In this document: piece after piece, positions 1 to 64,000 of the stretch
Position numbering within the stretch: position 1 is the stretch's first letter
How the letters are laid out: each line of letters opens with the position of its first letter
Assembly (NCBI GenBank): GCA_014686905.1
Contig: GCA_014686905.1_4093.1
From: a phage
DNA: 64,000 nt
Reading direction: 5' to 3' (one strand)
Program-made: the position numbers and the translations under genes
The notes under the pieces: generated by a model
Database searches by the model: none
Told to the model about the DNA's origin: nothing
What the model saw: the letters and a program-made list of their open reading frames with translations, nothing else

Positions 1-15
1 AATAATTCTTTTGAC

Positions 16-477
16 ATGGATTTAGTAACAGAACATATCCCTGAAGAAATGTATTGTGTTTTGGATCTAAGCCCAAATGGTGAATCTGATTTTTATTTTA
101 GACATATTCTAAACACCGTATCATTTAATAGTATTAGTGCTGATCTTCAAATTGGTGAAAAGATTATTCAAGTGCCTCTAGGATGGCAAATTATGTTAGG
201 TGATGAAGAAACTGGTATGGTTGAGATGTGTACAATTGAAAACATTCTTAACATGAAAGAACCAAAAGCTTTTGTTTACAATCCTATCCGTTCAATGTAT
301 CCTAAGTTTGAACCAGTCAAAGTACTACGTGTATTTGCATTAACTACAAAGTGGCAGATACCAATGTTACCTAAAAAGAATTTACTATGCGTCCCACTAC
401 ATAGTGGTGAAAATCCACCATGTGTGTACTTTGCAGATGAAAACGAAAAAATTCAAGATTTGTATCTAGGAGTATAA
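16..477 (+). CDS. hypothetical protein (may be N-terminally truncated by window edge)
   Basis: ORF in track, same strand as flanking genes; no recognisable motif. Confidence 0.35.
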   Translation: MDLVTEHIPEEMYCVLDLSPNGESDFYFRHILNTVSFNSISADLQIGEKIIQVPLGWQIMLGDEETGMVEMCTIENILNMKEPKAFVYNPIRSMYPKFEPVKVLRVFALTTKWQIPMLPKKNLLCVPLHSGENPPCVYFADENEKIQDLYLGV

Positions 478-481
478 AATA

Positions 482-1327
482 GTGTTTGATTTCAGTGATA
501 TTAAAAATAAGTCGGTCGATGATGATGAAAAACCAACACAGCATTCTTTTTCTATTGCTGAATTTCTAAAACACATTGACCGTGCTGATTATAAGTACTA
601 TAATGACATGACCGAAAAAGAACGAAAAGAGTTTACTCCATATACTGTTTTGCGATGGGTAAGCTCTTTAGATGATTCGTTACAAGTAACCTACCCTAGT
701 AGTAAAGTTGAAAGTGTATTTGGAAAATGGAAATCTGGTGGTAAAGAAGCACTGACTGAACTAGTTACTGAATTAAAGTCTTCAGGGACAAATGTTTCAT
801 CAGTAACTAAGTACTGTCATAGTGATTATGATTGGCGTATTAAATTTGCAGTCCAATCAAAAGATGACGCACAAAAATTAATATCCTCAATGGTCGAATT
901 TGGCGTATCAGGTTCAGAAATTGTTTCATTAGTAGATACTGAAGTTGTCAAATACCAACTTATTATGCTAAATGATATGGTTAATGATGGATTTTGGGAT
1001 ATGAAAGAACATCCAGAATTAGTATATCAGCTTATGTGTTCAGTCCATGATATGATTGGTGGACAAGAAATGCCACGTAACTGGTTAAACTTTTCTAAGA
1101 ATTTCAAAAAGGCAAATAACGAATTATTTGAGTTAATTAAAAGCTCACAACCTGATACTATATCTACTCAAATGAATGAAGATGAGTACAAAATTGTTCT
1201 ATTGCAGTATGATAAAAAAACATTTGAGACATTTCTTGACAATAATGGTTTTCAAGATAATGAAAAGAAATCTATGATGAAATTGTTTAAAGAAGAATGT
1301 AAAAAATATGGCAAAGAAATCAAGTAA
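482..1327 (+). CDS. hypothetical protein
   Basis: 281-aa ORF beginning with GTG 5 nt after previous stop; no recognisable motif. Confidence 0.45.
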   Translation: MFDFSDIKNKSVDDDEKPTQHSFSIAEFLKHIDRADYKYYNDMTEKERKEFTPYTVLRWVSSLDDSLQVTYPSSKVESVFGKWKSGGKEALTELVTELKSSGTNVSSVTKYCHSDYDWRIKFAVQSKDDAQKLISSMVEFGVSGSEIVSLVDTEVVKYQLIMLNDMVNDGFWDMKEHPELVYQLMCSVHDMIGGQEMPRNWLNFSKNFKKANNELFELIKSSQPDTISTQMNEDEYKIVLLQYDKKTFETFLDNNGFQDNEKKSMMKLFKEECKKYGKEIK

Positions 1328-2018
1328 TAAAGTATATACCTGTAGATTTTGTGATCGTGAATTTAAACGTGAAGAAACTGTAAACACACATAAATGTATA
1401 AAACGTGACCGATACGAAGACCGCCAAAGCCGCCAGATGATGGAGGCTTTTCGTATATATATGCAATTTATGGAATTGAATAAGTTCCCATTTAAAAAAG
1501 GCGTAGAGCCTTTTATTGCTTTTATAAAGTCAAAGTACTTTAATGATTTTTATAGTTTTGCCGAATACTATTTGAATAATAGAGATATTATTAATGTGGA
1601 CGAGTTTGTAAAGTACTTGATTATCAATAACAAACCAATCACGGAATGGAGTACATATAAAGCAAAAGATGAATGGATATTAAAAACAATTCGTGCCGAG
1701 CACCCAAAAGAAGCAATTGCAAGAAGTGTTATCTCACTGGTTGAATGGGCTGAAAATTTGAATGTACAATGGAATACTTTCTTTGAAAATGTAAGTTCTG
1801 CCCGTGCAATTGCATGGATTGAGAGTGGTAAAATTTCACCTTGGATTATCTGGCTTGCTCCTAAAAAAAGTACTAATAAGTTTTTTAAAAAACTATCAAA
1901 CTCAGAAATTGAATATATACTTAAATACATCGATCCAAGTTATTTTGAAATCAAAACTATAAAATACAAAAAGGATTGTGATGAAATTAAGATTATGCTA
2001 TGTGAGGCAGGATTATGA
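1308..2018 (+). CDS. hypothetical protein with N-terminal C2H2-like zinc finger
   Basis: CRFC...HKC spacing near N-terminus; 236 aa. Confidence 0.45.
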   Translation: MAKKSSNKVYTCRFCDREFKREETVNTHKCIKRDRYEDRQSRQMMEAFRIYMQFMELNKFPFKKGVEPFIAFIKSKYFNDFYSFAEYYLNNRDIINVDEFVKYLIINNKPITEWSTYKAKDEWILKTIRAEHPKEAIARSVISLVEWAENLNVQWNTFFENVSSARAIAWIESGKISPWIIWLAPKKSTNKFFKKLSNSEIEYILKYIDPSYFEIKTIKYKKDCDEIKIMLCEAGL

Positions 2019-2344
2019 ATGGAAAAAGTATATATAATAAAATACCAGAAGGGTATGTACCTGTACCTAAAGAACAAAAATCAAAACAAATATCTCTACT
2101 TAGACAAGGATCTATTACTGAAATAACTTTAGATGGTAAAACATTTCAAGTTCATGATCCTGCTCGTATTGAAAAAATTATTTCTTTGGTAGAAAGACAC
2201 GAAGAACGCTTTTTCAGTTTAAGTCAAGAATTGGCAAAGACAAAACAAAATTGTAGATTATTAGAGAATCAAATATCAACTTTGACTAATACAGTTAAAC
2301 AGTTACAGGAGCAAATAAAAAATGCAGGATTCGACCGATTCTAA
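2015..2344 (+). CDS. hypothetical protein
   Basis: 109-aa ORF, 4-nt overlap with upstream gene. Confidence 0.4.
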   Translation: MNGKSIYNKIPEGYVPVPKEQKSKQISLLRQGSITEITLDGKTFQVHDPARIEKIISLVERHEERFFSLSQELAKTKQNCRLLENQISTLTNTVKQLQEQIKNAGFDRF

Positions 2345-2960
2345 ACATTATAGAAAAGCCCGAACTGATATTGACATTGACTTCAAGGATAGTAAAAGCG
2401 TAATCGCTAAACTTCCATGTGTGCGAAGTACTGAAAAAATTACGGAGGATGGTTTAATCCCCCATAATAGTGGTGTTCATTTTGATAATATACCTATTGA
2501 TCCAATCACTGGATTGGCAAGTATACAATATAAAGAAGCTGAAAGGTTAGGGTATCAAAAAGTTGATATTCTTTCACAGTCAGCTTACATGTATGTTCGT
2601 GATAGAGAGCATTTAAAAGAACTAATGAATCAGGAACCAAATTGGGATCTATTGTTAGAACCCGAAATTGTAGAACATCTATCGCAAATTAAAAAACATG
2701 TAACTTTATTAAATGTATGGAAGCCTAAATCTATAGACGAACTAGCAATGTTTATTGCAATGATTCGCCCAGGAAAAAGGCAGTGCCAAAGTATGAACAC
2801 ATGGGACGAAGTTAAAGCTACCATATGGGATTATAGTACTATAGGCACTGACCAAGCAGGAAATAAATTACGATATTTCAAAAAGCCACATGCTTACGCA
2901 TATAGCTTAATGATTGTTGTACAACTAAATGCTTTAGTTGAACATCTTACTTCTTCTTAA
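2322..2960 (+). CDS. DnaE palm-like minimal nucleotidyltransferase candidate (C-terminal part)
   Basis: Collinear motifs resembling Pol III alpha: DIDIDF (cf PDFDVDF catalytic Asp pair), YQKVDIL (cf KFDFLGL third Asp), AMIRPG (cf ALFRPGP), KKPHAYAYSL (cf NKSHSAAYAL); by-eye alignment only. Confidence 0.4.
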   Translation: MQDSTDSKHYRKARTDIDIDFKDSKSVIAKLPCVRSTEKITEDGLIPHNSGVHFDNIPIDPITGLASIQYKEAERLGYQKVDILSQSAYMYVRDREHLKELMNQEPNWDLLLEPEIVEHLSQIKKHVTLLNVWKPKSIDELAMFIAMIRPGKRQCQSMNTWDEVKATIWDYSTIGTDQAGNKLRYFKKPHAYAYSLMIVVQLNALVEHLTSS

Positions 2961-3300
2961 GAGCCACATTACGACGCTTGATGCGTTTCTGTGGCAAATT
3001 GCTTAAAGAAACTACTGGACCACATACGAAATTCACCGACGGTGTATCGAATCTCTGTGTGTACGGTTCAAATTTCTCCATCTCTTCTTGAAAGAATAGA
3101 CAAACTGGAATGGTTCTATTACTTTGCCACCACCAATCGTGTGCTATACCTAACAATTCGTCTTGCATTGAATCATCCATATCATCGAAACAGTAAAGAG
3201 TTGTATACTGTTTGCTTTTGATTTTGATGATACCAACAAACGTTTTACCATCATACTGGATTACAGTAATGAATGGTGGAATAGTGTTATATTGATTCAT
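2947..3300 (-). CDS. hypothetical protein, only minus-strand ORF in first 17 kb
   Basis: 117-aa ORF fills the 330-bp gap between + genes; weak GGAA upstream of ATG; alternative + ORF 2991..3221 overlaps. Confidence 0.3.
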   Translation of the reverse strand: MNQYNTIPPFITVIQYDGKTFVGIIKIKSKQYTTLYCFDDMDDSMQDELLGIAHDWWWQSNRTIPVCLFFQEEMEKFEPYTQRFDTPSVNFVCGPVVSLSNLPQKRIKRRNVALKKK

Positions 3301-3357
3301 ATTAGTTCCATAAATATTAGTATAAATTTATACCTATTATTTATGGAAGGAAAAACT

Positions 3358-4335
3358 ATGGCTCATCACGGCGTGTTTATGTACCCTTATAATCAGGAAG
3401 TATCATTGGGCAATTTTAATATGCCATATAGCAATGAAAAACTAACTATATATAGAGGGGCAAATAATAATTTATCTTTTACTGTTCACAACGCTGATGG
3501 AAAATATACTTTATTGAAAGATAATGAATATCTTACATTTATGATTTTTGATGCACGAAATAATACTAAACTATTTGATGTTGTATTAGAAAAACAAGAA
3601 CCCAGTTGGTTATCAGAAAGTGGACAAGCAAGACAAACATTAGGAAATAAAAAGAAAGTATATTATGGATGTATTGTTCCAGCAGGAGTTATTCAAGATA
3701 CCAGTCCTGGTTCAAAATATAGATGGAGCATTACTAAAGTAACAATGGATGGTTCACTTATAGAACCAACACAATATCTATACACAGGGATGAACTTTGA
3801 GGCATCAGCAGAGCTAATAATTTCAGACCAAGCAGCACCTGTATTTGTCCCCAGTACTGAAATATCAGTTAATAAAAATCCAGCATGGACAACTATAAAG
3901 CGTTTATATCATGAACCAATTGGAAATGGTATGATTGGTGAATATGATATTCTCGCATCAACTCCACTACCAGCACAAATGCAGTTTGGATTAGTAGATG
4001 GATTAAGTAGTATTGCAATCTATTTTGATAAATTTATTGGTAGAATACAGCTACAAGGGTGCTTGTGTAACAACGTACCTAATGATAATGAAAACTATAA
4101 ATGGTTTATTATTAAATTAGATGGAAAGGATTATATTGAAAATGGAATTGATTCAGAAGGTTTTCCAAAAGAACTTGACGGAATACAAGCATTTAATTTT
4201 AAAGGAAATTATATGTGGTTACGTTTGGTGGTTGCTATTCATCCCAAAATTGTTCCAGTACCATATGACTATGCTGCTGTCCGAAAAGTGTATGACCCTT
4301 TCCTAACAGTACCTAAAATTTTGATACGTAGATGA
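3358..4335 (+). CDS. hypothetical protein
   Basis: Track ORF 3292..4335; start moved to ATG 3358 preceded by GGAAGGA RBS. Confidence 0.45.
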   Translation: MAHHGVFMYPYNQEVSLGNFNMPYSNEKLTIYRGANNNLSFTVHNADGKYTLLKDNEYLTFMIFDARNNTKLFDVVLEKQEPSWLSESGQARQTLGNKKKVYYGCIVPAGVIQDTSPGSKYRWSITKVTMDGSLIEPTQYLYTGMNFEASAELIISDQAAPVFVPSTEISVNKNPAWTTIKRLYHEPIGNGMIGEYDILASTPLPAQMQFGLVDGLSSIAIYFDKFIGRIQLQGCLCNNVPNDNENYKWFIIKLDGKDYIENGIDSEGFPKELDGIQAFNFKGNYMWLRLVVAIHPKIVPVPYDYAAVRKVYDPFLTVPKILIRR

Positions 4336-4361
4336 GACAAAACTAGAAGGTGTGCTATAAT
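4333..4361 (+). promoter_or_regulatory. sigma70-like promoter, -35 TGAGACAAA class with extended -10 TGcTATAAT
   Basis: TGAGAC-17 nt-TATAAT upstream of primase gene. Confidence 0.55.
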
Positions 4362-4390
4362 CATTTGTAAGAAAAGACAAGGATTAACTT

Positions 4391-5446
4391 ATGAACGCTG
4401 TACAAAACATAATGGCACAAATTATGAATGATCCAGTACCTGCGATTGGTACATGGTCACAACACAACTGTCCAGCTTGTGTGTTCAGAGGACATTCAAG
4501 GCCGGATACAAAGCACCGTGGTAATCATATGTTCAATGCAGATGGTTCCGTTTCATATAACTGCTTTAACTGTAGTTTAAAAACTGGTTGGCAACCAGGA
4601 AAATATATGAGCAAAGATATGGAGTCTTTGCTCATTTCTTTTGGTGCACAAGATAAAGAAATAGAATTAGTTAAGTTTTATATTAAAGAAATGGTTGACA
4701 GCGGTGATTTTGCTGCACAAGAAACTGTTGCATCAAAATTGTATGACCGAGTAACAGTACGTGATTTGCCATCAAATGCAAAAACATTTTGGGAATGGGC
4801 TTCTTTACCTGAAGATAAAATTCCACAAGAATTTATAAGTGTTTTGCATAATGTCAATGAAAGAAACCCATATCTGTTAGACTTAGAATTATATTGGTCA
4901 CCTAATAAAGAACATAAAATGTATGACAGATTTATTATTCCATATTTCATGAATGGTAAAATTATTGGTTATACTGCACGACATAAATTAAAAGATCCTG
5001 GAAGTACATACAGGTTCATAAATCAAGTAAGTACTAATATACTATATAACTATGATTTATTAAAAGATGAACGAATAAAAACAATTTTAGTATGTGAGGG
5101 TCCGTTAGACGCAGCATTAATGGGTGGTGTATCTGCTAATAACTTTAAATTATCAAACGTACAGATTGATGTATTAAAAGATGCACAGCAAAAAGGTAAA
5201 AAAATAGTTATTGTTCCAGATAGAGATAAAGATGGATTAATAACTATAGACCAAGCACTTGAAAATGGATTCAGTGTTTCCTTCCCAGACTTTGGTGCTG
5301 TAAGAGAAGGTAGTACAATACGTCATATCAAAGACTTTGAAGAAGCTTGTGCACGATTTGGTAGGTTATTTTGTTTACAATTAATACATGATAGTATAGT
5401 AGATGAGCCATTTTATATTAAAGCTCAAACGGATAAATGGATGTAA
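4391..5446 (+). CDS. DNA primase (T4 gp61-like: zinc ribbon plus TOPRIM)
   Basis: N-terminal CPAC...CFNC zinc-binding pairs; VCEGPLDA and VPDRDKDG TOPRIM-like motifs; AAGGA RBS. Confidence 0.7.
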   Translation: MNAVQNIMAQIMNDPVPAIGTWSQHNCPACVFRGHSRPDTKHRGNHMFNADGSVSYNCFNCSLKTGWQPGKYMSKDMESLLISFGAQDKEIELVKFYIKEMVDSGDFAAQETVASKLYDRVTVRDLPSNAKTFWEWASLPEDKIPQEFISVLHNVNERNPYLLDLELYWSPNKEHKMYDRFIIPYFMNGKIIGYTARHKLKDPGSTYRFINQVSTNILYNYDLLKDERIKTILVCEGPLDAALMGGVSANNFKLSNVQIDVLKDAQQKGKKIVIVPDRDKDGLITIDQALENGFSVSFPDFGAVREGSTIRHIKDFEEACARFGRLFCLQLIHDSIVDEPFYIKAQTDKWM

Positions 5447-5468
5447 TACATATAATGAGGGAACATAG

Positions 5469-6989
5469 ATGATTCAAAGCACAGTGGATGTGAAACAATA
5501 TGGGATTAATGCACAACAATACTTATTATCTCAGATTTTCAGTAATCCTGATTTATATGTACGTTGTAAAAATATCCTTAAACCAGAATATTTTGATAAA
5601 ACATTTCATGAAAGTATTCAATACGTGCATGATTATGCTGCAAAATATAGTTCATCACCTACTTTGAAAGATATTGAAGTTAAAGGTGGTTATCAATACG
5701 ATCAATATGAAGTTCAAGAATTACATAAACAATCAGTACTTGATACCTGTGGTGAATTTTGTCGCCATAAAGCATTAGCTTTAGCCGTTGAAAAAGGAAT
5801 GGAACTTGTCCATCAGAAAAAATATGGTGGAATCGAAGAACTAATCCGAGAAGCAATGTTGGTAACGGTACAGAATGAGTTAGGTTTGGATATTTTTGAA
5901 AACCCTGAAGATACAATCCGCTCACTCAGTACAATGCAAGGATCATTTAAGAGTGGTTGGGAAACTCTTGATTACAAACTTTTCGGTGGATTTGGGCGTA
6001 GAGAGTTAGAGATCTTTGCTGCTGCATCAGGTGGTGGTAAATCAGTAGTACTGCAAAATTTAGCAGTTAACTTTGCGAAAGCTGGAATGAATGGTGCATA
6101 CATTTCACTTGAACTAGCTGAAGAGTTGGTTGCTGTTCGTATCTATGGTATGATGACTGAATCAAAACTCAGTAACGTAAAAAATGAAGCTGAAAAGATT
6201 GGATTTGCTGTTAAAGTTGAAGGTAAAAACAGTGGTATGTTGCGTATTAAACGCTTACCTGAATCTGTAACAACCACAGACGATATTGAAAGTTATCTAC
6301 GTGAATTACAAATTAAGATGGAAATCAAACTTGATTATGTATGCGTGGACTATTTGGATCTATTAACTTCTAATCGTCTTGGACCAAATGATAAATCCAA
6401 TACATTTACTAAAGATAAATTTGTATCAGAAGAATTACGTGCTCTTGCATCCAAAATGGATTTGACTGTTTTCACTGCATCTCAGTTTAACCGTAGTGGT
6501 ATGGACGAAGATAAGAAAAGTCAAAGTCAGATTGCTGGTGGTATTTCAAAAATTTATACTGCTGATAACGTAATTTATATTGAAGCAAAAAAAGAAACTG
6601 GCGAACTATGGTTTGATTTCCAAAAAACACGTAACAGTAGTGCAGTAGGTTCCCGTTTGCGTATGTCATATGATATTGATTCATTGAGAGTTCTTGACCA
6701 CGCAACTACAGTACAACAAATGGAAACCGAAGGTAATGGATTCCGTCACAGCGGTGTTTCTAAGATTGGTGGAGGGAACATGGCGTTACCACCCAGCACT
6801 ATGCAAACATTACGTCATTCGCTTTCTGGTGCAGCTAAATCACCATCTGTGCAACCTGACAATACAGTAACACTAAATACTGATAGTGCTCCTAACTCTA
6901 CGACACAAAACGAAATACAGAATCCACAGACACATGCTGGTACTGATCGTGTTCATGCAATGAAGCAATGGTTAAATCAAAGGAAATGA
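5469..6989 (+). CDS. replicative DNA helicase, DnaB/T4 gp41 family
   Basis: Walker A AAASGGGKS, RecA-like core, immediately downstream of primase; GAGG RBS. Confidence 0.75.
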   Translation: MIQSTVDVKQYGINAQQYLLSQIFSNPDLYVRCKNILKPEYFDKTFHESIQYVHDYAAKYSSSPTLKDIEVKGGYQYDQYEVQELHKQSVLDTCGEFCRHKALALAVEKGMELVHQKKYGGIEELIREAMLVTVQNELGLDIFENPEDTIRSLSTMQGSFKSGWETLDYKLFGGFGRRELEIFAAASGGGKSVVLQNLAVNFAKAGMNGAYISLELAEELVAVRIYGMMTESKLSNVKNEAEKIGFAVKVEGKNSGMLRIKRLPESVTTTDDIESYLRELQIKMEIKLDYVCVDYLDLLTSNRLGPNDKSNTFTKDKFVSEELRALASKMDLTVFTASQFNRSGMDEDKKSQSQIAGGISKIYTADNVIYIEAKKETGELWFDFQKTRNSSAVGSRLRMSYDIDSLRVLDHATTVQQMETEGNGFRHSGVSKIGGGNMALPPSTMQTLRHSLSGAAKSPSVQPDNTVTLNTDSAPNSTTQNEIQNPQTHAGTDRVHAMKQWLNQRK

Positions 6990-6992
6990 TAA

Positions 6993-7265
6993 ATGTCTAG
7001 TAAATCCAATAAAAAGAATCTACTTGATAGTATAGTTGACTATACGCCAGAGAAAGATACATTACAGAGTTTTAGTAATCGTGCCGACCACGCAATAAAC
7101 TCTGTGATTCATTTATTGGAGAGCATTGAAGATGAGTTTAACCAAACTGATGCTGAAGATTTAAAAAAACGCTTATTTCTAAGTATAAAAAACCGAGATT
7201 ATAAAAAGTTTCAAAAAGGGTTAGAGAATATAGCACTTGATGAAAAACGTAATAAAGGAAATTAA
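6993..7265 (+). CDS. hypothetical protein
   Basis: 90-aa ORF. Confidence 0.35.
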   Translation: MSSKSNKKNLLDSIVDYTPEKDTLQSFSNRADHAINSVIHLLESIEDEFNQTDAEDLKKRLFLSIKNRDYKKFQKGLENIALDEKRNKGN

Positions 7266-7266
7266 T

Positions 7267-7431
7267 ATGAAGAAAAAGAATATCAAAGAAAATGCATCTT
7301 CTGGAGCTACTTCAGCAGGTGCTATTGCATCAGTCAGTACTGGTTTACATTATCCATTACATCGTAGATTGCCTCCTACTAACTTCTTTGGATACAAAGT
7401 CGTAGAGAAAAAAGATAAGGACAAAGAATGA
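7267..7431 (+). CDS. hypothetical small protein
   Basis: Track ORF 7237..7431; first ATG after upstream stop is 7267. Confidence 0.3.
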   Translation: MKKKNIKENASSGATSAGAIASVSTGLHYPLHRRLPPTNFFGYKVVEKKDKDKE

Positions 7432-7820
7432 AACCATATACATTCTACACAATTCACACTGTAGTAGATATTGGTGATGGTAAAACCCCAACAATCATAG
7501 ATTCTAAGTTCACTGGTGCTATGAACTTGTCTAGGTTGTTGGAAGCTATTATGGTATATGACTATCCAATGATGGTAAGCGTTGTTAAAAATGAAGTCGA
7601 TTTATATAAAGATAATAATTCATCTTTTTATAACATGCCAATTTCTTGGGGAAAATGTACCATAAGCACATTCAAATTCGCATTACCAATGGATGTCGAA
7701 CTTCGTTTGAATGGTATACCATTGGTTCTACCAACCGAATTAAATGGAAAACGAATAACAAAATTTATCACATCTGGTGATGATATTAACATTAGCATCA
7801 GCAAACAGACCTTTTCTTAA
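7428..7820 (+). CDS. hypothetical protein
   Basis: 130-aa ORF, 4-nt overlap with upstream. Confidence 0.4.
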   Translation: MKPYTFYTIHTVVDIGDGKTPTIIDSKFTGAMNLSRLLEAIMVYDYPMMVSVVKNEVDLYKDNNSSFYNMPISWGKCTISTFKFALPMDVELRLNGIPLVLPTELNGKRITKFITSGDDINISISKQTFS

Positions 7821-7822
7821 TT

Positions 7823-8821
7823 GTGATAAATATCATAAAGCAAGACAGAGGTCTTTTTATTTTATATGGAGAAATTATGGATATAAACCAAACAGCAACT
7901 GAACTTCAAAAGTTCGCAGATGCACATAATTTGAATGTTGATGTTTCTGTTATTCTTGATAATATGGATGCAGGTGATTTTATCACTTTAAATTCTGCGA
8001 TTGATAATTCTGACAATCGTGAAATATTCCAAATTTTACAAAAATACAAAGCACAGATGAGTGAATGTTATAATTATTTTAGTACTAAAAATGTTAACAA
8101 ACATATTAATGAAAGCACTGAACTTCATAGTATTGTTGATTCAATGTCACTAAAGCAATTAGCAGAAGAGTATCATAAAAATTATACATATTCAGATATA
8201 ACAAAACTAACCACACAAGAATTAAAAGCAATTGTATTTGAAGATTTACAAAATCAAGCCACACAAATGCAAGCAAAACAAATTGCTAAAATGAATGTTT
8301 CTCAGGGTCAACAACAAGTCAATCCACAAACTCAAGCTAAAATGAAACAAGCTGAGTTGCAAAGAAATGCTAATAATATGAAAGTTAGTGTTCCTGGTAC
8401 ACAAAGCGGGACAGATTCGGTTGAACCTGTAGTTGGTGTTGACCCAGGACAAACACCGGAGCAATCATTAGTTATTACTAAAAGTGGGACTAAGCCAAAT
8501 GAGTTGAACGTTTTTCCTTTGAGTGATGTTAATCCTATTGATAATCAAAATAATCCAATTCGTGAAGAAAAATCTCCACAAGAAATTAACAGTGAACTTA
8601 TGGCTAATTCCAGTTTAGAGCCTGATAGTAATCCTGATACACCATCACCATTGTCACATCACGCACCTGGTATGGGCGAAATGATACATGCAATTTCTGA
8701 TATTGAAAAAGAAGATGATATCTATGGTGATGAAAGTGTTATGGCAAACACATCACAATCTGATAATGATGACATGGTAGACCAAATTATCGATTTCTGT
8801 CATCGTATGCGAGGTCGTTAA
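7823..8821 (+). CDS. hypothetical Q/N-rich protein
   Basis: 332-aa ORF with Q/N/S/P-rich low-complexity middle. Confidence 0.4.
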   Translation: MINIIKQDRGLFILYGEIMDINQTATELQKFADAHNLNVDVSVILDNMDAGDFITLNSAIDNSDNREIFQILQKYKAQMSECYNYFSTKNVNKHINESTELHSIVDSMSLKQLAEEYHKNYTYSDITKLTTQELKAIVFEDLQNQATQMQAKQIAKMNVSQGQQQVNPQTQAKMKQAELQRNANNMKVSVPGTQSGTDSVEPVVGVDPGQTPEQSLVITKSGTKPNELNVFPLSDVNPIDNQNNPIREEKSPQEINSELMANSSLEPDSNPDTPSPLSHHAPGMGEMIHAISDIEKEDDIYGDESVMANTSQSDNDDMVDQIIDFCHRMRGR

Positions 8822-9039
8822 TGAGAACAGTACTAAATGTGCATGGTCACAATACAATGGTTTCTAATGAAGAATATAAACTATTACAAAAGATAAAAGC
8901 ACGCGGTACTGTTCCAGTTGAAAAGGTAAATGAATATTATCAGGAATTAGCTGATAAGATGGTATCACGTGGTGTTCTAAATAAAATAGAAAATGATGAC
9001 GGTACTGAATCTTACCAAACAGTTAGGAGTAGTAAATGA
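8821..9039 (+). CDS. hypothetical small protein
   Basis: 72-aa ORF overlapping stop/start. Confidence 0.35.
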   Translation: MRTVLNVHGHNTMVSNEEYKLLQKIKARGTVPVEKVNEYYQELADKMVSRGVLNKIENDDGTESYQTVRSSK

Positions 9040-9707
9040 ATTACGAATATGATCAACAATCAGTTAATCAGATGGCTGATTTGTTAAGTGGATTGAATGA
9101 CATTGAAGCTGGTGAAACACATAACGCATCGGGGGTTCCATATAAAACTGGTGGTGATATCGGTGCTATGGCTTCTATTTTAACTTCATTAAATGAAGCA
9201 GGTATGGATTATGGTGAACCACAACATCCACATATGGTTCAATACAATTCTCCGTATAATGAACATTTATCAGGGAATTCACCAGTACCTTCGCCACGAC
9301 CATCACAAGCACCTCTTAAACCAAAAACTAATTGGAGTTTAGTGGAAGAAAAAGTACAAGGTACTAAATCTACTAAAGTTTATAGCATTAAGTGTAATCA
9401 TAGTTCACAAATTATCATGAATAATATTATGATGTATGAAGCAGCACTTACATTAGTTAATCTTCTTAATGAAGGAAGAATGTTGACAGATGCAAAAGTA
9501 CTTGGTATAATCAGTTCGGGTCTTCAATACACGAATGTGATTAGTGAAGCATTGAAAGCAGCCCAGAAACGTCAACGCGTACTTAATGAATCGAAGTATG
9601 ATGAAGCAAAAGATTTAGATATAATTATTGCAGAAAAGAAAGCTGAAGCGTATAAATTAAAAGAGCGTGTATTAAACTTTCTAAAAGGCGAAGGTTATAT
9701 AAAGTAA
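9036..9707 (+). CDS. hypothetical protein
   Basis: 223-aa ORF. Confidence 0.4.
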   Translation: MNYEYDQQSVNQMADLLSGLNDIEAGETHNASGVPYKTGGDIGAMASILTSLNEAGMDYGEPQHPHMVQYNSPYNEHLSGNSPVPSPRPSQAPLKPKTNWSLVEEKVQGTKSTKVYSIKCNHSSQIIMNNIMMYEAALTLVNLLNEGRMLTDAKVLGIISSGLQYTNVISEALKAAQKRQRVLNESKYDEAKDLDIIIAEKKAEAYKLKERVLNFLKGEGYIK

Positions 9708-9739
9708 ATAAATGAGTGATATTTTATAAGGAAATACAA

Positions 9740-10372
9740 ATGTCAAAATATAAAAAACTAATGGAAGCAGCTTCTCGTGCAGAAGCTATGAAGTTTATTC
9801 AACTAAATGAATCTAATATTGAAAAAGCAGAAATTGTTCTTTCAGTAAAAGGTGAGATTGTGGATAAACTCCAACGTCAATCTGAGGTTATTAACAACAT
9901 GGGTGTTGACGTACTAGGCCCATTACTTGACCGTATTAAAGCCGAGCAAGGTCTAGATGCTGCACAAAATTTTAGTGATAATGTTCGCCATCTACTACAA
10001 CATGCAGTTACTACCTTAATGGATGTAAAAGACAAAATCAGTACTGAAACACTTAAACTAACTGGTGATATCACTGACGGTCCAGATGTTTCTGATATTG
10101 GAAGTGAAGATGTTGATATTGATATTGCAGCAGATACCCCAACTTTTGATATGGATGCAGACGCAGACTTTGAAGAAGACATTATCTCTGAGCCAGTACC
10201 AACTGAACGTGAAATGAAAGAATCTGTTAAACCAAGTAAAGTTGGTGTAAAAATGGAAAGTATTCGCGGAACTGTGGGTACTAAATACTTTAGTTCAAAA
10301 GAAGAAATGAAAACATGGCTTTCTGAGAATGAAAAGAAAGTTAAACGTGTTCTAGGATACGTTAAAAAATAA
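9740..10372 (+). CDS. hypothetical highly acidic protein
   Basis: Track ORF 9716..10372; ATG 9740 with AAGGA RBS; D/E-rich segment DVDIDIAADTPTFDMDADADFEED. Confidence 0.4.
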   Translation: MSKYKKLMEAASRAEAMKFIQLNESNIEKAEIVLSVKGEIVDKLQRQSEVINNMGVDVLGPLLDRIKAEQGLDAAQNFSDNVRHLLQHAVTTLMDVKDKISTETLKLTGDITDGPDVSDIGSEDVDIDIAADTPTFDMDADADFEEDIISEPVPTEREMKESVKPSKVGVKMESIRGTVGTKYFSSKEEMKTWLSENEKKVKRVLGYVKK

Positions 10373-10388
10373 TTAAGGACAATTCTAC

Positions 10389-10724
10389 ATGAGATTTCGT
10401 GATCTTACTGAAGAGGCTCCTGGTAAAGATATACGCAATATGATTACTACTATTGCGTTGTCTTTAGTGTCCACGGGTCGAGAAGAAGTAAATGTTCAAT
10501 CTTTGATTTCTGAAATTAAAAAGAGAACCAACATCGATGTTCCATACAATGTAATGATGGACATTTTGAATTCCCTTCCTTTTGTACAGGATGCTAATTC
10601 TGATGTTGTAACTTTTGCAGGAAATTCAGCAGAAGGTTCAGAAGAAGTCGAGCAAGATTCTGAAGAGCAAGTTGAAGATTGGGCCACAAAAGCTGCTGTG
10701 ACAGCAAATAAACAAAAAAACTGA
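10389..10724 (+). CDS. hypothetical acidic protein
   Basis: 111-aa ORF, acidic C-terminal half. Confidence 0.4.
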   Translation: MRFRDLTEEAPGKDIRNMITTIALSLVSTGREEVNVQSLISEIKKRTNIDVPYNVMMDILNSLPFVQDANSDVVTFAGNSAEGSEEVEQDSEEQVEDWATKAAVTANKQKN

Positions 10725-10750
10725 GACAAATTAAAATATAATGCTATAAT
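10722..10750 (+). promoter_or_regulatory. sigma70-like promoter, TGAGACAAA class
   Basis: TGAGAC-17-TGcTATAAT upstream of nuclease gene. Confidence 0.55.
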
Positions 10751-10763
10751 TAGGAGTACACGG

Positions 10764-11483
10764 ATGTACACACCACCAATTGTTAGCAGATATACATATG
10801 TTGGTTACAATAGAATTGAAGGCGGCCCAGAAGGTCGCCTTTATTCAACTCCAACAGGTAATCTGCCGTCAGTAACAACAATTCTAAGTGCGACCTCGAA
10901 TGACGAAGGTTTAAAGAAATGGAGAGAATTTGTTGGTGAAGAAAAGGCTAATGAGATTACATTAGAAGCATGTACAGTTGGTACTTTTATGCATGAGAAC
11001 TTGGAATTTAGATTGGAAGGAAAGCCAGACCATGAAGGCGGTATGCCAATTCGAGTTCTTGCACGTAGAATGGCTGACAAAATTCAGCAAGAAGCATGGC
11101 CTAGAATTAATGAAGTATGGGGACAGGAAGTCCCATTGTACTATGAAGGTTTATGGGCCGGAACAACTGATTTAGTAGGTGTTCATGATGGAATCCCAAC
11201 CATTATGGATTATAAAAATTCCCGTAAAGTTAAGAAGTGGGGACAAATCGAAAATTATCGTATGCAAATTGCAGCATATGCATTAGCCCATAATCAAATG
11301 TTTGGTACTAATATAGAACGTGGTGTGATTTTCATCTGTGTAAGAAAAGATCCTAACAATCTACAATATCAAGAGTTTGTCATAGAAGGTCAAGACTTCA
11401 AAGATGCAGTCAATATGTGGATTGAACGTGTAGAACAATACTATATTTTACGTGGAGAAATTGAATCAAATGGAGCAGCATAA
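10764..11483 (+). CDS. PD-(D/E)XK nuclease, RecB/Cas4-like
   Basis: Motifs GTTDLVGV (DxV), IMDYKNS (E/D-x-K) and QIAAYALA (QhxxY); AGGAG RBS. Confidence 0.5.
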   Translation: MYTPPIVSRYTYVGYNRIEGGPEGRLYSTPTGNLPSVTTILSATSNDEGLKKWREFVGEEKANEITLEACTVGTFMHENLEFRLEGKPDHEGGMPIRVLARRMADKIQQEAWPRINEVWGQEVPLYYEGLWAGTTDLVGVHDGIPTIMDYKNSRKVKKWGQIENYRMQIAAYALAHNQMFGTNIERGVIFICVRKDPNNLQYQEFVIEGQDFKDAVNMWIERVEQYYILRGEIESNGAA

Positions 11484-12024
11484 AAAAATGAAACAAGATC
11501 TATATACAATTCGTGCACTAGTAAGTAAAGGTTATGATTTAGAAGAAGTAATTAAACTTAGTGAAGAAGAGATTGATAAACTTGATTTATCAAATAAGCT
11601 AATTCTAAATATCAAAGATTATAAACAACGTGGTGCTAAACCTGTTGAAGAAATTAAAGAACAAATTGCACAAGATATTAGTGTTGATGAAGTATCACGC
11701 AATGTACCACCAGAAGTTATCCAAGAGTATGTTGTTGATAGTGAAGAACAAGTTAAAGTTTCTGAAGAAGTTGAAATTATTGCAGAAGAACTTGCTCCTG
11801 AATTGGAAGAAGATGAAGTCGTTATTGAGCGTGTTGTTTCATCTAAAGAAGATTTGGACATTATCAAAGAAGCATTACAGACTAAAGAATTTAAAAGTGT
11901 TTCCAACTATGTTAAACATTTAAAATCTTTAGTACCAGAACAAATTTTATCTTCTGTAGATAGCTCAGTTGTATCTCAACTAATTAATGAGCGTATTGCG
12001 GAAGTTAAAGAAAAAGCTAAATAA
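11470..12024 (+). CDS. hypothetical acidic E-rich protein
   Basis: Track ORF 11452..12024 starts GTG; start uncertain (ATG 11470 or 11488). Confidence 0.35.
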   Translation: MEQHKKMKQDLYTIRALVSKGYDLEEVIKLSEEEIDKLDLSNKLILNIKDYKQRGAKPVEEIKEQIAQDISVDEVSRNVPPEVIQEYVVDSEEQVKVSEEVEIIAEELAPELEEDEVVIERVVSSKEDLDIIKEALQTKEFKSVSNYVKHLKSLVPEQILSSVDSSVVSQLINERIAEVKEKAK

Positions 12025-12052
12025 TCCTATAATACTATAGGAGATAGTTTTT

Positions 12053-12634
12053 ATGGCACAACAACAAATTGCTTTACAACAAGTAAGAACTGGTAAACAG
12101 AGAGACTTACCTGATGCATTAGAAAAAGGTCAGATAGGATTCAGTACTGATGTGGGTCGTGTTTTTATTGGCCTTCCATCATCATCTGACCCCGCCAGCT
12201 TAGTTGCAGGTAGAACTTGGACTACTGATCCAAATTCAGGTAAAGAAAACGTAGAAATAATTACAGAATTTTCACCGTGGAGAACGGTATCAAAAATAAT
12301 TAACAGACCGTTTAAAGTTGATCTTCCACAAAATCAAGAAAGTATAGAAGTTATTCTTGAAAGTGAAAGTAGAGTATTCATCGATTATATTGCATATGAT
12401 GATACCGAAACGGTTTTGGAATCAGGAACTATTCAAATTGTAGCTGCTGGTACAAACACGATGATTGCACAGTCAAATAATACAAATAGAACTGACGCAA
12501 TTATTTCTATCTCATTTGAAGATCCTGCATATGATTCTACAACTGGAAATATGCAATTTAACATAGTTAACTCGGATTATTTAAATTCAGGATATCATAT
12601 AGAATTTGTATATCGTGGGTGGGACAAACCTTAA
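12053..12634 (+). CDS. hypothetical protein
   Basis: 193-aa ORF followed by terminator. Confidence 0.45.
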   Translation: MAQQQIALQQVRTGKQRDLPDALEKGQIGFSTDVGRVFIGLPSSSDPASLVAGRTWTTDPNSGKENVEIITEFSPWRTVSKIINRPFKVDLPQNQESIEVILESESRVFIDYIAYDDTETVLESGTIQIVAAGTNTMIAQSNNTNRTDAIISISFEDPAYDSTTGNMQFNIVNSDYLNSGYHIEFVYRGWDKP

Positions 12635-12656
12635 AAGGCGTCCCGCCTTTTTCTTC
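12633..12656 (+). terminator. rho-independent terminator
   Basis: AAAAGGCG-TCC-CGCCTTTT hairpin plus T-tract after stop. Confidence 0.6.
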
Positions 12657-12697
12657 CACTAAAAAAAGAAATTTACATCAAAAAACAAGGATGACAC

Positions 12698-15016
12698 ATG
12701 ATTAACGTAACCAAGCGTAATGGAATGAAAGAGCCGTTATCATTGGATAAGATCCATCAAATTTTATTTTTCGCTGCTGAAGGTTTAAGTGGTATTTCAG
12801 TTTCTGAAATTGAAATCCGAGCACAGCTTCAGTTTTATGAAGGTATTGAAACTAGTACTATTCATGATATTCTTATTAAAGCAGCAGCAGAACTTATTTC
12901 AGAAGATACACCTAATTACCAATATGTTGCTGGAAGACTATTAAACTATAGTATTCGTAAGCAAGTATATGGGCAGTATGACCCAATTAAATATACTGCT
13001 CATCTTCAAGAAATGGTTGATACCAAAATATATGATCCTGAAATTCTTGAGAAATATACTCTTCAAGAAATAGAAGAGCTTGGACGTTATATCAAACATA
13101 AACGTGACGATAAATTTACTTATGTTGCAATGCGTCAATGGGAAGGAAAATACCTTTACAAAAATCGCGTTACTAAGAAAATTTATGAAACTCCACAAAT
13201 GGCATATATGACTATTGCAGCAATCATCTTTATGGAGTATGATCGTTCTGTTCGTATGTCATATGTTAAAAAGTTTTATGATGCAGTAAGTAACTTTGAC
13301 ATTAGTCTTCCTACGCCTATTATGGCTGGTCTACGTACAAATACACGTCAGTTTAGCTCTTGTGTAGTACTAAACGTTGGTGACAGCTTGGATAGTATTG
13401 GTTCCTCTAACCACGCTATTCTACGTTATATTTCACGTAAAGCTGGTCTTGGTATTAATATGGGCCGCATTCGTGCTCTGGACTCCGAGATTCGTTCAGG
13501 TGATGCAGTACACACTGGGCTGATTCCGTTCATTGCAGCTACTGCTAAGACTGTTAAAAGCTGTTCACAAGGTGGTGTTCGTGGTGGTGCAGCAACTGTT
13601 CACTTCCCATTGTGGCATTTGGAATTTGATAACTTGGTAGTCCTTAAAAATAACAAAGGTACTGAGTTTAACCGTGTGCGTCAACTGGACTATTGTTTCC
13701 AAGTAAACAAAACTTTGTATCAACGTTTGGTTGATGGAAAGAATATTACATTCTTTAGTCCTAATGAAGTCCCTGGGCTATATGAAGCATTCTGCTCTGA
13801 TCAAAAAGAATTTGAAAAGTTATATAAAAAATACGAAGCTGACCAAAGCATCCGTAAAAAATCCGTACCTGCTGTTGAAGTATTCAGTACTTTAATGACT
13901 GAGCGTGCTGAAACTGGGCGTATCTATATTCAAAATATTGACCATGCAAACACTCATTCAACATTTATTGAATCTATTGCACCTATTGAACAATCCAACT
14001 TGTGTCAAGAAATCGCACTACCATCTGTGCCATTTGATGACATTAATACTGGGGAAGGTTTGATTAGTTTATGTACATTGAGTGCAATCAACTGGGGTAA
14101 CTTTGACCGTCCAGAAGATATGGAAACGGCATGTGATCTTTCTGTTCGTGCTCTTGATTCTCTATTAGACTATCAAGACTACCCAGTAGTTCATGCTGAC
14201 CGTGCTACAAAAATGTATCGTCCACTAGGTGTTGGTATTATTAACTTTGCATACTTCCTTGCTAAACGTGGTTTACGTTATAATGAAGCAGCACTAGAAA
14301 CAGTTAACGAGTGGGCCGAGGCATGGTCTTACTATCTAATTAAATCTTCTGTACAGCTTGCTAAAGAGAAAGGTAAGTGTGAAGGATTTGATAATCTAAA
14401 ATATGCCAAAGGTATCCTTCCAATCGATACTTATAAATCGGACATTGATGAATTAGTAACTAAAGAACTAAAACAAGATTGGGAATCCTTACGTGCCGAT
14501 ATCAAAGAATATGGTATTCGTAACGCAACAACAATGGCATTAATGCCAGCAGAAACAAGTGCACAAATCAGTAACAGTACTAACGGTATTGAAAAGCCAC
14601 GTTCTCTTGTAACGAAGAAACTATCTAAGGATGGTATTCTTAAACAAGTAGTTCCAGAAATCAATAAGTTGAAAAACAAATATGATTTACTATGGGATCA
14701 GAAAGATAACATTGGTTATCTACAAATCTGTGGTGTTCTACAAAAATACATTGACCAAAGTATCAGTGTTAATACTAGTTATAACCCAATACACTTCCCT
14801 GATGGTAAGTTGCCAATGTCAACTCTTCTAACTGAACTTATGTATGCATATAAAGTTGGTTTGAAAAATCTTTATTATCATAATACAAATGATGGTTCAG
14901 ATGAAGTAGACGTTGAAAAAGTACTGAAAGAAGCTGCCAAACCAGAATCTGGACAATTTGTATTACCATCACTTCCTGATTTGGATGAAGGTGATTGTGA
15001 TAGTTGTAAAATCTAA
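12698..15016 (+). CDS. nrdA: ribonucleotide reductase class Ia large subunit
   Basis: 772 aa; N-terminal ATP-cone (VTKRNG...LDKI), RNR catalytic core, C-terminal CxxC tail. Confidence 0.92.
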   Translation: MINVTKRNGMKEPLSLDKIHQILFFAAEGLSGISVSEIEIRAQLQFYEGIETSTIHDILIKAAAELISEDTPNYQYVAGRLLNYSIRKQVYGQYDPIKYTAHLQEMVDTKIYDPEILEKYTLQEIEELGRYIKHKRDDKFTYVAMRQWEGKYLYKNRVTKKIYETPQMAYMTIAAIIFMEYDRSVRMSYVKKFYDAVSNFDISLPTPIMAGLRTNTRQFSSCVVLNVGDSLDSIGSSNHAILRYISRKAGLGINMGRIRALDSEIRSGDAVHTGLIPFIAATAKTVKSCSQGGVRGGAATVHFPLWHLEFDNLVVLKNNKGTEFNRVRQLDYCFQVNKTLYQRLVDGKNITFFSPNEVPGLYEAFCSDQKEFEKLYKKYEADQSIRKKSVPAVEVFSTLMTERAETGRIYIQNIDHANTHSTFIESIAPIEQSNLCQEIALPSVPFDDINTGEGLISLCTLSAINWGNFDRPEDMETACDLSVRALDSLLDYQDYPVVHADRATKMYRPLGVGIINFAYFLAKRGLRYNEAALETVNEWAEAWSYYLIKSSVQLAKEKGKCEGFDNLKYAKGILPIDTYKSDIDELVTKELKQDWESLRADIKEYGIRNATTMALMPAETSAQISNSTNGIEKPRSLVTKKLSKDGILKQVVPEINKLKNKYDLLWDQKDNIGYLQICGVLQKYIDQSISVNTSYNPIHFPDGKLPMSTLLTELMYAYKVGLKNLYYHNTNDGSDEVDVEKVLKEAAKPESGQFVLPSLPDLDEGDCDSCKI

Positions 15017-15021
15017 TTTAA

Positions 15022-15048
15022 GATCCCGCTTCGGCGGGATTATTATTT
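15022..15048 (+). terminator. rho-independent terminator after nrdA
   Basis: ATCCCGC-TTCG-GCGGGAT then TATTATTT. Confidence 0.6.
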
Positions 15049-15070
15049 CAAAATATATAAAGGAATATAT

Positions 15071-16195
15071 ATGTCAGTTTTCAAAATTAACGAGAAGTCT
15101 CACCTAGAAAAAAATATGTTTTTTGATGAAAGTGTTGATATCCAACGCTTTGAAAGTAACAAATACTCTACACTTGAAAAACTAACAGAGCAACAGAAAA
15201 GTTTCTTCTGGACTCCTGGTGAAGTTGACGTATCTAAAGATAAAATTGATTTTGCCAACCTTAATGATTCCGAGAAGCACATTTTTACCTCTAACTTGAA
15301 ACGTCAAATTCTTCTTGATTCCGTACAAGGTCGTGGTCCAAACCTAATGTTACTTCCATATGCATCTCTACCTGAACTAGAGAACTTTATAGAGACATGG
15401 GCATTCTTTGAAGGTGCGATTCATAGCAAATCATACACTCACATTATTCGTAACATTTATCCTAATCCATCTGAAGTATTTGATACTATGTTGGACATTC
15501 CAGAAATCACAGATTGTGCGGCTGATGTTTCCAAATACTACGATGAACTTGATGTATTAGGAACTTTATACCGTGCATTGGGCGTTGGGACACATACAAT
15601 CAATGGTGAAACAGTTGAAATTAGTTTGTACGAACTAAAGAAAAAACTTTGGTTGTGTCTGAATAGTATTAACATTCTTGAAGGTGTTCGTTTTTATGCA
15701 AGCTTTGCGTGTTCTTGGGCGTTTGCTGAAAACAATCTAATGGAAGGTAATGCTAAGATTATCCGTCTAATCTGTCGTGATGAAAACCTACACCTAGCAG
15801 CAACCCAAATGATTCTACGTCTTCTGAAAAAAGAAGATCCAGATATGGTAAAAATAGCAGAAGAGTGTTATGATGAAGTACTGGAAATGTTTATGTCTGC
15901 TATCCGTCAAGAAGAAGCTTGGGCAGACTTCCTCTTTAAAGATGGTTCAATCATTGGGCTGAATGCAGAAATCCTAAAACAATATGTTCGTTGGATTGGT
16001 TCTAAGCGTATGACTGCACTAGGAATTAAATGTCCATATACCGTATCTAAGAGTAACCCACTACCTTGGACTGAGCATTGGGTTAGTGGTGGTTCAGTAC
16101 AAGTTGCACCACAAGAAACTGAAATAAGTTCTTATATCATTGGTGGTATTGTGAATGATATCCAAGTAGATACATTCACACCATTCAAACTATAA
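15071..16195 (+). CDS. nrdB: ribonucleotide reductase class Ia small subunit
   Basis: 374 aa directly downstream of nrdA; ferritin-like di-iron fold pattern. Confidence 0.9.
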   Translation: MSVFKINEKSHLEKNMFFDESVDIQRFESNKYSTLEKLTEQQKSFFWTPGEVDVSKDKIDFANLNDSEKHIFTSNLKRQILLDSVQGRGPNLMLLPYASLPELENFIETWAFFEGAIHSKSYTHIIRNIYPNPSEVFDTMLDIPEITDCAADVSKYYDELDVLGTLYRALGVGTHTINGETVEISLYELKKKLWLCLNSINILEGVRFYASFACSWAFAENNLMEGNAKIIRLICRDENLHLAATQMILRLLKKEDPDMVKIAEECYDEVLEMFMSAIRQEEAWADFLFKDGSIIGLNAEILKQYVRWIGSKRMTALGIKCPYTVSKSNPLPWTEHWVSGGSVQVAPQETEISSYIIGGIVNDIQVDTFTPFKL

Positions 16196-16208
16196 ATTCA
16201 AACTAACA

Positions 16209-16230
16209 GGGATTCTATGAATCCCTTTTC
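16209..16230 (+). terminator. rho-independent terminator after nrdB
   Basis: GGGATTC-TAT-GAATCCC-TTTTCTT. Confidence 0.65.
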
Positions 16231-16245
16231 TTATGGGTATAATAT

Positions 16246-17846
<1,601 letters not shown>

Positions 17847-17849
17847 TAA

Positions 17850-17880
17850 AAAAGGAGCAACAAAATGTTGCTCCTTTTAT
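17850..17880. terminator. bidirectional terminator between convergent genes
   Basis: 9-bp stem AGGAGCAAC/GTTGCTCCT, A-tract 5' and T-tract 3'. Confidence 0.7.
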
Positions 17881-17881
17881 T

Positions 17882-19284
<1,403 letters not shown>

Positions 19285-19369
19285 TGTTAATCTCCAATCT
19301 TATTGTTATTTTTATAAAGTATTTACCCAATTTTACGTTTTACATAGTTTATATGGAGAAAGAAGTAAT

Positions 19370-20672
<1,303 letters not shown>

Positions 20673-20699
20673 CTTGAAATGTAAAAATCAGTCGAGGGA

Positions 20700-22043
20700 A
20701 TGATGAGTAAAATTAAGCTTACGGATAAGCAACAAGAAATCTTTGATGATTTTATAGATCGTGTTTACAACTATGCAGGTAAGACCATTTCGGTTTTGTC
20801 TGCCCCAGCAGGAACTGGAAAAACATTCACTACTGCTGAGATTGTAAAAGCACTATGTAAAAACTATAATATTGCAGTAACTTCACCTACACATAAAGCC
20901 AATGCTGTTATTCGTAATATGCTAATCAATAATGCTGGTCTTACTAAGGAAGATGCACAAGTTAGTACAATACACTCTTTTTTAGGACTAAAATTAGTAT
21001 ATGAAAAGAATCGTCAAGTACTGAAACATGATCCCCAAAGTAAAGTTAGTAATACTAACGTTGACATTCTTATTGTTGATGAGTGTAGTATGATTTCAGA
21101 AGAATTATTCCAACATATTCAGGATCAATTGTGGCGTGTCCGTCGAGCAGTTTTATTCATTGGTGATCGTTGTCAATTGCCCCCAGTTGAGTCCGAAGGT
21201 ACAATGGGAGAGACTAAATTGTCTCCTACGTTTGATGTACCTGTTCAATATGAGTTAACTGAGGTTTTACGTCAAGCATTGGATAATCCGATTTTGGCAG
21301 TTGCAACTGCTATTCGAGAGTGTATTGGAACTAGTAAAAATCCATTTGATATTATGCATCAGACATATGGTTTAAGCACTATTACACCTATTGATGATGA
21401 AGATTTATTTTTAGATGTTTATCGTGAATTTATTATGGAAAACAAGGGTTCATCTAAAAAAATATTTGATTTCGTAAATGAAAATAAAATCTTAGCATAT
21501 ACTAACTATCGAGTTAATTTGGCTAATATTTACATTAGAAGTCAACTATTTGAAGTACCAGATGAATTTACTAAAGGTGAACCAATTGTTTTTGAAAGCA
21601 TAACTGAGAATAGTCCATATGTAGTACAACAAATTATACAATGTCCTGAAGTGAAACGTGAAAGTTTTATGGGGATTGATTGTTGGCAATTCCGTTTACC
21701 TAATGGTAGTTATATTTTAGGCGTAGGACCAGAAACAAGAATTGCAATGGACGAAAAACTAGATAAACTTGTTAAGGATATTGAGAAAAAAGAAATAAAT
21801 CCATTGACAAAGAAACCATATATGTGGCAGGATTACTATGTAATAAAGAATAAATTGCATATTATCAATTATCCTTACGCAACAACTGTTCATAAATCGC
21901 AAGGAAGTACTTTTGATAACATTTGGTTTGATACTGATTTTATTGAACGTATTGGTACAAATGATACTAAGTGTAGAATTTTATACACTGCCATGACACG
22001 TCCACGATATAGTGTTATGTTGAGACAAAATGCACGATTCTAA
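20700..22043 (+). CDS. dda: Dda-like SF1B DNA helicase
   Basis: Walker A APAGTGKT, SPTHKA, STIHSFLG, LIVDECSMI, HKSQGSTFD, YTAMTRPRYSV. Confidence 0.85.
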   Translation: MMSKIKLTDKQQEIFDDFIDRVYNYAGKTISVLSAPAGTGKTFTTAEIVKALCKNYNIAVTSPTHKANAVIRNMLINNAGLTKEDAQVSTIHSFLGLKLVYEKNRQVLKHDPQSKVSNTNVDILIVDECSMISEELFQHIQDQLWRVRRAVLFIGDRCQLPPVESEGTMGETKLSPTFDVPVQYELTEVLRQALDNPILAVATAIRECIGTSKNPFDIMHQTYGLSTITPIDDEDLFLDVYREFIMENKGSSKKIFDFVNENKILAYTNYRVNLANIYIRSQLFEVPDEFTKGEPIVFESITENSPYVVQQIIQCPEVKRESFMGIDCWQFRLPNGSYILGVGPETRIAMDEKLDKLVKDIEKKEINPLTKKPYMWQDYYVIKNKLHIINYPYATTVHKSQGSTFDNIWFDTDFIERIGTNDTKCRILYTAMTRPRYSVMLRQNARF

Positions 22044-22126
22044 AAAACTAAATGTTATACGTAAATATTTTTGATTTTTAATAATAAATAATCAAAAGTG
22101 TTTTGTATTATGGAGAAGAATATACA

Positions 22127-22693
22127 ATGAACAATTTACTACAAGTATTTAAAATTGAAGTTTCAGGGACGAACCTAGATAATATCCCATATTATATGTA
22201 TGGTGATTATGATTCATCTTCCCCAACAACCGCACCTACTGACCAGCAAACTATTGATAAGTCAATCGCACTTTTGCGTTATCTACAACTTTCACGTTTG
22301 CTCTCAACGTATTCAGTACCAGTTTATAGTAAAGTTGAATTTTCTACACCTGGGACTGCAAAAACTATCCCAACTGGTGCAACAATTACAGTTGGTTATA
22401 TTAGTTATCAACCGTTTATTAACACACTAAGTGTTGCTGACCAAGCTGCACTAACTACTGAAGATATGAAAACTGCAAAAGCTGCTGAAATAATTCAAAA
22501 ACTAATCAATGATTCATTGAAAGGTGACGGTACTAATGCTATCGTAAATGAAGAAATAACTGTACAAAAAACCATTCAGAGAATCAAGAACGCACTTACT
22601 ACAAGTACTGTTGATTTTATTGAATATGAGAACGTGTATCTTAATGTTCCTTCAGTTACTGATGCATCAGTAGTATCTTACGTTAAATTATAA
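22127..22693 (+). CDS. hypothetical protein
   Basis: Track ORF 22103 (TTG); ATG 22127 with GGAGAAG RBS. Confidence 0.4.
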   Translation: MNNLLQVFKIEVSGTNLDNIPYYMYGDYDSSSPTTAPTDQQTIDKSIALLRYLQLSRLLSTYSVPVYSKVEFSTPGTAKTIPTGATITVGYISYQPFINTLSVADQAALTTEDMKTAKAAEIIQKLINDSLKGDGTNAIVNEEITVQKTIQRIKNALTTSTVDFIEYENVYLNVPSVTDASVVSYVKL

Positions 22694-22716
22694 TTTTATA
22701 ACATGGAGTTCTTGAC

Positions 22717-22911
22717 ATGACTGACAAAACATTTTATGATCGTATTATTGAAGACAAGGGAGTTTTTGATAAGGTAGTTTATGACCTAGAACTTATGATC
22801 AAAGACGCACCAAACCCACGTGTGCGAACCCAAGCAGAATTTGCAAAAACTTATCTTGTTCAAGTTCAAGCAATCTGTGAAGCAATTAAAAAACACAATG
22901 ATAGTGCTTGA
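22717..22911 (+). CDS. hypothetical small protein
   Basis: 64-aa ORF. Confidence 0.35.
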   Translation: MTDKTFYDRIIEDKGVFDKVVYDLELMIKDAPNPRVRTQAEFAKTYLVQVQAICEAIKKHNDSA

Positions 22912-22936
22912 CAGAACTAATGTTCTATCCTATAAT
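22908..22936 (+). promoter_or_regulatory. consensus sigma70 promoter upstream of IF3-like gene
   Basis: TTGACA-17-TATAAT exact consensus. Confidence 0.65.
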
Positions 22937-22980
22937 TACTATCGAACAAAACATTAAAATCATATTGGAGCTTTTATTAC

Positions 22981-24043
<1,063 letters not shown>

Positions 24044-24056
24044 AATATAGACTTAA

Positions 24057-26220
<2,164 letters not shown>

Positions 26221-26221
<1 letters not shown>

Positions 26222-27012
26222 TGCCAAGTAAAAGTAAAAGTCAGGCGAAGTTTTTCGCTGCCGCTGCTCATAATCCAGAATTTGCTAAAAAAGCGGGCAT
26301 TTCACAAAGTGCAGCAAAAGAGTGGAACGCTGCTGATGAGAAGGAAGGAAATCTTAAAAAAGGATCAAAACTCCCTGATAAAGTTAAAGAATCTAGTATG
26401 CGTAGTTTGGTTGATATTGTACAAGATGCAGAACTAGCTGATACAGATGACAGAACTTGTGATATAATGGATTCATGTGACGATGAAAAAGATAAGCTGG
26501 ATGAAATGCCACAACGCTTCGATAGTTTTCAAGGTCAAGACAGAGATGAGTTTGTTGATAAAACTGCTGAAATGACTGGTAAGAAAAATATGGTAAAATT
26601 CGCGGAACATAAAGAATATGATGTTTACATGAATAAGCATGGCACAGGTTTTATTGCTTATGATAAGGCGGGTAAACAGCTTGCTATCGTTAGTGGACAT
26701 TTATCCAATGATGCAGTCCTCGGTGTTCCTAATGTGTTTCAGATTGCTGCCACAGCTTCTAAAACCGGAACTAAGGGCATCATCTATAATATTTTTATGG
26801 ATATGGTAGCTAATGGTGTAAAAGTACTGAGCGACAGTCTTCATACCGATGATGCAATTAAATTTTGGACACGTCTAATTGGCTCACATCAAGTCTACAT
26901 AGTAGGTGGTGGTGAAGTTCTTGCAAAGGCAAGTTTAGATAAAGTTCATAAGTACTGGAGTGATGATGAATCAAGTCCAAGTGCTGAACTTAAACTTATG
27001 TTAGTAAAATAA
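26221..27012 (+). CDS. hypothetical protein
   Basis: 263 aa, strong terminator downstream. Confidence 0.4.
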
Positions 27013-27013
27013 T

Positions 27014-27045
27014 ATATCGGGACTAGATGTCCCGATATTTTTTTT
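27014..27045 (+). terminator. rho-independent terminator
   Basis: ATATCGGGAC-TAGAT-GTCCCGATAT followed by T8. Confidence 0.75.
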
Positions 27046-27073
27046 GAGACAAAAATGACATTGATGATACAAT
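27045..27073 (+). promoter_or_regulatory. sigma70-like promoter, TGAGACAAA class, upstream of topoisomerase genes
   Basis: TGAGAC-17-TGaTACAAT. Confidence 0.5.
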
Positions 27074-27107
27074 GTTTTAGGACAAAGAGACACGATAAGG
27101 AAATCAA

Positions 27108-29072
27108 ATGGCTAAGAAAGAAAGTGCTGTTCTACAGGAACATGATGTTCAACGACTTAACGATTATCAACATGCTCGTTTACGTACCGAGATGTATCTT
27201 GGTTCACGTTCAGTTCATGAAAGTCAAGTACTAATATTTGGTGAATCTGGATATGAAGTTAAGAACGTAGAATGGGTTCCTGCAATTCTTACTGCTACAC
27301 GTGAAATTATTGATAACAGCTTAGATGAATTTAAAAAAGCGGGAACCAAAGAACCTGTTTTAAAAGTTGATTTCAATGAAGAAGAATTATCATTTGAAAT
27401 TAGTGATAACGGACGTGGTATTCCAATTGATTATGTACCTGAGTATCAGAAAAACCTTTGTACTATGGTAATGACTGAAACTAAAACAGGTCGTAACTTT
27501 GATGATTCTAAGCGTGACGAAACGATTGGTCAGAATGGTCTGGGTGGTTCAGTTGCGATGATTGTGAGTTCTAAGGCTGAACTAGAAATTCATCGTCAGG
27601 GCCGTCCTTATAAAACACAAAGTAGTAATGATGGTTATGATGGTTTTTATAAGTTCAATCAGAAGTTTGAAGAAGGGACAATTATGTTTCCAGAACTTCA
27701 TGTACACGAACCTACTATTCGTAAAGTACAAACTGATAAAACAGGAACCACTATTCGTTTCACATTGAGTAAAGAAGTTTTCCCAAATAGAAAACTACCT
27801 ACAGAATTACTTTATAGTATTCTGAAAGAAATGGCAGCAGCCAACCCAACTTACAAAATATTCTTGAATGGTAAACGTATTATTATTAAAGGTAATACTG
27901 AAAAGGCATTATTCAATGCACCAAAACTAATGCAGTTGAATGTTAAAGATGACTCATTCAACTTCAACAGTACGTTTTATATCGTACCAAATGCCGTATC
28001 CAATATGAATACTAATTTCCATATGCATGGTCTAGTGAATAACGCACCTGCTTTTGATGGTGGTACACATTTGGATACATTTAAAAAGTTCTTCTCACTA
28101 GGAGTTAGTACTGCATTAGAAAGAGAAGCAAAAAAACGTCGCATGAAACCCAACCGTTCTGATATTGAAGAAGGATTGTTGATTTACAACGTGACGACAA
28201 TGAAAGCTCCATCTTTCAACTCACAAATTAAATCTAAACTAACTAATGAAAATGTCATTCGTCCTATTCAGCAAGCGATGAGTTCTGAATGGTTCGACGA
28301 TTTAGTTAAGAAAAACAAAGAATGGGTTGATGAAATCTTTGAACGTTGTGCAGCACGAACTAACAAGAAAGATGCAGAAGAAGATCGTCGCCTTGCAAAA
28401 AAACTACTGAAAGGTAAAGTAGCAAAACTACTAGACAGTACTGGTACAGATCGTTCACAGTGTATTCTATTGATTGCAGAAGGTGACTCTGCTATTTCCA
28501 ACATGGCAAGTGCTCGTATTCCAAGCATTCATGGTATTCTACCATTACGTGGTAAAATTATGAACGTTAGTGGTTCTGAGAAAACAAAAGAACTAATGGA
28601 TTCGATGGCATTGCATGATATAATGGCTAGTATCAACTTAGTTCCAGGTGTTAAAGCTGAACGTGCAGATCTCAACTACGGTAAGCTTTATATTTGTGCA
28701 GATGAAGATGAGGACGGGAAGAACATTGGTGCACTAGTGTGTAACTTCTTATTCAAATTCTGGCCTGAGTTGTTTCAAGATCCTGAAAATCCATTTGTGT
28801 ATATTTTCAAAACCCCGTTTATCATTCTTGAGAAAGGTAAAGAAACACAATACTTTTATGGTCATAACGTACATGAATATAATCCAGATGATTGGAAAGG
28901 TTGGAAAGCAACCCGTGCAAAAGGATTGGGTACGTTGGAAAAAGCAAACTTCCGTGATGCATTCACTAATAGTGTTGCAGTAGCGATCACTGATGACGGA
29001 CGACTTGGTGAAACTCTTGATTTGATTTTCAACAAGAAGCGTGCTGATGATCGCAAGAACTGGATGGAATAA
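27108..29072 (+). CDS. DNA topoisomerase II large subunit (GyrB-like ATPase plus TOPRIM; T4 gp39/gp60 equivalent in one ORF)
   Basis: GHKL ATPase motifs (EIIDNSLDE, ISDNGRGIP), TOPRIM LLIAEGDSA, acidic CADEDEDG. Confidence 0.9.
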   Translation: MAKKESAVLQEHDVQRLNDYQHARLRTEMYLGSRSVHESQVLIFGESGYEVKNVEWVPAILTATREIIDNSLDEFKKAGTKEPVLKVDFNEEELSFEISDNGRGIPIDYVPEYQKNLCTMVMTETKTGRNFDDSKRDETIGQNGLGGSVAMIVSSKAELEIHRQGRPYKTQSSNDGYDGFYKFNQKFEEGTIMFPELHVHEPTIRKVQTDKTGTTIRFTLSKEVFPNRKLPTELLYSILKEMAAANPTYKIFLNGKRIIIKGNTEKALFNAPKLMQLNVKDDSFNFNSTFYIVPNAVSNMNTNFHMHGLVNNAPAFDGGTHLDTFKKFFSLGVSTALEREAKKRRMKPNRSDIEEGLLIYNVTTMKAPSFNSQIKSKLTNENVIRPIQQAMSSEWFDDLVKKNKEWVDEIFERCAARTNKKDAEEDRRLAKKLLKGKVAKLLDSTGTDRSQCILLIAEGDSAISNMASARIPSIHGILPLRGKIMNVSGSEKTKELMDSMALHDIMASINLVPGVKAERADLNYGKLYICADEDEDGKNIGALVCNFLFKFWPELFQDPENPFVYIFKTPFIILEKGKETQYFYGHNVHEYNPDDWKGWKATRAKGLGTLEKANFRDAFTNSVAVAITDDGRLGETLDLIFNKKRADDRKNWME

Positions 29073-29083
29073 TATAGATTAAT

Positions 29084-29106
29084 GGGGAACATGGTGTTCC
29101 CCTTTT
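29084..29106 (+). terminator. rho-independent terminator between topoisomerase genes
   Basis: GGGGAAC-ATGGT-GTTCCCC-TTTT. Confidence 0.65.
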
Positions 29107-29122
29107 ACAAAGAGACAATGGA

Positions 29123-30535
29123 ATGGCTAAAAGTAAAAAAACAGAAAATCAAAATATCGATAACCAAACAATAACTCTACTAGATTATAACAGTTCTGAT
29201 TATGTGAATACCACATCACTAGAATATTCAATGTATACACTAGACCGTGCTATTCCTGGAATTGATGGACTAAAGAGTTCACAACGAAAAGCAATTTTTA
29301 CACTATCTAAAATTAGTGGAGAAATTAAAACTGTATCATGTGCAGGTAAAATGATTAGTGATGGTATCTATCTTCATGGTGATACCTCGGCATCAGGAAC
29401 GCTTCAGAACCTAGCATCTCCTGTTGCAAACAACTATCCTCTTATTGGCAAGCGTGGTGGATTTGGTACACAAGTAAACAGTACTCCCGCATCTGCTCGT
29501 TATACTTATGTCAAAAAGAATAAAAGTACTGAAATGTTAGTTTTGCGTGATAGTGATATTATTCCAATGAAAGAAAACTATGATGGTACAACATATGAAC
29601 CAGTACACTTCTTGCCTATTATCCCATTGTCATTATTTGGTAATGACAGTATGTCTGTTGGGTATAAAAGTACAATTCTACCACATAAAATTGAAGATAT
29701 TATTGATAACTGTATTCGTGCTATTGATAAAAAACCACTAAAAGAAATGACCCCATATTATGTTTCATGTGGTGCAAGTGATGTTGTGACTAAGCTTGAT
29801 GAAAATAAGTATGAATTTTATGGTAAAGCTGAGGTTATTGATGCAAGCACAGTTAAAGTAACAGGATTACCACCTAATTACAGTATTGAGAAATTCATTG
29901 AAAAACTAATCAAAATGAGTGATGATGGTGAGATTCGTGATTATGACAATGATAGTACTGATGTAATTGATATCACCATTAAACTTCCTCGTGGTACATC
30001 AGCTAAATGGTCAGAAATGGATGTTATTGAGTATTTTGGTATTAACAAAAAAATGACTCAACATTTAACGGTTCTTGGAGAAAATGGTAAAGTAAAAGTT
30101 TACGATACAACAATGGATTTGATTAAAGACTTCGTTGATTTTCGTTTCAAGTATTACATCAAGCGTTATGAAAAGAAACTTGATGATTGTGCGGCTGAGG
30201 TTCGATACAAAATTCTAATTAAGGAATGCTTTGATAATGATATGATTGCTAAGGTGAAAGGGTTTGCAAACCGTGCAGAAATGGTGGAATTTGTTAAATC
30301 ATTAAATGCAGAAATTGAAGCAACTGACGAGAATATTCAAAGCATTGTAAACTTCCCATCATATCGCTGGACACAAGATAATTATCAATCAGTACTACAA
30401 GATATTAAAGATAATCTTGATTTGATGGATAAGTATAATGAACTATTATCTAATCATGACCTAATTTGGGACATTTATAAATCTGAACTTAAAGAACTAA
30501 GAAAGATTGATTTTACTCCTAAATCAGACAATTGA
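29123..30535 (+). CDS. DNA topoisomerase II medium subunit (GyrA-like; T4 gp52 equivalent)
   Basis: SMYTLDRAIPGIDGLKSSQRKAIF resembles GyrA N-terminal motif; adjacent to large subunit. Confidence 0.85.
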   Translation: MAKSKKTENQNIDNQTITLLDYNSSDYVNTTSLEYSMYTLDRAIPGIDGLKSSQRKAIFTLSKISGEIKTVSCAGKMISDGIYLHGDTSASGTLQNLASPVANNYPLIGKRGGFGTQVNSTPASARYTYVKKNKSTEMLVLRDSDIIPMKENYDGTTYEPVHFLPIIPLSLFGNDSMSVGYKSTILPHKIEDIIDNCIRAIDKKPLKEMTPYYVSCGASDVVTKLDENKYEFYGKAEVIDASTVKVTGLPPNYSIEKFIEKLIKMSDDGEIRDYDNDSTDVIDITIKLPRGTSAKWSEMDVIEYFGINKKMTQHLTVLGENGKVKVYDTTMDLIKDFVDFRFKYYIKRYEKKLDDCAAEVRYKILIKECFDNDMIAKVKGFANRAEMVEFVKSLNAEIEATDENIQSIVNFPSYRWTQDNYQSVLQDIKDNLDLMDKYNELLSNHDLIWDIYKSELKELRKIDFTPKSDN

Positions 30536-30545
30536 TATATTTTAT

Positions 30546-30575
30546 GGAAGACCTTACTGGGTCTTCCTTGTCCTT
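30546..30575 (+). terminator. rho-independent terminator
   Basis: GGAAGACC-TTACTG-GGTCTTCC then TTGTCCTTT. Confidence 0.55.
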
Positions 30576-30596
30576 TATATAAATAATCTATAGATA

Positions 30597-33017
30597 ATGG
30601 CAGCTTGGCTATGGAGAATTATAATGACAACTTTTACCCCACGTTGGGATATAAAAGCCGATGCTCGATATATACAAGAAGGACAAGACATTCTTGTGCG
30701 TTTGAGTATCAATAAAGAAAGCACAACGGATGATAGCTATGTATTAAACGAAGATGAATACTTAGAGATGATTCTTAATATACAATGCTTGGATAGTTCA
30801 GGTGCTGTATTTGATCCAGAACCACATTATACTTTTTATGTTGGTAATGACGAAAATAGTTTTATTCCTATTTCAGATGGAACAACTGGTAATAAACTAG
30901 TAAATGGTAAGCATAAGTGTAAGATTAGCAAAACAGAATTTAACTTATCATCAAGTACTAATACTGAAGATGTTTATTTTATAAAAATTCATTGTAAAAA
31001 TGACGGAACATATAATAATACTGAAAATATAAATTTTTATTTACAAGCAGTAAATGTTATGTATTTTGGGAATATTTCACCAAGTGGAGTTTTAGGATTA
31101 ACAGATACTTCAATAACATATGATAGTCAGGAAGTTTGGGTTACACCTGGAGTTGAGATTGGTGATGACAAAAAACTTTATTGTATTGGTGATGTTGAGT
31201 ATGGTTCAAACAGTACATTGTTTGTTCAAGGGTTTGGGAGAAGAAGACCTTTTATACTCGGTACTGACATGACTACCGATATTACCCCTCGTGTATTCTT
31301 TCCTGCATATCGTTTGATTGACATGGATATATCTGAAGTTCCAGATAAACATATTACTAATGATTATGCCGTATTTAAACCAGCACAACCAACATGGCCT
31401 ATTTCTGGCATAAACAAAGAAGTAAAAGTTAATATTCAAAATAGAAATGGTAATTTAATTGATTCAGGTATGGTTTTTAACCCTAATGGACAATTACTAC
31501 AAACATTTTTATATGATTCAGATGCGTGTGATGCATATTTCAAAGTTGAAATTGTTGATATATTAAGTACATACACAGAAGAAAGCGAAAGGTTTGCTAT
31601 CAATCAAAGATATAAGGCATATCAAATGTGGGTTTGTCCTGAAGATATTGACACTATATATTCTATAGCTGACAAACCACTACCGAATCATTTATATCAA
31701 TTAAAAGATAACGTTGTATATCCCTATGTGATTAGTGGTGAGTACGACAATGGGTCAATTAAACCAGTTTATGATAGTAGTGATTGGATTGATTTGGGAT
31801 ATTATGACTCTACTCTTGGTGATAATATCATTGGTATGCAGAAAATGTTCAGGGTTTTGATTAACGCTGAAGAAGGTAATAATATAAACTTTGTTACTGA
31901 TAGTGATTTGGGAACTATACATGTTGGTGAATATTTTGGAGACAGTACCTATCCTAGAATAGAAACTGATAGTTCAAATCAGGTTTCGTATGTTTTGGAT
32001 GGTGGTGATGATATTAGGAAGTATGGAATAGATTTGACACCTGACGGATATCTTGTTGGAACTGCATATGCCAAAAGTATTGACTTTAGTGAAAACGATG
32101 ACATTAAACTATCGTTTTATGTTAAAGCATTTAGTACTGAAGGTGGCGAAGCAAGGAAAATATTTAACCTTAAGATTGTAAGAGGGTTCGGTCAGAATTA
32201 TTTGAGTGCACATGTACTACCGTCTGTTGCATTTGAGCGAGAGTGGTTTAAATGTATCAGTACTTCATCATTTACTAATCAACTTTTTTTCCGTCAATCT
32301 GATAATAGGTATGGTCTTCAGAAAGTTCCTAGGATGTTATTGAAAGAAAACTTTCTAAGTCAAACGTACCCATATACTAATCTTTCGGATATCAAAAAAG
32401 TATTACGAAATAGTATCATTAATCCAAATGGCTCTACTATACCAAATGGAAAATTTAAAATGGTAATGGGTAATTATAAATTGATATCAGCACTTGACAA
32501 TCAAGGCAATTTGCAATATGATTTATTATATAGAGAAGTTTTACCTGAAGGTTCTTTAGTATCTGTATCCAAAAATCCTCGTATGTATACTCAAATAGAT
32601 AATGGTCAGCTTGGTGAACTGTTTGGTCTACGTCAAAATATCTTTCAAGCTATTGGTGAAGACACAACAAACTTGGTAAAAGATCCAACTGATTTACAAA
32701 ATCGTGGTCTATACGTTGATGCTATACCAAGTATCAGCGATGAAATGCTTGATACCGTTCCAAGATTTATGAATCACCCATACATTGAAGATGGTATACA
32801 GAAAAAATTCATGCCTATTATCCCAGTCGCATTTTGTCAGCCAGGTAAAGGTGAAGCATTTTTCAACACTTTACTTCAGAATAATGAACATGGTACAATG
32901 GTAGGTCTAGAGTTTGAAATCACATCTGTCGAATTTGGGTACTTTTCACATGAATCAGTAAATTATGTACCAGATACATTTGTGATTACATTGCAAAACA
33001 ATAACATAGGAGGTTAA
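30597..33017 (+). CDS. large hypothetical protein (806 aa)
   Basis: Long ORF after terminator; no motif recognised. Confidence 0.5.
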   Translation: MAAWLWRIIMTTFTPRWDIKADARYIQEGQDILVRLSINKESTTDDSYVLNEDEYLEMILNIQCLDSSGAVFDPEPHYTFYVGNDENSFIPISDGTTGNKLVNGKHKCKISKTEFNLSSSTNTEDVYFIKIHCKNDGTYNNTENINFYLQAVNVMYFGNISPSGVLGLTDTSITYDSQEVWVTPGVEIGDDKKLYCIGDVEYGSNSTLFVQGFGRRRPFILGTDMTTDITPRVFFPAYRLIDMDISEVPDKHITNDYAVFKPAQPTWPISGINKEVKVNIQNRNGNLIDSGMVFNPNGQLLQTFLYDSDACDAYFKVEIVDILSTYTEESERFAINQRYKAYQMWVCPEDIDTIYSIADKPLPNHLYQLKDNVVYPYVISGEYDNGSIKPVYDSSDWIDLGYYDSTLGDNIIGMQKMFRVLINAEEGNNINFVTDSDLGTIHVGEYFGDSTYPRIETDSSNQVSYVLDGGDDIRKYGIDLTPDGYLVGTAYAKSIDFSENDDIKLSFYVKAFSTEGGEARKIFNLKIVRGFGQNYLSAHVLPSVAFEREWFKCISTSSFTNQLFFRQSDNRYGLQKVPRMLLKENFLSQTYPYTNLSDIKKVLRNSIINPNGSTIPNGKFKMVMGNYKLISALDNQGNLQYDLLYREVLPEGSLVSVSKNPRMYTQIDNGQLGELFGLRQNIFQAIGEDTTNLVKDPTDLQNRGLYVDAIPSISDEMLDTVPRFMNHPYIEDGIQKKFMPIIPVAFCQPGKGEAFFNTLLQNNEHGTMVGLEFEITSVEFGYFSHESVNYVPDTFVITLQNNNIGG

Positions 33018-33018
33018 T

Positions 33019-33330
33019 ATGTTTAATCCGTTTTTTGACCCGTCTGGGATGACGGAGAAAGAACTACAGTTGAAAATTAATGAACAGTCAATGCGTATAA
33101 CTTCAGCCCGTGCCGCTGGTATGAGTGATATGATTATTGGTAATATGCAAACTGTGTTAAATCAATGTTATGCTGAACTAGAACTTCGTCAAGGACAAAA
33201 AGAAAAATCTGTTTATGATGAAGAAGACTCATGTATCTTCGACATGGATTCTTATCTAACTGACAATGAAGAGGCCCAGAAAAAGAAAAATGAAAGTACA
33301 AGGAAACAGATTTATAAGTCCCAATGGTGA
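33019..33330 (+). CDS. hypothetical acidic protein
   Basis: 103-aa ORF; overlaps next ORF by 65 nt. Confidence 0.3.
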   Translation: MFNPFFDPSGMTEKELQLKINEQSMRITSARAAGMSDMIIGNMQTVLNQCYAELELRQGQKEKSVYDEEDSCIFDMDSYLTDNEEAQKKKNESTRKQIYKSQW

Positions 33331-33808
33331 TGTAAAATGTAATCTTAACGCAGTAGTTTATGCAATCAATTGCGGTGCGGATATCCAGTACTTACAATTG
33401 CAGGAAATTGATGAACCTGAAAGGTTGAAATTCAATGATAACTGTAAAAAATTTGGCTTAGAACAACGTATGCTGGATTATACTATCGAGCATGATAAAA
33501 ATCATGAACTTTGGCGTTATGATCCAGTATACGATAATATAAATCTACGTGACTTTTTCTTACAAAAATGTACATCAGATGAAGCACGAAAGCGTGTTGA
33601 GTATGAACTAGATTTATATGAATATTATAATATGACAAAGCTATTAAGATGTATGATATGGCTTGTTGATTATATGGAAGAAAATGAGATCTTTTGGGGT
33701 CTAGGTCGTGGAAGCTCTGTTGCATCATACTGTTTGTTTTTGATTGGACTACATATGGTAGATTCATTGAAGTACGAACTTGATGTTAACGAATTTTTGA
33801 AATGGTAG
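33266..33808 (+). CDS. DnaE palm-like fragment candidate (N-terminal part)
   Basis: C-terminus GLGRGSSVASYCLFLIGLHMVDSLKYELDVNEFLKW resembles Pol III alpha [34 protein letters not shown]; start uncertain. Confidence 0.35.
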   Translation: MKRPRKRKMKVQGNRFISPNGDVKCNLNAVVYAINCGADIQYLQLQEIDEPERLKFNDNCKKFGLEQRMLDYTIEHDKNHELWRYDPVYDNINLRDFFLQKCTSDEARKRVEYELDLYEYYNMTKLLRCMIWLVDYMEENEIFWGLGRGSSVASYCLFLIGLHMVDSLKYELDVNEFLKW

Positions 33809-33826
33809 AAAAACATGTGATATAAT
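33797..33826 (+). promoter_or_regulatory. sigma70-like promoter
   Basis: TTGAAA-18-TGtgaTATAAT; -10 lies within an imperfect inverted repeat. Confidence 0.5.
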
Positions 33827-33871
33827 GTTTATTGTAGGCTTATATCACACATACAATAAAAGGATTTTGAT

Positions 33872-34216
33872 ATGTCTAAACATACAACTTATCGTGGTAC
33901 AACAATTGACATGGATATGCTCAAGTACCAAAATCAACATCAGGTAGCATTAGGTAATGCTAATTTAAACGCACGTGGTGATAAAATCGGTTCAGGTGGA
34001 ACAATTATTAAAACTCGTGAAGAGTTGATTCAAGAAAAAGAACGAGAAATGCAAATTCCTGATTATATCCCTGAACATCAACTTCATAGTACTGAACATG
34101 GTACGGATGAAGTATGGGATGATGAGAGTTTTGAAGTTAAGCCCGAAGAACAAGAAGCTGAGGTTTCTGAAGAGAAGAAAGCACCACGTCGAGCTAGAAC
34201 CAAAGATCAGGAGTAA
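33872..34216 (+). CDS. hypothetical protein
   Basis: 114 aa with acidic C-terminus; promoter upstream. Confidence 0.4.
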   Translation: MSKHTTYRGTTIDMDMLKYQNQHQVALGNANLNARGDKIGSGGTIIKTREELIQEKEREMQIPDYIPEHQLHSTEHGTDEVWDDESFEVKPEEQEAEVSEEKKAPRRARTKDQE

Positions 34217-34224
34217 TATATTAA

Positions 34225-34551
34225 ATGACTAATAAAGTAATGACTGCATGTAAAGGTAAAGTACTGGTAACTGAACTGGAACATGGTGAACGCAAAACAG
34301 CAGGTGGTATCGTTTTAACAAACGATGACGGTAAAATTAGAGGTATTCGTTCTCGCTGGGCAAAAGTTTATTCTGTAGGCGAAGACATTACTGATATTAA
34401 AGAAGGTCAATGGATTTTAATTGATCATGGTCGATGGTCAAGAACTATTGAAGTTGATGGTATTGAATTAAACTTGGTTGATTACCCAGCCGCAGTTAGT
34501 TTAGTTTCAGATGAAGATCCACGAACTAAAATGCTAACCTTTGGTCGTTAA
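34225..34551 (+). CDS. GroES-like co-chaperonin (Cpn10)
   Basis: GKVLVTELEHGERKTAGGIVLT matches GroES DRVIVKR..ETKSAGGIVLT; length 108 aa. Confidence 0.7.
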   Translation: MTNKVMTACKGKVLVTELEHGERKTAGGIVLTNDDGKIRGIRSRWAKVYSVGEDITDIKEGQWILIDHGRWSRTIEVDGIELNLVDYPAAVSLVSDEDPRTKMLTFGR

Positions 34552-34604
34552 TAAAATATAATTAAAGCTCGGATGAATATCTGGGCTTTTTATTTGGACA
34601 GATT

Positions 34605-34877
34605 TTGATGATAACTGATGATGGAAAATTTAGTTTCAAGGATGTAACATTAGTATCTAAAAACGGAAGATTCATGTTTGAAGATAGAAAAAATACCAAA
34701 TATGTATATGAAGTTTCACATGATATGTTTAAAGTTTTATTAGTTGCATCAGCCCAAGCTGAAAGTACTGGGATTAAAAATAAGGCAAATTCTTTTAATT
34801 TTTTATTAAATCAATTGGAAATGACAGAAGAACTTTTCACGGCTTTATTATATAATTCAGCCGATTGGATTCTATAA
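34605..34877 (+). CDS. hypothetical protein
   Basis: 90-aa ORF. Confidence 0.35.
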   Translation: MMITDDGKFSFKDVTLVSKNGRFMFEDRKNTKYVYEVSHDMFKVLLVASAQAESTGIKNKANSFNFLLNQLEMTEELFTALLYNSADWIL

Positions 34878-34900
34878 CACGTACACATAAGGAAATACAA

Positions 34901-35854
34901 ATGACCACACTATGGACTGAAAAATATCGCCCACAATCAATGGAAGATTATGTATCAAAAAACGATGCACTACGCCAGAAAATGGAAGAATGGATTAAGA
35001 CTGGTGACATTCCACATATTGGGTTTTTTGGCCCAGCAGGAACTGGTAAAACATCTGCGATCAAAGTACTAATTAATGGACTAGTTCAAAATGGACACCT
35101 TGATCCAAGTGATGTGACCACGCTTAACATGTCCGATGAAGGCATTGATGCTGTTCGTGACAAAATCGATGCCGCAGCAAAGCTATCATGTTTTGGTAGA
35201 TATCGTATTTTTGTTCTTGAAGAAATGGAGCAGATGAACCACAAAGCACAAGGTAGTTTGAAACGTGTAATGGAAGACTATCATGAAAATGCTCGCTTTA
35301 TTTTAACAAGTAACGAACCACATAAAATTCAAAAACCTATCATTTCTCGTGTTCAAGTTATTACAATCGAAAAGCATGATATGGAACAATTCATGACTCG
35401 AATTTATAATATTCTTCTAGCAGAAGGTGTTGATTTGAGTAGTGATGATAGTGTTGAACAAGTTCAAAAGTATATCAATGCTTCCTATCCTGATTTCCGT
35501 AAAACACTAAACGTATTGCAAAGTTCAGTTGTTGATGGTAAGCTAGTAAAACTTGAAGATAGTATTGAAAATTCAGCAGGGTATCGTACTGCAATTGTTG
35601 AAGCATTAAAGGCAGGAAACATTCGCCAAATGCGTGAACAAATTGTACAAAATATCCCTGATGATGAGATGGATGCATTCTTTTCTTATCTGTATCGTAA
35701 TGCTGAAATGTTCAGTACTGATGAAATCACACTGATGAAGATTAAAGTTAAAATTCGTGATGCAGTTGTTAAGCAAGCAACAGTATCAGACCGTGAAATG
35801 AATCTTAGTGCTTTACTGTGTGAGATTGACCTAATTTGTTCGGGGAACATGTAA
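34901..35854 (+). CDS. clamp-loader ATPase (T4 gp44/RFC-like AAA+)
   Basis: WTEKYRP...FFGPAGTGKTS Walker A, VLEEMEQ Walker B; track ORF 34865 starts TTG, ATG 34901 has AAGGA RBS. Confidence 0.8.
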   Translation: MTTLWTEKYRPQSMEDYVSKNDALRQKMEEWIKTGDIPHIGFFGPAGTGKTSAIKVLINGLVQNGHLDPSDVTTLNMSDEGIDAVRDKIDAAAKLSCFGRYRIFVLEEMEQMNHKAQGSLKRVMEDYHENARFILTSNEPHKIQKPIISRVQVITIEKHDMEQFMTRIYNILLAEGVDLSSDDSVEQVQKYINASYPDFRKTLNVLQSSVVDGKLVKLEDSIENSAGYRTAIVEALKAGNIRQMREQIVQNIPDDEMDAFFSYLYRNAEMFSTDEITLMKIKVKIRDAVVKQATVSDREMNLSALLCEIDLICSGNM

Positions 35855-36480
35855 TGAAACCACGTTGTATAGTTTTTGATTGTGATGAAGTTCTATTGGA
35901 CCATATGGGTATGCTTTCTGAGTTTGTAAAACAAACTTATAATATCACACCATCAACACCATACCCATTAGAATATGATTTATCAGACTGGTTGGGTGTT
36001 CCTCAACCTGAAGTTAAAAAGATTCTTGAACAGTTCAACCAACAATCATATTTGTTTGGGTTGTTAAAGCCAGTCGAACCAAATACAGTTGATATTGTAC
36101 AAGAGCTACGTGATCGTTTTCATAAAGAAAAATTCGTAGTACTCACAAAATGTGGTAAAAAAGGCTATGGTGAAGTTTTACGAAATGTAAATCTAATGCG
36201 TGAATTTGGTGAAAACTGCTTTGATGAGATTATTATCATAGAAATGAATGAATCAAAGAAAGAAGCATTAGAGGATTTACAAACACGATATGATGTAAAA
36301 CTAATGATTGATGATTATATCAATAATATTGAAACTGCTATGGGTCTTGGTATTCCATCAGTTATGATGGGATGTTCTCATAATACTATGTATAAGAATC
36401 ATAGTGGTTTTGAATATATCGAAAACTGGACAGAACTTAGACTGAAAATTTATTCAGTACTAGGTAAATATTACAAATAA
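35854..36480 (+). CDS. HAD-superfamily phosphatase-like protein (possible deoxyribonucleotidase)
   Basis: N-terminal CIVFDCDEVLLDH fits HAD motif I DxDx(T/V); ATG overlaps upstream stop (TAATG). Confidence 0.45.
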   Translation: MKPRCIVFDCDEVLLDHMGMLSEFVKQTYNITPSTPYPLEYDLSDWLGVPQPEVKKILEQFNQQSYLFGLLKPVEPNTVDIVQELRDRFHKEKFVVLTKCGKKGYGEVLRNVNLMREFGENCFDEIIIIEMNESKKEALEDLQTRYDVKLMIDDYINNIETAMGLGIPSVMMGCSHNTMYKNHSGFEYIENWTELRLKIYSVLGKYYK

Positions 36481-36492
36481 AACTTTTAAATT

Positions 36493-36517
36493 GGGGTTTG
36501 ATTCAAACCCCTTTTGT
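36493..36517 (+). terminator. rho-independent terminator
   Basis: GGGGTTT-GATTC-AAACCCC-TTTT. Confidence 0.65.
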
Positions 36518-36576
36518 TGTATTTTAAAAGTAGTAAATAGTATTATATGTGCTAGTTTTTAAGGATAATATAAAAT

Positions 36577-37140
36577 ATGGACGATTTAGATTATACAGAT
36601 AATGCTATTCAGCAGTTGTATGATAACAGTGGTATGTTAGATATACTTCTTGCTGTAGAGAAATATTTCGATGATAATGATTTATATGCGTATAAAGGAA
36701 TTATTGAGGGTGAGTTGGTAGAGGGGCCAATTGTAAGTAAGTATTGGTGTACTGTAACTTTTAAATACTATCGTGAAAACTTCCCTGATCCGACAGCATT
36801 CTCTATTTTGGAGAAGCATGGTACTAAAGTATATGTTAAAGCTGATTATGAAATAACTCCTATCAAAGAACCTAATCGACAAGCTGATATGAAAAGTGTT
36901 GCGACACAATCAGGATCGGTACGTATACCAAAAAATGAAAGAATACCAGTACTATTGGTTAGAGTGCAGATTCCACGAAACTTGATTAATCCAGAAAGTT
37001 TTGATGAATATAAACTAATGGCAGCAGAATTCAATAGTAATCCAATGAATTCTCCTGAGAATATTGAAGAACCTGTAACTGGTGATGATGTGGATTTAGA
37101 TGTAGAAGTAACGGATGAGACACAAGAAGGTGGAATGTAA
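36577..37140 (+). CDS. hypothetical protein with acidic C-terminal tail
   Basis: 187 aa ending EEPVTGDDVDLDVEVTDETQEGGM. Confidence 0.4.
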   Translation: MDDLDYTDNAIQQLYDNSGMLDILLAVEKYFDDNDLYAYKGIIEGELVEGPIVSKYWCTVTFKYYRENFPDPTAFSILEKHGTKVYVKADYEITPIKEPNRQADMKSVATQSGSVRIPKNERIPVLLVRVQIPRNLINPESFDEYKLMAAEFNSNPMNSPENIEEPVTGDDVDLDVEVTDETQEGGM

Positions 37141-37820
37141 TGAAAAAGAAATTAAATGAACAAGGCTTACGTCCGCAAGTTCTCAAAGATTTGATTCATC
37201 CTATCATTAGTGTTGATGAATATACTCCTAAAATTGAAGATAGTAATATTGTTATTATGTTTCAGGTACTTAACAATTTTGATGCAGCATATGATTTATC
37301 TTCTTTTATTGAAAAATCACCTATTGATGTAGCTGATACAGAAGCAGCAGAAACACCAAATTTAGATGGTCGATATCAAGTTTATGTTGAAATGGAACGA
37401 AATGCTGAATTCCCTGAAAAACTTTTACGTTTAATTAAAACTATTGAAAATATTTGTCCAGACCCAGGTTGGAAAATACAACTATATGGTGTTAATGACA
37501 CAATCGATGTTGATTTTGAAGAAATACAGCAGAGAATTGATTTGGGTATTCCTAGTTCAATTAGTGAGTTCCTTGATTATGCTGGTGTTTCAGTAATCAA
37601 AGAAGGAAACATGTTGACATTAAAAACAGCATATGGTAAATTACATTACAGTACTGGAAGCGGTTTTGTTTCAGAAACATATGTGAAAAAGTTATTAAAG
37701 AATGATACACAATTAGACACTTCGCGTCTTAGTTCCATACTAGGGGAAAGCTATACAGTACTACGAAGTGGTGATCAATATGTAATTGGAAGAAACGGGA
37801 AATATTTGGTGTTGCGATGA
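37140..37820 (+). CDS. hypothetical protein
   Basis: 226-aa ORF coupled to upstream gene. Confidence 0.4.
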   Translation: MKKKLNEQGLRPQVLKDLIHPIISVDEYTPKIEDSNIVIMFQVLNNFDAAYDLSSFIEKSPIDVADTEAAETPNLDGRYQVYVEMERNAEFPEKLLRLIKTIENICPDPGWKIQLYGVNDTIDVDFEEIQQRIDLGIPSSISEFLDYAGVSVIKEGNMLTLKTAYGKLHYSTGSGFVSETYVKKLLKNDTQLDTSRLSSILGESYTVLRSGDQYVIGRNGKYLVLR

Positions 37821-38635
37821 GAATTTTAAATATGCTTAAATCTCTTCACGAAACAACCAAATTACATCAGGATGAAAAGTATCGTCGCAGCCTTACTAAA
37901 GATTTAGCATGTCGTATGTATATGCGTAGATTTGAAATTTCAAGAATTGGTAAAGGCTGGGATGATGTAAATCGTGAAGACATTGATCCAGATGCAATTT
38001 TTAAAGCATACATGGCTAGAAAAGTTTTCATAAATGAAAAAACTTTTTATATTGATAGTGATAGAGAATTAGAAAATAAATTTACAAAAGGTTTATGGAA
38101 GATATGGTGTGTTGAAGTATTCGGTGAAGTATTACCTGAGCCACCTGTTCCAGAAACTTATAAAGATTTAAAAAGTATTTTTGATAATGAACATATACAT
38201 TCAAATTTCTCATTATATGATACTGTGTCAGAAGCTGTATTTTATGGTGAGTTACATGGTCATAACAAATACTTTGATAGTATGGTTAGTTTTGATTTGT
38301 TTTGTCACTTGCCTGGTGTATCAAGTTGGACATGTGACCAACACAGAGCAAGTAAGATTGATAAGCGAAAATTCTCGGCCCAAAGATTTATGCAAGTTGC
38401 TATGAGTATGTATAAACTTGATTATCTTGGTTGTCCAGAACCATATAAACATTTTTGGAAAGAAAGAGCACAAAAATGTTTAAACTATTGTATAATCCGT
38501 TTAATGGACACATACATTCTTAAGTTTAGAAATGCAACTGTATACGACATGCCTGAACCACCAAAGAATGAAAAATATCCACCTGTCAAGACATTTGTAT
38601 GGTACAAGGATAAAAGTAACAAAAGGATGCACTAA
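37817..38635 (+). CDS. hypothetical protein
   Basis: 272-aa ORF; terminator overlaps stop. Confidence 0.4.
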   Translation: MRILNMLKSLHETTKLHQDEKYRRSLTKDLACRMYMRRFEISRIGKGWDDVNREDIDPDAIFKAYMARKVFINEKTFYIDSDRELENKFTKGLWKIWCVEVFGEVLPEPPVPETYKDLKSIFDNEHIHSNFSLYDTVSEAVFYGELHGHNKYFDSMVSFDLFCHLPGVSSWTCDQHRASKIDKRKFSAQRFMQVAMSMYKLDYLGCPEPYKHFWKERAQKCLNYCIIRLMDTYILKFRNATVYDMPEPPKNEKYPPVKTFVWYKDKSNKRMH

Positions 38636-38652
38636 GGTGCGTCCTTTTTTCT
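38624..38652 (+). terminator. rho-independent terminator overlapping stop codon
   Basis: AGGATGCAC-TAAG-GTGCGTCCT-TTTTTT. Confidence 0.65.
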
Positions 38653-38661
38653 TTTCAGGTG

Positions 38662-38690
38662 TTGACATGTGTAGTCGAAGTATGTACAAT
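38662..38690 (+). promoter_or_regulatory. sigma70-like promoter
   Basis: TTGACA-17-TACAAT directly after terminator. Confidence 0.6.
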
Positions 38691-38731
38691 ATCACCATAG
38701 CGTAAATTTTAATTGATTATGAGGTTTTATA

Positions 38732-39859
38732 ATGAAAGGTAAATATTTTTTCATTGAAAATGGCAAAGAAGTTGAGATTCAAGAATTTAACTATAATTAT
38801 GTACTGAACTCTTTATTGAAACAATATGACCGTTCATCAAACAAAAAATACATTTATAATGTAATTGTTCGCCGCACCTATGACTCATTGGGTAATCCGT
38901 TATTTGATGTAAAAACTCTGTCATTAGATGAAATCTATTTTGATAATAAACGTCTGAAAGTTCTTGATTTAATGAAGGATAAAATTCATTTTAGTAATAT
39001 TAGAATTGATCCTAACATGCCAGTACCGCCATTAGAGCGTGAATATCGTGAATGGAAAGAAGGTCGTGCCAAACCACGTTTAGACTTGGTACAAACATCA
39101 CCAGATGTACCTGCACCTATTGTTCTTAAGAAAAAACCTATCAACCCAGACGATAGCAGAATTGATGACATTGAAAGATGGGTTGAATTCCCTAGTACTA
39201 TTGAAAAGAATTCAGTAAAAGTACTAGACTGGTTTGTAAACTTACCAGTTTGTGCACAAGAAATTGGAACTAAGATTCAACAAATTTCAGAACGTCAATT
39301 GGATCTTAACTCAGCATTACAACAGCATAGTGATTATATTAGAATGCTTATGAATAACCTTACTGTTGCGTTGGAAACGTTGTTCCCATTGAAGCCGACC
39401 TTTACACAGAAATTGTTTGGTAAAACTGATATCAAAGTGCAACCATCAGATTTGCCAAAAGTGATGAAAGCACTAAATGAAGCAGTTAAGTATGACACTA
39501 ATAAGTTTAGTGGTCTTAGTACGATGTTTTCAGAACTTAGAAACGAAGTTAATGAAATCAAAAATGAACTTGAATATGGTAAGTTGGGTTGTGAATACGC
39601 ACTACGTTGTGTGGATGATGCGTTTGAATATGAATTAACATTAGAACGTATTATGAAAATGGGAATCACCACCTCCATGACTGAAACGAGCATTATTGCA
39701 ACAAGTAAGCAATATCAAGTTGATATGAATCGTATGGTAGATATTCAAACTATTACTATTCCTTTGATTATCAATCGTTTACAATCACAGACAGGTAAAG
39801 CTGTGGATGAGAGTACTGTAGAAATTATTCGTAATCTGGCATATGGTAACAAAGAGTAA
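38732..39859 (+). CDS. hypothetical protein
   Basis: 375-aa ORF after consensus promoter. Confidence 0.45.
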   Translation: MKGKYFFIENGKEVEIQEFNYNYVLNSLLKQYDRSSNKKYIYNVIVRRTYDSLGNPLFDVKTLSLDEIYFDNKRLKVLDLMKDKIHFSNIRIDPNMPVPPLEREYREWKEGRAKPRLDLVQTSPDVPAPIVLKKKPINPDDSRIDDIERWVEFPSTIEKNSVKVLDWFVNLPVCAQEIGTKIQQISERQLDLNSALQQHSDYIRMLMNNLTVALETLFPLKPTFTQKLFGKTDIKVQPSDLPKVMKALNEAVKYDTNKFSGLSTMFSELRNEVNEIKNELEYGKLGCEYALRCVDDAFEYELTLERIMKMGITTSMTETSIIATSKQYQVDMNRMVDIQTITIPLIINRLQSQTGKAVDESTVEIIRNLAYGNKE

Positions 39860-39868
39860 AAAAAATAC

Positions 39869-39897
39869 TTGACTATCATACGTGCTGCCCGTATAAT
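39869..39897 (+). promoter_or_regulatory. sigma70-like promoter
   Basis: TTGACT-17-TATAAT; -10 flanked by inverted repeat GTGCTGC...GCAGCAC. Confidence 0.6.
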
Positions 39898-39945
39898 GTT
39901 TATCACAGAGCAGCACATCATATTAAATTAAACGAGGAATACTAA

Positions 39946-41082
39946 ATGTCCGAGAAAGAAATCAATCCTAAAAAAGCATCCACCGCAGCTAAATCAGCAA
40001 AACGCACTACTAAAACTGCGTCTAAAGGTCATACAATTGATGCAAGTGATATTTTTAACCAAACTACAAAATCACTACCAGTACTGAAAGATGTTAAGGG
40101 AAATACTATGTCTCTAACAGTTCAAAACATCAATACTGTTGGTACAACTGCTGGTGCTGCTGTTGGGCGTTTGGCTGATGAAATTATGTCTAAAGTTAAT
40201 GTAACGGATGACAATACCGAGTTTGGTAAATCAATCACCACAATTCTTACGTTGACTCGTGCAGTTGATATTGACAGTCTTCAAGAAGATAAATCAATTG
40301 TTGGTCGTATTAAGAAATTCTTTGTTAATGCTCAACAGAAAGTAGGTGATCAGTACAAAAACAGTAAAGAGCAAATTGACGAAATTATGAAAACTCTTCA
40401 AACTGGTATTAATCGCCAGCACGGAGAATGTGAATGGCTTGATAAAGCATATAATGAAAACAAAGAATATTTGTTTGAATTACGTGATACATTAGTTGGT
40501 TTAGAAGAAGTAACTAAAACACAAGATGCATTATTATTAGAAATGCAAGCAGACAAAAATGTAGACTCTTTTGCTATTCAAGAGCAAAAGATGATTTGTG
40601 AAGCACTTTCTAAACAAGAAGATAAGATTCGTCGTCTTATCATGATGTGCGAGCTAAGTGGTCCACGTTTGATGAGTATGAAAAAAGTAAACTTGAACAC
40701 TGTTTCTAAGTTTGAAGATTTAAAATCTGTTGTTATTCCAGCATGGAAGTCTCAATTGGCTGAACAGTTAATTTCCGAGCGTCAACGTAAGGATAATGAA
40801 CTAGGCAATCTAATTGATAATGAGACAAACCGTCTTTTGGAAACTAACTCTAAAATGGTTGCAGCAAATATGTTGGACGCAGCAAAGGCAAACAACCGTG
40901 GTATTGTGGATATTAAAACCTTGCGTAATGTACATAAAACGATGATTGACAGTATTGAAGCAGTTATTGAAGAAGAGAAAAAAGGTAAATTGGAACGTGA
41001 ACGTGCTAAACAGGAAATTGCACAACTTTCCTATGAACTGGAAGACACTCTTCGTGAAATTGCCGAAAAAGCTAACAAGTAA
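39946..41082 (+). CDS. hypothetical protein, coiled-coil rich
   Basis: 378-aa ORF after consensus promoter. Confidence 0.45.
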   Translation: MSEKEINPKKASTAAKSAKRTTKTASKGHTIDASDIFNQTTKSLPVLKDVKGNTMSLTVQNINTVGTTAGAAVGRLADEIMSKVNVTDDNTEFGKSITTILTLTRAVDIDSLQEDKSIVGRIKKFFVNAQQKVGDQYKNSKEQIDEIMKTLQTGINRQHGECEWLDKAYNENKEYLFELRDTLVGLEEVTKTQDALLLEMQADKNVDSFAIQEQKMICEALSKQEDKIRRLIMMCELSGPRLMSMKKVNLNTVSKFEDLKSVVIPAWKSQLAEQLISERQRKDNELGNLIDNETNRLLETNSKMVAANMLDAAKANNRGIVDIKTLRNVHKTMIDSIEAVIEEEKKGKLERERAKQEIAQLSYELEDTLREIAEKANK

Positions 41083-41085
41083 TAG

Positions 41086-41114
41086 TTGACATATGAGTGC
41101 GTTTTTAATATAAT
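41086..41114 (+). promoter_or_regulatory. consensus sigma70 promoter upstream of dexA
   Basis: TTGACA-17-TATAAT; -10 sits in the loop of the upstream terminator hairpin. Confidence 0.65.
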
Positions 41115-41137
41115 CTTATTGAAAACGCACTCTTTTT
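41095..41137 (+). terminator. hairpin terminator overlapping dexA promoter
   Basis: GAGTGCGTTTT...AAAACGCACTC (20-nt loop holding the -10) then TTTTT. Confidence 0.45.
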
Positions 41138-41161
41138 AATGTACAGATAAGGAACTAACTT

Positions 41162-41851
41162 ATGAAACGTCGTCATATTAGTGTTGATATTGAAGCTCTT
41201 GGAACACCTGAACTTTCCGGTTATGATATTATTATCCCAAATTACGCAGCAGTAGTAGTTCCAAGTAAACCTGAAAATGACATTCGTCAGTTCTTATATA
41301 TTAAATTACCATACCAGGATCAAGTTGCAACTGGTTTAAAATCAGACGCAGGTGCAATGGATTTTTGGATGAATACATGTCAGAAAGAATACCCTAATGC
41401 ATATGCTGAAGTTGCCAGTACTATGAAACTCAAAGCACCCGAACTGTATGGACCGAATGGTCAATCACGACGATTTTTTGCATACAGTAGTATTGTTGAT
41501 TTCTGGAAAGAATTACGTTACAATGATTATGGTGAAGAAGTTCCTCATTCAGTCTGGGGTAACGGATGTAACTTCGATTGTAGCATTTTACAAGCAAACC
41601 ATTTAAAACTAATGAACGCTGGTGAGTTATGGAAGTATGATGCACCTGAAAATGCACGCACATTGAAACGTTTATTGAATGAAGAAGCTCGTATTGAAAT
41701 GGATGAAATCGTTTCGGTACAGTTGGATAAATTTATCACATATGCAAATACGTGTGGGATTAATGGGTTGGAGTTACATCATCCACTATTTGATGCAGCA
41801 CGTGAAGCAATCCAGATTTCATTCTGTCTAAACAAGCTTAAAATGGATTAA
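41162..41851 (+). CDS. dexA: DEDDh 3'-5' exonuclease, T4 DexA-like
   Basis: Exo I DIEALG, Exo II WGNGCNFDCSIL, Exo III HHPLFDAAREA; 229 aa. Confidence 0.7.
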   Translation: MKRRHISVDIEALGTPELSGYDIIIPNYAAVVVPSKPENDIRQFLYIKLPYQDQVATGLKSDAGAMDFWMNTCQKEYPNAYAEVASTMKLKAPELYGPNGQSRRFFAYSSIVDFWKELRYNDYGEEVPHSVWGNGCNFDCSILQANHLKLMNAGELWKYDAPENARTLKRLLNEEARIEMDEIVSVQLDKFITYANTCGINGLELHHPLFDAAREAIQISFCLNKLKMD

Positions 41852-41854
41852 TAC

Positions 41855-42949
41855 ATGAATTTCATTATTCTGTTAATACCTGCTCTTATCGTTGTATTCG
41901 TTATGAAATACATGTACGATAAGCATATCAGTACTAAAGAACTATTGATTCATATTGGTTGTTGTCTGGTTGGTGCGGCTCTTGTTCTTGGTATTTCATA
42001 CGCAATCAACTATAGCCAGCTTTATGATGTTGAGATTCTGAATGGTCAAGTAACTTCAAAATACAGCCACAAAGAATATTGCACACAATCTAGTTCATGT
42101 AAGCACTATACATGGCATGAGAAGTGCCATACGCGATATGATAGTAAAGGTAAATCACATCGTGAGTGTGAATCATATAAGGTTTTTGATTACTCATATG
42201 AAGTTGATTGGTATGTGAAAAGTACAGTAGGTGAGTTTGAGATTGAACGTGTGAACCGTCAAGGTACAATGACACCACCACGTTGGCAGCAAGTTATGAT
42301 TGGTGACTATGCCGCCGCAGAGAGTTCATATATCAACTATCTATTTGCTGATAAGAACTCATTGTTTAGTCCTGAAGAACTACACAACATGTATGATGAA
42401 AAGTATCTTAGTACTATTCCAGAATACCCAAGTGTAGTTGATTATTACAAAACACATCACGTAATTAACACTACAAATTACAACGTTGATGGTTACGATG
42501 AATACCTTCGTAATGAGCTAAAAACGATGGGTGCACGAAAGCAGGTAAACATCCAAGTACTAGTTTATGATTACAAAGATGTTGATTTTGTTGATGCTAC
42601 CCTTGCATCGTGGCGTGGTGGTAAGAAGAATGATGTTATTATGTTCTTTGGTATTGACAATGATGGTAACGTTGTCAAATTTTACAGTACATCATTTGCA
42701 CAAGGAATGAAGAATGAAGAGTTACATGCAAAGATGCGTATTGATGCATTAAATGAAAAATTAACTCTTGACTTACTAGTTAAAGAAGTACATAATATTG
42801 ACACACAGTTTGAGAGACTCTCTAATAAAGAGTTTGAGTACTTGTCAGTAAAAATGGAACCTAGAAAAGATGTTCTTATCGGTGCTTCCATTGTTTTGTT
42901 GATTGTGTCTATTTTCATTGGCCTTTATATGAGGGATAACGATTTATGA
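41855..42949 (+). CDS. membrane protein, N- and C-terminal TM helices, Cys-rich ectodomain
   Basis: Hydrophobic N-terminus and C-terminal LIGASIVLLIVSIFIGLY; Cys cluster. Confidence 0.45.
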   Translation: MNFIILLIPALIVVFVMKYMYDKHISTKELLIHIGCCLVGAALVLGISYAINYSQLYDVEILNGQVTSKYSHKEYCTQSSSCKHYTWHEKCHTRYDSKGKSHRECESYKVFDYSYEVDWYVKSTVGEFEIERVNRQGTMTPPRWQQVMIGDYAAAESSYINYLFADKNSLFSPEELHNMYDEKYLSTIPEYPSVVDYYKTHHVINTTNYNVDGYDEYLRNELKTMGARKQVNIQVLVYDYKDVDFVDATLASWRGGKKNDVIMFFGIDNDGNVVKFYSTSFAQGMKNEELHAKMRIDALNEKLTLDLLVKEVHNIDTQFERLSNKEFEYLSVKMEPRKDVLIGASIVLLIVSIFIGLYMRDNDL

Positions 42950-43500
42950 ATGGTAAACTCCTTGCGTTAATTGGTATTTTGGTAGTTATTGTACTAATGG
43001 TGTTTGGTTCTATTAGTATGTATGTTGGTGCACATGATCGTGCAGTTGAGTTTGAAGGAAACATTAAAAAGTACTATGATGCATCTGAAAGTCAACTTAG
43101 CAATTATACTCTTACTATTCAAGATAAGGTTCAAGTAGCAGATAAGTACAAAAATGCGTTGAAAGAAACGATTGAGTCATACTTTAAAGGGCGTGAAGGT
43201 GTTGACCAGAAGTTTGTAATGTCACAGATTCAACAACAGGTTCCAAATCTTGATCCTAAAATTTATCAGGAATTGATGGTGACAATTGAAGCAGGACGTA
43301 CAAAGTTCAACAATCTTCAGAAAATGAAAATTGACCAGTGTACTGATTATGCTAAGTTCCGCAAAGGCTTCTGGAATTCCAAAATTCTTGATTCGAATAC
43401 GTTTCCAAGTGAAAATATTGAACACCTTTGTACAGTAGTATCTGATACACGTACCAAGAAAGCAATGGATACTGGTATTCAAGAATCAATTAAACTATAA
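42946..43500 (+). CDS. N-terminally membrane-anchored protein
   Basis: Signal-anchor LLALIGILVVIVLMVF; terminator downstream. Confidence 0.45.
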   Translation: MNGKLLALIGILVVIVLMVFGSISMYVGAHDRAVEFEGNIKKYYDASESQLSNYTLTIQDKVQVADKYKNALKETIESYFKGREGVDQKFVMSQIQQQVPNLDPKIYQELMVTIEAGRTKFNNLQKMKIDQCTDYAKFRKGFWNSKILDSNTFPSENIEHLCTVVSDTRTKKAMDTGIQESIKL

Positions 43501-43509
43501 TTAAATGTT

Positions 43510-43534
43510 GGGAGTACTTTGTACTCCCCTTTTC
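43510..43534 (+). terminator. rho-independent terminator
   Basis: GGGAGTAC-TTT-GTACTCCC-CTTTTCT. Confidence 0.65.
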
Positions 43535-43547
43535 TATGGGGTGTACT

Positions 43548-44135
43548 ATGTTTTTAAAAAATACTTATGAATTAATTAAAATGCTTCAAAATATGAATTC
43601 CGGTGGCTTGTTTCCCTATTACTCTGAGGATGAAACTCATCGTTTAGTCCTTAAATTGGATGAAACTGGACGTATTATATCACTAAGAACAACAGTCCCC
43701 AGTGTAGAACCAGTAATTACCAAATCAACTCAAAATTCAGGAACTGCTGTTAAAACACCACAAACATACAACTCTAATTACCAACAACCACAAATGTACA
43801 CGATTAGCACTCCACCTATTAAACGAGTTGCTTGTATTGTGAATATAAAAGTATCTAAGGACTATCGCGACTTAATATCAGTTGAATGGTCAGAACTAAC
43901 ATCATCATTAGCAACAAATGGATTTGTAGTAACAAATACAGGTCTAGCACAAAATGTGAAAGAAGGACAACAGATCATGAGTGCATTGTATCTTAGTAAT
44001 GGTTGTGTTATCATCAATGGTAAGTTGTATAGCGATGCCGACCCCACTGCATTCACTGAAGATTTGATTGGTGATAAAGAATACAGCATTCTAGAAATTA
44101 TGAATTTGAAAAAGGTATATGAAAACCATGACTAG
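43548..44135 (+). CDS. hypothetical protein
   Basis: Track ORF 43536; ATG 43548 preferred. Confidence 0.4.
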   Translation: MFLKNTYELIKMLQNMNSGGLFPYYSEDETHRLVLKLDETGRIISLRTTVPSVEPVITKSTQNSGTAVKTPQTYNSNYQQPQMYTISTPPIKRVACIVNIKVSKDYRDLISVEWSELTSSLATNGFVVTNTGLAQNVKEGQQIMSALYLSNGCVIINGKLYSDADPTAFTEDLIGDKEYSILEIMNLKKVYENHD

Positions 44136-44700
44136 ATTTCATCAGGATGATTTGCCATTTATCCAAGAACTAGAAGAACTGGTGATAAGTATTATGGATG
44201 AAATTAGTACTTGGGATATAACAGTTTTTCGAAATGTATATGATAAAGTTGTGAATTTTAAAAATGTTAATATTGAAGTAAAACATAATAATTTTTACTT
44301 AACAAAACAATTCATTCTAACTCGACCAGGATCAAAGCCAGTTAAACGTAATTTATCATTCGGACACCTGATTGGTGCAGAAAATGTACATGATGAATGG
44401 GTTGATTCAATCTATTCGTATACAAAAGAACTTATTCCTGATATTGAGAAAAAATATTATCTTAGTATCACATTAGATGAACAAGGAAAACTAAATGCGT
44501 ATTCCATAAATTCATCAGCACACGTTCCATTACATTCAACGTCAATTGGTGATAAACAATTACTAATCGATTCATCAACATGGCACAATAGGGAAAGTTT
44601 CTCCGCTGAAACTTTTCAGTACTCGGTATCTGAACCAAAGTCTCCATTTGATTTTGTGTTTGTTAATAACATCCTTTTACGTTTTGGTGTAGGAGTCTAA
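44119..44700 (+). CDS. hypothetical protein (weak match to the EE-x-F-Q family motif: ETFQYSVSEP)
   Basis: 193-aa ORF. Confidence 0.4.
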   Translation: MKTMTRFHQDDLPFIQELEELVISIMDEISTWDITVFRNVYDKVVNFKNVNIEVKHNNFYLTKQFILTRPGSKPVKRNLSFGHLIGAENVHDEWVDSIYSYTKELIPDIEKKYYLSITLDEQGKLNAYSINSSAHVPLHSTSIGDKQLLIDSSTWHNRESFSAETFQYSVSEPKSPFDFVFVNNILLRFGVGV

Positions 44701-44702
44701 TT

Positions 44703-45056
44703 ATGCTAATTTATTTGAGTGTTCTTGTTATTTCATTACTGGTATCATTAGCAGTACTGAAAGCTGTTGCCATCGGTCGTAGTAAAATTGACAGTACTGA
44801 AACGAGTTCCGTTCTAGATTTGATTATGGATCATCCTAAAGTCTGTGGTATTATTGTATTGTTTGTTATTCTGATTAATACGTATATTGTCAGGGATCAT
44901 TTATATAATATGTATGATTGTAGTGTTAGATCTATATCACAAGGTGTTGAAACTGACTATAGCTGGTACTATGAGAAATGTAGATTTAAAAATCAGCATG
45001 GTATTTGGGTTGATTTTGACAAACTACGTGGAACTCCTTCAGGAGAAGAAGAATAA
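44703..45056 (+). CDS. small membrane protein
   Basis: Two hydrophobic segments. Confidence 0.35.
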   Translation: MLIYLSVLVISLLVSLAVLKAVAIGRSKIDSTETSSVLDLIMDHPKVCGIIVLFVILINTYIVRDHLYNMYDCSVRSISQGVETDYSWYYEKCRFKNQHGIWVDFDKLRGTPSGEEE

Positions 45057-45058
45057 TT

Positions 45059-45550
45059 ATGTTTGAGTTCCCAGAAGAGTCATTTGACTTTATTGACCCT
45101 ACTGATGATGGATACCGACACATTAACATTTATAGTAAAGCTAGAACTAAGTTAGGTAGAGATCTATCTAACTTTTCTTCACATAGCTTCACACTTGAGC
45201 CATATGGTTGGTTCCCTTCAGTTGAAACATTTTACTTTTGGTTTTTAACTGGGCAAAAACATGATGACCTTAGAAAAGTATCTGGTGCAGCAGCAAAAGC
45301 AGCCGCTAACAAATATATGCATGATCGAATTGAAATGACGGATGATTGTATTTCTATTATTCAAGATGCTATTTGTGCTAAGATAATTCAAAATCCAGAG
45401 TTAGCCGAAAGATTAAGAAAAAGCAAGTTACCTTTTTACCATTACTATGTATATGGTGGTAAAGTTGTAGATGTATCCGACGAACATGATTGGTTTGTTA
45501 AAACATTCGAATATATAAGAACGGTGTTAAAGGAAAACTATAATGGGTAA
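45059..45550 (+). CDS. possible NADAR/YbiA-like domain protein
   Basis: LSNFSSHSFTLEPYGWFPSVETFYFWFL...AAKAAANK resembles the NADAR LSNF...SVEHYFQA...AK pattern; by eye only. Confidence 0.35.
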   Translation: MFEFPEESFDFIDPTDDGYRHINIYSKARTKLGRDLSNFSSHSFTLEPYGWFPSVETFYFWFLTGQKHDDLRKVSGAAAKAAANKYMHDRIEMTDDCISIIQDAICAKIIQNPELAERLRKSKLPFYHYYVYGGKVVDVSDEHDWFVKTFEYIRTVLKENYNG

Positions 45551-45821
45551 ATGTTGGGTATGCTTCAAGGTGTTTGATGAAGAATATGAAATAATATTAG
45601 ATGTATTGCCACAGCAGTACATGGTGTGTAATGAAAAATACAAATTGGACACCTACCCGACCCCCAAGTACATGGGAATATGTCCTTTGTGTGATGCAAA
45701 TGGCGTGTCCAATAGTGAGATTTCATTCACTAACCAAGCCACAACTAACTGTGTATCTGGGTATATAAGAGAGAATCGAGAATATTTTATTAGGAGATTA
45801 TATGAACGACAAAATCTTTGA
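45543..45821 (+). CDS. small Cys-rich (zinc-ribbon-like) protein
   Basis: CWVC...CPLC pairs. Confidence 0.35.
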   Translation: MGKCWVCFKVFDEEYEIILDVLPQQYMVCNEKYKLDTYPTPKYMGICPLCDANGVSNSEISFTNQATTNCVSGYIRENREYFIRRLYERQNL

Positions 45822-46032
45822 TACATATGACATCGATACTTTACTAACACCATCTGATAACAGTACTGTTAAAATGGACATGTACTGGATTGTCGTTGAT
45901 AAAAAAGTATTTAGACATAAAATTACTAAAGTTTGGCAATGTAATAAAAACAAATCTATTGTTGAAGGATTGGCACAATGCATTCCTAATGCAGAGGTTT
46001 TATTTTTACCATATGCATATACAAAGGAATAA
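45802..46032 (+). CDS. hypothetical small protein
   Basis: 76-aa ORF. Confidence 0.3.
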   Translation: MNDKIFDTYDIDTLLTPSDNSTVKMDMYWIVVDKKVFRHKITKVWQCNKNKSIVEGLAQCIPNAEVLFLPYAYTKE

Positions 46033-46033
46033 A

Positions 46034-46195
46034 ATGAAAAAAACTTGGAAAATATTCACAATACCTGCTATAATGTTGTTATTGGCACTTTTCACACCGC
46101 AGAGTCATGTATTGTCTCTTAACATTGTGGAAATAATTCTTCTTGTAATTCACTGTGTCGTGTGTTATAATTATGTAAAAGGTGATAAAGAATGA
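46034..46195 (+). CDS. small membrane protein (53 aa)
   Basis: ATG 46034 after AAAGGAA; hydrophobic core. Confidence 0.3.
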   Translation: MKKTWKIFTIPAIMLLLALFTPQSHVLSLNIVEIILLVIHCVVCYNYVKGDKE

Positions 46196-46614
46196 AGTTC
46201 TTTAAAATTCGAATTGGTGTAAGTTCTGGTTTATCTCATTGGGTATTTTATGATTTACCTGATAGTTATACTATTGATGATGTAATTGATTTATATACCG
46301 AAGATCAACAATGGGTGTTAGATACCGAAACACATAGAATTGATTGTCAAGAGATTAGTGAAGAAGATTACAAACACGGAAAGCAAGCCATGAAGTATTT
46401 TGAAACAAATATCAAAATGCTGACTGAAAACGTATTTCCAGTAAAAGAATGGGCAATTTTACTTGCTAATCCTAAAAAACCTGTTAGAATTGGTTATCCA
46501 AATTTTCATATGGTGTATCGTATGAATGATAAGCGAGAGCTTAACTATCAATACGATTACGATTCATCTAAGTTTGGAGTTCTTAAACAATTTTTAAAGG
46601 CTTATCCAGTATGA
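46192..46614 (+). CDS. hypothetical protein
   Basis: 140-aa ORF, ATGA overlap. Confidence 0.4.
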   Translation: MKFFKIRIGVSSGLSHWVFYDLPDSYTIDDVIDLYTEDQQWVLDTETHRIDCQEISEEDYKHGKQAMKYFETNIKMLTENVFPVKEWAILLANPKKPVRIGYPNFHMVYRMNDKRELNYQYDYDSSKFGVLKQFLKAYPV

Positions 46615-46946
46615 GTGAAGATAGTAAAGAGTATATTTTACGTTGTTCTTGTGGCGATAAAATGGAGCATTGCGTTCACATTGCACAATTTGACTTGACA
46701 GAGGAATATGGAGATGATAAACTTGGTCAATGTCTGATAAGTATGCGTTTAAATCCTTTTTTAAAATGGTATAACCGTGTATGGGTTGCAGTAAAGTATG
46801 TTTTTGGTGTAAACGACTATCAATATGTAGAAGCAACAATTGATGTTGACATTCTAAAAGAAGTTGTGTTACAATTAGAAGATACTAGAACTGATGAGGT
46901 TAAAAAAGAACAAAGAGAAAAACGTACTGATGTGAAGGTTTTATGA
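46611..46946 (+). CDS. hypothetical protein
   Basis: 111-aa ORF. Confidence 0.35.
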   Translation: MSEDSKEYILRCSCGDKMEHCVHIAQFDLTEEYGDDKLGQCLISMRLNPFLKWYNRVWVAVKYVFGVNDYQYVEATIDVDILKEVVLQLEDTRTDEVKKEQREKRTDVKVL

Positions 46947-47137
46947 GTACTGAACTTTATGAAAAAAAGTACTGTACAAATTGCTCAACTGAGTATACAA
47001 TACAAGGTATGTTGATTTGTACAATATGTCAGTCAAAGAAATCAGCAACTTTCATCGTTGATGATAGATTTGGTGATTTGAAACAGTTTAAAGCAAACCG
47101 CAATCTTCGTATTTTTAGCAATCTAAATAAGGAATAA
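46943..47137 (+). CDS. small zinc-ribbon protein
   Basis: CTNC...CTIC. Confidence 0.35.
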   Translation: MSTELYEKKYCTNCSTEYTIQGMLICTICQSKKSATFIVDDRFGDLKQFKANRNLRIFSNLNKE

Positions 47138-47140
47138 TAT

Positions 47141-47569
47141 ATGAATATCGAACAAACTATCCGTGAACATTCTTTCTTCGCTCCAGAAACTGGTCGTGTT
47201 ATTGAGAGCGTCAAAATCGAAGAACTAATGGTCAATGTTAAATACAAAGAACCAAATGATGAGATTAGCAGTACTTTTTGTGCTCTACGTGCACCATTCC
47301 GTAATGAAAAAGCTAAGAAACCAGCATATGTTCTTGCCATTGCACTGGGTTGTGTTGTAAAACTTGCAGTTGATGAAAATCTTCTGAATATTAAAGTTGC
47401 ACCAAGCAATGACGATGAAAACATTGATTTGAACTTTGATGGTTCTCTTGATGAAGATGTATTTTTCCAACAGTCACTTGTTTACGACTTCCGTACAGTG
47501 ACACATTCTCACATCAAGTTCATTAATGAAATGGTTGAGATTGTTGCTGAATACGAAGAATCTCTCTAA
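47141..47569 (+). CDS. EE-x-F-Q-motif small protein family member
   Basis: C-terminal LDEDVFFQQSLVYDF; terminator downstream. Confidence 0.45.
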   Translation: MNIEQTIREHSFFAPETGRVIESVKIEELMVNVKYKEPNDEISSTFCALRAPFRNEKAKKPAYVLAIALGCVVKLAVDENLLNIKVAPSNDDENIDLNFDGSLDEDVFFQQSLVYDFRTVTHSHIKFINEMVEIVAEYEESL

Positions 47570-47577
47570 GTAAATAC

Positions 47578-47604
47578 AAAAGCCTCCATTATGGAGGCTT
47601 TTAT
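47578..47604 (+). terminator. rho-independent terminator
   Basis: AAGCCTCC-ATTAT-GGAGGCTT-TTAT. Confidence 0.6.
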
Positions 47605-47622
47605 CACATAAGGAAATGAAAT

Positions 47623-48174
47623 ATGATAGACCAAATTAAAATCCTTACAAAGCAAATCACTGATTTTCTTTCTGATAAAGATGGATTTAATACAGAAGTA
47701 AAAATGCACGGTGTTAGTGTTGATGTAATTGCACCAAATGGTAATGTAACAAGTTACGACATGTATGAATTACTTCTTTATACTCTAGCAGTACGTAAAC
47801 TAGGTAGTGATATTGAACTCAATATCAATACTGATGAAAGTGGGAATAAAATTTTTGCAATCAACACCAGTGCTAAATTCGATATCAGTACTGAAATTAA
47901 AAAAATAAATGAAAGTTTTATTGGCTTTAAGCATGAATCAATTCAAAGTGTTTTTATTGGAAAGCAAACTTCTAATAGTGAATGCCCATATTGTGTAATG
48001 ACTTTATATAAAGATGGAAACTGGATGCGTCAAGATTTAGTATTTGCTGAACTTCTGTATGCATTTACACATGAACTTAAAATCGAATTGGACGATAGTG
48101 TTTATTGCTTTAAGAAAATTCGAAATATAACTAAAGATATACAAACCCAACTTAAAGAATTAAATGATAAATAA
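47623..48174 (+). CDS. hypothetical protein
   Basis: 183-aa ORF. Confidence 0.4.
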   Translation: MIDQIKILTKQITDFLSDKDGFNTEVKMHGVSVDVIAPNGNVTSYDMYELLLYTLAVRKLGSDIELNINTDESGNKIFAINTSAKFDISTEIKKINESFIGFKHESIQSVFIGKQTSNSECPYCVMTLYKDGNWMRQDLVFAELLYAFTHELKIELDDSVYCFKKIRNITKDIQTQLKELNDK

Positions 48175-48289
48175 ATATACCAGAAATGGTTAACATATCA
48201 TGTTACTTTCCTCCCTTACATAATAATGATGCGTTATTATATTTTCATTTTGTTCTTATTCCCCTTTTGGTACAAAATCATTTTAGTAC

Positions 48290-48315
48290 TGCCCCGATCT
48301 TCGGGGCATTTTTCT
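48290..48315 (+). terminator. rho-independent terminator closing an ORF-free 160-bp interval
   Basis: TGCCCCGA-TCT-TCGGGGCA-TTTTTCTT. Confidence 0.65.
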
Positions 48316-48334
48316 TATCTAAAATTGAGGATAT

Positions 48335-48730
48335 ATGAAGAACAATATTGGAACTTCAATAATTAAACCACTTTCTTATTACCTTGAAAAATTTAGAAGC
48401 ACAAATGGTAATAAATTTAATAATATATTTCAGTTCTCTCATAAAGAATATATTACAATTGATCATTTTTCAAAGAAACTAATGTATGTAAATGATAATA
48501 GTCATATTATTAAATTATCATTCGATATTGAGTTAGATAAATTAACATTTACGGAATACATTAATCAAAAAACTTCTTTTTTATGTCAATACAATAGGAA
48601 AGTATATAGTAATATTTCTATGTATCTAAATGATGAATATCACTTTCAACAATCTACAATAGAAGAAGTATTGTTCAGTACTGAAGAATTAAAAGAACTA
48701 TATTACTGGTATAATTATTTCACATCTTGA
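48335..48730 (+). CDS. EE-x-F-Q-motif family member
   Basis: NDEYHFQQSTIEEV. Confidence 0.45.
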   Translation: MKNNIGTSIIKPLSYYLEKFRSTNGNKFNNIFQFSHKEYITIDHFSKKLMYVNDNSHIIKLSFDIELDKLTFTEYINQKTSFLCQYNRKVYSNISMYLNDEYHFQQSTIEEVLFSTEELKELYYWYNYFTS

Positions 48731-48755
48731 CATTATTGTGGGTTTATCCTACAAT
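48727..48755 (+). promoter_or_regulatory. sigma70-like promoter
   Basis: TTGACA-17-TACAAT. Confidence 0.55.
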
Positions 48756-48785
48756 ACATGATGATGCTGCATTGAGGATAAATTT

Positions 48786-49196
48786 ATGAGTTTAGATTTA
48801 CACAATGAACTAAAATATTTTTTAGATTTGGACATATCAGAATTGAACCACCACGTCAATCATATGACTAGTACTGTATGGTGGTCTAATGAACAAGACG
48901 ACCCAATTATCCAACTAAGTGATGAATCGTCAATTATGCGATTTTATAAGATTAATTATAAAAAGAACATCAAGATCACATATGTACCATACAAAAACAT
49001 ATTACTAGTCGAAACACTTAATCCAAGTTCTTTATTAAAAATCACCGATTTAGATACATTACAAACAAGTGAATCTTTATTCCAACGTTCATTAGTTGAT
49101 GATCTTGGTGGTATTACTTTTGAAGATATATTACAATTGAAGAATATGTATAGTGAATTGTTGGAGATTAAAAACACTTTAGTAATGGGGAATTGA
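48786..49196 (+). CDS. EE-x-F-Q-motif family member
   Basis: TSESLFQRSLVDDLGGITFEDI. Confidence 0.45.
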   Translation: MSLDLHNELKYFLDLDISELNHHVNHMTSTVWWSNEQDDPIIQLSDESSIMRFYKINYKKNIKITYVPYKNILLVETLNPSSLLKITDLDTLQTSESLFQRSLVDDLGGITFEDILQLKNMYSELLEIKNTLVMGN

Positions 49197-49197
49197 T

Positions 49198-49602
49198 ATG
49201 GTAAGTTTACTAGATATTGATAATACCAGTTTAGTGCTGGTGAAAAAAGGTTTAATTCCAAATTCTAAAAAAATTGATTATGCTGTTATTGAAACAAATA
49301 TTGGAAATATCTGGTACGACTCTGAAAGGGATATTGTGTTTAGCTGTGTAGACAGTGATCGTTCTGAATGTTGTAGAGTCGGTCATGACGGACAATTTGT
49401 TTTTGAATTTCGTTATTGGAAGAACGCAAAATTTCACCAAGAACTGGTTGCTTTGTCAAATGAACTATATACAGAAGAATCGTTCTTCATGGCTAGTACT
49501 ATTAATGATTTTGGTTCAGTTACATTTGAGTACTATAAAAAAATATACGCACTATCCAGAGAAGTTATGAAAATTATCAGAACTGCTGAAGGTAAAGAAT
49601 AA
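49198..49602 (+). CDS. EE-x-F-Q-motif family member (degenerate motif)
   Basis: TEESFFMASTINDFGSVTFEY. Confidence 0.45.
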   Translation: MVSLLDIDNTSLVLVKKGLIPNSKKIDYAVIETNIGNIWYDSERDIVFSCVDSDRSECCRVGHDGQFVFEFRYWKNAKFHQELVALSNELYTEESFFMASTINDFGSVTFEYYKKIYALSREVMKIIRTAEGKE

Positions 49603-49603
49603 C

Positions 49604-49981
49604 ATGACTACTATATATGATATTTTGGGTGTTCTGAGTAGAAATATAGATGATGATTTTGTTATTGTTCAAGATACTAGAAATACATTTCAACTACCAA
49701 TAGGTTCACCAGATAGGTTAATTTTTAATAGATACTCAAATGAACTAACTTACATCCATGATGGGATTGCAATTGTATCAGTTTCTATAAACGACTATAC
49801 AATACGATATGTATATGACTTCAACGATTATTGTACAAGAATCCACAGTATTGATATTTCCGAAGAGGAACTATTCCAATTGTCATTGATTGAGAAAAAT
49901 GTAATAGGAATTACAGAAATTGGTATTATTAAAAAAGCATTAAACTATACAAATATAAGAATTAATGGTGGGTGCAGATGA
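49604..49981 (+). CDS. EE-x-F-Q-motif family member
   Basis: SEEELFQLSLIEKNVIGITEI. Confidence 0.45.
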   Translation: MTTIYDILGVLSRNIDDDFVIVQDTRNTFQLPIGSPDRLIFNRYSNELTYIHDGIAIVSVSINDYTIRYVYDFNDYCTRIHSIDISEEELFQLSLIEKNVIGITEIGIIKKALNYTNIRINGGCR

Positions 49982-50433
49982 ATGTTGACGAAATAAAAAA
50001 TCATTTTGAAATTGCAATGTCATGTGAATTTGACACACAACGTGTTCATGACCCGAAAGAACATATACGCATTTGTTGTGAATTGTCAGATGATTGTAAT
50101 ATTTTTATTGGAAAAACCTATGACATGATCGATCTTTCATGTATAGATCCATTGGAAAGAAAAACAAAATATTTATATCTGTACAACACAACATCAGATA
50201 CGATTGCAATACAACTAATATCAACCACAACATCCCACAGTTATTATAACATAACTGAGGTTAGTAGTTTAACGTTAACCGAAGAAGGATTCTTTCAACA
50301 ATCGCTTATTCGTGAAATTGGTGTTAGTTATGATGAGTTAAATGTATTAGTAGATTGTTTCGAAAAATTGAGTACTTTTGTATTATCCCTTTTTAATATA
50401 CAGTCGCAAAATCCAATGGTGGTGAAATGCTAA
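49978..50433 (+). CDS. EE-x-F-Q-motif family member
   Basis: TEEGFFQQSLIREIGVSYDEL; ATG overlaps upstream stop. Confidence 0.45.
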   Translation: MNVDEIKNHFEIAMSCEFDTQRVHDPKEHIRICCELSDDCNIFIGKTYDMIDLSCIDPLERKTKYLYLYNTTSDTIAIQLISTTTSHSYYNITEVSSLTLTEEGFFQQSLIREIGVSYDELNVLVDCFEKLSTFVLSLFNIQSQNPMVVKC

Positions 50434-50867
50434 ATCCAAGTAAATTTCTCCACTTACTTTCGATAACATCAATACCGGATCTTACCAGTGAAACTAATGA
50501 ATATCGTGAAGCTGGGGTGGTGTCTATGGAACTCGATACATTTGACCACAAATGCTATGTGACATATGACCCACCGCGTTATGGTAAAGAACATTCTTCT
50601 TTTATTTTTGTATTCGTATACACTGTATATGATAATACAACACTTGATGATGTTTGTATTGACACTTACGAAATTTGTGATAATATCATAACTGATGACA
50701 ACAATAACTCATTTGATATGTCACTATATAACACAGAAGAATCGTTGTTTCAACTTAGTACTGTTATTGATGCACCATCATTAGAAGATATAAAACAATT
50801 TCAAGAACATCTTGACGCAGTTCGTGAGATGTTCTATAATCATTATCCAGAAGTAGAGTTCAATTAA
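50427..50867 (+). CDS. EE-x-F-Q-motif family member
   Basis: TEESLFQLSTVIDAPSLEDI. Confidence 0.45.
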   Translation: MLNPSKFLHLLSITSIPDLTSETNEYREAGVVSMELDTFDHKCYVTYDPPRYGKEHSSFIFVFVYTVYDNTTLDDVCIDTYEICDNIITDDNNNSFDMSLYNTEESLFQLSTVIDAPSLEDIKQFQEHLDAVREMFYNHYPEVEFN

Positions 50868-50881
50868 CTAAAGGTAATAAG

Positions 50882-51142
50882 ATGACTAAAGTAGTTCGTA
50901 AACGCCACATGATGAACATGGATGAATTTCGTACATTTGACAAATATCGTACTATGTTTCGTATGCTTTCACAGGGCCGTCCAATCGTCATTGTAACAGA
51001 GAATTACATGTCACCTGAGATTATGTTTGGTAATTATGAAAAGGTCTTCATGTTGTACGTGAAGCGTGGATTACTTACAATCAAGACATTAGCTGAAGCA
51101 ACTGATGAAGATATGGATGGTGATAATACCTTTACCATGTGA
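50882..51142 (+). CDS. hypothetical protein
   Basis: 86-aa ORF. Confidence 0.35.
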   Translation: MTKVVRKRHMMNMDEFRTFDKYRTMFRMLSQGRPIVIVTENYMSPEIMFGNYEKVFMLYVKRGLLTIKTLAEATDEDMDGDNTFTM

Positions 51143-51220
51143 GGAAATATATGTCTGAAAAGCCAAAAGAACCATTAGATCGTGATGATGATTTTTATGA
51201 CGAACGATATGGAGATGATG

Positions 51221-51472
51221 ATGAGTGAACATAGTGCTGTGCTTAAAAAGATTTTAAAGGAACTTGATGGTGAGTTTAATGTCACAGAAGAAGAATATCA
51301 GCATTGGAAGAAAGGTTTTGAACAACTAACCGAGTATGATAAAGTGTTCAATATGATTGGTGTAATTAGCCAGTACTTACTCGGTGGAGGACGTGCAAGT
51401 GCTTCAATTCTGGCATCTGCAATCATCTGTACATCACGATGGTGTGATGAAAAAAGTTTGGAAGATTTCTAA
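51221..51472 (+). CDS. hypothetical small protein
   Basis: Track ORF 51182 (GTG); likely start in ATG run 51215-51221; a 25-aa acidic upstream ORF (51151..51228) overlaps. Confidence 0.3.
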   Translation: MSEHSAVLKKILKELDGEFNVTEEEYQHWKKGFEQLTEYDKVFNMIGVISQYLLGGGRASASILASAIICTSRWCDEKSLEDF

Positions 51473-51487
51473 ATAAGATGCTATAAT
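51458..51487 (+). promoter_or_regulatory. sigma70-like promoter upstream of C5 methyltransferase
   Basis: TTGGAA-18-TGcTATAAT. Confidence 0.5.
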
Positions 51488-51524
51488 ATATTATAGTACC
51501 TTAACAATATAAAAAGGATTTTAT

Positions 51525-52385
51525 ATGAAACCTATCCGAGTACTTTCTCTTTTTAATGGAATGAGTGTGGGATATATGGCATTGCAAGATGCTGGTATCC
51601 CAGTTGAAAAATATTATTCATCCGAAATTGACAAGTACGCAATAGCTGAATCTCAATCTAACTTTCCTGATATTATCCAATTGGGTGATGTAACTAAGTG
51701 GAGAGAATGGGATATTGAGTGGGACAAAATAGATTTATTAATGGGTGGTTTCCCATGCCAAGCCTGGTCAGTTGCAGGTAAACAGGGTGGTTTAAATGAT
51801 ATACGTGGGCAGTTATTTTTAGTAATGGTTGAAATTTTTGATCATATCAAAAGTCTCAATCCTAACTTGAAATTTCTGTTTGAAAATGTTAAAATGAAGG
51901 AAGATTTCAAAGAATACATTAATAGTATTTTAGGAATCACGCCAGTACTGATAAACTCCCAGCATTATACGCCTCACTTCAGGCAGAGATATTACTGGTA
52001 CAGTACTGATAAGCTTTTTATACCACCTGCATTATCCAATGCACCTAAACTTCAAGATATTATTGAAGATGGTTGGTACACTGACAGAACCGCTTCGTAC
52101 TGTATAGATGCTAACTATTTTAAAGGTGGTGATTGTAACCAGTACTTTAATAAATCCAGACGACAATTGGTGTTTCGTGACCCAGTGATCAGTCGTCAAT
52201 ATCTATTAGAGAATGGCAAAAGAAATATTGACTATAGACACTTAAGTGTAGTAGAATGTTGTAAATTACAGGGTGTTCCTGAAGATTTCTTTAAAGTGTC
52301 TAGTAAGACACAAGCATACAAAATGCTTGGGAATGGATGGACTATGCCAGTTATATCACATTTACTAAGAGAGATATTCTTTTGA
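51525..52385 (+). CDS. DNA (cytosine-5)-methyltransferase
   Basis: Motif I LFNGMSVG, IV GGFPCQAWS, VI FLFENV, VIII HFRQRYYW, X LGNGWTMPV; 286 aa, short target-recognition region. Confidence 0.88.
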   Translation: MKPIRVLSLFNGMSVGYMALQDAGIPVEKYYSSEIDKYAIAESQSNFPDIIQLGDVTKWREWDIEWDKIDLLMGGFPCQAWSVAGKQGGLNDIRGQLFLVMVEIFDHIKSLNPNLKFLFENVKMKEDFKEYINSILGITPVLINSQHYTPHFRQRYYWYSTDKLFIPPALSNAPKLQDIIEDGWYTDRTASYCIDANYFKGGDCNQYFNKSRRQLVFRDPVISRQYLLENGKRNIDYRHLSVVECCKLQGVPEDFFKVSSKTQAYKMLGNGWTMPVISHLLREIFF

Positions 52386-52867
52386 ACATAAACAAATACC
52401 AAACTTATATAAAACGTACAGAAAGTTTCAAACGGCTGGCTGTAAAATCTGAATTAGAATTTAATTTGTATTATCCTAATATTGGTGATGAGGTATTTTA
52501 TTGCTCTCATTCAAAGAATGGAACTTTACTTAAATCGGGTAAAGGAACTATTGTTGATATGACCGCAAATTTCAGAGGTAAACTTAATGTAATGTACAAA
52601 GTACAAGATTCAAGTACTGAGTGTATTCATGAAGTGATGCATAACATACCTGCATATCCAAAAGATTTTGTTCAGCTAATATCTCGAAGGGAGAAACCTA
52701 TGTTTTATTGTGGTTACGACAAATTAACCAAACAAATTATTCCTAATACTATGGGAAAATTTAAAAGTGATGTGAAATCTGAACTTGAAAAGAAATTTGG
52801 CACGTCATGGGAAACTGAAAACGAGTTTATCGAAATTCGTTTAATTGAAATTACTATACTTGAATAA
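52337..52867 (+). CDS. hypothetical protein (start uncertain)
   Basis: ORF overlaps methyltransferase 3' end by 49 nt in another frame. Confidence 0.3.
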   Translation: MDYASYITFTKRDILLNINKYQTYIKRTESFKRLAVKSELEFNLYYPNIGDEVFYCSHSKNGTLLKSGKGTIVDMTANFRGKLNVMYKVQDSSTECIHEVMHNIPAYPKDFVQLISRREKPMFYCGYDKLTKQIIPNTMGKFKSDVKSELEKKFGTSWETENEFIEIRLIEITILE

Positions 52868-52871
52868 TTAC

Positions 52872-52896
52872 AAATCCACGCATTGCGTGGATTTTT
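52872..52896 (+). terminator. rho-independent terminator
   Basis: AAATCCACGC-ATT-GCGTGGATTT-TTC. Confidence 0.55.
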
Positions 52897-52909
52897 CATA
52901 GGTGCATAT

Positions 52910-53425
52910 ATGCCAATTCCTTATGTTAAAATTATTAATAATATTCTCGATTCATGGGAAGATGTTATTACTGGTAAAAAGAAACCATCACCAGTACATG
53001 CTTTATCTGGGAAACTTCAATTCAGAATGTCAAACCAAACTGAAACATTTAATAATCATGATATTTGCATTACATTAAAAACACCTGTTAGTATTGTAAT
53101 TAAAAAAAATAAAGATGATGAATTGACATTATCTATTGGTCGTGATAAAATCATTTTAAGTAATTTGTCTGAAGAAGAATTCTTTCAACGTAGTACTATC
53201 ATCGATATGAAAGATTTCACATATGAATCATTGGTTGAACTCAATACACGTTTTAACGATATTCAGGAACGATTGCGACCAATTCTTCGTATCGAAGAAG
53301 AAGCCTGGATTGAAAGTATTAGGAAGATGCAAGAAATGTTGAAAGAAAATATTAACAATCTGGGTAAAGCTACAATGGAATTTGGTAAAACTTTTAAACT
53401 GAACTTTTCAAAGGATCGTAAATGA
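52910..53425 (+). CDS. EE-x-F-Q-motif family member
   Basis: SEEEFFQRSTIIDMKDFTYESL; track ORF 52883 starts TTG inside terminator. Confidence 0.45.
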   Translation: MPIPYVKIINNILDSWEDVITGKKKPSPVHALSGKLQFRMSNQTETFNNHDICITLKTPVSIVIKKNKDDELTLSIGRDKIILSNLSEEEFFQRSTIIDMKDFTYESLVELNTRFNDIQERLRPILRIEEEAWIESIRKMQEMLKENINNLGKATMEFGKTFKLNFSKDRK

Positions 53426-53877
53426 AAATTGATAATTTGATTCATGTTTTAGGATCTTTACATAAAATATTATCACATCTACATGAGATAAAGAAACTGG
53501 GATTTAACATCTCAAATTCAATTGAAACTACATTTAAATATCAATCAATTACTGGTGATGGTTATTACATAATCGAATATACTTATGAAACCGATCCAGA
53601 CTTCTATCCTCTTACGTTGAGAATTTATCCAACAAATCCGAGAGGAATTCACGACATATCATCAATTTCACTTGATCCAGATGGTGAAACGAGTATTGAA
53701 TACAATAATGATTCAAAACCAGAATTTTACATTGATGATATTAAAATGATGTTCAACGATGAATATGTTTTCCAACAAAGTACTGTGCATGATGTTGGAA
53801 GTACTAATGGACAATTTTGGAATACGTGTTATTATCATATGATTGAAATTTGTAAATTACTAAAAGGCGATGATTAA
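53422..53877 (+). CDS. EE-x-F-Q-motif family member
   Basis: NDEYVFQQSTVHDVGS. Confidence 0.45.
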   Translation: MKIDNLIHVLGSLHKILSHLHEIKKLGFNISNSIETTFKYQSITGDGYYIIEYTYETDPDFYPLTLRIYPTNPRGIHDISSISLDPDGETSIEYNNDSKPEFYIDDIKMMFNDEYVFQQSTVHDVGSTNGQFWNTCYYHMIEICKLLKGDD

Positions 53878-54260
53878 TGAAATACAGCATTGAAGTACAT
53901 TACACTACAGGGGACACTGAAACTGAAGATTCAGTTACCAATACATTGGATGTTCAATGGGAATCAAAGGATGAGGCAGTTGTAGCATTACAGTCGTTGA
54001 AAGAGCATTGGGTATTCTTTAAGAAACTCGATGATGCATATAGTAACGAACGTGCGACAATAATCGATGAAGCCAAACATAAAGAATGGTTTGATCCAAT
54101 GTCATGTGAATTCTCTTTCTTTGTAAAAATTGGAGATGAAAAAATTCCAGTACGTACACCGTGGAACGGCTACTTTGAAACTCTTCATAATGCACGAGTT
54201 GTCGCTGTTGATAATCCTGAACAAATCGATTTCGATTCATTGGACTGGAAAAAACTATGA
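53877..54260 (+). CDS. hypothetical protein
   Basis: 127 aa, TAATG overlap. Confidence 0.4.
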   Translation: MKYSIEVHYTTGDTETEDSVTNTLDVQWESKDEAVVALQSLKEHWVFFKKLDDAYSNERATIIDEAKHKEWFDPMSCEFSFFVKIGDEKIPVRTPWNGYFETLHNARVVAVDNPEQIDFDSLDWKKL

Positions 54261-54700
54261 CAGTACTGCACCAATTAAAGAAGGTTAAGCATCCAGTTGT
54301 ATACGAGGATTGGAAACGACAGAAGTTGATGGGTGATTTTTATTTCCCAAAATCTAAAGTTCTTGCGAATTCAAGATGTACATATTTCAAACATAATGAT
54401 AAAGATACAGTATTTGTTGAAATGGGTTTCAATCCATCAAATACAATGTTCAGCACTAACCAAACATTTTACAAATTTCATATCCAAAAAGATTCATTTT
54501 CTATCATGATTTTAAAACTTTTAGTTGAAGATCTGCTATACCGTGGTGAACGTGTTCCTTTATCATTAGTGGATATTCCTTATAATAATTTAGAGGAAAT
54601 GTACTTCCAACAGTTGACAATACAAGAAGACTTTGGTATGATAGGACTTCAAGAGTTAGAGATGATTAAACAAATTCGTGATATCTACTTTAAGGAGTAA
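54257..54700 (+). CDS. EE-x-F-Q-motif family member
   Basis: LEEMYFQQLTIQEDFGMIGLQEL. Confidence 0.45.
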   Translation: MTVLHQLKKVKHPVVYEDWKRQKLMGDFYFPKSKVLANSRCTYFKHNDKDTVFVEMGFNPSNTMFSTNQTFYKFHIQKDSFSIMILKLLVEDLLYRGERVPLSLVDIPYNNLEEMYFQQLTIQEDFGMIGLQELEMIKQIRDIYFKE

Positions 54701-54702
54701 CT

Positions 54703-54846
54703 ATGCCAGTACGTAACAGTACTTCACGCTTTACGCTTCAACAGAAAGCAGATCTTTTGAATATGGCAAACAAAGATTCTAATTTTCACTATCTAGTGCT
54801 CGGTGGGTCAGTAGAAAAGATTGACCTACGTGAGTGTATGAAATAA
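54703..54846 (+). CDS. possible small protein (47 aa)
   Basis: Untracked ORF with strong AAGGAG RBS 7 nt upstream. Confidence 0.35.
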   Translation: MPVRNSTSRFTLQQKADLLNMANKDSNFHYLVLGGSVEKIDLRECMK

Positions 54847-54860
54847 CAAAAGGGGCTAAA

Positions 54861-55031
54861 ATGAGTCTACGTGAATCATGGGAACAATTTAAAGAAGAGA
54901 TTGGTTATCGTGGTGTTAAGATTGAACCAATCAATCGTACTGAAAGCATCAAAGCTAGTACTAATGGTACTACCTATGATCGTTATGATGAAAAGTATGG
55001 TTTACATTCTAAACCAAAGGATACTGAGTAA
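54861..55031 (+). CDS. possible small protein (56 aa)
   Basis: Track ORF 54834; ATG 54861 after AAAGGGG. Confidence 0.3.
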   Translation: MSLRESWEQFKEEIGYRGVKIEPINRTESIKASTNGTTYDRYDEKYGLHSKPKDTE

Positions 55032-55170
55032 TGGTGTATATTAATATTTTTACTGGTATTATGCGTAAATTTATTAATGGTACTGGATACGTATCTAATG
55101 ACAACGGTAGTACATGGATAAAAAATAATACGTCTGAATCTTTAGTAAAAAGTCTTCCGTATTATAAAGC

Positions 55171-55199
55171 TTGACACATGAAAATGGAGTATGTATAAT
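55171..55199 (+). promoter_or_regulatory. consensus sigma70 promoter
   Basis: TTGACA-17-TATAAT. Confidence 0.65.
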
Positions 55200-55231
55200 A
55201 CTCCTATATTAATTAAACGAGGATATACGAA

Positions 55232-55804
55232 ATGGCTGGTGTTGATAAAATTTGTGAATTCAGTTCAGATTATGAAGGTTACGAGATGTACAAGTCCAAG
55301 CGTAATCACATTCAAGTACTGTCAAAGTACCGTAAAGAATTCCGAGGCCACAAAGCAACATTGTATGTTTTTGAGAATGGATATTCTGAAGTTTTCACAA
55401 GTGGTGGGTACAGTACAGCTAACATGGCACATATCAACCCAAACCCAACTGAAGATGATTGGAATAGTGGTAACGCTTTTCGTATTTCAATTTTGAATAA
55501 AATGAATCGTTACGACCGTTATTGTACATTCTTTGAAAATATTTCAGAATACAAGCAAGCATTAAAGAAATATAATCAACGCTTACTAATGAATTATGAT
55601 TACATTCTTCATGTGCCAACTGTTCCAGGTCAGGTTAATGGTCTGTATACGAATAGTACACATGATTTAACTGCGGTGAAGCGTCGCCTCAAACGTATGT
55701 TGGGTTGTCGTAATTTAACAATCAAGGTTGTGCGTAATGAATCAATGTATAACTTTTTAGATGTACTACACTACACATTGAAGGATAATAATGGAAACGA
55801 TTAA
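55232..55804 (+). CDS. hypothetical protein
   Basis: 190 aa, consensus promoter upstream. Confidence 0.45.
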   Translation: MAGVDKICEFSSDYEGYEMYKSKRNHIQVLSKYRKEFRGHKATLYVFENGYSEVFTSGGYSTANMAHINPNPTEDDWNSGNAFRISILNKMNRYDRYCTFFENISEYKQALKKYNQRLLMNYDYILHVPTVPGQVNGLYTNSTHDLTAVKRRLKRMLGCRNLTIKVVRNESMYNFLDVLHYTLKDNNGND

Positions 55805-55988
55805 GTTTATGTTTGAGGTGTTTGTTGCATTCATCTTATGTGCTGTATCTATTACTATTGCTTTAATCCCAGTAATCGTTTACCAAGTTAATGGTGGGAC
55901 AGATCCAACAATTGATATTTTACTTCGTTGTTTCGGGTTTTTTATATGGTTGGCGATGTTTATGTACTACATGCATCTTGAGGATTGA
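55791..55988 (+). CDS. small membrane protein
   Basis: 65 aa, two hydrophobic helices. Confidence 0.35.
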   Translation: METIKFMFEVFVAFILCAVSITIALIPVIVYQVNGGTDPTIDILLRCFGFFIWLAMFMYYMHLED

Positions 55989-55990
55989 TT

Positions 55991-56821
55991 ATGTCATTAG
56001 AAAAAATAATCATTTCTGAATTCCGAAAGTATATCATGGATTGTGATAGAGATGTACAGCGTAAGTTCAATGAGTACCTTGACAAATATCCGTATTTGAT
56101 GTTTAATCCGTTTGAAACTGATGATGATTTATATCTTGGTTTTTACATAGGATTTACTCAACGAATTCTTCATAAAGATGAAATGAAACAATCTGAGATT
56201 TGGGTAGAAACTGACTCATCCGAGTCTAATGTTTTTTATCTTTATACATATTATGCCGAAATTGTTAGAGATACGACACCTGATGGTTGTCTATTTGTAC
56301 AATCTTCTGATATTGAAAGAATATATATCGAACCTGTATCTTTAGATATGGTTGCACAGCTTCCAACTATCCAACAGCTAGGTGCAGACGAATTAACTTA
56401 TTCTGTATTTGAATATCTAGGTAGAGATGATTTGACTCAAGAAATTGATAAAATGGTTTCTAAATATACTTCATCACTTATTTCGAATGGTAAACTTAAA
56501 TTAGAATTAATTTTTGAAGATACTAGTATTAATCCAGTAAGAGGGGTTACAATTGGAAAAGTTACCATACGTGTTGTTTACGATAATGAAGTACTAGGAT
56601 ATATTTCAAAATGTGGACATGATTTATGTATAATTAGTACATTCGTTATTTCTCGTAAAAAATGGAATGATTTAATGCAAAAAATCGTGGACGGCAGTAA
56701 AATTCGTGATATAATATGTAATGACATGGTAATTATGAATCCTGATGTTGACTGTGATGTATATTTTCCAGTTCCTGGATTTACACGAGAAAACTTTAGT
56801 AAATTGAAGGATACGAAATGA
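55991..56821 (+). CDS. hypothetical protein
   Basis: Track ORF 55985 (TTG); ATG 55991 after GAGG. Confidence 0.45.
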   Translation: MSLEKIIISEFRKYIMDCDRDVQRKFNEYLDKYPYLMFNPFETDDDLYLGFYIGFTQRILHKDEMKQSEIWVETDSSESNVFYLYTYYAEIVRDTTPDGCLFVQSSDIERIYIEPVSLDMVAQLPTIQQLGADELTYSVFEYLGRDDLTQEIDKMVSKYTSSLISNGKLKLELIFEDTSINPVRGVTIGKVTIRVVYDNEVLGYISKCGHDLCIISTFVISRKKWNDLMQKIVDGSKIRDIICNDMVIMNPDVDCDVYFPVPGFTRENFSKLKDTK

Positions 56822-57108
56822 AAATTTTAGAAGTCTTGCTAGAAAAAGATGCATCTGGTACTCTTTATGTTGGTAATGAGTTCAGTCCAGATCCAATTGA
56901 TATGTTACAGAGAATCCAAACACTGACTCAAAACATCTCGGTTAAAAAACCGTTTCAGAAAGAATTGGAAATCTTTTGTGATAAAGATATTGAACAGCAT
57001 GATAATGTGATTTCAGATATTAAAAGTCTATTGACAAAAAATGGTTATGTAGAGTATAATCCTCCTATCGTAATCGTTATTCCAGACTTCATGAAAGGAA
57101 CAATCTAA
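56818..57108 (+). CDS. hypothetical protein
   Basis: 96-aa ORF. Confidence 0.4.
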   Translation: MKILEVLLEKDASGTLYVGNEFSPDPIDMLQRIQTLTQNISVKKPFQKELEIFCDKDIEQHDNVISDIKSLLTKNGYVEYNPPIVIVIPDFMKGTI

Positions 57109-57377
57109 TGACTAAAGACGAAATGAAATCTCGCTTAAGCGAACTGAAGAAAGAACGTAAACTAGTACGTTTAGACTGGGATATCCTTAACAGGAAAGAT
57201 GAGCAATCATATGCTAACTGGAGTTCTGATAAAGTACGAAATGACCGTTCTAAAGAAGATGCAAAGCAATTCATGGCATTATCGAAGCGACTATCATCTT
57301 TGAACAGTGAAATTACTGGCCTTCAGAAAGAGATCATTTCCATTCTTAAAGCGGAGATTGAATCACTCTATGAATAA
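57108..57377 (+). CDS. hypothetical coiled-coil protein
   Basis: 89-aa ORF. Confidence 0.4.
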   Translation: MTKDEMKSRLSELKKERKLVRLDWDILNRKDEQSYANWSSDKVRNDRSKEDAKQFMALSKRLSSLNSEITGLQKEIISILKAEIESLYE

Positions 57378-57666
57378 ACATGAAGTAATTCATTTTGATG
57401 ATAAGATCTATATTCCAAATATTGATAGTACTGAAACATATTACCTAATCAATAAGATTATGGCTGAAACAAATACGTGTTGTCGTCAACAGCCAGGAAA
57501 ATATGAGTTCAGTCAGACTATTGGTTATTACCGATATGATATGTTAGAATCATTTACAATTGATAAGTCTAAAGTTATTGACATTCTTGTACAGAATGGA
57601 TATAATGAACAACGTGTAAATGATACAGATTTACCAGTTTCAAAAATTGTTCTTTCTAATAATTAA
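57370..57666 (+). CDS. hypothetical protein
   Basis: Track ORF 57307; in-frame ATG 57370. Confidence 0.35.
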   Translation: MNKHEVIHFDDKIYIPNIDSTETYYLINKIMAETNTCCRQQPGKYEFSQTIGYYRYDMLESFTIDKSKVIDILVQNGYNEQRVNDTDLPVSKIVLSNN

Positions 57667-57669
57667 AAA

Positions 57670-57698
57670 TTGGACAAGAACAGATATTGTGATATAAT
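57670..57698 (+). promoter_or_regulatory. sigma70-like promoter
   Basis: TTGGAC-17-TATAAT with TGtga extension. Confidence 0.5.
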
Positions 57699-57781
57699 GT
57701 TTGTTATCGGCAGATATTAAAATGCAAACCATTCCTCAATGATGAGGGTTTTTCATAAAAAAGAAATAAAAGGGTATTAAA

Positions 57782-57991
57782 ATGGCTAAAGAAACTAACG
57801 CACAAGTACTAGATATCACCGACTTCGACCGCACTGTGAACTACATTCAATTCCAGATTCATCAAGCAGAAGAAGCTCTAGCAGTATTCCACGGTACTGG
57901 TGCAAGGCCAATCCGTTTTGCTCACTTGATTGCATGGAAGAAAAGTCTTCAAGAAGAACTATCTGAACTGCGTAAAGCAAATCGTAAGTAA
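57782..57991 (+). CDS. hypothetical small protein
   Basis: 69 aa, promoter upstream. Confidence 0.4.
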   Translation: MAKETNAQVLDITDFDRTVNYIQFQIHQAEEALAVFHGTGARPIRFAHLIAWKKSLQEELSELRKANRK

Positions 57992-58056
57992 TTTATCTTA
58001 CCGCCTCATCATTTTTGATGGGGCATTTTAATCATATAAAGTAAGAGGATTTATAA

Positions 58057-58563
58057 ATGAGTGTTGAATATTGGTTTTTGTTTGTGTGTATTGGTACACT
58101 TGCATTAATCACCATTGGATTGATTTTCAATACCATGATTAGTGGAAGTAAGTACTTTAAGACATTCCAACTTTTAATGTCTGCTATGCCATATAGTGCT
58201 GATGCCGAAAAAACAATTTCTCTAATTTTAGATAAGTTCGATGCAAATCTTTTGGTGGCTAAAATTTCAGCATGTGATACAAATATTTCATTTTACTCGG
58301 TAGACACAGAACTGGATGGAATTGATACACAATACAAAAATCCAGTAGTTGCTGAAATTTTCATTGGTTCAAAATATTATGCCTATGGATATGTAAGAAA
58401 ATATTATTCAGAAGCAAAAGCTGAGTTGACGAAGAAGCGACCATCAATAAAAACTTTAAAACGCATCATTGCGTTGGAAAAATCACTTCGTGGTCAAACA
58501 AGCGTTAATGAGCCACCATCAGTGATTAAATCCAAAAAAAGTAATGTTGTGGAGTTGGAGTAA
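58057..58563 (+). CDS. N-terminally membrane-anchored protein
   Basis: FLFVCIGTLALITIGLIF hydrophobic start. Confidence 0.4.
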   Translation: MSVEYWFLFVCIGTLALITIGLIFNTMISGSKYFKTFQLLMSAMPYSADAEKTISLILDKFDANLLVAKISACDTNISFYSVDTELDGIDTQYKNPVVAEIFIGSKYYAYGYVRKYYSEAKAELTKKRPSIKTLKRIIALEKSLRGQTSVNEPPSVIKSKKSNVVELE

Positions 58564-58853
58564 TGGAACCAGAAAAATCAAGAAAAATTCTTATTGATGT
58601 CCAAACTAAATTACTAGATATTATGGAAATCATCAATGAGTTACCACAGGGTTATCAGTACAAAGTTCGTGAAATGTTATCTTGTGCCGAAACCGTTGTT
58701 TCTATGTACGATGATATTCAACATGGTATTATCCCTGATATTCTCAAAGATGACGTAAATATTAACACTGAGGTAAAAGAAACTAAATTAGAATCAGAAA
58801 CAGTATCTAATAAAAAAGTTCTAGACCTTAGTGGTATAAAAATTAATATCTAA
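58563..58853 (+). CDS. hypothetical protein
   Basis: 96-aa ORF. Confidence 0.4.
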   Translation: MEPEKSRKILIDVQTKLLDIMEIINELPQGYQYKVREMLSCAETVVSMYDDIQHGIIPDILKDDVNINTEVKETKLESETVSNKKVLDLSGIKINI

Positions 58854-58875
58854 AAAACATCCAATAGGAGAAGTA

Positions 58876-59025
58876 ATGAGTAATCAAAAAATCGACTTAG
58901 TAGTAAAACTTCAAGAGATTCAAGCACTAGCTAAAGACCTTGATAACACACGTGCATCAGTAGTTGATTCACTATGTGCAACAATCCTGACTGTTTTTAC
59001 AGATTACGAAAAGAAATCTGATTAA
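58876..59025 (+). CDS. possible small protein (49 aa)
   Basis: Untracked ORF with AGGAG RBS, followed by strong terminator. Confidence 0.4.
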   Translation: MSNQKIDLVVKLQEIQALAKDLDNTRASVVDSLCATILTVFTDYEKKSD

Positions 59026-59039
59026 ACGTTACTTTGTAA

Positions 59040-59069
59040 ATACCCAGTCAAGTACTGGGTATTTTTTTT
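59040..59069 (+). terminator. rho-independent terminator
   Basis: ATACCCAGT-CAAGT-ACTGGGTAT then T8. Confidence 0.75.
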
Positions 59070-59080
59070 AAGGAAATAAA

Positions 59081-59473
59081 ATGACTGAATCAGAACTACA
59101 CGAAATGATAGATTTCATTTATGAAATGGTGCAAGATAAAAATAACATCAATACAATTACTACTGGACCAAGACAAATTGGTAACCAAATGACCTATTCG
59201 TTGTCTTTATGGTTACACCCGAACTTCAAGGTTGATTATTTGTATTTCCGTCCTGATATTGATGCTTATTATTTTGTAAATCATGATGCATTAATGAAAC
59301 CAAATAAGCGTACAGTTGATGATACCTTTGTGACACACCCATTTTACCTGGCTGATTCCGAAGAAGATGAGTTTCAAAAGAACACAACGTTAAACCCAGG
59401 TGAAATTTGCATCCCTTACGTACTTAAAGATAAAATGAATTACATCACAGAAGTTATGAAAACATGCTGGTAG
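59081..59473 (+). CDS. EE-x-F-Q-motif family member
   Basis: SEEDEFQKNTTLNPGEI. Confidence 0.45.
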   Translation: MTESELHEMIDFIYEMVQDKNNINTITTGPRQIGNQMTYSLSLWLHPNFKVDYLYFRPDIDAYYFVNHDALMKPNKRTVDDTFVTHPFYLADSEEDEFQKNTTLNPGEICIPYVLKDKMNYITEVMKTCW

Positions 59474-59521
59474 ATGCAATGAAACTCTGATATAATACAA
59501 ATAATGATAATAGGAGGATAT

Positions 59522-59740
59522 ATGAAATTTATTGATTTTGATATTTCTAAGGCCAAAGAATTATTTGTAAGAAATGAAGTTTATGATATCATGTTACATA
59601 ACGGCACTGTACAAGAAGATGTTGTGTTGTTTTCGTTTGATGGTGAAAATCTCGAAACTATATATAAATTCAGCAACTTAGATGGTGACTTTTGGGAAAC
59701 CAGTACTGTTAAAATGTATAGAATTAAAAAGGAGCATTAA
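59522..59740 (+). CDS. hypothetical small protein
   Basis: Track ORF 59504; ATG 59522 after AGGAGG. Confidence 0.4.
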   Translation: MKFIDFDISKAKELFVRNEVYDIMLHNGTVQEDVVLFSFDGENLETIYKFSNLDGDFWETSTVKMYRIKKEH

Positions 59741-59741
59741 C

Positions 59742-60230
59742 ATGCCAATTCGTGGTGTACCAGAACCATTAATGGAAGTTATTAAGCATGTTCGCATTGG
59801 AGATCGAGAAGTTAATCTTCGCCGTAATAACATTTATTACTTTAAAACTTCAGAAATGAGTTCTGTACAGATTGTCATTGGTACATCTATTAAGATTACT
59901 CGTGTACTTGATGGTAGTACTGATTTCGTTGAATATAATGTACTTACTAACAAAGTAATACACACATATAAATGGAGTGGGTATAAAACTATTAAGTATG
60001 AGTTTGATGTTGCTAGAACTGAAGAAGAACGATTTATGTTAAGTACTATCAATCCAGCAAACTACCCTGACCTTGATACATTTTTGCTAATTTTAAAACT
60101 GTATAATGAAGCAAATGGGAAAGCGAAGGAGTATGATAGAATTATGTATGAACGCAAAAAAGAACGTGCTCAGAAAAGTTATGATCTTTATGATAACCCA
60201 TATGTAAAATATAATAAGGGGAGAAAATGA
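59742..60230 (+). CDS. EE-x-F-Q-motif family member (degenerate motif)
   Basis: TEEERFMLSTINPANYPDL; ATG 59742 after GGAG. Confidence 0.45.
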   Translation: MPIRGVPEPLMEVIKHVRIGDREVNLRRNNIYYFKTSEMSSVQIVIGTSIKITRVLDGSTDFVEYNVLTNKVIHTYKWSGYKTIKYEFDVARTEEERFMLSTINPANYPDLDTFLLILKLYNEANGKAKEYDRIMYERKKERAQKSYDLYDNPYVKYNKGRK

Positions 60231-60631
60231 ATAACGAAGTTCAAATTATCATAACTCCACCTATACAAAGTCTTGATGTATCTATTAGTGATTTTTTAGA
60301 AAAATATTATGAATGGTTTAATAATGATAATACCATTTATAATCATTCATTACCAGATGGTTTCGTGGAGCTTATCGAATTAAATTCAAAATCACTATAC
60401 TTCTGTGTTGAATACAATGATTATATGACAGATGAAGCTTATCGCTTTCGTTGTACATTGTATCCGAATTATTTTTCAATAGGTTATAAAGATTACCAGT
60501 ACTGTACCACTAACTATAGTGTTGAGGAAGAATTTCAGTACAATTTACTTTATCCTGATTTAGATTATACGATTGCAGTACTGTTGACTAAAATCATGGA
60601 TTTTTATAAAGATAAATATAATGCAGCCTAA
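60227..60631 (+). CDS. EE-x-F-Q-motif family member
   Basis: VEEEFQYNLLYPDLDYTI. Confidence 0.45.
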   Translation: MNNEVQIIITPPIQSLDVSISDFLEKYYEWFNNDNTIYNHSLPDGFVELIELNSKSLYFCVEYNDYMTDEAYRFRCTLYPNYFSIGYKDYQYCTTNYSVEEEFQYNLLYPDLDYTIAVLLTKIMDFYKDKYNAA

Positions 60632-60806
60632 GACATTTGATGAGTGGTTTAATCTACACTATAATATAAATGCAGCAGATATATACTATTTTAAGCTTGA
60701 ATTGTATATATCATTGCGTAACCCAATTGAGTACTATAACAACATTATCAATTGTGATGATTTTGGTACATATTTTAGTATAGCCGTTATGGATATTAAG
60801 AGATGA
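60621..60806 (+). CDS. hypothetical small protein
   Basis: 61 aa; stop overlaps next ATG. Confidence 0.35.
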   Translation: MQPKTFDEWFNLHYNINAADIYYFKLELYISLRNPIEYYNNIINCDDFGTYFSIAVMDIKR

Positions 60807-60982
60807 CACATGAAGAATGGATGGCAATGATGAAAAAACGTTATGACCAGTTTGGAAATGGATTTATTGATGGTCATTTCGATATTTTACGAGACAAATA
60901 TAAGTTCGAATCATATGTACTAGATGAGAATGGAAATCGTTGGTTCATCTATGAGCTTGCGGTTAGAGACAAAAAAATATAA
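60803..60982 (+). CDS. MTHEEW-family mini-protein, copy 1 (59 aa)
   Basis: Untracked ORF MTHEEWMAMMKKRYDQFGNGFIDGHFDILRDKYKFESYVLDENGNRWFIYELAVRDKKI. Confidence 0.5.
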   Translation: MTHEEWMAMMKKRYDQFGNGFIDGHFDILRDKYKFESYVLDENGNRWFIYELAVRDKKI

Positions 60983-61060
60983 TAACCTTTTCCATTGTCC
61001 ATTGCAATGCTTTCTTTACAGAAGAATAAATGAAACACTTAATTGAACTGGATACATAAA

Positions 61061-61237
61061 ATGACACATGAAGAATGGATAGAGTCACTAAAATATAAAC
61101 ATGATCATTTTGGATTTGGTATACGCCAAGGCCATTATGATGTTTTGAACGATAAAAAAACGTTCGAATCATTGGTTTTGGACGAAGATTCCAACCACTG
61201 GTTCATCTACGAGCTTGCTATTAGAGATAAAAAATAG
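61061..61237 (+). CDS. MTHEEW-family mini-protein, copy 2
   Basis: Track ORF 61043 (TTG); ATG 61061 gives MTHEEWIESLKYKHDHFGFGIRQGHYDVL...WFIYELAIRDKK. Confidence 0.5.
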   Translation: MTHEEWIESLKYKHDHFGFGIRQGHYDVLNDKKTFESLVLDEDSNHWFIYELAIRDKK

Positions 61238-61242
61238 TAAGA

Positions 61243-61578
<336 letters not shown>

Positions 61579-61579
61579 A

Positions 61580-61762
61580 ATGACACACGAAGAATGGATG
61601 TCCAAACAGCATAAAGAACATGACTGCTTTGGGAATGGCATTCGTCAGGTACATTATGATATATTAAGAGATGAAAATCTTTTCAGGTCATATGTTTTGG
61701 ATACCAGAAAACCCTGGTTTATATGCGAACTGGCATTTAGAAAGTCAAATAATCAAAACTAA
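61580..61762 (+). CDS. MTHEEW-family mini-protein, copy 3
   Basis: Track ORF 61562 (TTG); ATG 61580; conserved 5' context cacttaattgNactggatacataaaatgacaca shared with copy 2. Confidence 0.5.
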   Translation: MTHEEWMSKQHKEHDCFGNGIRQVHYDILRDENLFRSYVLDTRKPWFICELAFRKSNNQN

Positions 61763-61778
61763 ACAAGGAATACAAAAA

Positions 61779-61997
61779 ATGGAAACAACTTTATTTGAAG
61801 TTATTCAATCATTAAAACCTGAAGATGAGGTTCAAGTACTACTACATGGTTATCGTGTAAAAGGTACTGTGGTTTTAGTCAATGATACAACATTGGTTAT
61901 TACAGAAACAAACCCATATGATAGTAATCAACTTGCCAATATCCATATCGATATCACTGGAATTATTGGTGTCGGTGTATCTAAAGCACTTGCATAA
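61779..61997 (+). CDS. hypothetical small protein
   Basis: Track ORF 61671; ATG 61779 after AAGGAA. Confidence 0.35.
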   Translation: METTLFEVIQSLKPEDEVQVLLHGYRVKGTVVLVNDTTLVITETNPYDSNQLANIHIDITGIIGVGVSKALA

Positions 61998-62017
61998 ATC
62001 ATTAATTCATTATATAA

Positions 62018-62146
<129 letters not shown>

Positions 62147-62150
62147 AATA

Positions 62151-62227
62151 CGGGGTATAGCACAATTGGATAGTGCAAGAGAATTCTAATCTCTAGGTTG
62201 GGGGTTCAAGTCCCTCTACCTCGGCCA
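62151..62227 (+). tRNA. tRNA-Arg (anticodon TCT), CCA encoded
   Basis: Acceptor CGGGGTA/TACCTCG, D-stem GCAC/GTGC, anticodon loop ATTCTAA, T-arm GGGGG-TTCAAGT-CCCTC. Confidence 0.8.
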
Positions 62228-62250
62228 ATTTTAATTAAAGGTTAAAAACC

Positions 62251-62411
<161 letters not shown>

Positions 62412-62415
<4 letters not shown>

Positions 62416-62572
62416 CACATGAAGAATGGATGAATGACATTAATTTTAGATATTCGGGTATCGGTAGATGGCTAAAGTATCATTGGGAATTCATTTCAGA
62501 GCCACATCTGTATGATAAACTTATCAACGATCCAGCATATGAAATGTACTTAATTGAACTACTGGTACGATT

Positions 62573-62576
<4 letters not shown>
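62412..62576 (+). CDS. MTHEEW-family mini-protein, copy 5 (54 aa)
   Basis: MTHEEWMNDINFRYSGIGRWLKYHWEF...; ATGA overlap with copy 4. Confidence 0.5.
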
Positions 62577-62738
<162 letters not shown>

Positions 62739-62747
62739 AAAAAAAAG

Positions 62748-63156
<409 letters not shown>

Positions 63157-63161
<5 letters not shown>

Positions 63162-63186
63162 CTAAATAGTTCAGTACTGATATAAT
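63157..63186 (+). promoter_or_regulatory. repeated promoter cassette copy 2
   Basis: Identical 23-bp repeat, TTGACT-17-TATAAT. Confidence 0.65.
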
Positions 63187-63237
63187 GAATTCCACAATCA
63201 GACGTATATGGTGTAAGTTACGTATAGTGAGGTTTAT

Positions 63238-63845
<608 letters not shown>

Positions 63846-63849
63846 ATTA

Positions 63850-63921
<72 letters not shown>

Positions 63922-63942
63922 CATAAACAATGAGAGGTATAA

Positions 63943-64000
<58 letters not shown>

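Follow-up and report, generated by a model that had tools for sequence, protein, structure and literature searches.

The window considered here is the whole stretch of 64,000 nucleotides of phage DNA that was analysed (GenBank assembly GCA_014686905.1, contig GCA_014686905.1_4093.1). Its first 12 kb are 99.6–100% identical to the Escherichia jumbo phages slurp01, G17, Sharanji and PBECO4 (Asteriusvirus), and the 100% identity of the window to slurp01, G17 and Sharanji identifies it as DNA of an Asteriusvirus jumbo coliphage. The gene under study, ORF 2322..2960, encodes a 212-aa protein (here the C unit) that is 99.5% identical to gp16 of phage 121Q, named 'DNA polymerase' in RefSeq. In the annotation of 121Q another small gene, gp56, is likewise labelled a polymerase ('DNA polymerase III alpha'), and this led to ORF 33290..33808 of the window (here the N unit), 31 kb away from the C-unit gene. 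The features to which the text refers are the following, with E. coli DnaE residues given for comparison.

2307..2311, plus strand: AGGAG ribosome-binding site, 10 nt 5' of the ATG of ORF 2322..2960, read from the sequence
2322..2960, plus strand: C unit, 212 aa, equivalent to 121Q gp16; second palm half and proximal fingers
2367..2381, plus strand: D16-I-D18-I-D20, aligned by HMM with DnaE D401-F-D403-V-D405; two of the three catalytic carboxylates
2463..2477, plus strand: H48-N-S-G51-V on the strand formed by residues 44-53; probable counterpart of DnaE H511-A-G-G-V
2559..2567, plus strand: K80-V-D82, aligned by hhalign with DnaE K553-F-D555; third catalytic carboxylate
2643-2654, plus strand: W108DLL, aligned by profile with DnaE F597DML
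2757..2774, plus strand: finger motif A-M-I-R149-P150-G, aligned by Pfam, HMM and hhalign with DnaE A636-L-F-R639-P640-G641
2880..2903, plus strand: finger motif K187-K188-P-H190-A-Y-A-Y194, aligned by HMM with DnaE N757-K758-S-H760-S-A-A-Y764
2947..3300, minus strand: convergent 117-aa ORF (PHROG 11637), overlapping the 3' end of the C-unit gene tail-to-tail by 14 nt
33290..33808, plus strand: N unit, 172 aa, equivalent to 121Q gp56; first palm half with the nucleotide-binding loop
33704..33718, plus strand: G139-R140-G141-S142-S143 of the N unit, equivalent to DnaE G361-R362-G363-S364 in the DnaE alignments (coordinates checked)

The first 23 nt of the C-unit gene are shared with the end of the preceding ORF 2015..2344, and the same tight gene run includes a 236-aa ORF (1308..2018, plus strand; PHROG 11058, function not assigned), the product of which carries an N-terminal C-x2-C...H-x-C zinc-finger-like motif with weak matches to C2H2 Pfam models (E 0.07-0.3). 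A scan for promoters and terminators gave background numbers (25 found versus 23.2 expected), the minus-strand hairpin at 2468-2439 is probably due to chance, and the short minus-strand ORFs 2506..2640 and 2630..2824 within the C-unit gene were rejected as unsupported. At the other end of the window ARAGORN called a cluster of six tRNA genes (61265..63922, plus strand), including a tRNA-Arg(TCT) at 62151-62227 and a tRNA-Ser with the unusual anticodon ACT at 63657-63748; in 121Q a tRNA-Leu(TAA) is annotated right after the corresponding tRNA-Ser(TGA).

The first-pass annotation had recognized by eye, in the 212-aa protein, five motifs in the order in which they occur in bacterial Pol III alpha, and had proposed that the protein is homologous to the catalytic region of this enzyme with its Asp triad. 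All five motifs are present where it had placed them (coordinates checked), and the homology is borne out by the fold match, by natural fusions and by contiguous Pfam and HMM alignments over the junction of the two units. For four of the five correspondences the profile alignments hit exactly the expected E. coli residues; the fifth, between HNSGV and H511AGGV of DnaE, is most likely correct but is derived from the strand order in the structure model and from a low-confidence hhalign path. In 231 near-full-length relatives of the C unit, with sequence identity down to about 30%, D16, D18 and D82 are invariant, as is P150, and D20 is found in 222; K80 and H48 are each retained in 230 of these proteins, R149 in 229, and G51 and H190 in 228. 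At E-values of 0.001 or better this large family breaks down into 785 clusters at the 90% level and into 522 at the 50% level, and the length of its full-length members almost always falls between 185 and 220 aa.

The C unit is homologous to Pol III alpha from approximately D401 to approximately residue 785, but the sequence-only evidence for this protein taken alone is below significance. Among Pfam models only PF17657, a finger-domain model, was matched, over AMIRPG, with an E-value of 0.045 and a score of 13.5 bits, short of the 22 bits required, and an NCBIfam scan, DnaE models included, gave no match; thus, the C unit does not reach curated Pfam/NCBIfam thresholds, which the N unit and a natural fusion of the two units do reach with PF07733. 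A single-sequence phmmer search of the PDB returned a match to dynein only, which was rejected as spurious. With the family profile the best E-value against the PDB was 0.45, and the sole matches were to M. tuberculosis DnaE1, in four collinear pieces. The hhalign comparison of the C-unit family with E. coli DnaE alone was also not significant (E 0.033), yet it aligned the right residues. The assignment is clear with PHROG 11778 ('DNA polymerase'), for which residues 9-211 of the C unit cover the whole profile (1-197 of 197) with an E-value of 2.1e-108. The structure model of the C unit (pLDDT 92.9) matches the solved structures of Pol III alpha and PolC, and the fold search returned C-family polymerases only, with no unrelated fold among the matches. 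In several GenBank entries (GAP32, CBB, pEa_SNUABM_47 and _50, Muenster) the features that coincide with the C-unit match include a 'putative membrane protein', and the source name of the pEa_SNUABM_50 protein is likewise membrane protein; on relatives of the C unit this label is almost certainly a mis-annotation.

The R-G-S loop of the polymerase (R362, G363 and S364 in E. coli DnaE) is not part of the 212-aa protein and is found in the separate N unit. The latter corresponds to PHROG 11127 and matches PF07733 with an E-value of 2.1e-9 and 37.8 bits (cutoff 23.9), the match stopping at the C terminus of the protein, at position 95 of the 260 of the profile. The hhalign procedure aligns it with DnaE residues 319-394 (E 3e-6), the alignment ending 6 residues short of D401, and the GRGSS sequence is invariant in a 40-sequence alignment. 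The N unit also has an N-terminal stretch of its own of about 57 aa, modelled with lower confidence, and an alternative ATG at 33266 would extend it to 180 aa. Its start overlaps a conserved 103-aa ORF (33019..33330, plus strand; PHROG 15348, function not assigned). Because the N unit aligns up to DnaE residue 394 and the homology of the C unit begins at about D401, the split point lies between N395 and D401 of DnaE.

The two units were found in 96 and 94 phage records (about 95 jumbo phages), with near-identical counts in each genus (e.g. 11 and 10 in Klebsiella). In all these phages the two genes are unlinked, their spacing ranging from 15 kb in CM1, through about 31-34 kb in the enterobacterial phages and 44 kb in the PA5oct group, to 116-224 kb in SCTP-2, Atu_ph07 and Phosso. 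Rare natural single-chain forms, with the N part followed by the C part, are encoded in metagenome contigs, namely P0302, P0390 and P0391 (375-376 aa) and P0378 (336 aa). In P0302, PF07733 spans the joint (residues 97-207, E 4.8e-16, 59.6 bits); the profile of the fused family gives one continuous alignment with DnaE 321-421 (34.7 bits), and the hhalign comparison of the fused family with DnaE has a probability of 97% and an E-value of 5.7e-11. The structure of P0302 was modelled from an alignment containing equal numbers of N and C units and the four fusions. By analogy with such a homologous natural fusion, which is about 35% identical to the window pair, the N and C units may be expected to assemble. 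One fused gene (L003:519-1649, plus strand) can be placed at the C-unit locus because its two downstream genes are homologues of those of the window.

Joining of the two chains by an intein was rejected, as Pfam scans revealed no intein or Hint domain and the chains have no residues to spare; both genes are provided with a start codon. For the two reasons given, the chain ends abutting in the DnaE sequence, the assembly is proposed to be non-covalent.

The absence of PHP and OB domains from the 212-aa protein, as initially claimed, is confirmed: there is no Pfam match to PF02811 (PHP) in either unit, and the chain of the C unit ends at DnaE ~785, so that it has neither the distal fingers nor the OB domain, and no parts for tau binding or clamp binding/HhH. 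The thumb is also gone, DnaE ~436-510 (about 75 residues) being replaced by a turn of two residues that links strands 34-41 and 44-53, and about 80 residues are deleted between the RPG and KSH motifs. The fingers, which had also been considered to be missing, are partly retained, with AMIRPG and KKPHAYAYSL lying in the proximal fingers and the former giving the weak match to the Pfam finger-domain model. The fingers of E. coli DnaE, which we take to extend over residues ~561-911, would include the equivalents of both motifs. K80, R149, K188, H190 and Y194 are kept in the C unit beside the carboxylates D16, D18 and D82. Processive DNA synthesis is doubtful because no thumb, HhH, OB or recognizable clamp-binding element is present.

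Both genes lie among genes of DNA replication. At the C-unit locus the order is C unit, convergent ORF of ~120 aa, ORF of 240-350 aa, primase and DnaB helicase, and at the N-unit locus it is N unit, small ORF, GroES-like gene and clamp loader. Pseudomonas phage Paride and Agrobacterium phage Atu_ph07 share both of these orders with the window, and since both neighbourhoods are common to phages of Escherichia, Pseudomonas and Agrobacterium, the split and the positions of both genes are old. In the window a 114-aa ORF and then the GroES-like gene (33872..34551, plus strand) separate the N unit from the clamp loader (34865..35854). The 117-aa ORF that converges on the C-unit gene does so likewise in Atu_ph07, in Paride and beside the fused gene of L003 (BLASTP E 1e-23, 7e-24 and 6e-10), its homologues being located as follows.

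L006:5548-5907, minus strand: homologue of the 117-aa ORF
L007:5581-5979, minus strand: homologue of the 117-aa ORF
L003:1641-2000, minus strand: homologue of the 117-aa ORF

The tail-to-tail overlaps, that of the window included, measure 9-17 nt. The product contains a 'DWWWQSNRTIP' motif, ends in a basic tail, and has no match in Pfam and none by sequence in the PDB; from its synteny it is possibly an accessory factor. Phage 121Q also encodes a stand-alone DnaQ/RNase T-like 3'-5' exonuclease, gp9 (L001:8128-8946; PF00929, E 6.7e-15), which precedes the C unit by seven genes or about 5 kb and the start of the window by about 2 kb. The replicative polymerase of this phage is accounted for by gp610, a complete T4 gp43-like family B polymerase (PF03104 and PF00136), the gene of which lies outside the window. 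Since gp610 has its own exonuclease domain, one may speculate that gp9 serves as proofreader for the split enzyme.

From these data, the 212-aa protein is to be regarded, with near certainty, as one half of a split mini Pol III, and ORF 2322..2960 very likely supplies the C-terminal unit of a minimal, phage-specific DNA polymerase of the C family that is encoded by two genes. The N and C proteins would associate into a single Pol-beta-like palm with proximal fingers, about 384 aa in all, which would catalyse two-metal-ion nucleotidyl transfer, most probably in the form of template-directed DNA synthesis. It is probable that the assembly is an active nucleotidyltransferase, whereas the balance tips only somewhat in favour of its being a templated DNA polymerase. 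Mini Pol III would operate as part of the primase-helicase and clamp-loader modules that harbour its genes, and it is probably an accessory enzyme, employed in primer extension, in the synthesis of one strand or in repair, because it has no PHP, thumb, clamp-binding, HhH or OB part and because the near-identical 121Q encodes a complete family B replicase of the T4 type. If active, this two-chain enzyme of ~384 aa would set the minimum for a catalytic core in the family of bacterial replicative polymerases, and a T4-like replisome would be seen to accommodate a second polymerase that is unrelated to the first.

The same features could also belong to an active nucleotidyltransferase that is not a templated polymerase, responsible for template-independent tailing, for RNA or primer modification, or for the synthesis of a nucleotide signal in phage-host conflict. 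The loss of every DNA-gripping part of Pol III alpha (thumb, HhH/beta-binding, OB) and the presence of a full PolB in 121Q speak for such a function, as does the fact that the Pol-beta-like fold is common to many non-polymerase enzymes. However, the RPG and K-x-H-xxx-Y motifs, which in Pol III alpha contact the incoming dNTP and the template, are nearly invariant in the fingers of the C unit, and both genes are found inside replication modules, so that this function is considered unlikely. In a different extension of the polymerase hypothesis, the N and C halves would be the catalytic heart of a multi-part C-family polymerase in which small conserved proteins, with the product of the 117-aa ORF and gp9 as candidates, replace thumb, clamp-binding and proofreading parts, the whole acting as a primer-extension or lagging-strand polymerase beside PolB. 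Such an arrangement is improbable on present evidence; if it were true, the complex would be the smallest working C-family polymerase known and a model of the ancestral form.

The first-pass annotation had favoured a simpler solution, namely that the 212-aa protein alone is a complete, stripped-down nucleotidyltransferase core. All three catalytic carboxylates are indeed present in it and it adopts a confident fold by itself, but the first half of every Pol-beta-like palm is formed by a helix-loop bearing the G-S motif, which here resides with its R-G-S loop in a separate and strictly co-occurring protein, the N unit at 33290..33808, and the two parts are fused in rare relatives; the proposal must be abandoned as very improbable. 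The extreme shrinkage and splitting of the protein, along with the many GenBank records that call it 'hypothetical' or 'membrane protein', might instead suggest the decayed, non-catalytic remnant of a captured dnaE, now a pseudo-enzyme or a structural protein. There is scarcely any probability that this is so, given that the Asp triad is found in 231 of 231 relatives and K80, H48, R149, P150 and H190 in at least 228, at identities down to about 30%, that the family comprises 522 clusters at the 50% level with a stable length among full-length members, and that both halves are kept together in all lineages. Finally, although single-sequence searches gave no significant match, a chance likeness of short motifs in an unrelated fold is refuted by the fold search and the structure match of the modelled proteins, and the natural fusions and the contiguous Pfam/HMM alignments over the junction likewise lead to Pol III alpha.

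The preferred interpretation, a split minimal C-family polymerase, can be set against the known members of the family. With bacterial DnaE (E. coli; T. aquaticus, 2HPI; M. tuberculosis DnaE1, 7PU7 and 5LEW) the phage pair has in common the Pol-beta-like palm, the carboxylates equivalent to D401, D403 and D555, K553 and the R-G-S loop, as well as the RPG and KSHxxxY motifs of the fingers, the latter in the form K-x-H-xxx-Y. It differs in size, with about 384 aa in two chains versus about 1160 in one, in the lack of any counterpart of the PHP, thumb, distal fingers, beta-clamp-binding/HhH, OB and tau-binding parts, and in the extension of about 57 aa that is unique to the N unit. The inserted DnaQ exonuclease of PolC (Geobacillus kaustophilus, 3F2B) and its OB, thumb and duplex-binding domains have no counterpart here. 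The minimal palm fold and the carboxylate triad are shared with Pol X, CCA-adding enzymes, aminoglycoside and lincosamide nucleotidyltransferases and MenT. Division of a C-family polymerase between two distant genes also occurs in cyanobacteria, where the products of Synechocystis DnaE-n and DnaE-c are joined by split-intein trans-splicing into a full-size DnaE. The split site is different in the cyanobacterial protein, and the phage pair has no intein.

The family of the 212-aa protein has already been described (Iyer et al. 2021, Viruses 13:63, PMC7824862) and annotated (PHROGs 11778 and 11127; RefSeq 'DNA polymerase'). No experimental study of any of its members was found in the literature; the omics paper on PA5oct does not mention the N-unit and C-unit genes, the PaBG paper deals with the gamma and beta subunits only, and a term search of a 2026 NAR survey of bacterial polymerases gave nothing on minimal or split C-family forms in phages. 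According to the accessible text of Iyer et al. 2021 (PMC7824862), a minimal split DNA polymerase III alpha is present in group 2.2 jumbo phages as two stand-alone proteins from distant genes, of which the N protein is NTP-binding and the C protein Mg- and template-binding, with no further Pol III domains and, in T4-like jumbo myoviruses, alongside a polymerase of family B; the split minimal form was proposed there as a model of the ancestral Pol III. The 212-aa protein is the C-terminal unit of this system, with no essential difference from what that text describes: the N and C genes are distant, and 121Q encodes, in addition to its PolB, a gp23-like capsid protein, the gp20 DnaB helicase and the gp60 RFC-like clamp loader. 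What the present analysis adds to the accessible account is the position of the split point, the loss of the thumb, the rare fused forms and the micro-synteny, including the convergent 117-aa ORF.

Follow-up and report, generated by a model that had tools for sequence, protein, structure and literature searches.

Two distant genes of a RaK2-like jumbo coliphage as the probable halves of a minimal, split DNA polymerase III alpha

The closest described system is the "minimal, split Pol III alpha" reported in 2021 by Iyer, Anantharaman, Krishnan, Burroughs and Aravind from the T4-related jumbo phages of 'group 2.2', in which distant genes encode an NTP-binding N-terminal part and a Mg2+- and template-binding C-terminal part, with a family B polymerase encoded alongside and the remaining domains of Pol III absent (PMC7824862). 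The two parts were proposed to reconstitute an enzyme for the synthesis of one strand or for repair (PMC7824862). The pair of genes analysed here, called A (N-terminal half) and B (C-terminal half), is the same entity and differs from the published one in nothing essential; the present analysis is thus an independent rediscovery of a system that is already known. Parts of it also appear in descriptions of single genomes: Buttimer et al. noted in 2017 that phage CBB has a Pol III alpha of 172 aa, the A homologue, which they called "truncated" (PMC5259590), and both the alpha and the epsilon subunit were listed for Atu_ph07 and for RaK2-like phages by Attai et al. in 2018 (PMC6102473). No bench test or experimental follow-up of split Pol III alpha was found in the literature searched, and the PaBG paper and a survey of bacterial polymerases contain nothing on it. 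What is added here is the position of the break at the level of residues (DnaE ~394/400), the statistics of the fold searches, the counts of homologue clusters with their uniform lengths, the absence of inteins, fusions and adjacency, estimates of selection, and a description of the conserved gene neighbourhoods of A and of B.

The DnaE proteins of E. coli, Thermus and Mycobacterium and the PolC of Geobacillus share with A and B the GS loop, the three aspartates, and the RPG and KSH motifs. However, canonical DnaE and PolC are single chains of 900-1400 aa with a PHP domain, full thumb and fingers, clamp-binding/HhH, OB and tau-binding parts, whereas A and B together have 384 aa and lack all of these. 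The intein-split DnaE of cyanobacteria is likewise divided between two distant genes, but there the split lies at another site and protein trans-splicing restores the full enzyme, while A and B carry no intein sequences. In Bacillus phage Edson DnaE is read as several ORFs, the first break lying just past the PDVDTD strand; the pieces (474, 315, and 280 aa) are adjacent on one strand with gaps of ~740 and ~400 bp, and together they comprise PHP, palm, fingers, HhH and OB, so that Edson DnaE is most simply an intron-containing gene and not a protein split. Among split polymerases of phages, the two-cistron gp43 of some T4-like phages is a precedent for an active site that is put together from separately encoded polypeptides. 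The multisubunit RNA polymerases of phiKZ-like phages (PMC7598289) are another. Both belong to other polymerase families and are split between domains or in adjacent genes, unlike A and B.

The window, i.e., the whole analysed stretch of 64,000 nucleotides, comes from a RaK2-like jumbo coliphage of the genus Asteriusvirus; its A and B regions share 97-100% DNA identity with those of 121Q, PBECO4, SHEFM2K, IA-38, and others, phages with genomes of ~350 kb. Atu_ph07, a phage named as a member of group 2.2, carries homologues of both genes, and from these homologues together with the T4-type polymerase, IF3 and Hsp10 we infer that the source phage belongs to the same group. According to the annotation of SHEFM2K the window is rich in replication genes, coding for primase, DnaB-type helicase, ribonucleotide reductase, Dda-like helicase, topoisomerase II, and clamp loader. 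Virion protein genes are interleaved with the replication genes in this annotation. The family B polymerase of SHEFM2K (1001 aa, PF03104 and PF00136) is encoded ~17 kb from B, past the start of the window, and its exonuclease and polymerase domains are accompanied by a T4-type replisome; in phage CBB its counterpart is cited as CBB_263 (PMC5259590). A DnaQ/RNase T-type exonuclease is encoded ~4 kb upstream of B in SHEFM2K, just outside the window, and a DnaQ-like exonuclease is conserved alongside the alpha fragment in RaK2-like phages and Atu_ph07 (PMC5259590, PMC6102473).

Genes A and B lie on the same strand, B first, 30,968 bp apart from start to start, and are separated by ~40 annotated, conserved genes, as counted in the near-identical SHEFM2K. 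Start and stop codons are separate for the two halves, each of which resides in a deeply conserved gene block of its own. The block of B begins with a gene for a zinc-finger-like protein, followed by B, a small convergent gene, and genes for a virion protein, primase, and DnaB, these neighbours being kept in 49-75 of 80 loci; B adjoins primase in 63 of the 80 and DnaB in 49. The block of A comprises a gene for a large virion protein, a small ORF, A itself, and genes for a 114-124-aa protein, a GroES-like protein, and the clamp loader, with neighbours kept in 51-76 of 80 loci and the clamp loader found near A in 51 of them. Scans for promoters and terminators gave results at chance level and so do not inform on the co-regulation of A and B.

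The ORF at 33266..33808 (+), which had been proposed in the first-pass annotation to resemble the Pol III alpha segment located just upstream of the first catalytic strand, is indeed present and ends with ...GLGRGSSVASYCLFLIGLHMVDSLKYELDVNEFLKW. Its upstream ATG at 33266 opens a 180-aa frame, but the second ATG, 8 codons further on, is the start in most homologues and most database annotations, so gene A is taken as 33290..33808 (+), coding for 172 aa. Its resemblance to DnaE goes far beyond chance. The match to Pfam PF07733 (DNA_pol3_alpha) has E=2.1e-9 and scores 37.8 bits, above the gathering threshold of 23.9. It covers positions 16-95 of the 260 in the profile and residues 100-179 of the longer, 180-aa frame. 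PHROG 11127, 'DNA polymerase', is matched with E=3.5e-87, and PHROG 11165, a 'DNA polymerase' profile of 782 positions, is likewise hit by A (positions 37-111). A profile built from 41 A sequences aligns residues 98-172 of A with about 320-394 of E. coli DnaE (hhalign E=3.2e-6), i.e., with a part of the palm, while residues 1-97 form a variable N-terminal region. In this alignment G139-R-G-S142 of A falls on G361-R-G-S364 of DnaE, and W172, the last residue, on ~P394. The letters that had been quoted for the DnaE segment were in part wrong, as E. coli DnaE reads GPGRGSGAGS and not ...SAAGS, whereas the likeness itself holds.

The GRGSS loop of A, G139-R-G-S-S143 (33704..33718 (+)), represents the GS motif of the palm of Pol-beta-type nucleotidyltransferases, and its predicted role is to hold the triphosphate of the incoming dNTP. 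G137, G139, R140, G141, S142, and S143 do not vary among 41 homologues of 31-82% identity. Modelled alone, A reaches a pLDDT of 75, with the lowest values at the GRGSS loop (<50) and in the C-terminal helices, and a fold search with this model returned noise and no fold match. Such a poor model of the GS region is what might be expected, without being proof, of an incomplete domain that gives a strand and a loop to the sheet of another chain.

Gene B, 2322..2960 (+), codes for a protein of 212 aa whose sequence is as the first-pass annotation had quoted it. The protein consists of the catalytic palm strands, a very short equivalent of the thumb, and a reduced fingers domain. The acidic motif said to stand at its very start is present, but it follows a variable leader of 15 residues, TDIDIDF occupying residues 15-21; some distant homologues begin with M-DIDIDF. 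It aligns with PDFDVDF of DnaE and PDIDIDF of M. tuberculosis DnaE1, so that the strand D16-I-D18-I-D20 (2367..2381 (+), codons read from the sequence) corresponds to D401-F-D403-V-D405 of DnaE. This strand holds the first two metal-binding carboxylates, and none of the three aspartates D16, D18, and D20 varies in 36 homologues. The third catalytic carboxylate, DnaE D555, corresponds to D82 of B (2565..2567 (+)), located in GYQKVDIL, as hhalign places B 72-152 on DnaE 545-642; K80 falls on DnaE K553, and K80, D82, and L84 are invariant in the same set of 36. Two motifs of the fingers follow. The first, R149-P-G151 (2766..2774 (+)), equals R640-P-G642 of DnaE and has R149 and P150 invariant; the Pfam DNA_pol3_finger match in this part of B is weak (E=0.045, residues 129-162). 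The second, F186-KKPHAYAY194 (2877..2903 (+)), aligns with FNKSHSAAYA of DnaE (~756-765), or FNKSHSAAYAL in its longer form, and with FNKSHAAGYGM of M. tuberculosis; H190 and Y194 are invariant and F186, K187, K188, and A191 nearly so in the 36 homologues.

B matches PHROG 11778, 'DNA polymerase', with E=2.1e-108. In sequence alone it is only weakly like DnaE (E=0.024 to 0.63), and the case is carried by the fold and the motifs. The model of B is of high confidence (pLDDT 93.2, pTM 0.80), and in a Foldseek search of this model against PDB the top 13 matches were all Pol III alpha, with probability up to 1.00. Fold searches with B placed C-family polymerases alone at the top, and ~190 of the 212 residues of B are superposable on PolC/Pol III alpha. 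Many database records label the homologues of B as "hypothetical" or "putative membrane protein".

The two proteins had been claimed to be consecutive pieces of one palm, the one ending exactly where the other begins. To test this directly, the two halves were joined in silico into one profile (17 A and 17 B sequences), which was searched against PDB sequences. It gave only nine matches, all of them Pol III alpha chains (E=1.8e-7 to 1.4e-6), and ran ungapped through the junction, profile positions 104-203 lying on DnaE 321-420 in the best of them (E=1.8e-7). The halves by themselves were less informative: single-sequence searches of each against PDB sequences brought up no DnaE chain, the A profile alone found nothing significant there, and the B profile only 5lew (E=0.63), the decisive results being those of the joined profile and the fold searches. 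When E. coli DnaE was run by tblastn against the window in full, A was the only part detected. As A ends at about DnaE P394 and D16 of B stands at D401, only about five loop residues of DnaE (395-399) lie between the halves, and the claim holds. The catalytic domain is therefore interrupted within a loop, which connects the helix region of the GS motif, retained by A, to the DxD strand, retained by B. Evidence from profiles, motifs, and fold agrees on consecutive pieces of one C-family (DnaE/PolC) palm, and profile searches assigned neither protein to an unrelated family; that A and B are the two halves of a split mini Pol III alpha we regard as practically certain.

Together A and B comprise ~384 aa, compared with 1160 aa of E. 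coli DnaE, and amount to a nucleotidyltransferase palm with reduced fingers. Present across the pair are the GS loop, three carboxylates, RPG and KSH motifs of the fingers, and the palm-plus-fingers fold. PHP, HhH (HHH_6)/clamp-binding, and OB-fold domains gave no Pfam match in A or B, while in a positive control the PHP domain of phage Edson DnaE was detected with E=7e-48. The spacing between D20 and D82 of B is 62 residues versus 150 in DnaE, which leaves the thumb of B almost absent, and B ends shortly past the KSH motif.

The separation of the two genes is widespread. At least 120 homologues were found for each, of 112-187 aa for A and 157-220 aa for B among the matches listed. An exhaustive HMMER search with the A profile of 1.84 billion cluster representatives (50% identity) yielded 468 clusters at E<=1e-30, the best 150 of which all have 156-196 aa, with the end of the profile coinciding with the end of the protein. 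The joined profile, searched against 5.8 billion proteins, retrieved 113 B-type proteins (194-220 aa) and none that spans both halves; as this search seemingly favoured B words, it excludes long fusions containing B, and the A side is covered by the HMMER search of clusters. In 80 IMG/VR loci found by A and 80 found by B, with flanks of up to 10 kb, the other half was present in none. The stop-to-stop ORFs of these loci are 189-246 aa long for B and 155-220 aa for A with one exception, and the A frame stops 0-9 aa past the EFLK motif in every case (~80 loci). The exception is a single A-type ORF of 310 aa with its end motif unchanged. Relatives were thus checked for fused or adjacent forms, as suggested in the first-pass annotation, and none was found in hundreds of homologue clusters, 160 metagenomic viral loci, and ~30 phage genomes.

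Three candidates for an unsplit relative were examined and rejected: MT836517 is an ordinary bacterial DnaE of 1156 aa on an unverified contig, Bacillus phage PK-3 carries a full-length DnaE, and the Edson pieces look intron-interrupted.

The two halves occur in nearly equal numbers over phage genera, the counts of genomes with A-type and B-type proteins being 34/34 for Escherichia, 11/11 for Pseudomonas, 8/8 for Salmonella, and 8/8 for Erwinia phages, and near-equal for others. The spacing between them is 31 kb in 121Q-like phages, ~34 kb in RaK2, GAP32, and CBB, and 44 kb in PA5oct-like phages; Stenotrophomonas phage CM1 has the shortest distance, 15 kb, and Atu_ph07 the longest, 182 kb. The gene order, reverse to the order of the protein segments as originally remarked, is kept here and in PA5oct-like phages but not in some other lineages. 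Between A and its SHEFM2K counterpart there is a 14% difference at synonymous sites and not a single nonsynonymous change; against relatives of ~80% identity the dN/dS of A is 0.07-0.08, and for B dN is ~0.12 with dS saturated. Judged from these sequence comparisons, the split is ancient and both genes are under strong purifying selection.

The reading that probably explains these data best is a split minimal Pol III alpha working as an accessory enzyme with a composite active site. Since the break lies inside the Pol-beta-type core, the sheet and the active site could be completed only by non-covalent association of A with B, and the lack of intein sequences likewise means that the association would have to be non-covalent. 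The strand and the GS loop of A would dock onto the strands of B to complete one beta-sheet, at a complementary interface that is inferred from homology to the single-chain enzyme. A would contribute helices, the first strand, and the GS loop holding the triphosphate of the incoming dNTP, while B would bind two metals via D16, D18, and D82 and provide the remaining strands and minimal fingers contacting dNTP and template, with K80, R149, K152, K187/K188, and H190 as the basic residues of the fingers. The association that completes the sheet would make the active site composite, and the invariance of each partial set of residues in its own protein makes sense only for such a site. Neither half would be active alone, and an obligate heterodimer of A and B seems likely. 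That its product is a template-directed DNA polymerase is favoured with somewhat less assurance.

As a complete family B polymerase and a T4-type replisome are present, the mini Pol III is expected to be accessory. It may act as a distributive polymerase beside the T4-type family B replicase, in short-patch synthesis or gap filling, in primer extension with hand-off, or in repair. The DnaQ-like exonuclease of the phage may assist it as a proofreader. The PHP domain, to which the epsilon exonuclease attaches in E. coli, is absent from A and B, so that a partnership with the phage DnaQ-like protein has as yet no structural basis. No polymerase is known to us that has hardly any thumb and at the same time lacks a clamp-binding region, and templated DNA synthesis by the pair is therefore presumed.

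These missing parts are also what speaks for the rival that survives best, namely that the heterodimer forms but is no template-directed DNA polymerase, and instead a nucleotidyltransferase of the Pol-beta fold with another task, engaged for example in untemplated tailing, in the making or modification of a nucleotide signal, or in modification of DNA ends or primers in phage-host conflict. The thumb is almost absent and all C-terminal DNA- and clamp-binding domains are missing; moreover, the phage already encodes a complete family B replicase, so that a second replicative enzyme is not obviously needed. However, B retains the DnaE-specific motifs of the fingers, RPG and F-K-K-x-H-A-x-A-Y, and in C-family polymerases the RPG and KxH motifs contact the incoming dNTP and the template. 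The superposition of nearly the whole of B (~190 of 212 residues) on PolC/Pol III alpha argues in the same direction, as does the location of both genes in replication blocks and not in defence or anti-defence islands. We consider such an enzyme unlikely, and give just as little weight, or marginally less, to the related view that A and B form a thumb-less, clamp-independent Pol-beta-fold nucleotidyltransferase with some other product or substrate rather than a second replicase. Were the pair not a replicase, its placement in two gene blocks could time the period in which the composite active site exists.

A further explanation is that A and B act independently with different partners, one of them, e.g., binding or interfering with the host Pol III, their complementarity being a historical trace. 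The genes are never adjacent, lie 15-182 kb apart, and belong to different conserved blocks, as such independence would allow. Yet the catalytic set is divided between the halves and still invariant in both, A and B match almost one-to-one over phage genera, and several contigs are apparently common to the match lists of the two, so that independent action is decidedly improbable.

Covalent rejoining of the halves, by a split intein, trans-splicing, or DNA rearrangement, has a precedent in split-intein dnaE genes lying far apart, those for DnaE-n and DnaE-c of Synechocystis. In the present pair, however, the tail of A (0-9 residues) and the variable leader of B (0-15 residues) are too short for an N-intein of ~100 aa or a C-intein of ~35 aa, and no intein/Hint Pfam match was found in A or B, which excludes a split intein; the ~40 conserved genes between B and A exclude an interruption of the intron type, and start and stop codons are conserved in both genes. 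The chance that the halves are rejoined covalently is accordingly negligible. Equally hard to credit is the view that a complete dnaE was once taken up from a host and is now decaying, with A and B as its remains, a view that the naming of an A homologue as 'truncated' (172 aa versus 1120 aa; PMC5259590) might suggest, but which is at odds with a dN/dS of ~0.07, invariant catalytic residues, hundreds of diverged clusters of equal length, and synteny kept in about 50-76 of 80 distant loci. Conservation, gene spacing, and the short termini effectively rule out a split intein, joining at the RNA or DNA level, and pseudogene decay.

The implications of a split enzyme were already proposed in 2021, and the value that remains is experimental. 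Should A and B prove to form a working enzyme, no smaller C-family polymerase would be known than the split minimal Pol III alpha, with its ~384 aa versus 900-1400 aa, and this enzyme would have its active site divided between two polypeptides within the catalytic fold. It would then offer a natural minimal model for the origins of bacterial replicases and for their dispensable domains, and a possible scaffold for a two-component polymerase, and it would bring family B and family C polymerases together in one phage replisome.

The surroundings of gene A (33290-33808, plus strand), which encodes the N-terminal half of the split minimal Pol III alpha and carries the GS loop, are well preserved. 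It is followed by a 114-aa ORF (33872-34216) and, as the second gene downstream, by a gene coding for a GroES/Cpn10-like protein (34225-34551, plus strand; PF00166, E=2e-5), and homologues of the two are present in 76 and 75, respectively, of 80 distant metagenomic loci from IMG/VR, the latter likewise downstream of A. Gene A, the 114-aa ORF, and the GroES-like gene form a block of striking stability. Further along the plus strand, an NT5C-type 5'-deoxynucleotidase/HAD hydrolase is encoded at 35836-36480 (PF06941, E=1e-8); its start falls within the 3' end of the clamp-loader gene (34865-35854), and it is labelled 'hypothetical' in SHEFM2K, a near-identical Asteriusvirus phage.

Gene B (2322-2960, plus strand), encoding the C-terminal half with the catalytic aspartates and reduced fingers, overlaps by 14 nt at its 3' end a convergent gene for a 117-aa protein (2947-3300, minus strand; PHROG 11637), a homologue of which is also convergent to B in 69 of the 80 distant loci collected around B homologues. 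Upstream of B, in 63/80 of these loci as in the window (1308-2018, plus strand; PHROG 11058), lies a gene whose 236-aa product bears a C2H2-like zinc-finger signature at its N-terminus and has only weak Pfam matches. The B homologues of GAP32, CBB, pEa_SNUABM_50, and Muenster are named 'putative membrane protein' or 'hypothetical protein' in GenBank; these labels are misannotations, because the fold and the motifs show a polymerase fragment.

About 2 kb outside the window, past its start, SHEFM2K carries on the minus strand a gene for a 272-aa DnaQ/RNase T-family exonuclease (206077-206895, or 1078-1896 of the stretch L163; PF00929, E=7e-15), annotated there as 'DNA polymerase exonuclease subunit' and having a short QSregVF_b match at its C-terminus. 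It could serve the mini Pol III, or else the family B polymerase, as a proofreader.

Between A and B, on the plus strand, lie genes for a translation initiation factor IF3 homologue (22981-23484; Pfam IF3_N, E=6e-16, and IF3_C, E=8e-14), known from a few T4-related jumbo phages of group 2.2 (Iyer et al., PMC7824862), and for a protein matching the ClpS adaptor family (23498-24043; PF02617, E=2e-5). The latter, named 'ATP-dependent protease' in SHEFM2K, is more likely an adaptor steering the host ClpAP than a protease.

In Bacillus phage Edson (PV796108.1; 2960-7305 of the stretch L165) DnaE is read as three neighbouring ORFs of 474, 315, and 280 aa, all labelled 'hypothetical protein', with unannotated gaps of ca. 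740 and 400 bp, probably two introns; the frame of the first ORF departs from the DnaE sequence directly after PDVDTD. The GS-loop region of A also matches positions 37-111 of PHROG 11165, a 782-position 'DNA polymerase' profile, which could represent a PHP-less yet unsplit phage DnaE, possibly an intermediate form.

The two halves also differ in their divergence among close relatives. The B region (2015-3300) is 100% identical to that of SHEFM2K, G17, Sharanji, and others, whereas the A region (33019-34300) shows only ca. 97% identity with the same phages, the differences within gene A being exclusively synonymous (pS 0.14, pN 0). This unequal divergence suggests recombination among Asteriusvirus lineages.

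Follow-up and report, generated by a model that had tools for sequence, protein, structure and literature searches.

Does the short gene at positions 45059–45550 of this phage DNA encode an enzyme that acts on ADP-ribose, and if so, on which form of it? From motifs picked by eye, the original prediction named the product as a possible NADAR/YbiA-like protein that could counter a DarT-type defence. We examined the gene within the whole stretch of 64,000 nucleotides that was analysed (referred to here as the window), followed its relatives into other phages and compared them with the NADARs that have been characterised so far.

The gene and its surroundings

The predicted gene proved to be an exact open reading frame, running from ATG to TAA with a product of 163 aa, and it is annotated as a CDS in Escherichia phage PBECO4, where its counterpart is gp432 (YP_009150746.1), labelled ‘hypothetical protein’. 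We use the name gp432 for the product of the window gene as well.

45059..45550, plus strand: CDS of 163 aa, orthologue of PBECO4 gp432; a single NADAR-fold domain by prediction, belonging to clade ‘F’ (PHROG 652)

Between positions 44000 and 47000, the window is 99.9–100% identical to Escherichia phages ECO103 4-12-1, PBECO4, slurp01 and their relatives, which are Asteriusvirus jumbo phages. The gene is embedded in a long run of small genes that all lie on the same strand; only 2 nt separate the upstream stop codon from its start, and the next ORF begins at 45543, inside its end, giving an overlap of 8 nt. Purifying selection on the gene is strong: dN/dS amounts to 0.024 against the fEgEco12 orthologue and to 0.06 against the RaK2 orthologue, with dS saturated.

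A Pfam scan of the 17 ORFs located at positions 36577–47569 matched only TelA and an Rv2179c-like exoribonuclease, and the local context therefore gives no clue to function. Domains of the ART, Macro, SLOG and DUF4326 families were not found among these 17 ORFs, and no Macro, SLOG or DUF4326 match lies within 2 kb of the gene. The ten neighbouring ORFs (42946–47569) include no adjoining DarT gene and gave no credible Pfam domain, the only match being a sub-threshold one to Spore_III_AF (E = 0.0047). The gene is an orphan within the phage genome, with no adjacent DarT1 toxin gene.

Some of the neighbouring genes carry labels or matches of their own. A TelA-like protein (39946–41082, plus strand, 2.2e-37) and the Rv2179c-like 3′–5′ exoribonuclease (41162–41851, plus strand, Pfam 1.5e-8) are encoded 3–5 kb upstream of the gp432 gene on the same strand. 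The ORF that overlaps the end of the gp432 gene by 8 nt (45543–45821, plus strand) encodes a 92-aa Cys-rich, zinc-ribbon-like protein (CWVC ... CPLC), which is labelled ‘DNA primase/helicase’ in fEgEco12 yet has no Pfam match. The ORFs at 42946–43500 and 46611–46946, both on the plus strand, correspond to PBECO4 gp436 and gp428, respectively; both are labelled ‘virion structural protein’, and the former is LemA-like according to the fEgEco12 annotation.

Profile and fold searches point to the NADAR superfamily

When gp432 was searched as a single sequence, no match was obtained in Pfam or NCBIfam at E ≤ 10 or in the PDB with phmmer, and its sole direct assignment was to PHROG 652, of ‘unknown function’ (5.9e-45). 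We attribute these empty searches to divergence and do not count them as evidence against homology. A first family profile, built from 27 homologues and searched with hmmsearch against all PDB sequences, matched exactly two chains, both of them NADARs: the Phytophthora NADAR 8BAU (1.1e-4) and E. coli YbiA 2B3W (4.8e-4).

Profile–profile comparisons were performed with hhalign, using 175 domain sequences of the clade, 108 sequences of the T4 gp30.3/AdfN family and 113 of the YbiA family. The clade aligned with the gp30.3 family, which is the closest family to gp432 by this method, at 97.9% (E = 3.7e-13) and with the YbiA family at 95.9% (E = 5.4e-9, 135 columns), while gp30.3 against YbiA, the positive control, gave 97.5% (E = 6.8e-12), each value coming from a single pairwise comparison. 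Since the scores of the clade lie near that of the control, it is about as distant from each NADAR family as those two families are from one another.

The curated Pfam models behave differently. gp432 does not reach the threshold of PF08719 (NADAR), giving no Pfam match at E ≤ 10, and only 5 of its 27 relatives touch this model (best E = 0.024). Neither does gp432 match PF08010, for which its relatives score at most 27 bits (E = 4.4e-6) against a cut-off of 36, and our own gp30.3 HMM did not match the gp432 ORF. Considering that the Pfam thresholds are not reached and that the canonical lysine is missing (see below), we do not file gp432 as an AdfN orthologue.

A confident AlphaFold2 model of gp432 (mean pLDDT 90.7, pTM 0.84) has the alpha+beta fold of YbiA, with a helical core between two small beta-sheets. 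A Foldseek search of the PDB with this model placed the three solved NADAR structures on top (probability 1.00, 1.00 and 0.99; TM 0.54–0.61), and the first non-NADAR match followed at a probability of 0.03 and a TM of 0.14. In a viral structure library, the members of the gp432 family are nameless or ‘DprA-like’, and most of the remoter matches that bear a name are labelled ‘NADAR domain’ and come from giant viruses and phages.

The by-eye resemblance had been drawn from two segments, DLSNFSSHSFTLEPYGWFPSVETFYFWF and LRKVSGAAAKAAANK, which are present in the product as residues 35–62 and 71–85, respectively. It is not a chance likeness: absent from single-sequence searches, it is clear in the profile and fold searches, and the motifs picked out (LSNF, SVE and AK) align with true NADAR motifs. 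A profile match to the NADAR family, the absence of which had been put forward as the refutation of this assignment, is present in the hhalign scores of 95.9–97.9% and in the restriction of PDB matches to NADAR chains. Taken from profile, profile–profile and predicted-fold evidence, it is almost certain that gp432 is a homologue within the NADAR superfamily. Distinct, nameless and mostly phage-borne, its clade stands as sister to T4 gp30.3/AdfN.

An exhaustive HMM search (E ≤ 1e-3) placed 2,089 representatives at 50% identity in the clade, 645 of them below 1e-30, and a gp432-type gene was detected by tblastn in 547 phage records; in all 60 of the matches listed from these 547, the gene is a ‘hypothetical protein’ or has no annotation. 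The carriers include Asteriusvirus and RaK2-like jumbo phages and the Ackermannviridae (Det7, SFP10 and CBA120-like), as well as phages of Vibrio, Erwinia, Serratia, Ralstonia and Burkholderia. Phage rV5 (Vequintavirus) gave no match to any of our three HMMs.

E. coli YbiA is annotated as an N-glycosidase, and gp432 could accordingly be read as a housekeeping enzyme of that kind, working on intermediates of the riboflavin pathway, or its likeness to NADARs could be spurious, as the empty single-sequence Pfam, NCBIfam and PDB searches might seem to suggest. We regard this as very improbable, given that three independent lines, the profile, profile–profile and fold comparisons, all lead to NADAR and leave the next match far behind, that the clade is overwhelmingly borne by phages (the 547 records) and that its partners, described below, are ADP-ribose modules and not riboflavin genes.

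The active-site region departs from that of known NADARs

In order to define the active-site region, reported contacts and mutagenesis of 8BAU, the E. coli C7 NADAR and T4 AdfN were combined with our alignments, and conservation was counted over 175 family sequences. The following positions are referred to below:

45107..45136, plus strand: N-terminal clade motif D17-G18-x-x-H21-I-N23-I-Y25-S26 (conservation and hhalign)
45164..45175, plus strand: ‘LSNF’ NADAR motif L36-S37-N38-F39 (conservation and alignment)
45224..45226, plus strand: E56, position of the NADAR catalytic/ribose-binding Glu (conserved in 175/175; alignment)
45245..45247, plus strand: L63, position of the canonical phosphate-binding Lys (Glu+7), not Lys in gp432
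45296..45298, plus strand: K80 in the ‘AK..G(R)’ motif (conserved in 173/175; alignment)
45308..45310, plus strand: N84, position of the pyrophosphate-shielding Arg, Pn R79 (‘AKKLGR’ alignment)
45440..45448, plus strand: H128-Y129-Y130, last-strand region (conservation and alignment)

Several of these elements are held in common with known NADARs. The LSNF motif of gp432 (L in 168, S in 158, N in 172 and F in 166 of the 175 sequences) aligns with FLSNF of 8BAU, FSNF of YbiA and LSNF of T4 gp30.3. The counterparts of the invariant E56 are Pn E43, E. coli C7 E88 and T4 AdfN E36, a Glu that contacts the distal ribose (PMC11543638, PMC11825919), and K80 corresponds to Pn K75 and to C7 K115, the latter being required for rescue from DarT1 in vivo (PMC11543638). 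Within the N-terminal motif (D17 169, G18 174, H21 169, N23 175, Y25 166 and S26 171 of 175), ‘INxYS’ is common to the clade and to YbiA (‘INFYS’), where hhalign aligns ‘vInFYs’; D17, G18 and H21 form its clade-specific part.

H128, Y129 and Y130 occur in 172, 169 and 169 of the 175 sequences. Y130 aligns with Pn W133, and hhalign sets H128 against H122 of T4 gp30.3. The last-strand residue of NADARs is a Glu in YbiA, an Asp in BC4488 and DarG1 and a His in phage NADARs (PMC11543638, PMC11125620). In the comparison of the clade with YbiA, H128 is paired one residue past the YbiA Glu, with the His of VEH, and not with the Glu itself; we put this offset down to the narrow YbiA alignment, and the reading of H128 as a His in place of Glu would rest on the two studies just cited.

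Other positions differ. Characterised NADARs require for their activity a Lys seven residues after the catalytic Glu (Pn K50, C7 K95, T4 K43), and only this Lys and one other residue are conserved throughout the superfamily (PMC11543638); in the clade, the column of this Lys holds S in 43, G in 40, L in 39 and K in only 14 of 175 sequences, and in gp432 it is L63, which aligns with T4 K43. We considered K67 as a ‘migrated lysine’ that might stand in for the missing one; a K or R is found somewhere in the loop that follows the L63 position in 149/175 sequences, with no conservation of its place. The column of Pn R79 contains R in 84 and K in 43 sequences (R/K in 127 of 175) and is Asn in the Asteriusvirus/RaK2 subgroup, and the loop that bears Pn D130 is deleted in the clade alignment. 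gp432 itself departs from its clade at four positions where conservation reaches 85% or more (W59Y, Y60F, G83A and F97C). Near-invariant residues peculiar to the clade are D17, G18, H21, Y129, W145 and R154. The changes at the Glu+7 Lys, the D130 loop, the R79 equivalent and these four positions indicate that ligand binding is not identical to that of known NADARs, and, judging from the lost Glu+7 Lys, the substrate of the clade could differ as well.

These changes also raise the possibility that gp432 is not catalytic and serves as a binding module or decoy for ADP-ribose or nucleic acid, its hydrolase activity having been lost along with the Lys that is gone across the clade, the Pn R79 equivalent and the four clade-conserved positions. 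This seems quite improbable, however, as the polar residues of active-site type are almost invariant (D17, H21, N23, E56, K80, H128, Y129, Y130 and R154), selection on the gene is strongly purifying and T4-type NADARs that have His in place of Glu/Asp stay active (PMC11825919, PMC11125620).

Comparison with characterised phage and cellular systems

T4 gp30.3, now AdfN (PF08010), clears from guanine in phage DNA the ADP-ribose attached by DarT1, and it neutralises DarTG1, as do two further phage NADARs, those of Bas32 and Bas60 (PMC11825919). gp432 resembles T4 gp30.3/AdfN in being of similar size, a single domain and an orphan among small phage genes. The two have in common LSNF, the catalytic Glu (E56 and E36, respectively) and G..AK..G, and both have a His (H128 and H122, respectively) where cellular NADARs have Glu or Asp. 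Unlike AdfN, gp432 has L63 at the position of the essential K43 and lacks a PF08010 match, and its clade carries the N-terminal DG..HINIYSK and the HYY motifs and is fused to other partners. With the cellular NADAR/YbiA family (PF08719; 2B3W, 8BAU and 8BAT), which includes the DarG1 antitoxin of DarTG1, gp432 shares ∼17% identity, but it lacks both the Glu+7 Lys and the E/D....D..WG loop that in 8BAU binds the distal ribose and the pyrophosphate. Unlike the gene for DarG1, its own gene has no adjoining DarT toxin gene.

The AdfN of Bas60 (phage PaulScherrer, MZ501100; bas60_0111, ‘YbiA-like N-glycosidase’) matches the YbiA profile (1.5e-7) and retains the Glu+7 Lys and a VEAS..D motif. In a scan of the first 99 kb of Bas60, it gave no match to the gp432-clade profile, and it therefore belongs to a different clade, being a canonical NADAR. 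Like gp432, it is an orphan phage NADAR, one that serves in counter-defence and is active against DarTG1 (PMC11825919). Besides its NADAR, Bas60 carries a cluster annotated as macrodomain protein, phosphoribosyltransferase and HAD-like protein, possibly another ADP-ribose-processing cassette; the NADAR gene and this cluster are covered by L024 10489–12704 and 32615–33166.

The DarG-type macrodomains of chimalliviruses, AdfM, are of the DarG2 type and strip from thymine in phage DNA the ADP-ribose that DarT2 attaches (2026; PMC13309987). The fold of gp432 is unrelated to Macro, and the analogy would be one of function, namely counter-defence by de-ADP-ribosylation of DNA, which on the side of gp432 is proposed. 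NADARs also reverse the ADP-ribosylation of guanosine in RNA and that of cytidine (PMC12945103), so that the substrate range of the superfamily already extends beyond the products of DarT1.

Relatives of gp432 are fused to ADP-ribose-processing modules

Among the top 150 representatives of the clade, 84 proteins of at least 200 aa were searched against Pfam for fused domains. DUF4326 was found in 25 of the 84, a YAcAr SLOG domain in 18, and Macro and DUF488-N3a in 6 each; a canonical NADAR, a Metallophos domain and an Rv2179c-like exoribonuclease (2.6e-47) were each found in 1/84. The recurrent partners, DarG-type macrodomain, DUF4326 and SLOG, are ADP-ribose-processing modules.

The fullest arrangement is seen in P0086, a 532-aa protein from a metagenomic chimallivirus contig (L017, 5001–6599), which reads Macro–DUF4326–NADAR-like–YAcAr SLOG. 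Its gene is close to genes for chimallin and a virion RNA polymerase subunit, indicating that P0086 comes from a nucleus-forming phage, and its macrodomain is of the DarG type (5M3I, 1.9e-47; 5M31/5M3E, 1.6e-46). Nucleus-forming phages may have in P0086 a protein that combines several activities against ADP-ribosylation. The same modules occur as neighbouring genes 158–160 in an operon of Erwinia phage AH06 (Agricanvirus; L019, 2474–4150): gene 158 encodes a DarG-type macrodomain (4.7e-24), the ORF of gene 159 spans 115 aa and has no Pfam match, possibly being a divergent DUF4326, and gene 160, annotated as ‘DNA processing protein A’, combines the NADAR-like domain with SLOG. By analogy with AdfM, to whose type the macrodomains fused or adjacent to gp432 relatives belong, linkage to an anti-DarT2 macrodomain is in keeping with a NADAR-like domain that complements it on other base–ADP-ribose adducts, for which guanine, the target of DarT1, would be the obvious candidate.

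P0096, a metagenomic protein of 1415 aa, contains a canonical NADAR (residues 10–143, 1.1e-20), the NADAR-like domain (residues 548–698) and DUF4326 (residues 1185–1274). The presence of both NADAR types in one polypeptide argues for specificities that are not redundant.

The same partner set raises the main rival explanation, in which fold and chemistry are as we propose and the enzyme works on an immune signal or toxin that is soluble and derived from ADP-ribose, such as cyclic ADPR isomers or ADPr-1′′-phosphate, disposed of in a pathway with Macro, SLOG and DUF4326. The 25, 18 and 6 fusions to DUF4326, YAcAr SLOG and Macro correspond exactly to the modules to which Iyer et al. (PMC9503650) assigned the degradation of low-molecular-weight ADPr derivatives in their proposal, the changed phosphate-binding residues would suit a ligand other than DNA-linked ADPr, and genes for a 2H/LigT phosphoesterase and a Metallophos protein lie near one family member (L013). 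However, every NADAR tested acts on base-linked ADP-ribose in DNA or RNA (PMC11125620, PMC12945103), the fused macrodomain is of the DNA-acting DarG type (PMC13309987) and the gp432 gene stands alone, with none of the three partners within 2 kb. We consider a soluble substrate rather unlikely and base-linked ADP-ribose in nucleic acid the better reading.

In the loci examined, the genes around family members are heterogeneous. An Rv2179c-like exonuclease gene, ∼4 kb upstream, and a DNA ligase gene are near one member (L012), and synteny with TelA recurs at another (L015). In a metagenomic phage contig (L009), a family member (6001–6435) adjoins a convergent gene (6500–7678, minus strand) for a 391-aa Alt-like ADP-ribosyltransferase with an ADPrib_exo_Tox match (3.3e-22) and a GNAT-like segment. 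T4 gene 30.3 lies ∼3 kb from alt (L003), and T4-like NADARs are co-expressed with ARTs according to Iyer et al. (PMC9503650). gp432 might on these grounds be the partner of the phage’s own ADP-ribosyltransferases, erasing or limiting the ADP-ribosylation or RNAylation that Alt/Mod-like enzymes carry out on phage or host molecules. An ART neighbour is found in only 1/8 contexts, though, no ART-family Pfam match occurs among the 17 ORFs around the gp432 gene and the role of T4 AdfN against host DarT1 has been demonstrated (PMC11825919), so that we judge such a partnership improbable and retain the reading of gp432 as directed against enzymes of the host.

Proposed function and implications

We propose that gp432 is most likely an ADP-ribosyl N-glycohydrolase for counter-defence, possibly against DarT1, a reading drawn from sequence comparison and the structure model. 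Its separate parts are put forward with different degrees of confidence. That the substrate of gp432 is a conjugate or derivative of ADP-ribose is probable. The proposal as a whole, a NADAR-superfamily ADP-ribose hydrolase that counters host ADP-ribosyltransferases acting on phage nucleic acid, we hold to be somewhat favoured, and that it specifically reverses guanine ADP-ribosylation of DNA, as an anti-DarT1 enzyme would, is the leading single hypothesis, held tentatively.

In the proposed mechanism, gp432 would be expressed as one of the many small genes of the jumbo phage and would bind ADP-ribose in a helical cleft presumably lined by E56, K80, H128-Y129-Y130 and D17/H21/N23. The next step would be hydrolysis of the N-glycosidic bond that joins C1′′ of the ribose to the base. 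Removal of the marks that a host ADP-ribosyltransferase has left on phage nucleic acid would rescue replication; the best precedent for such host enzymes is the guanine-specific ADP-ribosyltransferases of the DarT1 type.

A wider reading, which is possible and which we regard as somewhat doubtful, sees in the clade a branch of the NADARs whose active site was remodelled through loss of the Lys and the D..W loop and acquisition of the DG..H and HYY motifs, and whose substrate lies beyond those of characterised NADARs; this substrate may be a different base–ADP-ribose linkage or an ADP-ribose-derived immune signal. The clade would then perform one step of a modular ADP-ribose-erasing pathway (Macro/DUF4326/NADAR-like/SLOG) that large phages direct against several defences.

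Given that the partners belong to the ADP-ribose-centred modules that the Aravind group has described, the clade was very probably already counted as NADAR by Iyer et al. 2022 (PMC9503650), and what is gained here is therefore a sharper definition of the clade and a hypothesis rather than a new principle. While a NADAR is to be expected in a jumbo phage, this clade is large and mechanistically deviant. Phage NADARs have only recently been found to defeat DarTG1, those tested being T4 gp30.3, the canonical NADAR of Bas60 and that of Bas32, and gp432 represents a much larger clade that is nameless in the databases (‘hypothetical protein’, PHROG unknown, no Pfam) and is carried by jumbo phages, biocontrol Ackermannviridae, Vibrio phages and nucleus-forming phages. 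The missing Lys, together with the recurrent fusions to DarG-type macrodomain, DUF4326 and SLOG, offers a handle on how NADAR specificity is set, and the same fusions bear on whether phages assemble multi-enzyme ADP-ribose erasers. gp432 is a credible candidate for a phage weapon that counters the ADP-ribosylating defences of bacteria. Should the clade prove active, a large number of phages that are candidates for therapy would hold a previously unrecognised anti-ADP-ribosylation gene, and predictions of host range against DarT-type systems would change.

Follow-up and report, generated by a model that had tools for sequence, protein, structure and literature searches.

The window analysed here, a 64,000-nt stretch of phage DNA, belongs to an Asteriusvirus jumbo coliphage and shares about 99.7% nucleotide identity with 121Q, PBECO4 and G17. 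It carries a gene for a stand-alone cytosine methyltransferase, preceded by a ribosome-binding sequence and a promoter-like site and followed by an overlapping open reading frame (ORF) and a terminator-like hairpin (Table 1). The gene is already known as 121Q gp91, and numerous GenBank entries label it DNA-cytosine methyltransferase. Its protein is 99.7-100% identical in 121Q (99.7%), PBECO4, phAPEC6, G17 and slurp01, with the same length and neighbourhood; among the matches listed, 13 phage records agree with it at 100% identity. Nothing of substance separates it from gp91, the present window holding an intein-free allele and a lineage-specific promoter-like insert.

Table 1. Features of the methyltransferase locus, in window coordinates; residue numbers refer to the methyltransferase.
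Feature	Position	Strand	Remarks
Promoter-like site, TTGGAA-18-TGcTATAAT	51458..51487	+	sigma-70-like, 10/12 consensus matches, TG present
Shine-Dalgarno sequence, AAGGA	51514..51518	+	6 nt upstream of ATG
CDS, orphan DNA (cytosine-5)-methyltransferase, orthologue of 121Q gp91	51525..52385	+	ATG start, 286 aa
Motif I (SAM binding), F10-N-G12-M-S-V-G16	51552..51572	+	F10 and G12 invariant in 87 homologues
Motif IV, G75-F-P-C78-Q79	51747..51761	+	invariant in 87 homologues
Motif VI, E120-N121-V122	51882..51890	+	read in the sequence, invariant in homologues
Motif VIII, R153-Q-R155-Y-Y-W158	51981..51998	+	DNMT3-like R-x-R-Y-[YF]-W
Target-recognition (variable) region, residues 159-237	51999..52235	+	short, about 79 aa, between motifs VIII and IX
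Motif IX, R238-H-L-S-V-V-E244-C-C-K-L-Q-G-V-P252	52236..52280	+	R238, L240 and E244 conserved
Motif X, G269-N270-G271-W-T-M-P-V-I277	52329..52355	+	DNMT3-like G-x-x-W-[ST]-x-P-V-I
Downstream ORF, 176 aa from first ATG	52337..52867	+	49-nt overlap with the 3' end of the methyltransferase gene
Intrinsic-terminator-like hairpin, AAATCCACGC-att-GCGTGGATTT then TT	52872..52897	+	directly 3' of downstream ORF

Profile, motif, fold and context evidence together establish the product as a full C5-cytosine DNA methyltransferase. The protein scores 131.2 bits with the Pfam profile PF00145 (cutoff 22, E=7.5e-38) and 119.2 bits with the TIGR00675 dcm profile (cutoff 100.65); it matches phrog_116 of the PHROGs collection with E=5e-60, and the PADLOC models MTase_II and oMTase as well. 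Core motifs I, IV, VI, VIII and X, which the preliminary description had listed, are all present and invariant in 87 homologues, bearing out its view of the gene as an orphan phage C5-cytosine methyltransferase. Motif II is represented by E34/D36, and within motif IV the P77-C78-Q79 triplet lies at 51753-51761, with the codon of the catalytic nucleophile Cys78 at 51756-51758. In sister phages (TH47), an intein sits at this catalytic cysteine, its insertion point falling between 51755 and 51756; a position precisely at the catalytic residue is what one would expect where a maintained gene has a conserved active site. Nothing direct on inteins in C5-methyltransferases turned up in a literature search.

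The AlphaFold2 model (pLDDT 93.7, pTM 0.91) has the two-lobed C5-methyltransferase fold, which the fold searches confirm: Foldseek against the PDB returned DNMT3A with E=7e-25 and a TM score of 0.80, the best 50 PDB fold matches were all (50/50) catalytic domains of DNMT3A, DNMT3B or DNMT3C, and the BFVD matches were all viral C5-methyltransferases. Sequence and family-profile searches rank the solved structures alike, with DNMT3 first (E of about 1e-23 over the full length by sequence and 1e-35 by profile), and the alignment to DNMT3C and DNMT3A extends to shared signatures, namely VLSLFDG(M/I) (motif I thus having the DNMT3-like form VLSLFxG(M/I)), R-x-R-Y-[YF]-W and G-x-x-W-[ST]-x-P-V-I-x-H-L. 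Identity to DNMT3 is nevertheless only about 27%, and the 286-aa coliphage protein has neither the N-terminal PWWP and ADD domains nor the DNMT3L partner nor the eukaryotic origin of that family; nor is DNMT3 CpG specificity indicated, as ClaI and NruI cut the DNA of a relative. As the scores of HhaI and HaeIII fall short of those of DNMT3 by no more than a few orders of magnitude, the likeness is best described as resemblance rather than membership.

Other names attached to this gene fare less well. M.HaeIII has the general C5-methyltransferase core in common with the phage enzyme, but in its recognition region phage residues 156-256 match only over motif IX (E=0.3), leaving the ‘HaeIII’ label of the slurp01 and Sharanji annotations as an automatic best-match name. 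Queried alone, the same residues gave no significant PDB sequence match apart from motif IX, and naming the specificity from solved structures was dropped. CFT is the DNMT2-type motif of the recognition region, and this tripeptide was not found on reading residues 159-237; a DNMT2 identity was also rejected on its scores (E=4e-10 to 1e-6, versus 3e-23 for DNMT3 and 7e-18 for HaeIII/HhaI). Dcm, at about 472 aa, is some 190 aa longer than the phage enzyme, which has an unrelated recognition region and no vsr; with the Dcm/M.EcoRII subfamily model NF007772 (PRK10458) the protein scored 21.4 bits where 710 are required, in an alignment confined to the surroundings of motif IV, although the two enzymes possibly share the CCWGG target and the protection it gives against EcoRII-type enzymes.

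With the phage orphan C5-methyltransferases (PHROG 116, PF00145, PADLOC oMTase) the protein shares its motif set, size class, stand-alone position and presumed anti-restriction role. Among them, jumbo-phage enzymes have the recognition region in its minimal form, devoid of a C-x-T(L)T segment of 30-60 aa that longer relatives possess in addition; the core of the region, D187-R..SYCIDANYFKGG..QYFNKSRRQLVF, does not vary within the family. The preliminary description had drawn attention to the compact protein and its short variable region; both measurements stand, but they do not distinguish this enzyme, since compact size is the norm in a very large, phage-dominated family of at least 8000 members, many of them 268-300 aa long. 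Phage TET-coupled C5-methyltransferases are likewise compact, have short specificities (GpC[C/T]) and act after replication (PMC8256090), but no TET/JBP or glycosyltransferase adjoins the present gene.

The surroundings of the gene are those of a solitary methyltransferase. Pfam and PHROGs searches of ten flanking ORFs (48786-53877) found no restriction endonuclease, Vsr or TET family and no TET/JBP or tailoring-enzyme match that would make up a methyltransferase-TET cassette, and PADLOC on eight ORFs (50882-54700) matched nothing except the methyltransferase, although restriction enzymes diverge fast and a missing match is not proof of their absence. TET/JBP proteins are also absent from jumbo phages according to a published survey. 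The adjacent cognate endonuclease that marks a Type II restriction-modification system is not seen here, nor was one found beside the orthologues or beside the distant homologues P0089 and P0104, which lie in phage contigs among replication or structural genes; these were the two contexts covered in an attempt to find bacterial homologues next to a named restriction enzyme. With no partner family among the neighbours, and distant homologues also alone in phage contigs, orphan status holds, in agreement with the earlier remark that no restriction endonuclease partner is recognisable nearby. The downstream ORF, for which the WPEC5 annotation uses a later start, was considered as a Vsr-like or restriction partner and rejected, having no matches in Pfam, PHROGs or PADLOC; it is probably co-transcribed with the methyltransferase. 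The G17 annotation places a terminator where the hairpin lies, and this hairpin possibly closes a two-gene unit. More broadly, the neighbourhood consists of small genes of the host-takeover type, with a tRNA cluster about 10 kb away, and an Rfam scan of 50500-53500 yielded one sub-threshold chance match only.

A promoter of its own, as the preliminary description proposed for the gene, is harder to sustain. The -35 hexamer (51458-51463) falls within the 3'-terminal part of the upstream ORF, with the extended -10 element at 51479-51487; the match is to a consensus only, and promoter-like matches in the region show no excess over shuffled sequence (41 versus 43.8). TGCTATAAT of this site is kept in WPEC5 and Turkey5, and conservation of the element is limited to the 121Q/WPEC5/Turkey5 lineage; the whole segment of about 40 nt is missing from EJP2, and no equivalent element occurs in the aligned relatives Hallingskeid, CBB and GAP32, just 18-22 nt separating the upstream gene from the methyltransferase in these four phages. 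The site is accordingly treated as a putative promoter of one sub-lineage. The translation signal is far more widespread, AAAGGA(T)TTT..ATG being kept in 7/7 aligned relatives.

The gene is under strong purifying selection, with dN/dS of 0.04-0.09 against relatives at which synonymous sites are saturated. Orthologues in syntenic position in CBB (CBB_399) and GAP32 (GAP32_390) are 75-76% identical, that of Hallingskeid (DMFGBAAK_CDS_0275) 78% and that of fEgEco12 95.5%; the short form of the enzyme is kept at 75-100% identity across genera that have little genome nucleotide identity in common.

Any protective role has to be set against the composition of the genome as a whole. GCGC does not occur once in the 350-kb genome (159 expected), 18 six-base palindromes are absent from it, and CAGTACTG is about 60-fold enriched. 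Among other sites, CCSGG (observed/expected 0.32) and GGWCC (0.52) are depleted, whereas CCWGG is kept (251 in the genome, 0.84), and GGCC (0.81) and CGCG (0.98) are not strongly avoided. Clearly, the main anti-restriction device of this genome is site avoidance; the methyltransferase can cover at most the sites left over. As a guide to its target, k-mer avoidance yields only candidate motifs, with CCWGG, GGCC and CGCG retained. In a genome-wide analysis of synonymous sites, CCWGG and GGCC give no signal and CCWGG has not lost its inner C, while C before G at synonymous third positions stands at 0.68x (z=-24); this CpG depletion is general, extending to all contexts with extremes only at GCGC and CCGG. 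CpG depletion is common in AT-rich genomes that have no CpG methylation. Compared with ECO103 (97.9%), the window has an approximately 2x CpG excess in C/T differences, which at third codon positions amounts to 1.7-2.4x more C/T differences per C at CpG and is not motif-specific; between ECO103 and TH47 (84% identity), the effect of codon position outweighs all else in the C-to-T comparison, and synonymous sites have probably reached saturation.

By analogy with established PF00145 enzymes, the target cytosine would be flipped out of the helix and attacked at C6 by Cys78, with the base held in place and activated by Glu120 of the ENV motif and Arg153/Arg155 of motif VIII; motifs I-III and X would bind SAM, whose methyl group would pass to C5, and beta-elimination would free the enzyme. 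The short, family-invariant loop 187-217 would read a short DNA motif. Production of the enzyme is presumed to occur during infection, and in the 121Q/WPEC5/Turkey5 lineage expression may start at the sigma-70-type extended -10 promoter, a two-gene transcript then ending near 52872-52897. We think it likely that the gene encodes an active stand-alone C5-methyltransferase, which would methylate replicated phage DNA and so mask some short motif still present in the genome, almost every other GC-containing restriction site having been removed by avoidance. Protection of the genome from host restriction, which the preliminary description also put forward, is plausible on this reading, and the phAPEC6, CBB, UE-S1 and Sharanji papers suggest a ‘protective methylation’ role for the gene. 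Against this role, the BASEL study did not find that phages with methyltransferase genes resist restriction in any simply predictable way.

The most likely target motif, which we put forward tentatively, is the Dcm/EcoRII site CCWGG. The hosts of slurp01 and Sharanji include MG1655. In K-12, with its McrA, McrBC and Mrr systems, a tolerated 5mC mark must avoid R-5mC and Y-5mCGR; the Dcm-type mark C-5mC-WGG does so, whereas HaeIII-, HhaI-, AluI- and CpG-type marks do not, GG-5mC-C, for example, being McrBC-sensitive. Growth on K-12 under these Mcr rules therefore counts in favour of CCWGG, as does the retention of this site, with its inner C undepleted, in the genome; against it counts that neither Dcm/M.EcoRII-specific similarity nor a vsr-like partner was found. 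SexAI (ACCWGGT) is Dcm-sensitive according to supplier methylation tables. Published methylation evidence on relatives conflicts. Nanopore data on Hallingskeid revealed exactly two motifs, GATC 6mA and CCWGG 5mC, in a phage with exactly two predicted methyltransferases, one of them the orthologue; Kaldavass has the same two motifs plus TGCAT, and the authors of that study noted that host Dcm could explain CCWGG. Virion DNA of fEgEco12, in contrast, was reportedly digested as predicted by SexAI, ClaI, NruI and HindIII, which argues against complete CCWGG, CpG or AGCT methylation. A literature search for methylation data on Asteriusvirus found nothing direct. A methylated CpG site has been reported in RaK2 DNA (data not shown), but the bisulfite and restriction remarks on RaK2 were rejected as a guide: of the two RaK2 genes compared, ORF445, chosen because its length matches, proved unrelated, and gp447 encodes a small Dam-like protein. 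The other methyltransferase named for RaK2 is gp194.

That the enzyme is an active protective orphan with another short specificity is unlikely; examples would be a CpG-containing target (CCGG or some different NCGN subset), GGCC, or a motif of 2-3 bp like that of the compact phage GpC enzymes. Such a target would fit the minimal, DNMT3-like recognition region with DNMT3 as best structural match, the SexAI cleavage of fEgEco12, the weak avoidance of GGCC and CGCG in a genome free of GCGC, and the existence of GpC dinucleotide-specific phage C5-methyltransferases (PMC8256090). The CpG deficit at synonymous third positions and the C/T differences at CpG also point this way, but that deficit is present in all contexts and hard to separate from the wholesale loss of sites containing CG, and the ClaI and NruI digests of fEgEco12 imply that not all CpG is methylated. 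The RaK2 site loses force in that neither of the two RaK2 genes compared, ORF445 and gp447, is a homologue, and GGCC gains nothing from a ‘HaeIII’ record label that the recognition region does not support. No such motif emerged from Hallingskeid or Kaldavass nanopore data, and G-5mC or CpG marks would be open to McrBC, McrA and Mrr in the K-12 hosts of slurp01 and Sharanji.

It is improbable that the main job of the enzyme is something other than site masking, such as a phage epigenetic mark (serving transcription, replication or packaging, or letting a phage nuclease tell self from non-self), methylation of host DNA, or DNMT2-like RNA/tRNA methylation. Avoidance already escapes most Type II enzymes, to which a single methyltransferase adds little, fEgEco12 virion DNA behaves as unmethylated with four 5mC-sensitive enzymes, and the gene sits among host-takeover-type genes not far from tRNAs; yet the family is that of the classic phage orphan DNA methyltransferases (phrog_116, PADLOC oMTase), two orthologue-carrying phages have 5mC at a defined DNA motif, and a regulatory function has no positive support. 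The DNMT2 variant, suggested by the label of one record, faces the missing CFT motif and matches far weaker (E about 1e-10) than those to DNMT3 (1e-23) or HhaI/HaeIII (1e-18). A remnant that is inactive or in decay, and that persists by chance or because it carries mobile elements, is hardly credible: the recognition segment of longer relatives is missing and the published fEgEco12 digests show no protection, but the low dN/dS, the intact and invariant catalytic residues, the persistence of the short form across genera and the very confident structure model all oppose it. A more far-reaching reading, given a slim chance, would see the methyltransferase as a viral DNMT3-type counterpart that uses its minimal loop to set a very short CpG-containing or other non-Dcm mark in a self/non-self scheme together with the GCGC loss and the CAGTACTG excess. 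If this were true, the clade-wide twofold synonymous CpG loss would be the mutational footprint of the enzyme, and the mark would act through that scheme instead of by simple site masking.

As it stands, the gene matters little, being a catalogued orphan methyltransferase for which ‘protective methylation’ is the standard reading, and the names ‘HaeIII’ and ‘DNMT2’ given to it in public records are baseless. The near-total purge of Type II restriction sites narrows the purposes that such an enzyme could serve in this genome, and its specificity is relevant to phage-therapy candidates of Asteriusvirus, since the hosts open to them are those in which they evade restriction and Mcr-type systems.

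The methyltransferase gene (MTase) encodes a real C5-cytosine methyltransferase, far beyond what chance would produce, as profile matches, readable motifs, invariant residues and a confident structural model together demonstrate. Its product scores 131 bits against Pfam PF00145, the C-5 cytosine DNA methylase family (E=7.5e-38; gathering score 22), lies above the cutoff of TIGR00675 'dcm', is covered over its full length by PHROG 116 'DNA methyltransferase' (E=5e-60), and is matched by both the Type II and the orphan methyltransferase models of PADLOC. The core motifs named in the preliminary description are indeed present, with all the key residues invariant across 87 aligned homologues whose identity goes as low as ~50%; from this alignment AlphaFold2 built a very confident model (pLDDT 93.7, pTM 0.91). 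The identification is correct; the gene, already on record, is an ordinary one.

Coordinates of the MTase, its sequence motifs, adjacent signals and the intein-bearing allele of phage TH47
Feature	Position	Strand	Details
MTase CDS	51525-52385	+	ATG start, 286 aa
Motif I	F10-N-G12-M-S-V-G16	+	read from sequence
Motif II	E34/D36	+	read from sequence
Motif III	G54-D-V	+	read from sequence
Motif IV	P77-C78-Q79	+	read from sequence
Motif VI	E120-N-V	+	read from sequence
Motif VIII	R153-Q-R155	+	read from sequence
Motif IX	R238..L240..E244	+	read from sequence
Motif X	G269-N-G	+	read from sequence
Promoter-like site	51458-51487	+	TTGGAA-18-TGcTATAAT
Ribosome-binding site	6 nt before MTase ATG	+	AAGGA, from sequence
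Hairpin, terminator-like	52872-52897		AAATCCACGC-att-GCGTGGATTT; perfect 10-bp stem, then T-run, right after ORF 52337-52867
TH47 intein-bearing MTase	MT446416.1, 175438-177327	minus	insertion point = window 51755/51756

Over the 3 kb around the MTase, identity is 99.0-99.7% to Asteriusvirus jumbo coliphages, including 121Q, PBECO4, vB_Eco_slurp01, G17, phAPEC6, Sharanji, SHEFM2K and others, and the protein is 121Q gp91, 100% identical in 13 records among the matches listed. Papers on phAPEC6, CBB, UE-S1 and Sharanji list the enzyme and suggest protective methylation without experiments, that on Sharanji repeating the HaeIII reading, and a jumbo-phage survey mentions such methylases in this group. 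Given these identical records, the existing annotation and the published mentions, the finding was already known.

Record names vary by pipeline ('DNA-cytosine-methyltransferase', 'putative modification methylase', 'haeIIIM', 'DNMT2'), and the automatic names in LT603033, OR545507 and PQ471516 clash ('haeIIIM / Modification methylase HaeIII', 'DNMT2', 'HpaII'). The recognition region gives these three names no support: searched alone against the PDB, the region gave no match beyond motif IX, so the 'HaeIII' label lacks support, as does 'DNMT2'. Compared with relatives of ~320-335 aa, the jumbo-phage enzyme lacks a 30-60 aa segment bearing a C-x-T(L)T motif and keeps the invariant core D-R..SYCIDANY.KGG..QYF.KSRRQLVF. 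The family holds at least 8000 proteins at E<=1e-10 in a database search, many of them 268-300 aa long, so that 286 aa is normal; the enzyme is as short as first described, but compactness does not distinguish it. By sequence, the solved structures closest to the MTase are the catalytic domains of DNMT3C/3A/3B, with end-to-end alignments at E ~1e-23; HaeIII and HhaI follow (~1e-18), then DNMT2 (~1e-10). A family profile gave the same order, with HhaI (1e-31) and HaeIII (7e-29) close behind DNMT3 (1e-35), and the best 50 Foldseek matches in the PDB were all DNMT3 domains (TM 0.80, ~27% identity). The proteins share VLSLFxG(M/I), R-x-R-Y-[YF]-W and G-x-x-W-[ST]-x-P-V-I-x-H-L; unlike DNMT3, the MTase has neither PWWP nor ADD domains. 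The likeness is one of resembling compact catalytic domains, not of membership, and the literature places the origin of DNMT3 in prokaryotic methyltransferase sequence space.

The proposed orphan status is supported by the neighbourhood, with the reservation that restriction enzymes are difficult to identify from sequence. None of the ten flanking ORFs (48786-53877) has a significant Pfam match, their PHROG matches are all to families of unknown function, and a PADLOC scan of eight ORFs (50882-54700) returned the MTase's own matches only. Orthologues in Hallingskeid, EJP2, CBB and GAP32 likewise sit among small hypothetical genes, and two distant homologues, which lie on phage contigs next to genes for ligase, RecA or portal protein, have no recognisable nuclease nearby. 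In E. coli, vsr overlaps dcm, an arrangement resembled by downstream ORF 52337-52867, which overlaps the 3' end of the MTase; this ORF carries no signature of a Vsr or nuclease partner. Separately, the MTase is flanked on either side by small ORFs, eight in all (125-180 aa; 48786-50867 and 52883-54700, + strand), which have no Pfam matches, share the C-terminal motif EE-x-[FL]-F-Q-x-S/L-x-[IV] and cross-match each other's PHROGs (24941, 17453, 21500); they look like a tandemly expanded paralogous family.

The claim of an own promoter fared less well. The promoter-like site exists, but matches of this kind in the MTase region are not enriched over shuffled sequence (41 vs 43.8). Among the relatives compared, WPEC5 and Turkey5 alone keep the extended -10; the entire ~40-nt segment is missing from EJP2, and spacers in Hallingskeid, CBB and GAP32 are 18-22 nt. 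A dedicated promoter would thus be a lineage-specific possibility rather than a feature of the gene. The downstream hairpin reads as such on both strands and coincides with a terminator annotated in phage G17; with its T-run after ORF 52337-52867, it makes a two-gene unit with the MTase conceivable.

Inteins typically occupy conserved active sites of maintained genes. In TH47 the MTase gene encodes 629 aa, with a 343-aa in-frame intein (CFTEGT...VVHN|C; Hint_2 and LAGLIDADG_3 domains) directly before catalytic Cys78 of the PCQ motif, which forms its +1 residue. Match coordinates suggest that the UE-S1 and A4 genes are split at the same site, and the window carries the intein-free allele. Our literature search yielded no description of a C5-methyltransferase that carries an intein. 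Furthermore, dN/dS for the MTase is 0.04-0.09 against WPEC5, Turkey5, EJP2 and CBB, with synonymous sites near or at saturation.

E. coli K-12 MG1655 carries the Type IV systems McrA, McrBC and Mrr, and tolerates the Dcm-type C-5mC-WGG mark but not G-5mC (HaeIII, HhaI, AluI types) or CpG marks. Phages slurp01 and Sharanji propagate on this strain. Native-versus-amplified nanopore sequencing of Hallingskeid detected two motifs, GATC (6mA) and CCWGG (5mC), and its paper predicts two methyltransferases, one of which (DMFGBAAK_CDS_0275) is the MTase orthologue; Kaldavass shows the same motifs plus TGCAT. CCWGG is our leading guess for the target, though a tentative one: the nanopore authors point to host Dcm as a possible source of the mark. 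Moreover, in-silico patterns are reported for digests of fEgEco12, whose enzyme is 95.5% identical, with SexAI (35 supplement mentions), ClaI, NruI and HindIII, and cutting as predicted argues against complete methylation of CCWGG, CpG or AGCT. Some other short motif seems rather unlikely; the remaining weight falls on non-protective roles or inactivity.

Base composition bears on the same choice. In the near-identical 350-kb genome OR844650.1, CCWGG (251 copies, 0.84 of expectation), GGCC (0.81) and CGCG (0.98) are retained, CCSGG (0.32) and GGWCC (0.52) are lower, and GCGC is absent (0 vs 159 expected; window, 0 vs 21). Since GCGC is also absent from the examined pieces of Hallingskeid, EJP2, CBB, GAP32 and RaK2, this is a signature of the whole Rak2-like clade, which might stem from restriction avoidance in an extreme form or from a GCGC nuclease encoded by the phages. 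Eighteen six-base palindromes are missing as well, including CTGCAG (53 expected), CCATGG (36), GGTACC (32), GGATCC (31), TCCGGA, GCATGC, GCTAGC and CTCGAG, and CAGCTG occurs once (32 expected); ACGCGT, GTGCAC and CACGTG are exceptions. The CpG odds ratio is 0.73 (CA/TG, 1.24). At synonymous third positions of OR844650.1, C before G stands at 0.68x expectation (z=-24) whatever bases flank it, most extremely in GCGC (0 of 89.5) and CCGG (0.39), with no depletion of the inner C of CCWGG or GGCC. When the window is compared with ECO103, CpG shows 1.7-2.4x more C/T differences per C, a signal that, like the synonymous one, is suggestive, not motif-specific and confounded by site avoidance. Methylation, site avoidance and codon-pair bias are candidate causes of the CpG depletion, none of them established.

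Other sequences are over-represented. The palindrome CAGTACTG is ~60-fold in excess (204 copies in 350 kb vs 3.4 expected from base composition; 24 in the window), in all three reading frames and intergenic DNA, for example inside the MTase gene (51948-51955 and 51999-52006). Its number is conserved in TH47 (84% identity), and the enrichment extends to Hallingskeid, EJP2, CBB, GAP32 and RaK2; unrelated phages with a homologous methyltransferase do not show it. CAGTAC/GTACTG is ~9-fold over-represented, and AGTACT has 918 copies. OR844650.1 is also rich in the E. coli Chi octamer, with 12 copies of GCTGGTGG and 16 of its complement (~1 expected from base composition), and the Chi-related hexamers TGGTGG, CTGGTG and CACCAG are 4-5x enriched, mostly at ~100-200 kb and 300-350 kb.

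PF00145 enzymes flip the target base, attack its C6 through a cysteine, transfer the methyl group from SAM and finish by beta-elimination; in the MTase, the nucleophile would be Cys78. The enzyme may act after replication, masking a motif still present in the genome despite avoidance. The qualifiers 'compact' and 'own promoter' add nothing distinctive to it; more unusual than the MTase are the clade-wide absence of GCGC and of many hexamer palindromes, the CAGTACTG excess, the intein that sister phages carry at Cys78 and the family of paralogous small genes.
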